Assembly: GCA_029261635.1 (NCBI GenBank)
Contig: JAJDAW010000070.1
Span: forward strand, 1 to 37,857
Length of the DNA: 37,857 nt
Reading direction: 5' to 3'
From: Nitrospinaceae bacterium
GTDB lineage: Bacteria > Nitrospinota > Nitrospinia > Nitrospinales > VA-1
Shown one piece after another: positions 1-37,857 of this stretch. A model generated the notes under the pieces. The model was not told where the DNA came from. It was given only the letters and a program-made list of their open reading frames with translations, and made no database searches. Every line of letters starts with the position of its first letter. Within the stretch, counting starts at the first letter, position 1. The position numbers and the translations under genes were made by a program.

Positions 1-79
1 GTGGCCTGTATGAGATTCGACTAAACCTGACCCCACTAGAGGATCCCGGCATTGATTGCATATAGCGGGGACCCCAGGG
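1..79 (-). ncRNA. Candidate structured ncRNA truncated by the window edge (6S RNA-like, uncertain)
   Basis: GC-rich non-coding stretch directly downstream of an extended -10 TGATATAGT (88-80, minus strand). Resemblance to 6S RNA arms is from recall only; strand is not certain. Confidence 0.25.
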
Positions 80-155
80 ACTATATCAGCTAAAAGGTTT
101 TCAATTCCGCAAGCTGCGCACTCAATCAATAAAGATTTTTCAACAGGCATGGAAT

Positions 156-524
156 TTAGGAATCTGAGCCTTCTGGAAATATTTTGGACATATCGCCCAT
201 TTTCTCCATAGCTTCTTCTTTAGACATTTTGGTGATATCGATACCCATTTCGGCGAGAGCACCGGAGAATGGACATTTGCTGGCACCACTTTTTGGTTCT
301 TCTCCTTCAGCCTGTGCAGCGGGCTTTTCCGTCTCAATTTCACCGGCTTCTGCCATGATGATCCAATGCATTGATTCGATCGTCTGCTGTTTTTCAGTGG
401 TTAGCTTTTGCAAGGTTTCCTTGGTTTCCGGATGGGTTACCATTGCAGCGGCTTCCTGATATTTTTCTAAGGCTTTCTTTTCAAATTCAACAGCTTCTTT
501 CAATGCTGCGGCAGAGTTGGACAT
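156..524 (-). CDS. Half ferritin/rubrerythrin-like protein with acidic C-terminal tail
   Basis: Start re-called to ATG at 524 with AGGAG upstream. ALKEAVEFEKKALEKY...HPETKETLQKLTTEKQQ resembles the first rubrerythrin helix pair. Confidence 0.6.
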   Translation of the reverse strand: MSNSAAALKEAVEFEKKALEKYQEAAAMVTHPETKETLQKLTTEKQQTIESMHWIIMAEAGEIETEKPAAQAEGEEPKSGASKCPFSGALAEMGIDITKMSKEEAMEKMGDMSKIFPEGSDS

Positions 525-678
525 TGTCACGTCTCCTGACAAATAAGGGTAATTAAATTCATTCTGGAATAGTAAAATATACCAAATACGGCATCCAAAT
601 AGCAAGTCGACCTTTTATAGTTTACCTATACAAGAAAGATTGATCGAAAAAAAGAATATATCTTTGGGGCAATAGGTT

Positions 679-1356
679 CTAGTACATTAGCTGTTGGTAA
701 TCTTTCAGCCGTTTCCCTTTTTCATCTCGAAAACAGTTCTCTGTAATTTTCATTTTATGCATTCTGTCTAAACGAAAATTTCTAAAGTCGTTGCGCATTT
801 CGCACCACCCTAGTAGCAGCCAGACGGGGCCAAAAAATGCGAGGCATAAGGGACGCACTTGTCTATTGGATTGTTTACCATCTTCTCTTTTATAGCTGAA
901 TTCTACGAAATTCTTGCTCCGGATGGCTCGGCGAAGTCCTGTAAAGTCTATTGTGACCAGGGGTTTTGCCTGTGACGGCAAGGAGAATAAAAAGGTCTTG
1001 GCAATTTCTCCCTGCAAACTTTCTGGGAGTACGCTGGTAATTTTGTCTATGGCTTGATGGGCAGCTTGACTGAGCCCTTTATCTCCCCAGCTTTCGACCA
1101 TTTGTGCACCCAGCATTAACGCGTCTAATTCTTCGATATCAAACATCAATGGGCGAACTATATAGTCTCTGTCCAGCATATAGCCCACTCCTGCTTCTCC
1201 AATGATCGGGACGCCTGATGCCCCTAAATCAGCGATATCACGATAAACGGTGCGAGTGCTGACTTCCAGTGTATCTGCAAGCGATTGCGCTGTGACCACG
1301 CTTCTTCTTGCTTTAAGGTGTTCAACGATACGAAATAGTCGGTCTGCTCTGCGCAT
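679..1356 (-). CDS. YafY-family HTH-WYL transcriptional regulator
   Basis: MRRADRLF..., VSTRTVYRDI..L...GVPI.GEAGVGY HTH; WYL-like WLLLGWCEMRNDFRNFRLDR. AGGAG RBS upstream. Confidence 0.93.
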   Translation of the reverse strand: MRRADRLFRIVEHLKARRSVVTAQSLADTLEVSTRTVYRDIADLGASGVPIIGEAGVGYMLDRDYIVRPLMFDIEELDALMLGAQMVESWGDKGLSQAAHQAIDKITSVLPESLQGEIAKTFLFSLPSQAKPLVTIDFTGLRRAIRSKNFVEFSYKREDGKQSNRQVRPLCLAFFGPVWLLLGWCEMRNDFRNFRLDRMHKMKITENCFRDEKGKRLKDYQQLMY

Positions 1357-1377
1357 CCCATCTCCTTTTTTGTTTTA

Positions 1378-1406
1378 ATTATACAATGCTGCCACACTAC
1401 TGACAA
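1378..1406 (-). promoter_or_regulatory. Sigma70 promoter of the WYL regulator
   Basis: TTGTCA (1406-1401), 17 nt spacer, TATAAT (1383-1378) on the minus strand. Confidence 0.7.
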
Positions 1407-1423
1407 TATGCTGTCAGCAGTGT
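1394..1423. promoter_or_regulatory. Palindromic operator, probable WYL-regulator binding site
   Basis: ACACT-a-CTGACA-N6-TGTCAG-c-AGTGT between the divergent genes. Confidence 0.75.
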
Positions 1424-1485
1424 TGCTCATAATGTTGAGATAGTCCGCAATCAAAGCGGAAATAACTTAACTTTGGAGAACTTTT

Positions 1486-1947
1486 ATGGGTACGATTCCT
1501 GATGGATTCACTTCTGTAACACCATTTATCACTTTTGATGACACCACAAAGGCTGTTGAGTTTTATAAAAAAGCTTTGGGTGCAGTAGAAAAGTTGACCT
1601 TTCCAGCCCCCGATGGAACATTGATGTATGCTGAAATCCAGATAGGAACAGCTCGATTAATGATGGGTATGCCTTGTCCTGAAACGGGAACAGAATCTAC
1701 AAAGCTTGCTAAAGATTTAAGGGGTTCCTCGGTTTCTTTTTATGTTTATGTGGAGAATGTGGAAGCCGCAATTGAGAAAGCAAAAGATGCAGGTATGAAC
1801 GAGAAAAAAGGAATTGTAGATATGTTTTGGGGTGATCGCATGGGCACGCTTACCGATCCATTTGATATTGAATGGACGATAGCTCAGCATATACGCGATG
1901 TTTCACCTGAAGATATGCAAGAAGCTATGAAAACAATGTGTGCTTAA
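1486..1947 (+). CDS. VOC/glyoxalase family protein (PhnB-like)
   Basis: IPDGFTSVTPFI...AVEFYKKALGA...DMFWGDRMGTLTDPFDIEW. GGAG RBS upstream. Confidence 0.9.
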   Translation: MGTIPDGFTSVTPFITFDDTTKAVEFYKKALGAVEKLTFPAPDGTLMYAEIQIGTARLMMGMPCPETGTESTKLAKDLRGSSVSFYVYVENVEAAIEKAKDAGMNEKKGIVDMFWGDRMGTLTDPFDIEWTIAQHIRDVSPEDMQEAMKTMCA

Positions 1948-1953
1948 ATACTA

Positions 1954-1986
1954 CGAAGGCAGGCGGGTTTATCCCGCTTGCTTTCG
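1954..1986 (+). terminator. 14-bp stem-loop between the VOC genes (no U-tract)
   Basis: CGAAGGCAGGCGGG-tttat-CCCGCTTGCTTTCG with two G-U pairs on the + strand. Confidence 0.45.
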
Positions 1987-2009
1987 CAATATTAAAAGGA
2001 GGAATTTTT

Positions 2010-2360
2010 ATGGGAAACATAAATAACAGCATCAACTATATCGAGCTCCCTATGGTAAAAAATGCCGAGACTAAAAAATTCTACCAGCAGGCGTTTGAAT
2101 GGGAGTTTGCAGATTGGGGGCCGGACTACATTAGTTTTTCCGGGGCAAATATTGATGGCGGGTTCAATGGTATGGGAGATGCGCAAATATCTAATCCCGG
2201 TATCCTTGTTGTTCTTTATGCAAGCGACCTTGGTAAAAAACTGAAAGAGGTGATTCAGGCAGGAGGAGAGATTTTAAAGTCAATTTATGAATTTCCCGGC
2301 GGGAAAAGATTTCACTTTCTCGATCCTAATGGGAATGAGTTGGCAGTATGGTCAGAATAA
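2010..2360 (+). CDS. VOC/glyoxalase/bleomycin-resistance family protein
   Basis: Start re-called to 2010 after AAGGAGG. INYIELP...KKFYQQAFEW.F.DWGPDY...FPGGKRFHFLDPNGNELAVWSE. Confidence 0.9.
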   Translation: MGNINNSINYIELPMVKNAETKKFYQQAFEWEFADWGPDYISFSGANIDGGFNGMGDAQISNPGILVVLYASDLGKKLKEVIQAGGEILKSIYEFPGGKRFHFLDPNGNELAVWSE

Positions 2361-2379
2361 ATTTCAGAGGAAATGGTAA

Positions 2380-2949
2380 ATGAAAAAACGATGCGCATGG
2401 GTGGGGCATAATTCCAAACCCCTGGATATTGAGTACCATGATGAAGAGTGGGGTGTTCCCGTTCACGATGATAAAACATTGTTCGAGTTTCTTATTTTAG
2501 AGGGTGCGCAGGCAGGGCTTAGCTGGACTACGATTCTAAATAAGCGCGAGAACTACCGCAAAGCCTATAATAAATTCGATCCCAAAAAAGTGGCAAAGTT
2601 CGACGATGCCAAACAACAGAAACTCCTGCAAGACCGGGGAATTGTGCGTAATAGATTGAAGGTGGCCGCTTCGGTCACCAATGCCAGAGTGTTTTTAGAA
2701 GTGCAGAAGGAATTTGGCAGCTTCGATAAATATATCTGGGGCTTTATAGGAGGTAAGCCTCGAAAAAATAAATGGAAATCGATGGATCAAATTCCAGCGA
2801 CTACAAAAGAATCAGATTTCATGAGCAAAGATTTAAAAAAACGCGGATTCAAATTTGTCGGTTCCACCATCTGCTACGCCTTCATGCAAGCCACGGGTAT
2901 GGTGAACGACCACACAACAGATTGTTTTAGATACAAGGCTAAGCCTTGA
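2380..2949 (+). CDS. tag: DNA-3-methyladenine glycosylase I
   Basis: RCAW...YHDEEWG, LFEFLILEGAQAGLSW, FKFVGSTICYAFMQATGMVNDH...C. Confidence 0.96.
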   Translation: MKKRCAWVGHNSKPLDIEYHDEEWGVPVHDDKTLFEFLILEGAQAGLSWTTILNKRENYRKAYNKFDPKKVAKFDDAKQQKLLQDRGIVRNRLKVAASVTNARVFLEVQKEFGSFDKYIWGFIGGKPRKNKWKSMDQIPATTKESDFMSKDLKKRGFKFVGSTICYAFMQATGMVNDHTTDCFRYKAKP

Positions 2950-3051
2950 GGAGGGATATGCAATCAAAAGTTCATCCATTTTCAAGCAATGTGTTGTATT
3001 AGGGAAACCACAACTTGAAGTCAAGAATGGACTGATATATTTATAAAACTA

Positions 3052-3492
3052 TTATGGTTTTGCAAAGCTAGTCACCCCATCGTGCCTTATCGATAATATC
3101 CAAGAAAACGTTTCATCAAAAATGTCTATATCATCTGCGCTGGGATACCAAATGTCATTAAAGTGTTTTTCAAGATCATTCACCTTGAATCTATCTACAT
3201 CATCATATCTATACCAATTTAAATAAACACAGCTATTTGGCTGAATATTATGATCGCGCAATAAATCTAGCAAACTAAAGCTATCATCTGATGAACTAAC
3301 ACCATCAACAATCAATGCAATTGTGTTTATTTTTTCAACTAATTTTAATAAGTCGTTGTTTTGATTTAATAGAAATTTTTCAAATAAATTCTTTTGTAGA
3401 TCAGATAAGTCTGCTTTTTTAAGCGAATAATACTCAGGGAAAACTTTATCAGGGTATTCGTTTTTAAAATGCATAATTTTAAATTCTTGCAT
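3052..3492 (-). CDS. Hypothetical protein (AT-rich, possibly immunity-like)
   Basis: 146 aa ORF with RBS; C-terminal DIWYPSADDIDIFD..FSWILSIRHDG looks like a conserved motif. Confidence 0.6.
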   Translation of the reverse strand: MQEFKIMHFKNEYPDKVFPEYYSLKKADLSDLQKNLFEKFLLNQNNDLLKLVEKINTIALIVDGVSSSDDSFSLLDLLRDHNIQPNSCVYLNWYRYDDVDRFKVNDLEKHFNDIWYPSADDIDIFDETFSWILSIRHDGVTSFAKP

Positions 3493-3522
3493 TAACTTGA
3501 CCCCTTAACTTAATAGGGAAAT

Positions 3523-3999
3523 TTATTTACTGCAATATAAGCTCAAGGCAAACCATTTGCTTTCACTTGTTCTTAAAGTGGATTTAAAAATCGAAGGAAT
3601 CTCTAAACCACGTTCACAGTCAAAAAGAATATGGGTAGATTGGCTATAATCTATTCCATTCCTTCTAACATCCAGACTAGAAATACATTTATTGCTGGAA
3701 GTTTTTTTATCTCTCTCGCTTATTACTGTTGCCTGCCATTTATCACTTGATGAATTAAATGAAAAACTAGAATGCCCTTCTAGCCAATTTTTCTCACTGC
3801 CGTTAGGCTCTACTTTTTTAAGTTGGTAAATTTCTAATGGTTTGATTTTTTTGTTCTCGACTTCGATCACACATTTCCCCCAAGGCTCTTCTTTATTTTT
3901 TTGAGCAACTTGATATTCGAGCGACGCGCAATTGTTTAGGATTGCAGCAGAAGCTAGTAGCAGGAAAAAGTATAAAAATTGTATTCTCCAAAATGCCAT
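3523..3999 (-). CDS. Hypothetical lipoprotein/exported protein
   Basis: Start re-called to 3999 with GGAG upstream. Hydrophobic N-terminus ending in LNNC. Confidence 0.55.
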   Translation of the reverse strand: MAFWRIQFLYFFLLLASAAILNNCASLEYQVAQKNKEEPWGKCVIEVENKKIKPLEIYQLKKVEPNGSEKNWLEGHSSFSFNSSSDKWQATVISERDKKTSSNKCISSLDVRRNGIDYSQSTHILFDCERGLEIPSIFKSTLRTSESKWFALSLYCSK

Positions 4000-4009
4000 T
4001 TTGACTCCA

Positions 4010-4411
4010 CTAATGATCTCCGCTATTGCCGTCATAACCGCTTATTGAAGAGCCCCCATCGTCGGGGTTGCTACCAAAACTACCACCGCTCACCTCATTT
4101 GTCAGAAGAAGCATTTCATTTGCGGTGAAATTGGTATCTCCGCCAAAAAATTTATCGCCTACTTCTTGTTTTAAACTTTTAAAATCAAATTCGCCTTCAA
4201 TTTCTTTGGGATTTTGATAGAGGGATTGTTTTTCAATGAACATGGCATAGGCATATCCAATGTAATAATCATTGATTCCATAAATGCTAATGGTCTTTTT
4301 TATTTGTTTTGGCGTGTAGGATTTCAGTTTGCCATATCTTGCTTTTAAAAGTGGCCCCAGTTTATTGATATAGGATTTTAAGGCGACGTATTTTTTAATT
4401 CGTTCGAACAT
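4010..4411 (-). CDS. Hypothetical protein (DUF6559-like)
   Basis: KSYINKLGPLLKARYGKLKSYTPKQIKKT...YAYAMF and a Gly-rich tail resemble DUF6559 (from recall). Confidence 0.55.
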   Translation of the reverse strand: MFERIKKYVALKSYINKLGPLLKARYGKLKSYTPKQIKKTISIYGINDYYIGYAYAMFIEKQSLYQNPKEIEGEFDFKSLKQEVGDKFFGGDTNFTANEMLLLTNEVSGGSFGSNPDDGGSSISGYDGNSGDH

Positions 4412-4539
4412 ATACTTATTCCAAAGAATGATTTTAAAACCATTTTTTTAAATATTGTGTTCTGGAGTTAGAGTGGCAATTTTATGCATCACCTCTTTAC
4501 CTTTACAAGAAAATGCTTGTCTCCCTTTTTTTTAACTGG

Positions 4540-4917
4540 CTATCGGGAAGGCCAAAACTTTGGGATTGATTCCACTGGCAAGTTTTTGTAATAAAACAAA
4601 AAGCTATATTTAATTAGCCAGCTACCTGCAAAACCAATAAAAACAAAAATCATACTTATATTAGGAAAATTTTTTACATATACAATTAAAACCCCATTTC
4701 CTACAGTCATCAAAGACATTAAGCTGCAAACCCAAAAAGCCAACTTGTCCGATTCTTTTATTAATTCATTTTTATCTTTAAAGAATAAGTGATCAGGGTC
4801 GATCGTAAACGAAAAATTTCTCTTGTAACTATTGTGAAATAAACCATATAAAAACATCAGGCCTAATATCAAAAGACCGAACCCCAACGCAAAATTAATT
4901 ATTATTTCTTCCGGCAT
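4540..4917 (-). CDS. Hypothetical membrane protein
   Basis: 125 aa with three hydrophobic segments. Confidence 0.6.
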   Translation of the reverse strand: MPEEIIINFALGFGLLILGLMFLYGLFHNSYKRNFSFTIDPDHLFFKDKNELIKESDKLAFWVCSLMSLMTVGNGVLIVYVKNFPNISMIFVFIGFAGSWLIKYSFLFYYKNLPVESIPKFWPSR

Positions 4918-5015
4918 AAAAAATTAAATTGCCTTTAAAATAGAGAAAACCATTAGATTGTTATTGCTGAAAGAAATTTGCAACATACCGTCAATAGTGA
5001 GCTTGACCTCTTTAT

Positions 5016-6377
5016 TTATAAAATTTGTTTTCCAACGCCGGCTTTATCCAGTAAATTTCTGATTGCATTGTCAGTAGCTAGATCCAGAGCATCTTCCCCG
5101 TGTTCATCCTTGGCATTGATGTTGGCACCATTTTCGATCAACATTTGGACTATTTTTAAATTGCTTCCTTGTACCGCTTGAAGGAGAGGAGTGGACCCAC
5201 ATCCCAGTTCTATATTGACCTCCGCTCCCTTTCGAAGCAGGGCTTCCACCAAACTAGAACTACCATCGCTTGAGGAATTTAAAGGATCAACCGCTAGCCC
5301 TAAAGGTGAAGCCCCACAGTCGATGGCATTCACACCCGCGCCCTTTTTTATCAATTCTAAGGCAATTTTTATTTGTCTCTTTGAAACTGCCTCTAATAAG
5401 GGGGTTTGGCCTGCGATATCGATTGCGTTAACATCTGCTCCGCTACGAATTAACTCTGAAACTATGTCTACTTTTCCCTCTGAAATTCCCATTAATAAAG
5501 GAGTTTGACCTACGATGTCGGTTGCGTTAACGTTTGCCCCATTTCGAATTAATTCTGAAACAATATTGATAGAACCCTTCGACACCGCAATGAACAATGC
5601 CGTCTCGCCAAGTAAGTCTTTTGCGTCCACCTCGGCTCCATCCAACAGTAATTGGCGGACTTCTTGAATGTCCTCCGAAGTAGTCGCTTGCATGAGAGGA
5701 GTTATGCTAAATATTGTGAATAGGCCTACGATTGTGAGCCCAAAAATCAGGATGCTGTATGTCAAGATTCCGAAATCCCCTGCGGACACCGAAGTCTGTA
5801 TTATCCGGTCAGGCTGCTTATCTTGTTCAGTTTTCCAATAAACATTTAGAACTTTCTGTACCTGCCACAAAATATAAGTTTCCCCAAAAACATAAAAGAC
5901 TGTGGACCCTATAAGGATAGATGCCATGGTTGGGTTGGGAACGTTTGAGAACAGGCTGATCAAGAAGGAAGGAATGATAAAAATAGAATAAATCCAAGTC
6001 AATTGGGTTGGTGAAAAAGTTAACGAGCAACCGGCCTCGCTGGCATATTGTTTAATCGTGCGAATTTGAAGAAACCAAAAAAGAAGGAGAATGGCTGTTG
6101 GTAAAAAGACTCCTCCCAGTATTGAGATTATAGTTAAAGGGTTTTCCTTCGCGACAATTAATTCGGTGAATAACAGGGAGACAATTAAAGGCAAAAGGGC
6201 AAAACCTAGAGCCCTCCAGCCTGCTTTTACGTTTAAATTTTTATGGTTTTTAAAATGCTTATAATTTCGATAGAACCAATATGGTGCGTAAAAAGAAAAT
6301 GTCAGTGCTTGCCAGAATATAAGATGCCCCAGAGTTCTAGAGTTACCCGATAAATTCTTATTTTCCTGTGTGATCAT
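5016..6377 (-). CDS. Multi-TM (DUF4234-like) plus ankyrin-repeat protein
   Basis: N-terminal TM region (LTFSFYAPYWFYRN...VQKVLN). C-terminal repeats G.TPL..A...G...IV..LI..GADVNA.D, about 6 copies. Confidence 0.85.
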   Translation of the reverse strand: MITQENKNLSGNSRTLGHLIFWQALTFSFYAPYWFYRNYKHFKNHKNLNVKAGWRALGFALLPLIVSLLFTELIVAKENPLTIISILGGVFLPTAILLLFWFLQIRTIKQYASEAGCSLTFSPTQLTWIYSIFIIPSFLISLFSNVPNPTMASILIGSTVFYVFGETYILWQVQKVLNVYWKTEQDKQPDRIIQTSVSAGDFGILTYSILIFGLTIVGLFTIFSITPLMQATTSEDIQEVRQLLLDGAEVDAKDLLGETALFIAVSKGSINIVSELIRNGANVNATDIVGQTPLLMGISEGKVDIVSELIRSGADVNAIDIAGQTPLLEAVSKRQIKIALELIKKGAGVNAIDCGASPLGLAVDPLNSSSDGSSSLVEALLRKGAEVNIELGCGSTPLLQAVQGSNLKIVQMLIENGANINAKDEHGEDALDLATDNAIRNLLDKAGVGKQIL

Positions 6378-6682
6378 TTCTTGACCTCAATAAACTTAAC
6401 TTAAAAAAGATATTTGTATTCTTTTTGTGGTGTGATGGAGCTCAAATTGCCATTCGCGTCATACGTGAAATTTATTTCGCGCAGGTCTGGCAATATCTGT
6501 TTTGTTACCCGACAAAGAGGGTTTAGTGTATGGGAATCATTTTTATTTCAATCGGGTTTACCGAACCCTATACCTCTATAAATGATGGGTCAAGGGATAG
6601 TTTTCAGATATCCGATAAAACGCGAAATTACATCGGTTTTCAGGTAATATTTTTTGCTGGGAATAGACCACCCCATGCCGCT

Positions 6683-6867
6683 CTTACAGGGGAAGCGGTA
6701 TTTACAAACCTATGGCAAAAGGCTCAATTGCATTTGCTGGCTTTATGGGTACCGACCCATTGGCTCCACGCCGCCCCTTACAGGGGAAGCGGTATTTACA
6801 AACCTATGGTAAAAGGCTCAATCGCATTTACTGGCTTTATGGGTACCGACCCATTGGCCCCACGCCG
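6683..6867. repeat. 94-bp tandem duplication (2 copies)
   Basis: Copies start at 6683 and 6777; 4 mismatches in 91 aligned nt. Confidence 0.95.
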
Positions 6868-6970
6868 AGAGGGTGGGATTTTTATTTGAAAAGGGTTGGA
6901 AAAAGTGTAGACTTCGGCCTTCAATCGTTCCCGATTTCAGAATCTGTAAATTTAAGGCAAGGTGTACATT

Positions 6971-7147
6971 ATGAGCGATGCAGACCAAAAAAAAGATATT
7001 CCTGATGCTCCTGAGCAAAAAGAAGAGCCTGGTCTGATGGAATCGTATGGGTCTTTCCCTGTATGGTCTTTAAAGTTGATTGATGCGTTGACCCCAGAAT
7101 TTCTGATTACCAAGGGACCCGTTGAGAAGAAAAAACTTCCCCAGTAA
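6971..7147 (+). CDS. Small hypothetical protein upstream of purH
   Basis: 58 aa; AAGGT upstream; ends 15 nt before purH. Confidence 0.5.
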   Translation: MSDADQKKDIPDAPEQKEEPGLMESYGSFPVWSLKLIDALTPEFLITKGPVEKKKLPQ

Positions 7148-7162
7148 CAACTTCCAAATAAA

Positions 7163-8707
7163 ATGAAATCCATACAAAGGGCATTGATAAGTGTGTCGGA
7201 CAAGACAGGTGTCCTTGAATTCGCCAGGGAACTGCATAATTCCGGAATAGAAATTCTTTCCACGGGAGGCACCGCAGAGCTTTTGCGGAAAGGTGGTTTG
7301 CCTGTTATACAGGTGTCAGACTACACGGGCTTCCCGGAAATGATGGATGGCAGAATAAAAACCCTGCATCCCAGGGTGCATGGCGGAATTCTGGGGCGCA
7401 GAGATGTCCCCGAGCATATGCAAGCCATGGAAGATCATGGCATTCGCCCGATTGACCTTGTGGTGATAAACCTTTATCCGTTTGAACAGACCATAGCAAA
7501 GGAAGGCTGTACTTTAGAAGAGGCCATAGAGAATATAGATATTGGCGGTCCTGCGATGGTTCGTTCTTCAGCAAAAAACTGCAATGATGTAACCATTATT
7601 GTCGATCCAAAAGAGTATGACCTGATACTTAAAGAGATGAAAACAGGCTCTGTTTCTCTGGAAACCCGTCGCCGATTGAGTCGAGATGCGTTTGCCCACA
7701 CCGCTCGGTACGATTCATTGATCGCTACTTTTTTATCCGGTCAATGGGAAGAGGGTTTCCCGCCTTCTTTAAATCAACCTTATACAAAAGTTCAAGATTT
7801 GCGCTATGGGGAAAACCCTCACCAGTCAGCCGCTTTGTATAGGGAGAGCCGTCCGCTGCAAACCGATATCGTGTCGGCCAAGCAGTTGCAGGGCAAAGAA
7901 TTGTCTTTCAATAACTTTATCGATTTAAACGCAGCCTGGGAATTGGTGCGGGAAATGGATTCGGGAGCGGTTGCTATTATTAAGCATACCAACCCTTGCG
8001 GAGTTGCATTGGGAGACGACCAGTTAAAAACTTTCATTTTGGCAAGAGAGGTAGACCCTACTTCCGCATTTGGAGGAATTTTGGGGTTTAATCAACCTGT
8101 CACCGTAAAGACGGCGGAAGAGATCCTCAAAAATTTTGTAGAGGCTGTGGTAGCACCTGGTTTCGATCCGGAAGCGGTCAAATTATTTTCTGCAAAGAAA
8201 AATATTCGTCTAATGCAAATGCCGGGTGAAGCATTGAATGTAAAAGACCAGCGTTTCGACCTGAAACGAATTGGCGGTGGACTATTGGTTCAGAGTCAAG
8301 ATTCTTTGAACTATGTTGAAGACCAGTTAAAAATTGCCAGTGATAGAGAACCCGATGCCCGGGAAATGGAAGACATGAAGTTTGCTTGGCTGGTGGCAAA
8401 ACACGTAAAGTCCAATGCCATCATTTATGCAAAAGACAAAGAGATTCTTGGAATCGGGGCAGGCCAAATGAGTCGGGTTGACTCTGCTCGGGTTGCGGTC
8501 GAAAAGGCTCGCAAATCGCTATCCGGCGCGGTCATGGCTTCTGATGCGTTTTTCCCCTTTAGAGATTCTGTCGATGAAGCTGCCAAGAATGGAATTTCAG
8601 CTATTATTTCCCCAGGCGGTTCCATTCGAGATGAAGAAGTTTTACAGGCCGCAAATGAGCATAATATTGCCATGGTTTTTACTGGCACCCGCCATTTTAA
8701 GCATTAA
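7163..8707 (+). CDS. purH: Bifunctional AICAR transformylase/IMP cyclohydrolase
   Basis: RALISVSDKTG, LSTGGTA, IDIGGP, LRYGENPHQ, KHTNPCG, ASDAFFPF, TRHFKH. Confidence 0.99.
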   Translation: MKSIQRALISVSDKTGVLEFARELHNSGIEILSTGGTAELLRKGGLPVIQVSDYTGFPEMMDGRIKTLHPRVHGGILGRRDVPEHMQAMEDHGIRPIDLVVINLYPFEQTIAKEGCTLEEAIENIDIGGPAMVRSSAKNCNDVTIIVDPKEYDLILKEMKTGSVSLETRRRLSRDAFAHTARYDSLIATFLSGQWEEGFPPSLNQPYTKVQDLRYGENPHQSAALYRESRPLQTDIVSAKQLQGKELSFNNFIDLNAAWELVREMDSGAVAIIKHTNPCGVALGDDQLKTFILAREVDPTSAFGGILGFNQPVTVKTAEEILKNFVEAVVAPGFDPEAVKLFSAKKNIRLMQMPGEALNVKDQRFDLKRIGGGLLVQSQDSLNYVEDQLKIASDREPDAREMEDMKFAWLVAKHVKSNAIIYAKDKEILGIGAGQMSRVDSARVAVEKARKSLSGAVMASDAFFPFRDSVDEAAKNGISAIISPGGSIRDEEVLQAANEHNIAMVFTGTRHFKH

Positions 8708-8768
8708 GCCACCACATCCCCCCATTTTAGCTTCATCCTTCTAGGTCTAAGTGCGCCATTTCATTTTA

Positions 8769-8797
8769 TTGACAATGGCGAATTAAATTAATACAAT
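8769..8797 (+). promoter_or_regulatory. Sigma70 promoter of the response regulator
   Basis: TTGACA-17 nt-TACAAT. The -35 lies inside the inverted repeat CGCCATT...AATGGCG. Confidence 0.7.
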
Positions 8798-8851
8798 ATA
8801 TTCGATTCCCGATACGTATTTTTTCCGTAACCTTCACTAATTGGAGGATAT

Positions 8852-9274
8852 ATGGCCTGCTTGCCTGGGACATTGGATATTCTGTATGCCGAAGATGATG
8901 GGGAGGATTTTTCCTTGTTTCTTGATGCTGTGCAGGAAAATGGCTTTTCGTTTAATATTCAGCGCGTAAATGATGGCCAGGAATTGGTGGATTTTTTTGC
9001 AGAAACAACCTCGGAGTTACCCAAACTAATAATTTCAGATTTAAATATGCCGAAGAAAAACGGTCTTGAAGCGGTGCGCGAGATTCGTAGAAAATCGGTA
9101 CTCTCAAAAATCCCAATAATTATTTTTTCAGGTAGTAAGTCTCCGGAAGAAGTCCAGCTAAGCTATGATTTAGGGGTAAATAGTTTTATCCAAAAGCCGT
9201 TAAGCTATCAAGAGCACTTGCTGTGCATTAAGAACATTCACAACTTCTGGTTCGAGACCGCCCAATTACCTTGA
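8852..9274 (+). CDS. Single-domain response regulator (Rcp-like)
   Basis: AEDD, SDLNMPKKNG, GVNSFIQKP, C-terminal FW...AQLP. GGAGG RBS upstream. Confidence 0.92.
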   Translation: MACLPGTLDILYAEDDGEDFSLFLDAVQENGFSFNIQRVNDGQELVDFFAETTSELPKLIISDLNMPKKNGLEAVREIRRKSVLSKIPIIIFSGSKSPEEVQLSYDLGVNSFIQKPLSYQEHLLCIKNIHNFWFETAQLP

Positions 9275-9284
9275 TCTTTATCGA

Positions 9285-10058
9285 ATGAATAAATTCATAA
9301 AAAAAATAATTAAACTCAGCATTTTTGGAGGTTTGGTTTTTGGTGGATGGCAGGCTAACTTGAAATGGGAAGAGTTTAAACCTGTTCTGGCAGAGCTTGA
9401 AGAAAAAGATCCGGAAAAATACGCGAAGATGGTGGAAGAGGCTCAATCTTTTCATATTGATGAAACGAGAAAATTATATCGCGCACTCGACAGGATGACC
9501 TTTGCTGAAGTAATTGACCTTCGCTACAGCAAGTTCTTGGAAAAAAGAAAATCCGATAAAAAATATAGAGAAGATTCTTACGATGAAGAACTTCAAATGA
9601 GGGAAGAGGAAAGAAAAAACAAGCTTGAAAACGACCAAGCCAAAATCGAAGAGCTAAAAAAACTCCGTTTAAAAAAACCTATCAAAGTAAGGTTCGGTCA
9701 GTGGGGAAAAATCTTGCCCTGGCAGCAAAGACTTATTTTGAGAGAAAAATGCATCAAATATTTTAAAAGGAAAATAGAGGATAACCAAACCCATAATAAC
9801 GGATTAAAAACTTCCAATGTAACCACTATGGTATCTCGTGTGGGGCAGGAGCCTTTGGAGGTTGAAAATCTTTGTGAGGGTTTAGTGCCGATGACATCTG
9901 ACCCGCAAGTAATTCAGAATTCAATTTTGAGCTTAAAGAAATCTATGAACTTTTTCTACTTCGCACAATTGCTGGAGGAGACAGGTATCCCGAGAGCCGT
10001 TGTTTTCCCTTTTAAAGATGAGTTGGAAGGAATGTCTCGGGATTATAACGACTCTTGA
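9285..10058 (+). CDS. Hypothetical protein with N-terminal membrane anchor and coiled coil
   Basis: 257 aa ORF starting 10 nt after the response regulator. Confidence 0.7.
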   Translation: MNKFIKKIIKLSIFGGLVFGGWQANLKWEEFKPVLAELEEKDPEKYAKMVEEAQSFHIDETRKLYRALDRMTFAEVIDLRYSKFLEKRKSDKKYREDSYDEELQMREEERKNKLENDQAKIEELKKLRLKKPIKVRFGQWGKILPWQQRLILREKCIKYFKRKIEDNQTHNNGLKTSNVTTMVSRVGQEPLEVENLCEGLVPMTSDPQVIQNSILSLKKSMNFFYFAQLLEETGIPRAVVFPFKDELEGMSRDYNDS

Positions 10059-10069
10059 TAAACCTGCGG

Positions 10070-10537
10070 TCAGGTTATTTCTTTACTTTTTTCCTGGTTC
10101 AATTTTTCGGTCAATACCGCAATCGCCGTTGCCAGCTGCTTTAATTCTGTATTAGACTTTATTTCAGGCAGTTCTGTCTTGCCATCTTCTTCCGCAAATT
10201 GTACCAGTTTCTTCAAGGGACGAATCACCATGCTGATGGTGTAGAGTCCACCGATCACACATATGATGGTGCCGAATACTGCCATCCCAAGCATTTCATT
10301 TTTTAACTGACCTGCACTGCGTGTGACCCGATCTTTTAATAATTCCAGTTGCTTCGGTTCCAAGGTTTCAGTGTTCATGGTTCCTACAATGCGCTCAACT
10401 TGCCCCAACTGAACATAGAGGAAAAAAGCCGCGTAACCGAGGCAGGAGATGACCACGATATAACCCGTCATCAAAAGGTTTATAATGCTTTTTTTCTCGC
10501 CTGGAAGCTCATCTCGAAAGATGGAATTATTTGCCAT
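10070..10537 (-). CDS. Two-TM protein with HAMP-like C-terminus and no output domain
   Basis: TM-loop-TM followed by VIRPLKKLVQFA...TELKQLATAI. Confidence 0.65.
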   Translation of the reverse strand: MANNSIFRDELPGEKKSIINLLMTGYIVVISCLGYAAFFLYVQLGQVERIVGTMNTETLEPKQLELLKDRVTRSAGQLKNEMLGMAVFGTIICVIGGLYTISMVIRPLKKLVQFAEEDGKTELPEIKSNTELKQLATAIAVLTEKLNQEKSKEIT

Positions 10538-10538
10538 T

Positions 10539-11540
10539 TTAATTTTGCCTTTTTATAGCTACTTTATATCTTTTACCCAAGGTTGGGTATAGAGATGCTT
10601 TTTTATAGCGTGATGAAGATTTTTGCAGGAGATTATATCTTTCCCTGGACGTGGGGTGAGTGCTAGAAAAAATGGAACCTTGATTTTTCTTGCTGGCTCC
10701 TAATTTCTGGATAAACCTTTTCAAGGCTCCAGGATAGTACCCCGTGCGATAAGCGAACTCCCTTCCATATTTGTCTGCTTCAAATTCCAGATTCTTATCC
10801 AGACCTTTGGTGAACAATACATTGGAAACTTCATCGATGAGTTTATCGAACAGTCCGGGGTCTTTGTCCATTACTGCTAAAGTCAATGAGCTGACACCTT
10901 GTAGGCTACGACTTCTTTCCAGTGTTTGCAGGGCGTGTTTGCGAGCGATATGAGCAACTTCGTGAGCGAGTACGCCGGCTAATTCAGCTTCAGTTTCGAT
11001 CATTCTTAACAAACCGATACTGACAAACACATAGCCGCCGGGCGTAGCGAATGCATTGGGAAATTCTGTATTTAAAATCGCAAAATGATAATCGATATCG
11101 GATCGACTGGAAACATCGGCAACGGCCTGCCCCACCAAATTGATATAGCGTAGTAGCTCCGGGTCATCGTAAGTACCACCATAGCGGTTGAAAACTTCAA
11201 CGGCCAACCGCCCACCTATGGCTTTTTCTTCTTCATAGGCGATGGGCTGTAGAGATTTCAAAGTGTTGACGCTCTGTTGTAAAATTTTAGATGTTTTCTT
11301 ATCAAAAATTCCCAACGAGTCACCAAGTCCAATCAAGCCTCCGCTTTGTCCAGAACTCTGCTCAGAACTTTGAGCCTGACTTTGCGCCGGTTTTGTTTCT
11401 TCTTTTTTCGGTTGAGCTTTCTCTGGCGGTCGGGTGGACTTTTCCACTTCCTTTAGAATATCGCCAAAGTTAAAAGAGTGGGAAGGAATAGCCCAGAAGA
11501 CCGCACATAAAAAACATAGAATAAAAAATTTAGTTTTCAT
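10539..11540 (-). CDS. M48 family zinc metallopeptidase, exported
   Basis: Signal peptide; PNAFATPGGYV, ELAGVLAHEVAH, EFEAD, STHP. Confidence 0.92.
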   Translation of the reverse strand: MKTKFFILCFLCAVFWAIPSHSFNFGDILKEVEKSTRPPEKAQPKKEETKPAQSQAQSSEQSSGQSGGLIGLGDSLGIFDKKTSKILQQSVNTLKSLQPIAYEEEKAIGGRLAVEVFNRYGGTYDDPELLRYINLVGQAVADVSSRSDIDYHFAILNTEFPNAFATPGGYVFVSIGLLRMIETEAELAGVLAHEVAHIARKHALQTLERSRSLQGVSSLTLAVMDKDPGLFDKLIDEVSNVLFTKGLDKNLEFEADKYGREFAYRTGYYPGALKRFIQKLGASKKNQGSIFSSTHPTSRERYNLLQKSSSRYKKASLYPTLGKRYKVAIKRQN

Positions 11541-11542
11541 AA

Positions 11543-12046
11543 TTAGTCCGCATAAGCTCCTAGTCGACCTTCTTCAAGAAACTTGTCCAGGGCTTCATCA
11601 TCGACTTTATAACGTTCCATTTCTTTTACAGATTCAATACTCGCTGGTGACGCGCCTTTTTTAATAGCGTGTTCTTCAGATACAGGACTGAGACCACGAA
11701 TGCTGGAACCATAGGCAGACTCGCGAGCGGCGATCTGTTGTTGCCCGCCCAATGCGCCTAACACATCACCGTCTCCACTGCTGCCTGAAGGTGCATTTTT
11801 AGTTAATTTGAATCTGAAAATCCATCCTGTCTCGCCACCCGCAGAAACTTTATAAAATTTTCCGGATTTCCCGAGAACATCTACAGGAGTTCCTTTATTA
11901 AGTTTGCCTAATACTTTAGAGCGCGCTTTTGCCTTGGCTTGTAATTTGGTCGCAGATTTTTTCACATACCAAGTCTCTGCTGCAACTTGAGAGGTGAAAA
12001 CAAATCCGGAAAAAATAAATATAAAGCTGTAAATAAGTGGACGCAC
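11543..12046 (-). CDS. Exported SH3-domain protein
   Basis: Signal peptide; SKVLGKLNKGTPVDVLGKSGKFYKV...GWI. Confidence 0.75.
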   Translation of the reverse strand: MRPLIYSFIFIFSGFVFTSQVAAETWYVKKSATKLQAKAKARSKVLGKLNKGTPVDVLGKSGKFYKVSAGGETGWIFRFKLTKNAPSGSSGDGDVLGALGGQQQIAARESAYGSSIRGLSPVSEEHAIKKGASPASIESVKEMERYKVDDEALDKFLEEGRLGAYAD

Positions 12047-12124
12047 GAGTCTTTGAGTAAAAAAATTTATTATTGATTAGAGTAGACCCAGCTTCCCTTA
12101 ATCTGGCAAAAAGGTCAACTATTT

Positions 12125-13018
12125 TTAAGGTTTTGCTTTATTAAAAGCTTTGTGAAGACGTGCCCAGTTGAAAGCGGAACCGGGATCATATTTGCATTCG
12201 AGTCCCGTCGATCCATTTTGAATATGGCAATGCCCCAATACCCCCGCAAAGCGGGAAAAGTTTTTCAGACGGTCTAGAGGGTGTCGTCCGGTTTCTTTGT
12301 CGAGCGGAACTTTTAATTTTATTGCGGGGAGTAATTGGTTTAACCCCAAACTAAGTTTTATCAATGTTTCATATTGTTCTTCGGTGAAGTCCCACATCCT
12401 AACCATTTTTCCGTTAATTTTTTTACTGTAATAGCCTCTCTCTCCATAAGCCCGAGAAGGCATTGCACTAAAAGAATGACTCATCGTTTTGTGTTCATCG
12501 GGAAGGCTGAGTTTCCAACCCTTTGCTGTTTTTTTATATTTATCTTTTTTTGAAGGAAAATATTCGGCCTGCTTTGCCAATGCCTCCCAAGACAGGTTTG
12601 CGATTTCTACATGCACAGCTCTTTCATTGCCTTTTTTGTCGTCAGCCGGGGCGGTATTGGTTTTCCAGTACAAGTCGCACGTTTGAAAAAGAGTGCCGTC
12701 GAGGTCCAGATAAAAATGGCTTCCTTTAAATGGACTTGCAAGCATCAGTTGATGACAGTGCGAGGAGGTGTAGCAAACATCGTAATGCAGAACAAACTGA
12801 TGAACGGTTTTTATTAATTCGCGGTAGGCGGTTTGAGTATTTTTTATTTTATAGTTTGAGAATTTTTGCGTTGGCGCATCATTTAATGCTGAGGCATGCT
12901 GACTTAGAGCCTGTCGTCCGCGTCTATTGGGGCATGCGAATCCGTCTTTTTCGTTCCATAAAACCACGCGGGTGCCGATATCTACCTTTTTTTCGCAGGC
13001 AATGATGTTCTGGTTCAT
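12125..13018 (-). CDS. N-acetylmuramoyl-L-alanine amidase (Amidase_2)
   Basis: FVLHYD, SHFYLDLDGTLFQ, GNERAVHVEIAN, FTEEQY, VLGHCHI, KYDPG. Confidence 0.8.
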   Translation of the reverse strand: MNQNIIACEKKVDIGTRVVLWNEKDGFACPNRRGRQALSQHASALNDAPTQKFSNYKIKNTQTAYRELIKTVHQFVLHYDVCYTSSHCHQLMLASPFKGSHFYLDLDGTLFQTCDLYWKTNTAPADDKKGNERAVHVEIANLSWEALAKQAEYFPSKKDKYKKTAKGWKLSLPDEHKTMSHSFSAMPSRAYGERGYYSKKINGKMVRMWDFTEEQYETLIKLSLGLNQLLPAIKLKVPLDKETGRHPLDRLKNFSRFAGVLGHCHIQNGSTGLECKYDPGSAFNWARLHKAFNKAKP

Positions 13019-13057
13019 GGTCGATTGGCTGGAGTTAAGTGTTAGGAGTTCAGAAAA

Positions 13058-13933
13058 TCATAAACTGTTTTCTGTTGTGCCACCCCAATGCAGTTTTTTT
13101 CTCAACAACTGATAATAATTTTTACCGGGAGTTTGAATAAGCTTTACGGGGATGTCTGCTTTTTTTGCTTCCAGAATATCTCCCGATTTCATGGAATACC
13201 CGGTTTGACCATCCAGTGTAACTCTCACGTCTTCATCTTCATTGCGGGTTGTTAGTTGGACTTTAATCGTTGAAGAATCGGGTATCACAATGGGCCTGTT
13301 TGTCAGGGCAAAAGGGCAAATAGGACTGAGCACCAAAGCCCGCATGCTGGGATGGATAATGGGGCCGCCCGCTGACAAAGAGTGAGCGGTGGAACCTGTA
13401 GGGGAAGCGATGATCAAGCCATCTGCACGGTAAGAAGTCATGTATTGGTCATCGACAAAAACCTCCAGATTCACTATCCTCGCCAACGCTCCATTATTGA
13501 TGACAATATCATTGAGCACATTGAAGTCTTCAATTTTTTTTCCATCCCGAAGGGCCCGAGCATTTAAAAGCATGCGGTTTTCTATTACGCATTTTCCATT
13601 TAAAACTTTTTCGAGAGTCGGGTAAAGATCTTCCGTAGTGGTTTCTGTTAAGAAACCCAGGCTTCCCAGGTTGACACCTAAAATGGGAACTTCATACGGG
13701 TGAGCAATGCTCGCGACATTAAGTAAGGTTCCATCACCGCCCAAAACTATTATGAGATCGGAATTGGAGGCGACTTCTTCTTTCGAGGTGGAAGGCTTTT
13801 TGCCGATAAGATCAGCGGTATCCGGCTCTAAATAAACCGTGCAATTTTTGGACTCTAACCATTGAGTCAGCTCGCTGACAATTTTTGCATCGATATTTGG
13901 CTTTTGTTTGCAGAATATTCCAATCTTCTTCAC
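13058..13933 (-). CDS. nadK: NAD kinase
   Basis: LGGDGTLL, GVNLGSLGFL, LND, ADGLIIASPTGSTAHSLSAGGP. Confidence 0.97.
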   Translation of the reverse strand: MKKIGIFCKQKPNIDAKIVSELTQWLESKNCTVYLEPDTADLIGKKPSTSKEEVASNSDLIIVLGGDGTLLNVASIAHPYEVPILGVNLGSLGFLTETTTEDLYPTLEKVLNGKCVIENRMLLNARALRDGKKIEDFNVLNDIVINNGALARIVNLEVFVDDQYMTSYRADGLIIASPTGSTAHSLSAGGPIIHPSMRALVLSPICPFALTNRPIVIPDSSTIKVQLTTRNEDEDVRVTLDGQTGYSMKSGDILEAKKADIPVKLIQTPGKNYYQLLRKKLHWGGTTENSL

Positions 13934-13993
13934 AAAGTCACCATAACCAACGAAAAAATGTGTGGGGGAATAATATCAGACCGGCAGGAGAGT

Positions 13994-14491
13994 TTAGAGC
14001 TTGCCGAAATCTTCCGGTTTTATTTTGTTCAGCCAATCTTGCCATTGCTTTTCATCATCCGTATTTGTTTTTTCTGGATCAGGGAGATCCAGGCTTTTGG
14101 CAGCCTCGATAACTTGTTCTTCTACAAATATAGGTGACTTAGTCCTCAATGCCAGAGCGATAGCATCTGAAGGGCGGGAATCGATGGAGAGCGTGGTGTC
14201 TCCACAAACCACAGAAATAACAGCATAAAAAGTATTGTCTTTTAGTTCATTGACCAAGATGTGGTTGACCGTGGCTTTCATATTCTGGATCAGGTTTTTG
14301 ATCAGATCATGAGTCATCGGACGGGGTGTGGAAATATTTTCAATTTCCAGAGCGATCGCATTTGCTTCAAAATAGCCGACCCAGATGGGCAATGCTTTTG
14401 CGCCCGTAGAATCTTTTAAAATAATGATGGGCATATTAGTGAGTGGGTCTAAAGTCAGCCCCTCTACTTTCATTTCAACCATGTCCATCAA
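13994..14491 (-). CDS. Bifunctional nuclease (DUF151/BFN) family protein
   Basis: LPIWVG..EA.AI, PRPMTHDL, IDSRPSDAIALALR. Confidence 0.93.
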   Translation of the reverse strand: MMDMVEMKVEGLTLDPLTNMPIIILKDSTGAKALPIWVGYFEANAIALEIENISTPRPMTHDLIKNLIQNMKATVNHILVNELKDNTFYAVISVVCGDTTLSIDSRPSDAIALALRTKSPIFVEEQVIEAAKSLDLPDPEKTNTDDEKQWQDWLNKIKPEDFGKL

Positions 14492-14604
14492 CCTCAGGGA
14501 ATTGGGTAATAAATTATAGGATACTCTTATATCTTATCAGGTTTATGAAGGCAAATCGGATAAAAGAACCCCTGAAAAAATAAAGTAGGTTTTATATAGG
14601 GTGA

Positions 14605-14853
14605 TTAATTTTCACCTGGATGCTCTTTATTTTCCTTAAGAACTTTAAGCAGAGCCTCCCGAACTGCATCGGGAACTTGAACCTGATTCAAGGTGTCCCG
14701 GCAAATTGTTGTAGTCGATTTATAGGTTTTCATAAATGAAATACAGGGAGGGCATTCCTGAAAATGCTCTTCGAGGGAATCCGTCGTTTCTTGATCGAGG
14801 GAGCCTTCGATATAATCGTAGAGCAGGTCAAGGCACTCTTTGCAACAAATCAT
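14605..14853 (-). CDS. zf-HC2 zinc-binding anti-sigma factor (soluble)
   Basis: C...L.DYIEG.L...HFQECPPC (HxxxCxxC); overlaps the sigma gene stop (ATGA). Confidence 0.85.
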   Translation of the reverse strand: MICCKECLDLLYDYIEGSLDQETTDSLEEHFQECPPCISFMKTYKSTTTICRDTLNQVQVPDAVREALLKVLKENKEHPGEN

Positions 14854-15479
14854 TTTTCTACCTTCCGGGATGTAAATTCTTCAAAATAGTTTGCAAGTTT
14901 TTTTCTCAAAAATAATCTCGCGCGATGCAATCTCGACTTCACCGCTGGAACGGTTAAATCCAGAATCTCACCTGCTTTTTCAGTCGAGAGCCCTTCAACA
15001 TCCCGCAAAAGGAAAACAACTTTTTCCTTTTCAGGGAGAAGGTCGATGGCCTTGTTTATGACATCGCGGGTTTCATTGGTGAACAATAACGATTCAGTGT
15101 TTTCTGACCAGTCCTGAATCTTTTCTTGTTGAAATCCCGCCCCATTAAACGAGGGCATCAGCTCATCTATAGATACGTTCGGTTCTTTCTTCTTGCTCCG
15201 CAGCTTCATGTAGCTGGCGTTTAGCGTGATTCGGTAAACCCAGCTCGAAAAAGCAGACTTGCCCTGAAACGTATGGATTTTGCGGAAGAGAGTCAGAAGA
15301 ACTTCCTGCGTCACATCCTGCGCATCCATTTGGTTGCGGGTCAAATTGAAACTGAGGCCGTATATCTTTTTTTGATAGATCTCAGCTATTTTGTCGTAAG
15401 CTTCAAGGTTGCCGCCTTGAAACTCCCGCACCAGAGCTTCTTCTAATTTTTTATCTTCTTTAGGCTGGGTAAAGGACAT
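14850..15479 (-). CDS. ECF sigma-70 factor
   Basis: DAQDVTQEV, FQGKSAFSSWVYRIT.N, VKSRLHRAR. Confidence 0.95.
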   Translation of the reverse strand: MSFTQPKEDKKLEEALVREFQGGNLEAYDKIAEIYQKKIYGLSFNLTRNQMDAQDVTQEVLLTLFRKIHTFQGKSAFSSWVYRITLNASYMKLRSKKKEPNVSIDELMPSFNGAGFQQEKIQDWSENTESLLFTNETRDVINKAIDLLPEKEKVVFLLRDVEGLSTEKAGEILDLTVPAVKSRLHRARLFLRKKLANYFEEFTSRKVEK

Positions 15480-15636
15480 AACAAGTGGTTCGAAGTAGAG
15501 AGATGTCTCTTTTTACCAGGAAACCATGCACCCATCCTGATAAAATAAGATGCGCCGAACAGCAAAGCGATTCAATTGGAATGCGTTACCAGCATTTTTC
15601 TTGAGAAAAAAGAGCCGGGTAAACAGTAGAAACGGG

Positions 15637-15921
15637 TTATTTTGCTTCCGGTTCTGTGGAAGAAGCAACAGGATTTTCGTCAGAGCTGGCATCAGCAGCA
15701 GAATCACCCTCAGCAGTAGCACCTTCACCCTCTGTAACTGCGGCTGTGGCAGAGTCTTCGCCTTCTGGCAACTCTTCATTTTCTGCATCCTTCATCGATT
15801 TCTTAAAGTTCCGGATGCTATTTCCAAAGGCGCTACCAATTTCAGGCAACTTACCTGCTCCAAATATGATCATGATAATGACCAAAATGATCATCAATTC
15901 TGGAAAACCAATTCCCATCAT
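15637..15921 (-). CDS. tatA: Twin-arginine translocase TatA/E
   Basis: GIGFPELMIILVIIMIIFGAGKLPEIG...G.SIRNFKK. Confidence 0.95.
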   Translation of the reverse strand: MMGIGFPELMIILVIIMIIFGAGKLPEIGSAFGNSIRNFKKSMKDAENEELPEGEDSATAAVTEGEGATAEGDSAADASSDENPVASSTEPEAK

Positions 15922-16079
15922 AGCGAAAATCCCTTTATTTATTTGAGAAAACGCCGATTATAACACTAAACCTTATGCATGCAACCCAATTATTGCCTGG
16001 ATAAATCAACATTTTATGATACAATTTCGCCATTGAAGTTGAATTAATTACGTAATTAAATACTAGGATACAGATAGTT

Positions 16080-16685
16080 ATGAGATTTTTACTTGCCGTA
16101 GCCACGGCTTTTTGCCTGCTCTTGTCAACTCACACGTTTACCGCCGAGGCCGACACTTTTTCTCAACGATTCGAAAAAGGTTCTTCCGATTTTGGTGGCC
16201 AAGTTGGGTGGGGTTATACCTTCGATTTACCCCCCGGAAGAGATCGTATCAATATAGGTACGGCTTTCATCTTTCCCAACTGGCAAAAAAACCTCACAGG
16301 TTTGATAGGGGATTCCTGGTACAAAGGCGCGTTGTTCTACCATGCAGAAGCAGGGGTTGCCATTGCTGCCGATCGTGGTGGAAACACACTATGGGGTTTT
16401 TCTCCTCTCATGGCTCAATATAAGTTTCTCAGTCCCGACAGAAAATGGGCTCCGAATATTCTTGCAGGGGCAGGTTTCTCATACGGCGACTGGAATGATT
16501 TGGCCACACGCGAGATTGCAACACCCTTTGAATTTCTACTCCATATAGGTGCGGGTGTTGAGTTCTACAACCAAACCGGAGCCTGGTCTGTAAATTATCG
16601 CCTGTGGCATGTCTCCAATTCAGGAATCGAGTTCCCCAATATCGGCCTCAACGCTCATATCTTCAGTCTTGGCAAACGCTTCTAG
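16080..16685 (+). CDS. PagL-like lipid A deacylase / acyloxyacyl hydrolase beta-barrel
   Basis: Signal peptide; YRLWHVSNSGI..PN.GLN motif; C-terminal Phe. Confidence 0.8.
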   Translation: MRFLLAVATAFCLLLSTHTFTAEADTFSQRFEKGSSDFGGQVGWGYTFDLPPGRDRINIGTAFIFPNWQKNLTGLIGDSWYKGALFYHAEAGVAIAADRGGNTLWGFSPLMAQYKFLSPDRKWAPNILAGAGFSYGDWNDLATREIATPFEFLLHIGAGVEFYNQTGAWSVNYRLWHVSNSGIEFPNIGLNAHIFSLGKRF

Positions 16686-16733
16686 CGGCTCCACTGAAGG
16701 GGAATGAAACCCATCAATAAAACTACCTTGCCC

Positions 16734-16767
16734 GTCATCGCGAGCGACAATGGAGAGCGGCGATCCA
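16734..16767 (+). repeat. CGTC-type palindromic repeat
   Basis: GTCATCGCGAGCGA...GCGGCGATCCA; related copies at 20200 and 20930. Confidence 0.75.
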
Positions 16768-16806
16768 TTCTTGCGATATTTACGCGAGTAAGGAGTATAA
16801 GGTTTC

Positions 16807-19536
16807 ATGTCCGATCCCAATAAATCTACCATTCTAAACAAACTATTCAGCTTCATTGAAAGACTGGCGTTTAAACATTCGCTGATTGTTGTCGTTCTTT
16901 CTATAATTTTGGCAGGGGTCTCCATATGGGTCACCGGAGAAAAGCTGACCTTCAAAACCGGACGCGGAGACCTCGTCGCCAAAGGCCTGCCCTATGTAAA
17001 ACTTTATGAAGAATACCGCGACCAGTTTGAAGACCTTGAAGGCATGGTCATCGTCGCAGAAAGCGAATCGCCAGAAAAAATGGCCGAATTCGCCGAGACA
17101 CTAGCCGCAAAACTAAAAGTCAGGCCCGACCTTTTCTCGCAAGTCATCTATAAATTCGATACATCCTATTTCCGCTCCCGTTTTCTGCTCTACCTCGATC
17201 CGCCAGATTTAGAAAGCATGCAAACCAAACTCGAAGAGCACCAAGACTTTATCGAATCCATCAACGCCAGTCCCGGCCTCAATCCCCTTCTAAACGAAAT
17301 CAATAGAGAAATCAGCTCCGGCATGGTCGATTCCCTCATGACCGATTTTCTCGGTGAAGGTGATGCAGAGGATGAAGAAGAAAAGAAAAATGACGAGAAC
17401 GATCTGAATCTTTTAATACGCATCATCGAAGAGATGAATCGATCACTGGGAAAAACGTATCACTATCAGTCGCCTTGGCAGTCGTTGTTCAATTCTGGCG
17501 AAGAGTCACTTCGCGAAAAAGGTTATCTCGTTTCTAAAAACGAAAAACTACTTTTCATACTCGCAGTTCCCAACGAAGATGAAACCAGTTTCACAGGCTA
17601 TAAAGACTCCGTCTACTCCGCACGCGAACTGATCGCCGAAGTGAAAAAAGATTTTCCCAGTATCTCAGTAGGGTTGACAGGGGAAGACGTGATCTCCACC
17701 GACGAAATGATAACCACCCAAAAAGATGTCGAACTCGCATCAAAGATAGCCTTGGGCGGGGTCGCCCTGTTGTTCATCATCGCATTTAAGGGAATCGTAA
17801 AACCCCTGCTCGCCGTGTTCAGTCTGCTCATTGCGCTGGCATGGTCATTGGGCTTCACCTCGCTAACCGTGGGGCACCTGAATATTCTGTCAGTGGTGTT
17901 CACCACAATTTTAATCGGACTCGGCATCGACTTCGGCATCCACATTCTCGAACGCTATAAAGAAGAACGAAAAGAGGGAGACGATATTTCAACCGCCCTG
18001 CAAAAAACACTGCAAGGCACCGGGCAAGGAAATTTTTCCGGAGCCATCACCACAGCCATGGCGTTCGGCGCAATGGTGCTAACCGACTTCATCGGCATTG
18101 TAGAGTTGGGGTGGATAGCCGGATGGGGTATTTTGTTTTGCATGGTAGCCATGGTGCTGCTGTTACCCGCATTGGTTACACTCGAAGAAAAATGGCGAAA
18201 ACCTGTCTATAAAAAATCAGAAGAAAAACCCATCACCGCCAGTATCAGTTGGCTCGACCGATTTTTCAACCACTACAAACTCATCATCGCCGTGTGTTGT
18301 GCGCTGGTACTTGTGTCATCGCTGGCTTTAAGAACCGCGCATTTCGACTACAACCTGTTGAACCTGCAAACCAAAGGCACCGAAGCGGTGAAATATGAAA
18401 TGCGCATACTCGAAAACGCAGGTCGTTCCGCCTGGTCTGCCGCCATGCTCGCCGACACCCTCGAAGAAGTGCGACAAAAAGAAACGCAACTGAAAACCCT
18501 GCCTACCGTAGAAAACGTAGAAAGCATCGCGGCGATGGTGCCAAAACATCAAAAAGAAAATTTAGAATACGTCCGCGAAAACCTTTCTCCCCTGTTGAGC
18601 GAACTCTACGTCGAAGAAGAAGACGAACCGTTCTCACTCAAGGGGTTGACCAAAACCTTAAAACGCATCCGCTTTAAACTGCAAGGCCGGGAAGGTAAAG
18701 AAGACAAAGTCGCACAAGCCGCAAAAGAGATCGATAAATTTTTTAAGCAGAACGAAACCATCGCGCCGGAATCAGCAGAGAAAAAACTCGAGCAGTTCTC
18801 AGAAGAATTGTTTGTGGATTATCGTGGGCTGATGACCGACCTCAAACAAAATGCCGAACCGAAACTAGTAAAGATTTCAGAGATACCTAAAAGCCTGCGC
18901 GATAGATATGTTTCCAAGCAGGGTAAATATCTGATTACTGTTTTCCCAAGTGTCGATATCTGGAACCTCGATGAGCGCAACCGTTATCTCAAAGACCTGC
19001 GCTCCGTCGATGCCAACGTCACAGGCAGCGCGGTGCATATGTTCAACTCCACACGGTTGATGACCGAAGGCTATATCAACGGCGGCATCTATGCTATGAC
19101 CGCAATCATCATCTATGTTTTTATCGTGTTTAGAAATCCGCGCACGGTTTTCTTTATATTGCTTCCTGTCATAGCAGGCTCGATATGGACAGTGGGAATC
19201 ATGGAGTTGACCGGACTCAAACTCAATATGGCGAACCTCGTCATCCTGCCATTGATATTGGGGATAGGGGTGGTGAACGGAATCCACATCACCCATCGTT
19301 ACCGCGAAGAGAAAGATAAAAATTCCGTTGTGCTAGGTAAGAGTACCGGGCTGGCGGTGATCTTAAGTTCGCTCACAACCATGATCGGCTTTGGCAGCAT
19401 GATGGTCGCCGACCACTACGGCGTTTTCAGTCTGGGGCTGGTCCTGACACTAGGTGTGTTTTGTTGTCTGGTTGCGAGCATCACGTTCCTCCCCGCACTC
19501 CTGAAGCTAAGCGCAGCAAAAGGCTGGAAAGTCTAA
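16807..19536 (+). CDS. hpnN: MMPL/RND transporter, hopanoid-associated HpnN-like
   Basis: Two TM clusters; GLGIDFGIH, FDYNLLNLQ, second repeat GIGVVNGIH, SSLTTMIGFGS. Confidence 0.8.
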   Translation: MSDPNKSTILNKLFSFIERLAFKHSLIVVVLSIILAGVSIWVTGEKLTFKTGRGDLVAKGLPYVKLYEEYRDQFEDLEGMVIVAESESPEKMAEFAETLAAKLKVRPDLFSQVIYKFDTSYFRSRFLLYLDPPDLESMQTKLEEHQDFIESINASPGLNPLLNEINREISSGMVDSLMTDFLGEGDAEDEEEKKNDENDLNLLIRIIEEMNRSLGKTYHYQSPWQSLFNSGEESLREKGYLVSKNEKLLFILAVPNEDETSFTGYKDSVYSARELIAEVKKDFPSISVGLTGEDVISTDEMITTQKDVELASKIALGGVALLFIIAFKGIVKPLLAVFSLLIALAWSLGFTSLTVGHLNILSVVFTTILIGLGIDFGIHILERYKEERKEGDDISTALQKTLQGTGQGNFSGAITTAMAFGAMVLTDFIGIVELGWIAGWGILFCMVAMVLLLPALVTLEEKWRKPVYKKSEEKPITASISWLDRFFNHYKLIIAVCCALVLVSSLALRTAHFDYNLLNLQTKGTEAVKYEMRILENAGRSAWSAAMLADTLEEVRQKETQLKTLPTVENVESIAAMVPKHQKENLEYVRENLSPLLSELYVEEEDEPFSLKGLTKTLKRIRFKLQGREGKEDKVAQAAKEIDKFFKQNETIAPESAEKKLEQFSEELFVDYRGLMTDLKQNAEPKLVKISEIPKSLRDRYVSKQGKYLITVFPSVDIWNLDERNRYLKDLRSVDANVTGSAVHMFNSTRLMTEGYINGGIYAMTAIIIYVFIVFRNPRTVFFILLPVIAGSIWTVGIMELTGLKLNMANLVILPLILGIGVVNGIHITHRYREEKDKNSVVLGKSTGLAVILSSLTTMIGFGSMMVADHYGVFSLGLVLTLGVFCCLVASITFLPALLKLSAAKGWKV

Positions 19537-19595
19537 CCCCCACTGGGCGTGGGGCCGACGCTTGAAATATTTATTGTATACGGAGGTTCTAGTCT

Positions 19596-19805
19596 ATGTG
19601 GTGGGAAATTGCCGTATATATCTTTGACATTACCTGGTTGTATCGTGGTTGGGCCTATATATTTTCCCTGGAATATAGAGCTGGGGTACAGGATGATTGG
19701 AGAGGTATGAACCGATTCTTCATAGGTATCGATATATTAATCTCATTGTTGTTTATGACTGCTGAAATTTATCTGGCCTATCTGGTGTACCAAAATAATA
19801 GTTGA
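19596..19805 (+). CDS. Small membrane protein
   Basis: 69 aa; GGAGG RBS; hydrophobic segments. Confidence 0.55.
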   Translation: MWWEIAVYIFDITWLYRGWAYIFSLEYRAGVQDDWRGMNRFFIGIDILISLLFMTAEIYLAYLVYQNNS

Positions 19806-19833
19806 GACGTATTCGCGTGCGGGGTGTCACTTG

Positions 19834-20001
19834 TTAAAACATGACCTCCAGCTTGGCTCCATCCGATTGAGGTTTCTCGTTAGGCTCTTCTTCTTTTAAA
19901 GGAAGCTTTTTCGATTTTTTTGCAGGTTTCTTACTGGTCTTAATTAACTCTTTTAATTGGTCAGCATCTAATTCGTCAAATGATGGTAGTTTGTCTTTCA
20001 T
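19834..20001 (-). CDS. Small charged hypothetical protein
   Basis: Start re-called to 20001 after GGGAGAGG; 55 aa. Confidence 0.4.
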   Translation of the reverse strand: MKDKLPSFDELDADQLKELIKTSKKPAKKSKKLPLKEEEPNEKPQSDGAKLEVMF

Positions 20002-20199
20002 TATCCTCTCCCCAAAGAACAATAATTAATTTGTCCACATCAATATCTCAAAAGAATATTTCAATTCCTCCTCAGTTATGTCTCAGTTTCATCACAAAAC
20101 CTTGTTAAACCGGATATTAAATGGATTATCGGAATTCGAGGAGAGGAAATATTTATAACAGTAGTAATTTCAATTAGCTTCTGAGGTTTGGGGTTTGCC

Positions 20200-20317
20200 G
20201 TCATCGCGAGCGAAGCGCGGCGATCCAGATTTTTGATAATCGCTTTTCATGCTTCGACAAGCTCAGCATGACAGTAACAAGATCTTTTAGAATGTCATCC
20301 TGAGTTCATCGAAGGAT
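20200..20317. repeat. Cluster of CGTC/GTCAT-type palindromic repeats
   Basis: GTCATCGCGAGCGAAGCGCGGCGATCCA (20200-20227); inverted pair 20249-20273 / 20293-20317. Confidence 0.8.
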
Positions 20318-20429
20318 CACCACACCCTTGTTTTTTCAGAGCCCCCGCCTTTGAGTAGCGAAAATGCAAATCAAGGCCCATCTTAATTGAAGGTTTTTAA
20401 TTTCTTTCAATACCTTCGGGGGTCTTCCC

Positions 20430-20861
20430 ATGAAACATAAAACACATCAATTCTCACAAGAAGAAAAGATAGAAGAAACCATCGCGCAATATATGTCAGC
20501 ACCTGTGCAAAGCGTTACTGGCAATTCAACAATCTTTGAAGTTTCCCAAATGATGGTCGAAAGAAATATCGGCTCCGTGTTGGTTAAAAACGGAGAAGAG
20601 TTTATCGGCATCATCACCGAGCGCGACTTAACTCGCAAAGTCATTGGTAAAGGGTTAGACCCTAAGACACCGCCAGTCACAGAAACCATGAGCAGTCCCT
20701 TAATCACATTGGATAGCGATCAACCCGTAACAGACGCCAACCAGTTCATGGCGAAACATAGAATCCGCCACCTCGCCGTAACCGTAGATGGGAAAATTGA
20801 AGGGATACTGTCTGTCAAAGACCTCGTGGCGTTTTATGCTAATCCTCGGTTGAGGCACTAG
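20430..20861 (+). CDS. CBS-domain protein
   Basis: NIGSVLV...GIITERDL...MSSPLIT...IRHLAV...GILSVKDL. Confidence 0.93.
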   Translation: MKHKTHQFSQEEKIEETIAQYMSAPVQSVTGNSTIFEVSQMMVERNIGSVLVKNGEEFIGIITERDLTRKVIGKGLDPKTPPVTETMSSPLITLDSDQPVTDANQFMAKHRIRHLAVTVDGKIEGILSVKDLVAFYANPRLRH

Positions 20862-20895
20862 CGATGTAACCACCGCTGGCAGTAATAAAAAAACT

Positions 20896-20965
20896 TCCCC
20901 CTGATAAGGGGGATTGAGGGGGGGGTGCCATCATAGCGAGTGACTAACAAGAACGTGGCGATCCA
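20896..20965. repeat. CCCCCTGATAAGGGGG-type repeat followed by a degenerate CGTC-type repeat
   Basis: 20896-20922 matches 28151-28177 at 26 of 27 nt. Confidence 0.85.
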
Positions 20966-21084
20966 TCCAGCTTTTGTTACTTCTATTTTATCATTCTGAG
21001 TTTTCGAAAAGGGAGGGAAATGCAGTTGTGGTCAAAAAGACCTGACTCCTTAATAACGATAGAAATTTCAATTAGCTTGTTATA

Positions 21085-23126
21085 TTAGGTCGAAATGCCA
21101 AATAGCTTCTCAATCTTGTTGTATAAAGGTTTGAAATCCTTAAATTCACTTTTATTTAACCCAACTAAGATTGTTGATAAGTTTGCTTTTTTATCTTTCT
21201 TAATCTTTAAATACTCTATAGATAATATTAATTCGTTGGTGACCAAATTATTTGTAGTTAGAACCTCATCGCTCAAAAAATTTTCTACTTCAATTAAACT
21301 TTGGAATTTTCCATTTTTTATATCGCCTACCTTGCCTAGATGCCTTTCAGGAATTGGAAGAAGAAGGCCATAAAAGCACGGGTGGTCATCACGCTTCTTA
21401 TAAAAACCACTTTCTGTATCGCCTTGAATTTCAGTGCTCCATTTTACCCCCTTTTTTAATTGGTAGAAATTTTCTGAGCCTTCTTTGTCAAAATCGAAAA
21501 GACCAATAACTTTTTTATCGTCATAACCATCAGTGTTGCTCATCCTTAAAAAACCACCAACATTACCAGCGCTCTTTGCTCTTCTTATTGTGAAAGGTGA
21601 TTTTTCTCTAAATAAATTTTCATAATTTTCTTTTGTGAAGGAAATATTTTTGAGTTTTAAATATGCAATTTTATAAATTGCGTCATACTTGTCTTCAACA
21701 ATTAAAATGGGTTTTAGATACTCCTCGATTTTTAATTTAACGCTTTCTTTTTCAGCTAAAGAATTTTTTAAATCTTCTTTTAATTCCTTATAAATCTCAT
21801 CACTTATTCTTTTTTGTTTTTCTTCTGACAACTGAGAAGCTTTAATTTCGTTAGCTTGGATATCGAGCCTTTCTTGCAAACGCTCAATAATTCTGGCTTC
21901 CTGTATGATTCCTAAGTCATCGCAGGTTTTTTCCCATTCATTATTTTTTTCATCAAACCGGGTTATAGAGGAATTATTGTTAGTATCTTCACTTTTCCAA
22001 ACTCTATATATTGAAACATCACTAGATGAATTTTCGATTTTTAGATTTTTAAGAGCCGCCTCTTTTTTAGAGTTGGTTTTTAGTTTTGAATCATTTTTAA
22101 TATTTTCTTCTTGTGGAGTGTGTTTTCGTTTTGTTGATAGGAATTCTTTAGTATGAGAAGTTATAAATATTTGTTTATTTCTCGAGTACTTTTCAAGAAA
22201 TTCATCTCTAATTTTTCTGATATTCTTTACTTCATATGAATTCTCAGGTTCCTCAAACCCCCAAATGATATTTTTCTTAGTGTTTTTTGATATTTCATCT
22301 AAGATTTCCGGAATAAAACGCGCTTGCACTCCATCACCTCTATCGAATAAAGAAATGTTGTTTTCTGTCCTAACAGAGAGTGTTCTGAAGAAATCAACTA
22401 GGGTAGAGGGGATATGGAAATTTGCGTCCACCCCACTACTTTTCTGGAATTTTTTAAATAGATCTTTTGTCTCAACTTGAAGCATCGAATTGAAATTTTT
22501 TGATGAAAGAGAAAACTTATTTTCTTTATTTTTATCCTCTTTTTCAAACAGATAAGATTGTAGTTTTTCAAACAAATGACCAAAGTAGGCTTTATCTTTA
22601 ATTGCTGGGACATACTCGAATTTAAAACTATTCAGAAAAAGTTTAACTTGGCGATTTCCTTTTAAATCAGTCTGGTAAATATATTCACCCTCAAAATTAT
22701 TTTTTTGTGAATATGATTTTGATATCCAAAATTTTTAGGAAGGCCTCTTTGATTTTTTTCGTTATTAAAAAGCAATTTAATTGAAATCACTTCATCTGAT
22801 CGTCTTAGCTCGCGAGGTTTTTCCTCAGGACTTTTTACAGTGTTTATTTTTTTTTGTGCTTCTTCTGTCCTTCTTTTCTCAATATCCAGATCGAATCGCA
22901 TAGCCGCATTTTTTGAGAAATCTCTATTCTTATCAAATTTAAGTCCGGGCGATATTTCATCATTAAAGAACAAATTTAAGGCTCTTAAAATATTAGATTT
23001 TCCAGAGTCATTTGCCCCAGAAAAAATATTTAAGTCCTTCAAATTATCAATTTTAACTTTTTCCTGATCTTTTCCTCCATCAAAGGACCTGAAGTGTTTT
23101 ATCTCAATTTTTTCAATAATATTCAT
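21085..23126 (-). pseudogene. AAA_15/OLD-like ATPase-TOPRIM protein split by a -1 frameshift (pseudogene, recoding or sequencing error)
   Basis: Walker A GANDSGKS in 22662-23126. The -1 frame is open from about 22733 through FEYVPAIKD, RGDGVQ, FEEPEN, FITSH, LIVED and LFDFD. Joined length about 680 aa. Confidence 0.8.
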
Positions 23127-23186
23127 TCTTGATGGCCAAATTCTAAAGTTATAATTATTTGTTCCGCAATCGGATTGTATCTGTTT

Positions 23187-23213
23187 GTAGGGGGTGGTGC
23201 AACTTACCCCTGC
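23187..23213 (+). repeat. GTAG-type REP-like hairpin
   Basis: GTAGGGGGTGGTGCAACTTACCCCTGC. Confidence 0.4.
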
Positions 23214-23286
23214 GGGGCACGATGGCTAAGGAAGAATATAACGGTGGCGGGGGGGGGGGGTAGTTAAGAGAAAAGAGTCGCAGACT

Positions 23287-23619
23287 CTATAAACTCTCGG
23301 AGGCGGCTTGTTCGGTGGGGTAGATGTTGAAGTGGTCGCCCATGTTGGCGATATCGATCACTTCTTTGACCAGGGGTTGTAGTTCGCAGAATAAAAGTTT
23401 CAGCTGAAACCTTTCCAGCATTTGCGATAAGTTAATGAAGCTGGTCAGACCACTGCTGCTGATATATTCCAGTTCTTTACAGTTTATAATGAACGGGGTG
23501 AAGTTTCCTTCCAAATAACCTCCCAGGATAGTGTTGAACTCATCGGAGGCTTCCATATCAATTCGCCCTTTGACGGTCACCACAAATGCGTTGTTTTTAA
23601 GTTCACCTGTTACTTGCAT
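23287..23619 (-). CDS. STAS-domain anti-sigma factor antagonist
   Basis: VKGRID, LEYISSSGL, V.EV.DIA. Confidence 0.9.
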   Translation of the reverse strand: MQVTGELKNNAFVVTVKGRIDMEASDEFNTILGGYLEGNFTPFIINCKELEYISSSGLTSFINLSQMLERFQLKLLFCELQPLVKEVIDIANMGDHFNIYPTEQAASESL

Positions 23620-23792
23620 GTATTTCTCTGAAATTTTTATAGTTTGTTAATTATAAGTTAAATGGAGATTCGAAGGAAGAACCATGATTGATAAACCCGT
23701 TTTTAATATTTGTGTTGTTTCTTGATGAGAGGGCAGTTATCCGTTACCATTAATACAGCTGTTTTCCATTCTTTGGGGAGAGATGAAAGGCG

Positions 23793-24119
23793 ATGGATGA
23801 AAAACTGACTTTTTCTGAGGGGGATTTGATCATACCGGAAGGTTCTTCTCACAGAGAGGCTTATATTATCGAAAAAGGCCGTGTGGAAGTTTCTCAACGG
23901 TCTGAAAAAGGGGAGAAGGTGGTTCTCGCCATTCGCGGTGAGAAAGAAATTATTGGCGAAATGGCGCTCATTGGCGGCGGAAGCCGTTGTGCAACTATCA
24001 CCGCTCTGGAAGATGTTGAGGTCAGCATCTTGTCGTATGAAAGATTCAAAAAACTTCCCAGTTCCAACCCCGGTGTCAAAGCAATTAAAAAAATTATGCA
24101 GGAAAGAATAAATTCTTAA
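23793..24119 (+). CDS. Stand-alone cyclic nucleotide-binding domain protein
   Basis: AYIIEKGRVEV, IIGEMALI...RCATITA. Confidence 0.88.
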   Translation: MDEKLTFSEGDLIIPEGSSHREAYIIEKGRVEVSQRSEKGEKVVLAIRGEKEIIGEMALIGGGSRCATITALEDVEVSILSYERFKKLPSSNPGVKAIKKIMQERINS

Positions 24120-24208
24120 ATTTTCTTTCCCATCGGCCTAATTCCTATTACCCCAGTTTTTGTTTGCGCCGGATCACCTTCATATGGATGGTCGTATAAT
24201 AAACAGCC

Positions 24209-24556
24209 ATGGTCGAACTTGTTCTTATTTTTCATTTTCTAGTTATCGTGTTTGTTCTTGTCGGGTTCCCGATCGGACTCAAATACAACTTGCGTCGCTT
24301 CCGCATTTTTCATGCCTGTGTGCTGGTCTATATTTCAACTCTGATGGTTATGGGCAAGCCTTGCCCTATAACGATTCTTGAAGAGTCGCTCAGAGGCGGT
24401 GCTGTTTACCAGGGTTCTTTCATCGCCACATGGCTCAACCGCATTATCTATCTGGAAGGAATGGACGCCGGGTTTGTGGTTTATATGGCAGTCGCGTTCA
24501 CCGTTCTTGTGGCATCCTCCTTTTTCTTTAAGCCTCTGTCGAGGCACGAAAAATAA
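24209..24556 (+). CDS. DUF2784-like membrane protein
   Basis: HFLVIVFVLVG, FRIFH, CPITILEESLR, GSFIATWL..IIY. TATAAT lies 8 nt before the ATG. Confidence 0.8.
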   Translation: MVELVLIFHFLVIVFVLVGFPIGLKYNLRRFRIFHACVLVYISTLMVMGKPCPITILEESLRGGAVYQGSFIATWLNRIIYLEGMDAGFVVYMAVAFTVLVASSFFFKPLSRHEK

Positions 24557-24574
24557 GAACAATAAAAGGCAACT

Positions 24575-24614
24575 TCCCCCTCATCCCAGCCTTCTCCCAC
24601 CAGGGAAGAAGGAG
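24575..24614 (+). repeat. CCCTCAxCCCAGCCxTCTCCC-type palindromic repeat
   Basis: CCCCCTCATCCCAGCCTTCTCCCACCAGGGAAGAAGGAG. Confidence 0.55.
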
Positions 24615-24748
24615 GATACGGTCGAACTTGTTCTCATGGCTTGTGGGTGGTAGAATTGCCGGGAATCCCCTCAGGGGATTTTGCATCTAAATCATAATAA
24701 ACACAGTATTTACGCGTTTTTTGCGGAAGAATTAAGAGAAAGTGCAGC

Positions 24749-25564
24749 ATGGCGATTAAATTTACCAAAATGAGTGGTAGTGGCAACGATTTCATCATCA
24801 TCGACAACCGTGAGCCTGTGATGGGCAACGATAAGAAAGTCGATTTCGTCAAACGGGTTTGTGACCGCAAAATGTCTATCGGAGCCGACGGTGTTATTTT
24901 TGTCGAAAACTCGGACAAGGCCGACATCAAATGGGATTTTTATAACGACGATGGTTCGTCTGCCGAGATGTGCGGCAACGGCGGTCGTTGTGTTGCGCGT
25001 TATGCTGTTGAAAAAGGAATGGCCTCGCCTGAACTGACTCTTGAAACTTTGGCGGGAATCATTGGCGCGAAAGTCGATGGTGCCAATGTGCGGGTCAAGC
25101 TGACGGCTCCTGAAAATTTACGCAAAGATATTGCGGTGGATTTGAATGGCGATCATTACCAGATCGACAGTCTCAACACGGGTGTTCCACACGCGATCAT
25201 TTATTCGGAAAATGTTGAAAATAATAATGTGAAGGCAGTGGGCAATGGAGTCCGTTTCCACAATGCGTTTGCTCCGTCAGGGACTAATGTCAACTTTGTC
25301 GAGAAGGTCGGCGACCATGCTTTGAAGGTTCGTACTTATGAGCGCGGTGTTGAAGATGAGACGCTGGCTTGTGGCACGGGTTGTGTGGCTTCGGCTTTGC
25401 TTTCGTCTTATAAAAATTTAGTGCAACCTCCGGTTGAAGTGAAAACCCGTGGAGGCGAGATTTTAAAAGTAGATTTCGAGTCCGCTAACGGAGCGGAGGT
25501 GACCGATGTTTATCTCGAAGGTCTCACTCGAATTGCTTTTGAAGGCACTCTTAAAGAATATTAA
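24749..25564 (+). CDS. dapF: Diaminopimelate epimerase
   Basis: FTKMSGSGNDF, AEMCGNGGRC, RTYERGVEDETLACGTG. Confidence 0.98.
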   Translation: MAIKFTKMSGSGNDFIIIDNREPVMGNDKKVDFVKRVCDRKMSIGADGVIFVENSDKADIKWDFYNDDGSSAEMCGNGGRCVARYAVEKGMASPELTLETLAGIIGAKVDGANVRVKLTAPENLRKDIAVDLNGDHYQIDSLNTGVPHAIIYSENVENNNVKAVGNGVRFHNAFAPSGTNVNFVEKVGDHALKVRTYERGVEDETLACGTGCVASALLSSYKNLVQPPVEVKTRGGEILKVDFESANGAEVTDVYLEGLTRIAFEGTLKEY

Positions 25565-25581
25565 TCATTCCAGGAAAATTT

Positions 25582-26448
25582 ATGTTTGAAGGATCTTATG
25601 TAGCAATAGTCACTCCGTTTAAAAACGGTAAAGTGGATGCGGCGGCTCTTAAAGGGCTGATTGAGTTTCACATTGAAAATGGAACCAGCGGCATTGTTCC
25701 CTGTGGCACCACAGGAGAATCGGCCACGCTGAGTTCAGCAGAGCACGAAGAGGTTATTGGTATTACGGTAGAAGCCTGTGCGGGCCGAGTGTCTGTGCTT
25801 GCGGGTACCGGGTCGAACGCCACTCACGAAGCGATTGAACTGACGCAAAGTGCAGAAAAGCTTGGCGCCAATGGGGCGTTGCTTATTACTCCTTATTACA
25901 ACAAGCCGAGTCAAGAAGGGCTTTATCAGCATTTTGCCGCTGTCGCGAAAGAAACCAAACTGCCTGTCGTTCTTTACAATGTGCCGAGTCGAACGGCGAT
26001 TAATATGTTACCTGCAACGGTGGCACGACTTGCGAAAATTGAAAATATTGTGGGCATCAAAGAAGCTTCGGGCGACTTGGTGCAGATCAGCGAAATCATT
26101 CAAGCTTGCGATTCAGATTTCTCCGTCATTTCTGGAGAAGACGCGCTCAACTGGCCGATTCTGGCTTTGGGCGGAAAAGGTTTTATATCGGTCACCGCAA
26201 ATATTGTTCCGGGTAAGCTTGCTCAACTTTATAAAGCCGCGAGTGAAGACGATGTTGAAACTGCAAAGTCTTTGCATTACGAGTTATTGAAACTCAACGA
26301 CATCATGTTTGTCGAGACGAATCCTATTCCGGTTAAAGCCGCGCTTGCCATTATGGGTCGCGTAGATAACGAATTCCGTTTGCCGCTTTGCCCACCGTCT
26401 GACGACAATCTCAATAAATTGAAATCCGTTCTTAAAGAATACGTGTAG
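25582..26448 (+). CDS. dapA: 4-hydroxy-tetrahydrodipicolinate synthase
   Basis: GTTGESATL, PYYNKP, LYNVPSRT, GIKEASG, ETNPIPVK. Confidence 0.98.
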   Translation: MFEGSYVAIVTPFKNGKVDAAALKGLIEFHIENGTSGIVPCGTTGESATLSSAEHEEVIGITVEACAGRVSVLAGTGSNATHEAIELTQSAEKLGANGALLITPYYNKPSQEGLYQHFAAVAKETKLPVVLYNVPSRTAINMLPATVARLAKIENIVGIKEASGDLVQISEIIQACDSDFSVISGEDALNWPILALGGKGFISVTANIVPGKLAQLYKAASEDDVETAKSLHYELLKLNDIMFVETNPIPVKAALAIMGRVDNEFRLPLCPPSDDNLNKLKSVLKEYV

Positions 26449-26481
26449 ATATTCGTTTAATAGTTAACAGGAGCAGGTGCT

Positions 26482-27282
26482 TTGACAAAGATATTAGTTA
26501 TAGGAATTGCAGGTCGCATGGGCAAAACCATTGCCGAGTGCATTGATGACACCGACGGTGTTGAACTGGCTGGTGGAACCGAACGCGCAGGAAGCGATTT
26601 AATAGGTCAAGATGCAGGAGAAGTTTCTGGCCTTGGCACAAAGGGTGTTGCTGTATCGGATGATCTAGCCAAAGCGTTAGAAGGTTGTGATGCGGTGATC
26701 GATTTCACGACACCCGATTCGAGCATGGTTACTTTGCGCGCAGCGGCGGATAAAGGAAAATCGGTTGTGGTTGGCACAACGGGATTCTCCCCCGATCAGA
26801 AAAAAGAAATTGCCGAGCTTGCTAAAAAAATTCCTTTGGTTGTCGCTCCTAACATGAGCATTGGCGTTAATGTTTTGTTCAAGCTGGTAGCCGATGCGGC
26901 GCGTGTTTTGGGTGATGACTATGACGTCGAAATTGTTGAGGCTCACCATAAGTTTAAGAAAGATGCGCCTAGCGGCACTGCGGTTCGCATTTCTGAAATT
27001 GTTGCCGACTCGTTAAACCGCGATCTAGATGAGGTGGGGGTTTATGGAAGGCAAGGCATCACCGAACGTACCGCCAAGGAAATTGGCATCCATACCGTGC
27101 GCGCGGGAGACATTATTGGTGAGCATCGTGTGTTGTTTGGCGGCATGGGAGAAAACTTCGAAATTTTTCACCGAGCGCAAAGCAGACAAACTTTTGCCCG
27201 AGGGTCTATTCGTGCGGCGCAATGGATTCTTCAGCAGTCCAACGGTATCTACGATATGCAGGATGTTTTAGGATTGCGATAA
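26482..27282 (+). CDS. dapB: 4-hydroxy-tetrahydrodipicolinate reductase
   Basis: GIAGRMG, IDFT, GTTG, EAHHKFKKDAPSGTA. TTG start with AGGAG upstream. Confidence 0.98.
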   Translation: MTKILVIGIAGRMGKTIAECIDDTDGVELAGGTERAGSDLIGQDAGEVSGLGTKGVAVSDDLAKALEGCDAVIDFTTPDSSMVTLRAAADKGKSVVVGTTGFSPDQKKEIAELAKKIPLVVAPNMSIGVNVLFKLVADAARVLGDDYDVEIVEAHHKFKKDAPSGTAVRISEIVADSLNRDLDEVGVYGRQGITERTAKEIGIHTVRAGDIIGEHRVLFGGMGENFEIFHRAQSRQTFARGSIRAAQWILQQSNGIYDMQDVLGLR

Positions 27283-27298
27283 TGCGGTAAAAAAAGCC

Positions 27299-28108
27299 AT
27301 GGGAAAACCAACAAAAATTAAAAAAGGCGAAGCCTTTCAATTTGTTCGGCGGGATTTTTTAAAGCTTCTATCCTTTGCAGGTCTCTCCACTCTTCTGCCC
27401 GGTCGTGTTTTTGCGAAGGACGATTGGCGCAACGATAAAAACATACCCAAACAATACATACAAAATCGCGACCTTCCCGATTTTCATATTCGTAGTGCAA
27501 ATCCATTTATGGGTGTTGATATGAATGCTTGGGGCCTGGCCGTTGGCGGTATGGTGAAGAACCCTATTGGATTCAGCTATGAAGATTTGTTTGGGATGAA
27601 AATGTTTACCCAGATTTCCCGTCTCAAGTGCGTTGAATGCTGGTCGGCAAAAGCGGAATGGCAAGGCTTTCAGTTTTCTGAATTGGTTGGAAAGGTTCAG
27701 CCCGACCCCGCCGCGAAATTTGTTTATATTCAGTCTGCCGACTCTTATTACGAAAGTTTTGCTATCGAAGAACTGTTGCGTCCGCGTGTGTTGTTTGTTC
27801 TGCGTATGAACGGAAAGTCTTTAAGCAAAGACCATGGTTATCCGTTGCGGTTGATCGCGCCGTTTAAATACGGCTACAAAAATATCAAGTACATTACCAG
27901 CATCAAGTTCATGGATACTCGGAAAAGAAATTACTGGGCTAACAGCGGTCCTTATTCCGTAGATGGAACCATTCAGCCGGGCATCGATCATCCTCTCGAC
28001 TATAATAAAAAACCTCTGCCGATTAACGGCGGTGAAGTTTTCCACTTCTTCGACCAGCGTGACGCTGGACTCAATAGGTCGGCACCCAAAAAAAATTCCA
28101 CACCGTGA
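27299..28108 (+). CDS. Tat-exported molybdopterin oxidoreductase, sulfite-oxidase fold (MsrP-like)
   Basis: RRDFLK Tat motif; RLKCVECWS; HGYPLRLIAPFKYGYKNIKYI. Confidence 0.88.
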   Translation: MGKPTKIKKGEAFQFVRRDFLKLLSFAGLSTLLPGRVFAKDDWRNDKNIPKQYIQNRDLPDFHIRSANPFMGVDMNAWGLAVGGMVKNPIGFSYEDLFGMKMFTQISRLKCVECWSAKAEWQGFQFSELVGKVQPDPAAKFVYIQSADSYYESFAIEELLRPRVLFVLRMNGKSLSKDHGYPLRLIAPFKYGYKNIKYITSIKFMDTRKRNYWANSGPYSVDGTIQPGIDHPLDYNKKPLPINGGEVFHFFDQRDAGLNRSAPKKNSTP

Positions 28109-28150
28109 GGCCTTTTACAATAGTCCGATCTGGTAGAAGAAAATTTCTCC

Positions 28151-28177
28151 TCCCCCTGATAAGGGGGACTGAGGGGG
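28151..28177 (+). repeat. CCCCCTGATAAGGGGG-type repeat
   Basis: Near-identical to 20896-20922. Confidence 0.85.
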
Positions 28178-28186
28178 TTGCTCTTT

Positions 28187-28939
28187 ATGCTTGACCGAAA
28201 GTTGAATGTCTTTGCGCCTTTTACTTTAACCCTCTTCTGTTGTTTTCTTTTTGCCTGCGACTCCTATGAAGTAAGGCAAATTAAGGTGGATGTTCCTGCT
28301 GATGTTCAGGTTCCTGATGGGATGGTTTATATCCCTGCCGGGGATTTTATTATGGGTCACAAAGAAGAGCCTCGAACGCGATTGGGAGAAACGGTTTCGT
28401 CGCATGCCTATCTCATTGATCGTTATGAAGTGAGCCACGAACAGTACAAAAAGTTTCGCGCGGAGCATAGCTATCATTCTAAATCAGCCGCTTATCCGGT
28501 GACACATGTTTCCTTTTCAGAGTCTTTAGACTATTGCAAATCCTACGGCAAACGGTTGCCAACAGAAATCGAATGGGAAAAAGCGGCGAGAGGCACAGAC
28601 GGCAGAAAATGGCCGTGGAGAGTATTTTTCGGTCATCCCAATAACGGATTTTCAGGTTTCATTTCAGAGCCAGTAGGCAAGAGAACGGAATGGATCAGTC
28701 CCTATGGCGTTTATGGAATGGGACACAATGTATGGGAATGGATTGGCGAAGGATATACTTATTCAGGGCAACCTGAAAACGAACGCGATCGATTTAAAAT
28801 TATACGCGGCGGATTGTTGCAGACCCATATCACAATAAAATTTTCACCTGCCTATTTTAGAAATTGGATGACTCCAGAATCTAAACTTAATTTTATTGGT
28901 TTTCGTTGCGCGAAAGATGTTGGAAAAATGGGAGAGTAA
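28187..28939 (+). CDS. FGE-sulfatase (SUMF1/EgtB/PvdO) fold lipoprotein
   Basis: LFAC lipobox; MVYIPAGDFIMG, RLPTEIEWEKAARG, NVWEW, IGFRC. ATG at 28187 preferred over TTG at 28178. Confidence 0.88.
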   Translation: MLDRKLNVFAPFTLTLFCCFLFACDSYEVRQIKVDVPADVQVPDGMVYIPAGDFIMGHKEEPRTRLGETVSSHAYLIDRYEVSHEQYKKFRAEHSYHSKSAAYPVTHVSFSESLDYCKSYGKRLPTEIEWEKAARGTDGRKWPWRVFFGHPNNGFSGFISEPVGKRTEWISPYGVYGMGHNVWEWIGEGYTYSGQPENERDRFKIIRGGLLQTHITIKFSPAYFRNWMTPESKLNFIGFRCAKDVGKMGE

Positions 28940-28948
28940 AGCTGTGAG

Positions 28949-29425
28949 CTAGAAATCGCCTCTAAGGTGACTGGTGATTTCTTTAGCTGCTCGTTCAAAT
29001 AATTTATTTTCAGTGCCGCCGGTAGGCCCGCCTTTTACCCAAGAACTAACTTCCCATGCACCGACCATATCGCGACCATCAAAAAGTGCGACTTTGACTC
29101 TTAATTTCGATTTAGCCCAATCAGAAAACCCCATGGATGCGATGCGTAAAGCACGGTTACCTTCATCGTATTCGAGAACTTTATATTTTAGGCGGTAGCG
29201 GGCGCTTTCACCTGCAAGGGCATAACTGGTGTCTACCATTGCTTCTTCGACGGCACTTTGTAATTGCGAGCCCGCATTTTGCAATTCATAACCTCGGGAT
29301 GTCATATCTATAAGGACTATGGTGTTTTCAGCATTTTGGTAGCGCTTTTTAGTAAGTGAACCCACTCCCGAACAAGCTGGTAAAGTCAGCAGAGAGAGTA
29401 TTAAAATTTGAGTGATGAGTTTCAT
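28949..29425 (-). CDS. Lipoprotein (DUF4410-like)
   Basis: Start re-called to 29425; LPAC lipobox; YDEGNRALR motif. Confidence 0.65.
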   Translation of the reverse strand: MKLITQILILSLLTLPACSGVGSLTKKRYQNAENTIVLIDMTSRGYELQNAGSQLQSAVEEAMVDTSYALAGESARYRLKYKVLEYDEGNRALRIASMGFSDWAKSKLRVKVALFDGRDMVGAWEVSSWVKGGPTGGTENKLFERAAKEITSHLRGDF

Positions 29426-29484
29426 AGTTCCTTTTGATAGATATAACTCCCTATATTCTAACAAAATTCAACCCATTTTGACAA

Positions 29485-29669
29485 CTGCTCGCCTCAGGGG
29501 CAAAGATTCTATCTCGAAGCTTGAGTGTTATTGTTTCGCAAAACGAGAATAGACCTATGGCCTCCCACGCTAGTGGGCTGCTCGACGCAGGGCAAAGATT
29601 CTATCTAGAAGCTTGGAGGCTCTTGTTTTGCAGAACGAGAATAGACCTATTACCTCTCACGTTAGTGAG
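29485..29669. repeat. Diverged tandem duplication of about 93 bp (2 copies)
   Basis: Copies at 29485-29577 and 29578-29669 share CAAAGATTCTATCT and AACGAGAATAGACCTAT. Confidence 0.92.
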
Positions 29670-31410
29670 TGAACCAGTGGAGGATGCCTTCTTCAAATTC
29701 GCTGAACCAGATTTGGACTTCAATGGGGATGAGGCTATTGATATAAGTCATGTATCCGGTGGCGAGGACGATTCCTAATATGATCAACAAAATTCCGCTG
29801 AACAGGTTGGTGGTGTGGAGGAAAATAGTTTTTCCTGCGATGGGAATATCCCATCCCTTTCCGCGAAGCAGAGTCCAGAACATTCCATCCTTTGGAAGAT
29901 TCCCGCACAAGGTGGCAACGAGGATCAAGGGCAGACCGAGCCCGACTGCGTAAAAGAAGAGAAGGTTCATTCCCTGCCAGACTGTTTTTTCAGAAGCCGC
30001 CAGCATGAGAATGCTGGAGAGAATAGGGCCAACACATGGAGTCCAACCGAGAGCAAAGGTGGCACCGAACAGGAAGAATCCGATAAACGTGGAAGCGGGT
30101 TTTCCCTGGAAGCTGGCACCTGAAAACCCTTTTCCAAATAAAGTCATGATACCGAAGACTACAACGACGCCGCCGCCGATTTGCGAAATCTGAAACATGT
30201 AGTCGCGTAACAATTGTCCGAGTACGCTGGCAGAGGCTCCCATTGCGACGAATAGACTGGCGAGTCCGAAAAAGAAAGCGAGTGACATCATGCCCATGCG
30301 TGCCCGATCGGTTTGCGCGGTCACGGCAAAATAAGCTGGCAGGATGGGTAAGGTGCATGGAGATAAAAAACTAAAAACTCCTGCGACAAATGCAAGAAGG
30401 GTTAAGACCAGAATTCCTGATTCGGGAAGATTGGTTTTAGGTGCGAATGGATTGAACGGAGCTGCCGTTTTGGAAGCTGTGTTTAGTGATGCAGGTTTTT
30501 CAGCGGCGCCTGTTGTAGTCGAGGAACTTGCAGGTTGGCTCGATAAAGACAATCCGGTTTTTGCTACTGTTGGTTTGTTTTCGCTGGCACAGCGAAACCC
30601 AACATCGGGCCCTGGCTCATCTGGGTTTGCAAATTGTCGATAACCGCTACGTGCAAACATTTTAATAGCTTCAGCGTACATAGGGAAATGGCCGATATCG
30701 CTTGCTGAGTGGCCGCGAATTATTTTGTATCCCGAATCGTAGTAATCGTTTTTATGGGTGCTGCCTTTATAGGGTTTGTAGTCGTCTGCTACCCATTCCC
30801 AAACATTTCCTATCAGATCGTGTATGCCCTCTTTGCTAGCGGACTTTGGGAAACTGCCTACAGCGACGGGTTTGTTCTTGCTGCCTGCTCGATTTGAAAG
30901 ATGCGATATGTTGGATTGGAATTCGTTTCCCCATGGATATTCATTGCCATTCGTTCCTTTAGCAGCGCGCTCCCACTGTTTTTCGGTGGGCAATTTTTTT
31001 TCCGCCCATTGACAAAAGTTTGCGGCGTTGAACCAGGTCACCCATGTCACCGGTTCCTTATCTTTTCCAGCGGCAAAATTATTGTCTTTCCAGTTGCCGG
31101 GTGGGACAGCTCCTAAGGCATCAATATATTTTTTGTAGCGTTCGTTAGTGACCTCAAAGGTGTCAATGTAAAATCCTTTTAGGAAAATTTTTTGTTGAGG
31201 GCTTTCATCTGCATACCAGGGTTTAGGGATGCCCATGGAAAGTGCCTCGGCGGTTTCATCTTTTTTATTCGTGCCGAAAATAAAATGTCCCGAAGGTATA
31301 TGAACCATTTCCCCTTCCAGAGAATGATCTGTCTGGGTCCATCCAGATGAAGAAATGAAGAGAAAAGAAATTGCGAGAGTGAGCGATAAAAATTTCAGGC
31401 GAAGTGGCAA
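29662..31410 (-). CDS. FGE-sulfatase fold fused to a CcdA/DsbD transmembrane domain
   Basis: Signal peptide; KLPTEKQWERAAKG, GNVWEW, VGFRC; S/T/A/P-rich linker; SFLSPCTLP and GWTPCVGPIL. Confidence 0.88.
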   Translation of the reverse strand: MPLRLKFLSLTLAISFLFISSSGWTQTDHSLEGEMVHIPSGHFIFGTNKKDETAEALSMGIPKPWYADESPQQKIFLKGFYIDTFEVTNERYKKYIDALGAVPPGNWKDNNFAAGKDKEPVTWVTWFNAANFCQWAEKKLPTEKQWERAAKGTNGNEYPWGNEFQSNISHLSNRAGSKNKPVAVGSFPKSASKEGIHDLIGNVWEWVADDYKPYKGSTHKNDYYDSGYKIIRGHSASDIGHFPMYAEAIKMFARSGYRQFANPDEPGPDVGFRCASENKPTVAKTGLSLSSQPASSSTTTGAAEKPASLNTASKTAAPFNPFAPKTNLPESGILVLTLLAFVAGVFSFLSPCTLPILPAYFAVTAQTDRARMGMMSLAFFFGLASLFVAMGASASVLGQLLRDYMFQISQIGGGVVVVFGIMTLFGKGFSGASFQGKPASTFIGFFLFGATFALGWTPCVGPILSSILMLAASEKTVWQGMNLLFFYAVGLGLPLILVATLCGNLPKDGMFWTLLRGKGWDIPIAGKTIFLHTTNLFSGILLIILGIVLATGYMTYINSLIPIEVQIWFSEFEEGILHWFTH

Positions 31411-31421
31411 GAGTTTATCCT

Positions 31422-31937
31422 TTATTTGAGAAGGTTTTCAAAATAAAGAATATTGCTGGGCGTGGCCCAGTCTTCTGCACCAAATAGAGCACCGATAATT
31501 TTCCCTTCAGGATCAATCATAAAAGTGGCAGGAAGGCTAGTCACACCAAATGCGTTGCTGGCTTTTAACCGCTGGTCGAGAAGGATGGTGAAGTTGAGAT
31601 TATTTGCTTTAACAAAAGGCTTAACAATTGTTGCGCCAAACATATCGTTTGAAATGGCGAGCAGTGCAAAATTTTTATTTTTGAATCGTTGATAGAGGGC
31701 TTCCAAGGAAGGCATTTCTATTTTGCAGGGTCCACACCAGGTAGCCCAAAAGTTTACTAGAACATATTTGCCACGAAACTGACTGAGGCTGATTTCTTCT
31801 CCATCCATGTTTTTTAACGTAAAATTGGGGGCTACCATTCCTTCTTCCTCTGCTGCATGGGCTGAGGTATGCAAAACAAAAAGGAGGGCCAAACACGAAA
31901 TAGCCAGGGAAATTTTTTTATGAATCAAACTTTTCAC
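31422..31937 (-). CDS. TlpA/ResA-like periplasmic thioredoxin
   Basis: Signal peptide; APNFTL, LVNFWATWCGPCKIEMP. Confidence 0.95.
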   Translation of the reverse strand: MKSLIHKKISLAISCLALLFVLHTSAHAAEEEGMVAPNFTLKNMDGEEISLSQFRGKYVLVNFWATWCGPCKIEMPSLEALYQRFKNKNFALLAISNDMFGATIVKPFVKANNLNFTILLDQRLKASNAFGVTSLPATFMIDPEGKIIGALFGAEDWATPSNILYFENLLK

Positions 31938-31996
31938 GGATGGTTTATTTTTGATGAAAAAAGCGAGGTAATTGGAAAAGGGTGTTTAAAGTGGAA

Positions 31997-32230
31997 CTAC
32001 TCGACAGCTTCTATACAGCGTACCATGGGAACGGCTTTTTTAAGTGCCTTTTCAATTCCCATTTTTAAAGTCATGGTCGAACTGGAACAGGAGGCGCAGG
32101 AACCTACCAGACGTAATTTAACCACTCCGTCATCAATGTCCACCAGTTCTACATTGCCCCCGTCCGCCATGAGCATAGGTCGCAGGGTTTCTAGTACTTC
32201 TTCGACTTCTTCTTTCATGGATTCTATCAT
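31997..32230 (-). CDS. NifU/Nfu C-terminal domain protein
   Basis: [15 protein letters not shown]...[18 protein letters not shown]. Confidence 0.95.
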
Positions 32231-32315
32231 TCATTCACACAGGTTTTGGGACTAGAGGCGAAACTCTGCATTTAGTCCGTCTACATTTTTTTCAAAACAT
32301 AATTTGGCAGTGAGG

Positions 32316-33060
<745 letters not shown>

Positions 33061-33122
33061 AGAGTATTTTGGGGTGTTCGGGATGGGTTGTCAAATGGTT
33101 TTGGAAGATTTAGCGGCAGAAG

Positions 33123-33413
33123 TCAGGGATTGGTGCGGACAACAAGATCGTCCGTGACTGTCACCTGACAGGCCATACGAAAATCATCGGGTTTCTTACC
33201 CAATTTGTCGGTTTCGGTCTCATTTCTGGGATCGATCTTGCCAGATAAAACCTGTACTGTGCAAGCGGTGCATAAACCTCGCCCACGACAGTTGAGAATT
33301 TTGGTGATGTGAGGATAGATACTGAACTTGTTCCGAATCGCGGCTTCCCGCAGATTTTCCCCTTCTTCCACCTCAATGGTGCGGTTCTCTTTTTCAAAAC
33401 GAACTTTTAGCAT
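33123..33413 (-). CDS. [2Fe-2S] ferredoxin
   Basis: NCRGRGLCTAC...RMACQ. Confidence 0.92.
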   Translation of the reverse strand: MLKVRFEKENRTIEVEEGENLREAAIRNKFSIYPHITKILNCRGRGLCTACTVQVLSGKIDPRNETETDKLGKKPDDFRMACQVTVTDDLVVRTNP

Positions 33414-33600
33414 GGTCGACTTTTCTGTAAGTTTAGTGATTAGGAGATCATAGCTAAATCGACCCCATCAACGCAATTTTTTTTCTCCCCACTCCCATGG
33501 GGAGGACTGCAGTAAAACAAGTTAACACATGTGTTGCATCGATCAGTTGAAATGGCAGCCAAAAACGGGCATTAGATAAAAGGTTTTAACATCGAGTATA

Positions 33601-34011
33601 TTAAGTATCTATTTCTATATACCATTTTGGTTTCATTCGCCCAAAATCAGTCCTAATATTATTTTTCAAAGTGCTTTTTGAATCTAGGACATAGTGCAAA
33701 TTACCTTCACGTGCGAAAACTACCCAGTGCCAATAAGGTTTTCCATTTTCTTTATGCCACTTTATAGATAATAACGCACAGCTAGGCAATGAATTCCAGC
33801 TACTAAATAGTATTTCTTTGTTACTAGTTTTATGACCAAGTCCATTTAATAAGCGGCGCATATATTTTGTCTCAGACCATAGCAACTTATCATTTGCATA
33901 TATTCCTAGACTATTTGCTAATTTTTTTGCAGCTTTATATGAAACCCCTGCAATAGCTGCTGAACTAGCTATACCGCACCCTGTTACTTCTTCTTGGATT
34001 ACTGGTTTCAT
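33601..34011 (-). CDS. Stand-alone C39-like papain-fold protein
   Basis: QEEVTGCG, HWVVF, VLDS (Q/C/H/D pattern); AT-rich. Confidence 0.6.
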   Translation of the reverse strand: MKPVIQEEVTGCGIASSAAIAGVSYKAAKKLANSLGIYANDKLLWSETKYMRRLLNGLGHKTSNKEILFSSWNSLPSCALLSIKWHKENGKPYWHWVVFAREGNLHYVLDSKSTLKNNIRTDFGRMKPKWYIEIDT

Positions 34012-34137
34012 TAAGTCACCTTAGGAATTGATCGCATGAAATCTTTAGGCTCCTTTTTCAACTGAATAAGAGGTGACCCCTGTTTTCTTTATTAGCTCTG
34101 TACAGGGGAAGGATTGCTATAGCGGTTTATCTCATTT

Positions 34138-34473
34138 TCACGAACAGGCTTCAATTTGCACATACTCTCGGGCAGTTCCTTTTCCCCAATATCCATAGAA
34201 TGCGTTGCCTGGGGTGTTGCACTGGGTGGTCATGTGGATATACTGATTTTGTCCGTTACCTGCTTTTAAAATGCCGACATTTGAATAAGGGGGTATGGTT
34301 CCACCGCAGTTTGCACATTCTGTCGAATAAATTTCACACAATTTTTCCAGGCAAGGCTGGCAGATGGCCGGGTCAAAAAGAAAAATTTCTTCGCCTTTAA
34401 ATTCTAGACATGTGGGAACGGATTCCACTATTTCCCCGCACTCTTCACAAGGCGGAGTCTTTGATAGATTCAT
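34138..34473 (-). CDS. Cys-rich putative zinc-binding protein
   Basis: CEEC, CQPC, CANC and H....C motifs. Confidence 0.65.
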   Translation of the reverse strand: MNLSKTPPCEECGEIVESVPTCLEFKGEEIFLFDPAICQPCLEKLCEIYSTECANCGGTIPPYSNVGILKAGNGQNQYIHMTTQCNTPGNAFYGYWGKGTAREYVQIEACS

Positions 34474-34524
34474 AAGCACTGCAACAGGTTGGGTATTGAT
34501 GGAGGGAATTGTAGCGCAGCCGTT

Positions 34525-35559
34525 TTAATTGATACAGACTTTTTTCATATTATCAAAGTCGTCTAAAACTGCCCCGGCACCTTTGACAATGCTCAGCAAT
34601 GGATCTTCAGGAATAAAAACCTTGAGGGTGGTTCTTTCTTCAATCATTTTATCGAGTCCGCGGATCAGCGCACCGCCTCCCGTCAAGTAGATACCATTTG
34701 AATGAATATCCGCCGAAAGCTCAGGCGGTATTTTTTCTAAAGCACGCATGATGGAGGTCACGATTGTAGTCAGGGGTTCTTTCAAAGCTTCGCGTATCTC
34801 ATCATCACCAATGGTGATGGACATTGGGACTCCGGTCTTTACATTGAGCCCTTTGACTTCGATGGAGAGGTTGCTCGGTTGCGGGAACGCACTGCCGACA
34901 GCCACCTTAACGCGTTCGCCTTCAAACACGCCAATATTGAGATGATGTTGCAGGCGCATATAGCGGACGATCGATTCATCGATTTCATCTCCGGCAACGC
35001 GAACGGATTCCCCATAAGCAATAGCGGATAGAGATATAACAGCGACATCGGTGGTGCCACCGCCTATATCAATCACCATATTGCCTTCAGGGCGGTGGAC
35101 AGGAATGCCAACGCCAATGGCTGCGGCCATGGGTTCTTCAATTAGATGAACCTCTCTTATTCCGGCCATAAGAGAAGCATCGATGACGGCCTTTTTTTCT
35201 ACTTGGGTAATGCAGGTGGGGACTCCCACGACCATTCGGGGTTTGAAAAAACGGTACTTGTGCAATATTTTTTTTATAAAATACTGAATCATCTTATTGG
35301 TCACATCGAAGTCGGCGATCACACCATCTTTCATTGGTCGGATAGTGTTGACTCTCGAATGGGTTCGGCCAAACATTTTTTTTGCTTCCAATCCCACCGC
35401 TTCAACCGTGTTGTCGGAAACATTTACCGCCACGACAGAGGGTTCGTTGAGCACGATGCCTTTTTCGGTTATGTATACCAAGGTGTTGGCTGTCCCCAGA
35501 TCCATTGCTATATCGGTGGAAAAAAAACTAAATATCTTATTGAAAAATTGTTTTATCAT
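34525..35559 (-). CDS. mreB: Rod shape-determining actin homolog MreB
   Basis: MDLGTANT, EPSVVA, RPMKDGVIADF, DIGGGTT, TGGGAL; N-terminal amphipathic helix. Confidence 0.96.
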   Translation of the reverse strand: MIKQFFNKIFSFFSTDIAMDLGTANTLVYITEKGIVLNEPSVVAVNVSDNTVEAVGLEAKKMFGRTHSRVNTIRPMKDGVIADFDVTNKMIQYFIKKILHKYRFFKPRMVVGVPTCITQVEKKAVIDASLMAGIREVHLIEEPMAAAIGVGIPVHRPEGNMVIDIGGGTTDVAVISLSAIAYGESVRVAGDEIDESIVRYMRLQHHLNIGVFEGERVKVAVGSAFPQPSNLSIEVKGLNVKTGVPMSITIGDDEIREALKEPLTTIVTSIMRALEKIPPELSADIHSNGIYLTGGGALIRGLDKMIEERTTLKVFIPEDPLLSIVKGAGAVLDDFDNMKKVCIN

Positions 35560-36971
35560 GCCATCTCTTTAATTTTTGGGGACAATCTGTTTCGTGAAAG
35601 GCTTATCAACTCAAAAAGTTCTTTGGCGTCATCAGGATAAACCGATTGACCCCATTGTATGCTTGCTTGCATAGCCACCCCATTGACATGTAGAGGGTTG
35701 TATTCGAATAACTGCTTCAACTTGAATTGCAGTTGCTCCACTTCCTTTTGTTTGCGGTTCATTAACATGAGCGCGAACGTATTTTCTGATAACCGGAAAA
35801 CAAATTTCGGCGAGGGAATTACTTTTGCGAACAGGGCTATCATTTGTTTCAAGTAGGCATCACCTTGATCAACACCGTAAGCTTGGTAAAGATCGCCAAG
35901 ATTGGTGAGCTGCACCGACAAAAAATAAACCGGTTGATTGGATTTGAAAAGCTCTTCCGACACTGCAAGTTTGTATTCTGTCAAAAACCTATGGTTAGGA
36001 ACACCGGTGACCGGGTCAAGATTTTTATCATAGACCCAGCGATCTTTGGTATCTGCGCAAAATAATGCCGAAGCGGCTGCGGAAACAATAAGAGAAAGCT
36101 TGTCCATGTCAGCATGACTCAGCCCTTCTGGCAACGCAGACCCAACTAATAAAACTCCATATAATGTTTCATTGAGTTGTATGGGTAACGTAACAGCGGA
36201 TGACAGGTCTTCGGTTTTTTCTTCTTCAGAAAACAGGATGGTTTTTCGTTCTGAATTGAAACGTAATAATAAGGGGGATCGGTTTTTTGCGCAGGAACCT
36301 ACCAGGCCTTTTCCAAAATGCACGATAGTTTCAGACAAGTCATGGGTAAACCCGCTATGGCCGATGATACGGCCTTCTTTTTGATTCTCTTCAAACCAGA
36401 TTACAGCAATAGATTTAAAGGAAATAATTTCTTCAGGTATTTGCGTTAACCGGTCTGCCACAGAGGAACGGTTTGGAGATTCTGCCAGAAACCTGCAATA
36501 GGAATTTAGCTCCTGCAAATTGGGCATATCATTTAATATTGTTCCGTGTTTTTCCTGATGCAAATGCCATGCAATTTGTTCAGCGAAGTTTGACAGGATT
36601 TTCTGTAATTTAATGGATATTTGATAGCTTTCCTTGGTATCAATTATGAGCACACCGAGTAAATCTTCGGCGATAACGGGGACAGCTAGAAACCCTTTTA
36701 GATTCTCTGGTTTTTTATAAATTCCGCCGATGTCGGAATCTATGTTTTCTATCAATTGTGGTTTTAAGGTTTGTGCGGCAAGGCCTATCGGGCCTTCGCC
36801 AATTTTTATAACAATATTCCGGTTCAGGTGACGGCTAAGAGTGAAATGCTCTCGCATCACCAGCTTGTCTTTTGTTAAACCAAAGAGGGCCGTGGTGTGG
36901 GCATCTGCCACGTTTCCTATTAAATCAATAAGATGTGAAAGGAGATTTGATGGAATCATATGAGGTATCAC
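35556..36971 (-). CDS. GAF-GAF protein with degenerate GGDEF domain
   Basis: GEGPIG...AVPV...LGVL and GKGLVG...LPI...YGVL GAF repeats; DPVTGVPN, YG...GD; RLSENTF replaces RxGGDEF. Confidence 0.85.
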   Translation of the reverse strand: MIPHMIPSNLLSHLIDLIGNVADAHTTALFGLTKDKLVMREHFTLSRHLNRNIVIKIGEGPIGLAAQTLKPQLIENIDSDIGGIYKKPENLKGFLAVPVIAEDLLGVLIIDTKESYQISIKLQKILSNFAEQIAWHLHQEKHGTILNDMPNLQELNSYCRFLAESPNRSSVADRLTQIPEEIISFKSIAVIWFEENQKEGRIIGHSGFTHDLSETIVHFGKGLVGSCAKNRSPLLLRFNSERKTILFSEEEKTEDLSSAVTLPIQLNETLYGVLLVGSALPEGLSHADMDKLSLIVSAAASALFCADTKDRWVYDKNLDPVTGVPNHRFLTEYKLAVSEELFKSNQPVYFLSVQLTNLGDLYQAYGVDQGDAYLKQMIALFAKVIPSPKFVFRLSENTFALMLMNRKQKEVEQLQFKLKQLFEYNPLHVNGVAMQASIQWGQSVYPDDAKELFELISLSRNRLSPKIKEMA

Positions 36972-37414
36972 TTGCCTCTTTTTCTTAGCATGTCTTTATA
37001 ACTTTTTACTGCGTCTTGAGTGACCGCCATGGCAGCGACCTCAAATTCAGGAATCGTTCCCGGTTTAGTTTCTGTAACTCTTACCGCCTGACAATCAATA
37101 ATTTTTTTCTCTCCGGTAGAGGGAATCCGAAAAGAAACTTTCAAGAGATCGCCGTCTATAACCGTTCCTTTTATAGTAAATACGAGGCCATTGACGGACA
37201 TTTCCTTAATTAAAATTTTATGTAATTTGTAAAAAAATTCCTTTTCTCTTTCGATTTCTACTTGACCGACAATTTTAACTTTTGCTCTCTGGCCTTGGCG
37301 CTTTCCCAGATCTTTGTCGAATTTCTCTTTGATCAATTGATCTAGATCTTTTCGAACCTTAATTAATTCATCAGTTGACAGGCTCTCCAGAGAGGCCATG
37401 ATTTTTTCTGTCAT
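36968..37414 (-). CDS. PilZ-domain protein
   Basis: RQGQR followed by EMSVNG (variant of D/NxSxxG) and beta-strand-rich sequence. Confidence 0.7.
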   Translation of the reverse strand: MTEKIMASLESLSTDELIKVRKDLDQLIKEKFDKDLGKRQGQRAKVKIVGQVEIEREKEFFYKLHKILIKEMSVNGLVFTIKGTVIDGDLLKVSFRIPSTGEKKIIDCQAVRVTETKPGTIPEFEVAAMAVTQDAVKSYKDMLRKRGK

Positions 37415-37505
37415 GGTAGGAAAAACTGGGATCGTTCAGAAACAAAATAGGAAAACAAAAAAATTGCAGAAAAGCGGGAAAACCCTTTCCCGACCTTAGA
37501 AAAGT

Positions 37506-37534
37506 ATCTTATAGTGTAAGTCCCAAACTGTCAA
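37506..37534 (-). promoter_or_regulatory. Sigma70 promoter of the PilZ-GAF-mreB operon
   Basis: TTGACA-17 nt-TAAGAT on the minus strand. Confidence 0.65.
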
Positions 37535-37626
37535 TTGTTTACCGCATTTTTGAGGGTATAAACGAAAAGGTTTTTTATGGTTTGACCGTGGAATGAAAAA
37601 CAGATTTGTCATTATTGGGAAATCGC

Positions 37627-37656
37627 TTGACAGAATGCCATCGGCATTTATATACT
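37627..37656 (+). promoter_or_regulatory. Sigma70 promoter of the tRNA pair
   Basis: TTGACA-18 nt-TATACT; the spacer contains the palindrome AATGCC-atc-GGCATT. Confidence 0.7.
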
Positions 37657-37690
37657 CCCAGACTTCTTCTGAAGATGCCCATAATCGCTT

Positions 37691-37766
37691 GGGCGGGTAG
37701 CTCAGTTGGGAGAGCACCGGCCTTACAAGCCGGGGGTCACAGGTTCGAGCCCTGTTCCGCCTACCA
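37691..37766 (+). tRNA. trnV: tRNA-Val(TAC)
   Basis: Cloverleaf; anticodon arm CCGGC-CT-TAC-AA-GCCGG; GGTTCGAG; encoded CCA. Confidence 0.98.
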
Positions 37767-37780
37767 CATATAAAGATTGC

Positions 37781-37857
<77 letters not shown>

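Follow-up and report, generated by a model that had tools for sequence, protein, structure and literature searches.

A conserved palindrome lies in two registers between the predicted divergent promoters of a WCX-less WYL regulator and a VOC-Tag operon in Nitrospinaceae

WYL regulators, which sense damage and phages, form a large class that has come to be understood only recently. To our knowledge, mechanistic work on them has so far been carried out entirely on long forms that bear a WCX domain. In DriD, a homodimeric WYL activator of Caulobacter crescentus (PDB 8tp8 and 9pfv), and in PafBC, WCX is both the dimer module and half of the pocket for single-stranded DNA (ssDNA). PafB depends on its WYL-motif tyrosine (Y196) to bind ssDNA, and DriD depends on its own (Y192) to activate. 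The residues that read DNA are comparable as well: PafB R46 and R50 read the guanines of GTC, and their counterparts are R37 and R41 in DriD and R47 and R51 in DdaA of Acinetobacter, a homodimeric WYL activator from outside the Actinobacteria. SiwR is induced by genotoxic stress, binds ssDNA, and is sometimes found adjoining glyoxalase-like genes. Proteins that combine an HTH with a WYL domain and have no WCX constitute class B of Müller et al. 2019, which makes up about 15% of WYL proteins. In the literature we searched, AntJ was the only characterized short HTH-WYL activator, and it is the activity of AntJ, rather than its amount, that is regulated.

Here, we describe a short WYL regulator from a Nitrospinaceae genome, encoded in a stretch of 37,857 nucleotides that we call the window. 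Its gene stands back to back with a VOC gene on the other strand, the two being separated by an intergenic region of 129 nt, and the VOC gene is the first of an operon that runs on to a second VOC gene and to tag. The genes are the following.

679..1356, minus strand: regulator of 225 aa, class B HTH-WYL (Pfam, AF2, Foldseek)
1486..1947, plus strand: VOC/glyoxalase-bleomycin-resistance superfamily protein of 153 aa, first gene of the operon (PF00903, 5.3e-13)
2010..2360, plus strand: second VOC superfamily protein, 116 aa (PF00903, 7.7e-06)
2380..2949, plus strand: Tag, DNA-3-methyladenine glycosylase I, 189 aa (PF03352, 6.7e-85)

Both domains of the regulator were found above the Pfam cut-offs, HTH_11 (PF08279) at residues 6-59 (8e-18) and WYL (PF13280) at residues 139-203 (5.9e-18). 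The AF2 model (mean pLDDT 83, pTM 0.58) consists of helices at 3-46 with a wing, a three-helix linker at 74-119, a beta barrel at 149-208, and a short C-terminal helix. As the chain in this model ends 17 residues past the last WYL strand, the WCX domain is missing, which places the regulator in class B of Müller et al. 2019. It has a sizeable family of its own, with 244 representative clusters at E <= 1e-30; among the members listed, most are 212-258 aa long.

With Foldseek, the best matches to the model were PafB (4.5e-11) and DriD (1.4e-10), followed by PafC and then by CapW and BrxR (about 4e-9 to 1e-7). A profile built from 58 relatives aligned over nearly the whole length with PafC, PafB, and DriD, whereas its alignment with CapW and BrxR was confined to the WYL domain. 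R35 and R39 of the regulator align with the DNA-reading PafB R46 and R50 and are invariant in 58/58 sequences; the HTH of PafC has neither arginine in the alignment. Similarly, the five arginines that bind ssDNA in PafB (R181, R204, R208, R211, and R214) align with R165, R188, R192, R195, and R198, and 97-100% of the 58 sequences retain them. The WYL-motif tyrosine is not retained: L180 takes its place, at a position that is variable in the family (the commonest residue is T, at 48%). The genome, which is 81% complete, holds a single PF13280 match, and no second WYL gene was found next door.

The assignment of Tag was backed by TIGR00624 (241 bits, against a cut-off of 232.5). Among orthologous loci, the first VOC gene follows the operator in L003, L004, L005, L007, L012, L016, and L028, the second VOC gene is conserved in L003, L004, L007, L012, and L017, and tag occupies the corresponding place in the operons of L003, L007, and L012. 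The target classes found across these loci were VOC-VOC-Tag, VOC alone, SnoaL_2, DinB_2, AHSA1/SRPBCC, and GST, so that the predicted targets look to be small stress or detoxification genes. No defense system was found in the 13 kb examined, where the neighbors were VOC, Tag, and housekeeping genes. The presence of an alkylated-adenine glycosylase in the Nitrospina operon fits a DNA damage signal.

Between the two divergent gene starts, and shortly downstream of the VOC promoter, we distinguish the following features.

1378..1383, minus strand: regulator -10, TATAAT (promoter scan; predicted start near 1371)
1389..1394, no strand: third half-site CTGCCA (minus strand, TGGCAG), inside the spacer of the regulator promoter
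1391..1426, no strand: putative operator, an extended inverted repeat with the core CTGACA-N6-TGTCAG at 1400-1417
1401..1406, minus strand: regulator -35, TTGTCA (promoter scan), sharing 5 base pairs with the left arm
1428..1433, plus strand: VOC operon -10-like hexamer CATAAT, read from the sequence, with no -35 (predicted start near 1440)
1444..1460, plus strand: small hairpin in the predicted VOC 5' leader (weak evidence)

The arms of the inverted repeat are 15 nt each (1391-1405 and 1412-1426), are 87% complementary, and flank a 6-nt gap; CTGACA of the core occupies 1400-1405 and TGTCAG 1412-1417. On the regulator side, TTGTCA (1406-1401), a 17-nt spacer, and TATAAT (1383-1378) form a minus-strand promoter with 11/12 consensus matches. 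This was the only promoter-like site in a scan of 1200-1600, for which shuffled sequences averaged 0.7, and TAnnAT is kept at the place of its -10 in Nitrospinaceae loci. The G and C that the arginines are predicted to read would be those of the TTGTCA -35 hexamer itself.

On the VOC side, the plus strand reads TGTCAG (1412-1417), ten nucleotides (1418-1427), and CATAAT (1428-1433). At distances of 16, 17, and 18 nt upstream of CATAAT, the sequence agrees with TTGACA in 1, 1, and 0 of 6 positions, respectively, and the scan found no plus-strand promoter before the VOC start. The VOC side thus combines the features of a hybrid promoter, with TGTCAG at -28..-23, CATAAT, and no -35. An extended -10 (TGn) was considered for this promoter and rejected, the conserved TG lying at -14/-13 and not at -15/-14. 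In the leader, the five pairs of the small hairpin are kept in three close Nitrospina loci, with zero compensatory changes. No known RNA family was found in positions 1-5000 at E <= 1.

Two other roles for the repeat were rejected. It is not a terminator or hairpin because it lies between two divergent gene starts. MerR-type spacer distortion was set aside as well: CTGACA (5/6 matches to TTGACA) stands 22 nt before CATAAT, and the operator overlaps the spacer rather than filling it.

We asked how often the palindrome recurs. Allowing at most one mismatch, the core occurs once in the window against 0.09 expected, and at least one match was seen in 9/100 shuffles. The exact core is present as a single copy in the 2.18-Mb genome (81% complete); palindromes with one mismatch were found in three more places, compared with five per strand for a control pattern, that is, at control level. 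The regulon is a local one, confined to a single genomic site. A search of the genome for a wider regulon by means of the half-site plus -10 pattern returned 12 matches against 6 for the control, with no clear enrichment, and the second copy of this pattern in the window, at 17888, is inside a 909-aa open reading frame. Counts from a single genome are weak evidence, and the strong case for an operator is conservation, not occurrence numbers.

Orthologues of the regulator were identified in 8/61 related genomes, and a species-representative collection yielded 17 loci. The 18-bp core was exact in 19/19 genome loci examined, whose regulators are 56-97% identical to that of the window and which come from Nitrospinota, Planctomycetota, one gammaproteobacterial metagenome-assembled genome (MAG), and two Alphaproteobacteria. 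This count leaves out L006, which fell outside the script but has the core, and the duplicates L011, L014, L015, and L018. In a Planctomycetales sample, the gene was present in 6/151 genomes, and the core was kept in four close genomes outside the query genome and not in one whose regulator is 38% identical. At least 578 metagenome stretches matched the regulator; we examined the best 80 of these (44-98% identical) and found an exact core within 300 nt upstream in 15, with 6 of the 80 having less than 100 nt of upstream sequence. In at least some of the metagenome loci that have no core (e.g., L093), the apparent end of a co-directional VOC-type gene abuts the regulator start. Wherever the core is present, both arms of the palindrome are invariant, and the consensus of the family operator is CT-n-CTGACA-N6-TGTCAG-n-AG. 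Judged from this conservation, the palindrome is very probably the docking site, or operator, of the adjacent wHTH-WYL regulator.

We then measured the spacing between the palindrome and the -10. Hexamers with A at position 2, T at position 6, and at least 4/6 matches to TATAAT were counted as -10-like, and offsets of 0 to 35 from the right arm were scored in 32 distinct loci. A -10-like hexamer was present at offset 10 in 16/32 loci, at offset 11 in 3/32, and at any other offset in 3 or fewer. These counts overstate independence, as many of the loci are close relatives: the Nitrospinaceae contribute twelve, and L002 and L053 nearly duplicate the window. Three rows were dropped, namely, L006 (absent from the table), L026 (core less than 30 nt from the start codon), and L029 (context identical to that of L021); by eye, L006 and L026 have the hexamer at N10. 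Thirteen of the 32 loci fail the -10 criterion at both N10 and N11, and several of these have GCTAnAnC at N9-N11, a sequence similar to the -10 consensus published for Alphaproteobacteria.

The spacing nevertheless recurs in separate lineages, each with its own sequence for the N10 hexamer. This is nAnAAT in Nitrospinaceae, TATAGT in an alphaproteobacterial MAG, and TAAAAT in L028, while in GC-rich Planctomycetota it stands out as an AT island, TAAAGT or TAGAGT. The distance from palindrome to hexamer is fixed, whereas the distance to the start codon ranges from about 60 to 250 nt (open reading frame calls in the GC-rich loci are rough). With these results, much of the original prediction for this locus stands. 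The overlap of the left arm with the regulator -35 was borne out by the sequence and the promoter scan in all coordinates; TGTCAG-N10-CATAAT does point toward the VOC gene without a -35 (0-1/6 TTGACA matches, and nothing in the scan); the assignment of the palindrome as the operator of the regulator is backed by the exact core in every genome locus examined; and the proposed fixed spacing of 10 nt has its counterpart in the peak at N10. That prediction did not include the third half-site, the longer repeat arms, or the continuation of the operon to the second VOC gene and tag.

We consider it modestly probable that this operator serves the two divergent promoters in two different registers, activating on the VOC side and mediating autorepression on the other, in response to an ssDNA-type signal and in control of a genotoxin module. 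The dimer, the activation, the autorepression, and the ligand are all inferred. The palindrome suggests a dimer that would place one recognition helix on each GAC/GTC triplet, where the two guanines would be read by R35 and R39, the counterparts of R46/R50 of PafB and of R37/R41 of DriD. If CATAAT is numbered -12..-7, the triplets would fall at -38..-36 and -27..-25, with the center of the palindrome at -31.5. The position of a VOC-side -35, which has no -35 sequence, would then coincide with the six central bases that the dimer leaves uncontacted. Bound in this way, the regulator would most likely recruit RNA polymerase to a VOC promoter that is weak alone.

This geometry is that of an activator, and it appears to be general to WYL activators rather than specific to PafBC. 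In the PafBC motif, the proximal GTC is 12 nt before the -10, as it is on the VOC side. For DriD, the three promoter oligonucleotides of PMC13004042 have CAA 12 nt after the proximal GNC, and an "optimal -35" was inserted in the center of the DriD site. With a spacer of 17 +/- 1 bp assumed, this would put the DriD register within 1 nt of that on the VOC side. Recruitment would probably be DriD- or SiwR-like rather than PafBC-like, with both HTHs on DNA. Both arms are equally conserved and the genome has one WYL gene, so both HTHs would be expected on DNA; no HTH would then be free to hold sigma region 4 in the way that of PafC does.

At the regulator's own promoter, the same complex would sit 6 bp further upstream, centered at -37.5. 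Here, the left-arm triplet would be at -33..-31, where its G and C are the ones in TTGTCA on which sigma region 4 also depends, and the third half-site would be at -23..-18, in the promoter spacer. Since the helix and sigma region 4 would need the same G and C, binding of the regulator and of polymerase would be mutually exclusive, and the strong promoter of the regulator would be shut off. Base 1406 agrees with such a conflict between left arm and -35 underlying autorepression: it is A, giving TTGTCA, in the lineages that use the left arm as a -35, whereas distant loci that make no such use of it mostly have the palindromic G. The signal would probably be ssDNA or another polyanion bound by the WYL domain, and the output would be the local genotoxin module formed by the two VOC proteins and the alkyl-base glycosylase Tag. 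Several observations count against the proposed model. The WCX domain is missing, the WYL tyrosine is replaced by leucine, DriD and AntJ show no autoregulation, and CapW offers the precedent of a WYL homodimer that represses both ways on a divergent promoter.

The main rival follows from that last precedent. The regulator could be a plain repressor of both promoters, like CapW or BrxR, that is released by a ligand such as ssDNA and leaves the VOC -10 to fire alone. CapW and BrxR are, like the regulator proposed here, WYL homodimers on palindromes in shared divergent promoters, and CapW represses its own gene along with the opposite direction, senses ssDNA, and is released by it. The operator covers -40..-23 of the VOC promoter, which is polymerase territory too. 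Moreover, the PADLOC model for CRISPR-associated WYL proteins matches the whole regulator (1.9e-62), and sll7009, cited as one such protein, is a negative regulator. However, the VOC promoter has neither a -35 nor an extended -10 and would therefore be expected to be weak when derepressed. CapW and BrxR operators lie over the target -10, whereas the extended repeat here ends at 1426, just before the -10 begins at 1428, with no overlap. The -10 spacing is kept across phyla, which is expected of an activator and not needed by a repressor, and the N-terminal half of the regulator can be aligned with that of PafB, PafC, or DriD, whereas CapW and BrxR do not align there. CapW and BrxR also differ in having a WCX domain and links to defense systems; at this locus we found neither an operator over the target -10 nor a defense-system neighbor. 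On balance, we regard two-way repression as rather unlikely, although it is the alternative that survives best.

Variation in the number of half-sites bears on a second alternative. The third half-site is a direct repeat 11 bp, or one helical turn, from the left arm, and TGNCAG is present at its offset in 19/33 loci, with the G and C kept and the middle base variable. The carriers include all Nitrospinaceae loci tabulated, 5/6 Planctomycetota loci, L027, and L084. The more distant L009, L039, L054, and L057 have two palindromes and extra half-sites at intervals of 11-12 bp. Such an array could be taken to mean that the WCX-less protein oligomerizes through its Sm-like WYL domains along half-sites 11-12 bp apart and wraps or bends the bidirectional promoter, in which case a dimer would be an oversimplification, and toroidal WYL multimers have been suggested by Makarova and colleagues. 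Against this, the WYL regulators that have been solved are all dimers and the third half-site is absent from 14/33 loci, and we think a higher-order assembly improbable. In a partly overlapping set of relatives (L031, L032, L033, L035, L039, L054, and L057), the regulator side reads TGTCAG-N11-TAGnnT or a near variant, so that the putative promoter pair appears symmetric in these seven distant high-GC relatives.

Least probable of all, and in our view very doubtful, is sigma adaptation of the PafBC type, in which one HTH would bind the right arm at -26 while the other held sigma region 4 and sigma was lifted off the DNA. In its favor, the VOC side has exactly the half-site and spacing of tGTCgg(N10)tA(N3)T, for which contact is at -28..-23, PafB gives the best structural match and its arginines are present, and the authors of the SiwR study proposed a related mechanism for that homodimer. 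Against it, CTGACA, the distal half-site, is conserved no less than its proximal partner, which leads one to expect both HTHs on DNA, the HTH that holds sigma in PafC has neither arginine while this genome has a single WYL gene, and PafBC does not bind promoter DNA without polymerase, as palindrome-binding homodimers can. PafBC-like activation, as originally predicted, is thus upheld in its motif and spacing, while its sigma-adaptation mechanism is disfavored by the palindrome, the one WYL gene, and the one site. A homodimeric WYL activator outside the Actinobacteria is not in itself new, since DriD and DdaA are already in print, and AntJ is already a short form.

In the literature we searched, three elements appear to be new: a family that lacks WCX and yet maintains the PafBC/DriD register at its promoter in several phyla, a three-half-site operator, and a two-register account of opposite effects on two promoters. 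Beyond the two-register model, we put forward a broader reading only tentatively. It is possible that a grammar of G-N-C, 12 nt, and -10 is common to WYL activators, that WCX is dispensable for its use, and that an operator of three half-sites works both promoters 6 bp out of register. Under this tentative reading, the grammar would have been inherited by PafB, DriD, and class B and would be used in at least Nitrospinota, Planctomycetota, and Proteobacteria; the two polymerases would meet the regulator on opposite faces; and the activating register on both sides in the distant high-GC relatives would mean positive autoregulation.

The locus offers a minimal WYL system, in which one operator is predicted to give two opposite outputs, the spacing is kept across phyla, and the targets are easily assayed. 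If the proposal is true, activation from the -26 register needs neither WCX nor a heterodimer, and the regulons of uncharacterized WYL proteins could be read from sequence by a simple rule. It would also mean that Nitrospina, an ecologically important marine nitrite oxidizer, has an inducible response to alkylation and genotoxins.

Among the described systems, AntJ of Photorhabdus luminescens is like the regulator in architecture, as it joins HTH_11 to a C-terminally truncated WYL domain, and it likewise activates an adjacent operon. It differs in that its site consists of two direct AATGCT repeats 28 bp apart with no palindrome, its target is anthraquinone biosynthesis, and, unlike in our model, autoregulation is not seen. 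Mycobacterial PafBC shares the half-site and spacing of its motif and the five ssDNA arginines kept here. It is, however, a heterodimer with WCX domains in which only PafB reads DNA, it acts on about 150 genes, and its promoters carry a single half-site and no palindrome. Neither a paralogous heterodimer or fusion nor a single half-site with the other HTH free was found at our locus.

SiwR of Mycobacterium smegmatis is closer. It is a local homodimeric WYL activator whose palindrome, at a divergent operon, falls between the -35 and -10 regions, and it acts on small stress genes of the DinB or glyoxalase-like kind, classes that match those found here. On the other hand, SiwR is actinobacterial, is about 320 aa long with a WCX domain, and has a palindrome of 19 bp in which a GGA at -26 is conserved; autoregulation is not mentioned in the main text of the SiwR paper. 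DriD, from an alphaproteobacterium, likewise resembles the regulator in its wHTH, three-helix bundle, and WYL domain and in the two arginines for palindromic G-N-C half-sites, contacts that are predicted in our case. Its own locus is a bidirectional promoter from which it activates the divergent operon, and its sites lie over the -35 position of promoters without a -35, at a constant distance from the -10. It differs in its length of 327 aa, with a WCX dimer domain, from our 225 aa without one, in half-sites of the form CGAC-N7-GTCG, with triplets 7 nt apart instead of 8, in a multi-gene damage regulon as opposed to one site in the genome, in leaving its own gene unregulated, and in a WYL tyrosine that is not kept here. 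Even so, the homodimers DriD and SiwR appear to be better models for this locus than the PafBC heterodimer.

In seven distant, high-GC relatives, we read the region upstream of the start of the orthologous regulator gene (loci L031, L032, L033, L035, L039, L054, and L057) and found that the regulator side of the operator palindrome, CTGACA-N6-TGTCAG, also carries a -10-like TAGnnT hexamer, or a near variant of it, at N11. Both divergent promoters of these loci thus have the activator-type register, in which a TGTCAG half-site is followed after 10 or 11 nt by a -10-like hexamer. Judged from promoter sequence, this arrangement hints at positive autoregulation in these relatives.

Operators were also found in arrays. 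At L009 (positions 2606 to 2670), another orthologous locus, there are two full palindromes with an extra half-site in between, spaced 11 to 12 bp apart throughout, and the same type of array, with the same spacing, is present in the upstream regions of L039, L054, and L057. The spacing of these four arrays suggests that bound protein would be lined up on one face of the DNA.

In another orthologous locus, L007 (positions 1344 to 1500), ~95 additional bases separate the operator from the regulator start codon, which gives the regulator a long leader in this locus. In at least some of a set of metagenome loci that includes L093, whose regulators are 44 to 50% identical to that of the window, the apparent end of a co-directional VOC-type gene abuts the regulator start codon, and there is no divergent operator upstream of the regulator, both as read from sequence ends. 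The same two partners, regulator and VOC-type gene, would here be arranged in another kind of operon. In L115 (G092:C112), the regulator orthologue spans one in-frame TGA inside a 458-aa open frame. The gene may be broken or fused, or the TGA may stem from a sequencing error.

Within the VOC operon of the window, we noted two small structural features:

1444-1460, a small hairpin of 5 pairs in the predicted operon leader, kept in 3 close Nitrospina loci
1948-2009, the 62-nt gap separating the two VOC genes, with a short GC-rich hairpin and, after it, an interrupted run of T residues

There were no compensatory changes in the leader hairpin among the three close Nitrospina loci, and a terminator scan made no call on the structure in the gap.

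Two genes lie just past the operon, interspersed with several small open reading frames without a family match:

4010-4411, a DUF6559 protein
5016-6377, an ankyrin-repeat protein of 453 aa

The first 13 kb of the window showed neither cas nor defence genes. The regulator itself (679-1356, minus strand) is covered over its whole length by the 229-position PADLOC model "WYL," which describes CRISPR-associated signalling proteins (1.9e-62).

Follow-up and report, generated by a model that had tools for sequence, protein, structure and literature searches.

Does the neighbourhood of a Tat-exported, MsrP-like molybdoenzyme encode one redox-repair system, or separate systems that lie side by side? 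The question is raised by a window of 37,857 nucleotides (the whole stretch of DNA analysed here) from a Nitrospinaceae MAG, genome G000, which is 81% complete. The source lineage is related to marine nitrite oxidisers. The initial annotation of the locus proposed that a TlpA-like protein and an FGE-CcdA fusion pass electrons to an extra cysteine in the molybdenum-ligand loop of the enzyme, without the haem-b protein MsrQ. All five genes and the motifs on which it built were confirmed by ORFs, Pfam matches and residue positions (Table 1).

We favour, with slightly better than even confidence in the explanation as a whole, two separate units that are neighbours through inherited synteny (units A and B). 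Unit A would encode a periplasmic molybdenum oxidoreductase and a non-catalytic FGE-fold partner (FGE1), fed by haem proteins. Gene content, motifs, distribution and linkage are established directly; what we infer is that FGE1 binds the enzyme, and also which substrate and electron donor the enzyme uses.

Table 1. Features of the locus, with positions counted from the first nucleotide of the window
Feature	Position	Strand	Basis
dapF	24749-25564	+	ORF; tblastn synteny, presumed name
dapA	25582-26448	+	ORF; tblastn synteny, presumed name
dapB	26482-27282	+	ORF; Pfam DapB_N/DapB_C
dapF-dapA-dapB, upstream context of molybdoenzyme gene	24749-27282	+	
Proposed unit A	27299-28939		
Molybdoenzyme, Tat-exported short SUOX-fold, 269 aa	27299-28108	+	PF00174 Oxidored_molyb
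Tat motif of molybdoenzyme	27347-27367		RRDFLKL
C111-V-E-C114 of molybdoenzyme	27629-27640	+	
FGE1, non-catalytic FGE-fold lipoprotein by sequence, 253 aa	28178-28939	+	PF03781 FGE-sulfatase
Proposed unit B	28949-31937		
Probable lipoprotein, DUF4410-like, 171 aa	28949-29464	-	LPAC, weak Pfam match
Promoter-like site at lipoprotein gene	29484-29455		Consensus match only
Two tandem copies of 78-nt intergenic repeat, between FGE-CcdA and lipoprotein genes	29498-29667	.	
First repeat copy	29498-29575		
Second repeat copy	29590-29667		
FGE-CcdA fusion, 582 aa	29662-31410	-	PF03781 and PF02683
Transmembrane core of FGE-CcdA	29872-30405		PF02683 DsbD_TM
Periplasmic FGE-fold domain of FGE-CcdA	30586-31314		PF03781
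TlpA/ResA-like exported thioredoxin-fold protein, 171 aa	31422-31937	-	AhpC-TSA, Redoxin, Thioredoxin_8
WCGPC of TlpA-like protein	31725-31739		

Upstream, the first two genes are presumed to be dapF and dapA, in line with tblastn synteny. The gene of the molybdoenzyme begins 16 nt after the end of dapB. Of 58 related loci, 55 have dapB directly upstream of the molybdoenzyme gene and three start at the molybdoenzyme gene itself. Unit A runs in the same direction as dapFAB and is probably co-transcribed with it.

Family and metal-ligand loop of the molybdoenzyme

The molybdoenzyme matches PF00174 over profile positions 7-169 of 169 (E 5e-34, 117.7 bits against a gathering cut-off of 24), which places it in the SUOX fold, and its closest solved structure is E. 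coli YedY/MsrP (1xdq, E 2.5e-22). Two hallmarks of MsrP are present: the cysteine of the CVExWS loop that coordinates molybdenum, and a Tat twin-arginine motif at residues 17-23, of which the general form RRxF[LIVM] recurs in 100 of the 120 listed homologues. On the NCBIfam equivalog for MsrP (NF003767) it reaches 114.2 bits, under the curated cut-off of 207, and it is ~50 residues shorter than the ORF of the true MsrP of its own genome (322 aa; C158:5298-6266, 397.6 bits on NF003767). Judged by its sequence, it is a YedY/MsrP-like enzyme of a distinct short CxxC subfamily and not an MsrP equivalog.

Its loop sequence RLKCVECWS aligns with RMRCVEAWS of 1xdq, so that the contrast between CVEC and the CVEAW of MsrP drawn in the initial annotation is borne out. 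Cys111 occupies the position of the YedY cysteine that we take to be the molybdenum ligand, and Cys114 stands in place of an alanine. CVECWS recurs in 119 of the 120 listed homologues and both cysteines are invariant in an alignment of 39 sequences; the second cysteine is thus no chance feature of one sequence. In the AF2 model the CVEC stretch falls in a loop that links strands 102-109 and 117-124, with a pLDDT below 50. The expected conservation of the second cysteine holds within Nitrospinota, where it is invariant, but breaks down among close sister lineages, where cysteine alternates with glycine and serine at this position (for example between the sisters P0268, with Cys, and P0269, with Gly, joined with 98% support).

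FGE1 as a companion of the molybdoenzyme

FGE1 has the FGE fold (PF03781, E 4e-37, 128.7 bits), with human SUMF1 as its top PDB profile match (4e-27), and carries a lipobox (LFAC) whose Cys27 is nearly invariant. In the profile alignment with human FGE chains, the stretch of FGE1 facing the active-site cysteine pair, GGLLQTHLTIKF, contains no cysteine, while the histidine adjacent to that pair is retained as His217. The numbering of the human cysteines and their active-site, copper-binding role are presumed here. As the residues at this pair are not cysteines, FGE1 is, on sequence grounds, non-catalytic and not an FGE enzyme. The mature protein has only Cys120 and Cys244. Each FGE domain of the locus likewise has only two cysteines, which align with a pair of human FGE that we take to be a structural disulfide; this argues against their taking part in a thiol relay.

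The FGE1 gene lies downstream of the molybdoenzyme gene on the same strand in 56 of 58 loci; two loci, which end within 162 nt, are the exceptions. What had been noted as a neighbour is therefore a fixed companion, found in 56/56 loci with room. The two genes overlap or abut in five loci (L027, L030, L033, L050 and L057), and in the deeper family f5 the pair is kept with no dapB, TlpA or CcdA gene beside it and occurs together with MsrPQ. FGE genes also adjoin two further SUOX-fold orthogroups of the phylum. For a second CVECWS enzyme (C140:1546-2283 in the same genome), an FGE gene of its own stands before the enzyme gene in 29 of 30 loci, and the thirtieth starts at the enzyme gene itself. 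The MsrP2 paralogue, which passes NF003767 (387.2 bits vs 207), likewise has an FGE gene before it in 29/30 loci. All three linkages are on the same strand, with gaps of -13 to ~90 nt. Across four families, every locus with room keeps them (56/56, 29/29 and 29/29). Neither an FGE gene nor msrQ adjoins the canonical MsrP gene of these genomes.

Operon conservation and an abundance of paralogues could also bring FGE genes beside SUOX genes without any functional coupling, FGE1 then having an unrelated periplasmic role. The FGE family is indeed greatly expanded (22-26 FGE-domain genes per 2.2-3.3 Mb genome, from which we roughly estimate a chance adjacency of ~2-3% per gene), and its paralogue tree is an unresolved star in which nothing shows that pairs were duplicated as units. 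A C31-type SUOX gene without a Tat motif is FGE-adjacent only in some genomes. Outside the phylum, CxxC-type relatives have no adjacent FGE, TlpA or CcdA gene (40 Chloroflexota and 80 Acidobacteriota loci), so an FGE partner is not needed by the CxxC subfamily as a whole. These points are met by the tight linkage in three orthogroups, which count as three events and not about 115 because related genomes are not independent, and by the linkage of unit A in f5, which outlasts the loss of all other synteny. We consider a lack of coupling unlikely. FGE1 would instead be a partner dedicated to the molybdoenzyme, without enzymatic activity of its own, that serves to dock, tether or regulate it. We found no pairing of a molybdoenzyme with an FGE-fold protein in print.

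Reaction, electron supply and the role of unit B

The molybdoenzyme would act as a periplasmic oxo-transfer reductase, most likely on sulfoxides. The SUOX fold spans both directions of oxo-transfer, and the enzyme could instead act as an oxidase or dehydrogenase. As a periplasmic dehydrogenase (sulfite or other oxo-acceptor), it would pass electrons to cytochromes while FGE1 binds or delivers the substrate. Its score under the MsrP equivalog cut-off and its weak NCBIfam matches to SoxC, SorA and SorT are in line with this. For FGE1 the model would be enzymes of the EgtB/OvoA type, whose FGE-like domains bind small thiol substrates according to PDB titles. The best matches of the enzyme are nevertheless YedY/MsrP and not sulfite dehydrogenases, the Pfam scan detected no Mo-co dimerisation domain, unlike in the SorA-like paralogues of relatives, and peroxiredoxin and rubrerythrin genes beside the Chloroflexota homologues point to oxidative-stress repair. 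A dehydrogenase is thus improbable.

A reductase of this kind would have to be re-reduced, and for MsrP the donor is MsrQ. No MsrQ gene is adjacent to the molybdoenzyme, and none was found in the 81%-complete genome with PF01794, NF003831 or a within-phylum MsrQ query. Within the family, PF01794 passes its cut-off in 0/57 genomes, and in the phylum as a whole in 3/101, all three in f5. NF003831 is absent from G000 and from the complete relatives G004, G006 and G011; the positive control G012 has it. The proposed absence of MsrQ accordingly stands for the immediate neighbourhood and the family but does not extend to f5, and an enzyme working without MsrQ is supported by the PF01794 counts together with the three complete relatives. 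We suggest that the molybdoenzyme would be re-reduced by periplasmic haem proteins, and not by MsrQ or thiols. Two observations hint at such donors: a gene with cytochrome c and EB_dh domains lies within the MsrP2 cluster, before the FGE gene, in 18/30 loci, and genes for small monohaem cytochrome c lipoproteins lie directly downstream of the Chloroflexota homologues L073 and L081. In none of the loci inspected does a haem gene adjoin unit A, so the haem donor is a guess.

Unit B has the parts of a thiol exporter. The fusion matches PF03781 at residues 33-275 (153.3 bits) and PF02683 at residues 336-513 (63.2 bits, cut-off 27.1), and by sequence it carries the cysteines expected of CcdA/DsbD, one per half of the membrane core: Cys352 (SPCTLP) and Cys459 (TPCVGP). 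The TlpA-like protein combines an N-terminal signal-like segment with WCGPC at residues 67-71, as expected of an exported thioredoxin fold with WCxxC, and stays under the curated cut-offs for ResA (130.8/170), TlpA (93.5/230) and DsbE (43.4/123). Its gene follows that of FGE-CcdA in 29/29 loci with room. The convergent block ends with the gene of a probable lipoprotein that has a signal peptide and LPAC (Cys31) and scores 20.9 bits on DUF4410, for which the cut-off is 26. It is restricted to Nitrospinota, where DUF4410-like proteins form the Atlas clusters nearest to it. The two repeat copies are 85% alike and belong to a dispersed family with no Rfam match; partial copies are scattered over 11 further contigs of G000 and recur in close relatives.

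FGE-CcdA is the only PF02683 match in G000, G004, G006 and G011, and contig C124 carries a ccm-type cluster that includes a separate WCAPC thioredoxin-fold ORF. As the sole CcdA-family gene of the genome and of three complete relatives, FGE-CcdA would also have to serve cytochrome c maturation, feeding the CcmG-like thioredoxin of that cluster, and so cannot be dedicated to the molybdoenzyme. Unit B looks like a housekeeping unit, probably the one that exports reductant to the periplasm for general use.

In the relay of the initial annotation, cytoplasmic thioredoxin would reduce FGE-CcdA, then TlpA, then Cys111/Cys114, reducing or protecting the enzyme, with the FGE folds as docking scaffolds. 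The invariance of the extra cysteine in Nitrospinota and the lack of MsrQ in the genomes of the family would fit. So would the full-length fusion which, among the matches listed, occurs only in families f1-f4, where MsrQ passes no cut-off (the best f5-f9 matches are much weaker, and in G017 CcdA is unfused). A relay from CcdA through a thioredoxin lipoprotein to Msr exists in S. pneumoniae, according to the accessible text of PMC3914529. In the window the two blocks lie side by side and convergent; they are side by side in 31 of 47 informative loci, which, with FGE folds in both, is compatible with some cross-talk. The link between the blocks held in part: an insert of 2.9-4.2 kb separates them in 7/47 loci, in 9/47 no linkage is seen over at least 5 kb, and in G006 they lie 64 kb apart. 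The expected co-occurrence of CVEC-type enzymes with FGE-CcdA and TlpA failed. The complete genome G011 keeps unit B and is missing the molybdoenzyme, f5 has the molybdoenzyme-FGE1 pair without the fusion, and the 120 loci of the two other phyla lack adjacent TlpA and CcdA genes, their Chloroflexota thioredoxin-fold neighbours being cytoplasmic BCP-type peroxiredoxins. Exporter, thioredoxin and terminal enzyme thus lack the conserved linkage or co-occurrence of a dedicated relay. With a sole CcdA, 16/47 loci interrupted or unlinked, and glycine or serine replacing the second cysteine in sister lineages, we regard the thiol relay as very improbable.

Comparison with known systems

Unit A resembles E. 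coli MsrPQ (YedYZ) in its Tat-exported SUOX-fold molybdoenzyme, in the Mo-ligand cysteine of the RxxCVExWS loop and in having MsrP as its best family match. It differs in the low equivalog score (114 bits vs 207), the shorter chain and CVEC in place of CVEA. It differs also in its partner: MsrP requires MsrQ, as stated in the available part of a 2026 review (PMC13488963), whereas here searches of the genome and the family yielded no MsrQ, and a fixed FGE-fold partner gene is present instead.

Unit B, with a CcdA/DsbD core beside an exported thioredoxin-fold protein, is comparable to CcdA-Etrx-MsrAB2 of S. pneumoniae and to DsbD/ScsB. The known end acceptors of these systems are thiol enzymes or CcmG, and not a molybdoenzyme. 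The available text on ScsB (PMC3322552) indicates that DsbD cores can bear alternative periplasmic N-domains; unlike those of the DsbD/ScsB type, the N-domain of FGE-CcdA has an FGE fold in which no redox CxxC is seen. In the literature on CcdA, DsbD or TlpA we found no paper using the term FGE-sulfatase.

FGE1 shares the PF03781 fold with SUMF1 and with the non-enzymatic FGE-like proteins Tsi3, PorK/GldK and PvdO, and differs from SUMF1 in lacking the active-site cysteine pair. As with Tsi3, FGE1 shows no signs of catalysis and its gene lies beside that of a specific partner; in the accessible text of 10.1101/2021.05.21.445229, Tsi3 provides a precedent for an FGE domain as a non-enzymatic protein binder. 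Unlike Tsi3, PorK/GldK and PvdO, FGE1 would have a molybdoenzyme as its partner.

Gene content of the two convergent units

The window belongs to a 2.18-Mb MAG that is 81% complete, and the close relatives of the region are Nitrospinaceae or Nitrospinota records throughout. On the forward strand, dapF and dapA (named from synteny) and dapB precede the gene of a 269-aa molybdoenzyme, from which dapB is separated by 16 nt; the gene of the 253-aa FGE-fold lipoprotein FGE1 starts 69 nt past it. Convergent on this unit A, the reverse strand carries a NifU-like gene followed by unit B, which encodes a TlpA-like WCGPC thioredoxin-fold protein, an FGE-CcdA fusion and a lipoprotein. The five genes of both units and the motifs attributed to them in the initial annotation are all borne out, with CVEC lying exactly at 27629-27640. 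The best solved relative of the enzyme is E. coli YedY (1xdq), in which RMRCVEAWS is aligned with RLKCVECWS. An AF2 model of the enzyme has a mean pLDDT of 63.6, falling below 50 in the CVEC loop.

Positions of the features described in the window, in other contigs of the same genome (C) and in related loci (L)
Feature	Position	Strand	Family match or content
269-aa molybdoenzyme	27299-28108	+	Pfam Oxidored_molyb
253-aa protein (FGE1)	28178-28939	+	Pfam FGE-sulfatase
171-aa lipoprotein	28949-29464	-	Pfam DUF4410 below cut-off, no other
78-nt element, two tandem copies	29498-29575, 29590-29667
582-aa FGE-CcdA fusion	29662-31410	-	Pfam FGE-sulfatase (residues 33-275), DsbD_TM (residues 336-513)
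171-aa WCGPC thioredoxin-fold protein (TlpA)	31422-31937	-	Pfam AhpC-TSA, Redoxin, Thioredoxin_8
NifU-like to 2Fe-2S-like run	31997-33413	-
C158-type MsrP region (L175)	C158:4361-6643		VTT/DedA-like, CutA, MsrP, 114-aa ORF
Upstream FGE-fold gene of C140	C140:734-1558
Second CVECWS enzyme of C140	C140:1546-2283
Di-haem oxidoreductase-like gene of C140 (L173)	C140:2344-3975		PF06537
92-aa fragment region of C140	C140:4230-5280
Canonical msrP-msrQ operon (genome G012)	L059:443-1941
MsrP2 cluster (genome G004)	L165:4561-7916		cytochrome c + EB_dh, FGE-fold, MsrP2
Chloroflexota CVECWS homologue regions with small CxxCH lipoprotein genes	L073:1663-3811, L081:6983-8385

Scans for promoters (17 sites against 12.5 expected) and terminators (17 against 11.4) gave no usable operon boundaries, and an Rfam scan of 27000-32400 returned zero matches. 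Between the FGE-CcdA and lipoprotein genes, a 78-nt element occurs twice in tandem (copies 85% alike), and partial copies of it are present on 11 further contigs of the genome. In close relatives (L001-L004, L035, L058) it occurs in the same places and in others, and it resembles dispersed intergenic repeats of the REP or MITE kind. Past TlpA, on the same strand, follow NifU-like, 4Fe-4S ferredoxin-like, JAB/MPN-like and small 2Fe-2S-like genes (the Pfam scan covered the NifU gene alone), a run that is syntenic in most related loci.

MsrP-type enzymes and the absence of MsrQ

The proposal that the enzyme functions without MsrQ stands for the window's family, where independence from MsrQ is well supported. 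PF01794, the family of MsrQ, has zero matches in the window's own genome and none above cut-off in the 57 genomes of its family; three of 101 genomes of the phylum exceed the cut-off, all from family f5. NF003831 is absent from the window's genome and from three single-contig genomes (97-98% complete), with the f5 control G012 positive, and a search with the protein sequence of an f5 MsrQ found no match either. The canonical msrP-msrQ pair exists in f5, and the operon in G012 represents an arrangement that, within Nitrospinota, is found in this deep family only, implying loss of msrQ in families f1-f4.

The 269-aa protein scores 114 bits against the MsrP equivalog (cut-off 207) and is not an MsrP orthologue. 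The true MsrP of the genome is located on contig C158 (397.6 bits) in a DedA-CutA-MsrP arrangement, likewise without MsrQ. There, a VTT/DedA-like gene, CutA and MsrP (322 aa, RCVEAWA) are followed by a 114-aa ORF that is exported and matches no family; genomes G004, G006 and G011 share this arrangement.

Synteny, the extra cysteine and the thiol-relay model

The initial annotation envisaged a thiol relay from CcdA through TlpA to the extra cysteine of the molybdoenzyme, a model that is attractive but whose synteny base fails outside close relatives. We surveyed linkage in 58 related Nitrospinota loci, in which genes were called as simple ORFs. Upstream of the enzyme gene, dapB is present in 55 loci and the remaining three begin at the enzyme gene; downstream, FGE1 is present in 56 and the remaining two end within 162 nt, leaving no room for it. 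FGE-CcdA lies at most 1.6 kb from FGE1 in 31 loci, is parted from it by an insert of 2.9-4.2 kb in seven and did not turn up within at least 5 kb in nine, while another nine loci are too short for a call. TlpA is located behind FGE-CcdA in all 29 loci with room for it. The unlinked loci come from more distant relatives (enzyme 66-73% identical) and have variable, unrelated content 3' of FGE1. The linkage is also broken in two complete genomes, as G006 has the enzyme and FGE-CcdA 64 kb apart and G011 keeps FGE-CcdA with this enzyme absent. In f5, the enzyme-FGE1 pair stands alone, with no dapB, TlpA or CcdA nearby, and this family encodes MsrPQ and lacks the fused CcdA.

FGE-CcdA is the sole PF02683 gene in the window's genome and in G004, G006 and G011. 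Among the matches listed, the fusion is confined to f1-f4, and the CcdA of G017 (f6) is unfused. Contig C124 encodes PF01578 proteins whose sizes match CcmF and CcmC, and behind their genes lies a 192-aa ORF with WCAPC (ccm names given from size, order and motif alone), and two further WCxxC ORFs occur elsewhere in the genome. Since the sole CcdA must serve several periplasmic thioredoxins, its adjacency to the molybdoenzyme does not amount to dedication. Unit B would then be the general exporter of thiol reductant, encoded along with one of its several client thioredoxins.

The expected co-occurrence of CxxC enzymes with FGE-CcdA and TlpA likewise fails outside Nitrospinota. For the FGE1, FGE-CcdA and lipoprotein of the window, tblastn gave zero matches in 40 Chloroflexota loci, and a Pfam scan of 136 neighbour ORFs from 33 of these loci detected no PF03781 and no PF02683. 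Seven TlpA-like tblastn matches in Chloroflexota, at first apparent support for the relay, are really BCP-type peroxiredoxins: those read (five as full ORFs, one in frame translation) share the PxDTPGCT motif or an equivalent and lack an export signal. Across 80 Acidobacteriota loci, FGE-CcdA had zero matches, a single FGE-like match lay 2.7 kb off (L243) and five TlpA-like matches were at least 3.1 kb distant. Neighbour clustering, in which the simple ORF caller recovered the enzyme gene in 36 of these 80 high-GC loci, returned a TonB-type outer-membrane protein along with ORFs without family match.

The Chloroflexota CVECWS homologues (L073, L081, L088, L091) are found among rubrerythrin, peroxiredoxin and NifU/cysteine desulfurase genes, with rubrerythrin near those of L073, L088 and L091, and small CxxCH lipoprotein genes lie directly 3' of those of L073 and L081.

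Conservation of the second cysteine, on which the relay model also drew, holds within the Nitrospinota lineage and gives way beyond it to alternation with Gly or Ser. CVECWS is present in 119 of the 120 homologues listed, each at least 65% identical, and an alignment of 39 sequences shows no variation at either Cys111 (the Mo-ligand position) or Cys114 (the extra cysteine). When 50%-identity representatives were searched exhaustively, 6017 relatives came up at E ≤ 0.001, 29 of them at E ≤ 1e-30. Among the best 150 of the 6017, Gly is the commonest residue after CVE/CVT (CVEGWS 20, CVECWS 14, CVTGWS 10, CVEGWG 9, CVQCWS 4), and A, S, T, K and R likewise occur. The clade to which the CxxC-type sequences belong extends into Chloroflexota (CVECWS, 40-50% identity) and Acidobacteriota (CVQCWS). 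A quick maximum-likelihood analysis of 33 sequences placed every C-type row in one 23-row clade (SH-aLRT 91), interleaved with eight Gly-type rows and one Ser-type row; the protein P0268 (Cys) is sister to P0269 (Gly) with support 98, and the well-supported branches require at least two changes at this position. Judged from this distribution, Cys114 is a lineage trait that near relatives have exchanged for Gly or Ser, which counts against an indispensable redox role.

Pairing of genes for SUOX-fold enzymes and FGE-fold proteins

For unit A, we demonstrate the fold, the export signals, the loss of the FGE active-site cysteines, the absence of MsrQ and a strict pairing of the two genes. None of the FGE1 residues aligned with the active-site pair of human FGE is Cys, and the neighbouring His is kept. 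Its lipobox Cys is nearly invariant, and the residues invariant across 39 orthologues include H153, N155, FSGF 158-161, E164, R169, Q215, H217, R228 and N229.

The genome encodes four SUOX-fold genes. A second Tat-exported CVECWS enzyme, encoded on contig C140, has its own FGE-fold gene upstream, overlapping by 13 nt, and this order recurs in 29 of 30 loci fetched across the phylum, the exception beginning at the enzyme gene. A di-haem oxidoreductase-like gene is convergent on the C140 pair. Further along, by a transposase-like ORF and the contig end, a 92-aa fragment copies the C-terminal end of the C140 enzyme at 96% identity and may reflect IS-mediated duplication or an assembly repeat. A third orthogroup, MsrP2, is an MsrP paralogue (RCVETWS) that scores above the equivalog cut-off (387 bits) and was not found in the window's own MAG. 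An FGE-fold gene lies upstream of MsrP2 in 29 of 30 loci, and a 547-aa cytochrome c + EB_dh gene precedes the FGE gene in 18 of the 30, forming a cluster that is a candidate for an MsrQ-free electron path to MsrP. A conserved 217-aa ORF is convergent on this cluster (L165, L286-L315).

PF03781 is markedly expanded in these genomes, with 22 matches in the window's genome, 26 in G004, 26 in G006 and 23 in G011 (2.2-3.3 Mb each); of 14 control genomes, three have any match. Several of the matches sit in multidomain ORFs of 800-1068 aa. At a chance FGE adjacency of about 2-3% per gene, roughly estimated from FGE gene density, tight same-strand linkage in three orthogroups is well beyond chance; because related genomes are not independent, the pairings count as three events. 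The tree of 20 FGE domains from the window's genome is an unresolved star and speaks neither for nor against the pairs having duplicated as units.

Two further candidates were rejected. P0390, a 499-aa metagenome protein with PF00174 and PF03781, is no genuine fusion, as it reads through the FGE1 signal peptide and its C-terminal half is apparently out of frame, pointing to an assembly or frameshift artefact. A C31-type SUOX gene near FGE and LRR genes was not counted among the pairs either: the FGE protein is exported and the enzyme, with no Tat motif, apparently is not, and the adjacency is missing in G006.

Unit A would thus comprise a periplasmic YedY/MsrP-like oxo-transfer reductase and a non-catalytic FGE-fold lipoprotein partner, and the two proteins probably bind each other. 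The substrate may be a sulfoxide, given the best family match and the oxidative-stress neighbours in Chloroflexota. Haem proteins might supply the electrons, as suggested by the cytochrome c/EB_dh gene that belongs to the MsrP2 cluster and by the small cytochromes next to the L073 and L081 homologues; because no haem gene adjoins unit A, the donor is the weakest step of this scheme. A precedent for binding is Tsi3, an FGE-domain protein that, according to a preprint (10.1101/2021.05.21.445229), acts purely by partner binding, from which its authors conclude that the FGE domain was co-opted as a scaffold. In a broader reading, which we regard as speculative and rather unlikely, FGE-fold proteins of Nitrospinales became dedicated partners of YedY/MsrP-type enzymes, so that the three pairs represent a new two-protein molybdoenzyme architecture in which FGE docks the enzyme to donor, substrate or membrane. 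As the sole CcdA carries the FGE fold too, this fold could serve as a common docking module and in that way also bring exported thiol reductant to these enzymes, a modified form of the relay.

Should enzyme and FGE-fold protein physically pair, this would provide another wiring route for periplasmic molybdoenzymes, a first function for some of the 22-26 FGE-like genes per genome and a further case of the FGE fold as a protein-binding scaffold. In the open-access PMC and bioRxiv literature, we found no FGE-like partner of a SUOX-fold enzyme and no FGE-CcdA fusion. The families of the enzyme, the exporter and the thioredoxin are all known ones; the novelty lies in the wiring without MsrQ and in the FGE-fold companion that recurs. 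A 2026 review (PMC13488963) describes MsrP as needing the membrane cytochrome MsrQ; in contrast, the Nitrospinales, an order of marine nitrite oxidisers in which MsrQ went undetected, have MsrP and two MsrP-like subfamilies, mostly beside a catalytically dead FGE-fold protein.
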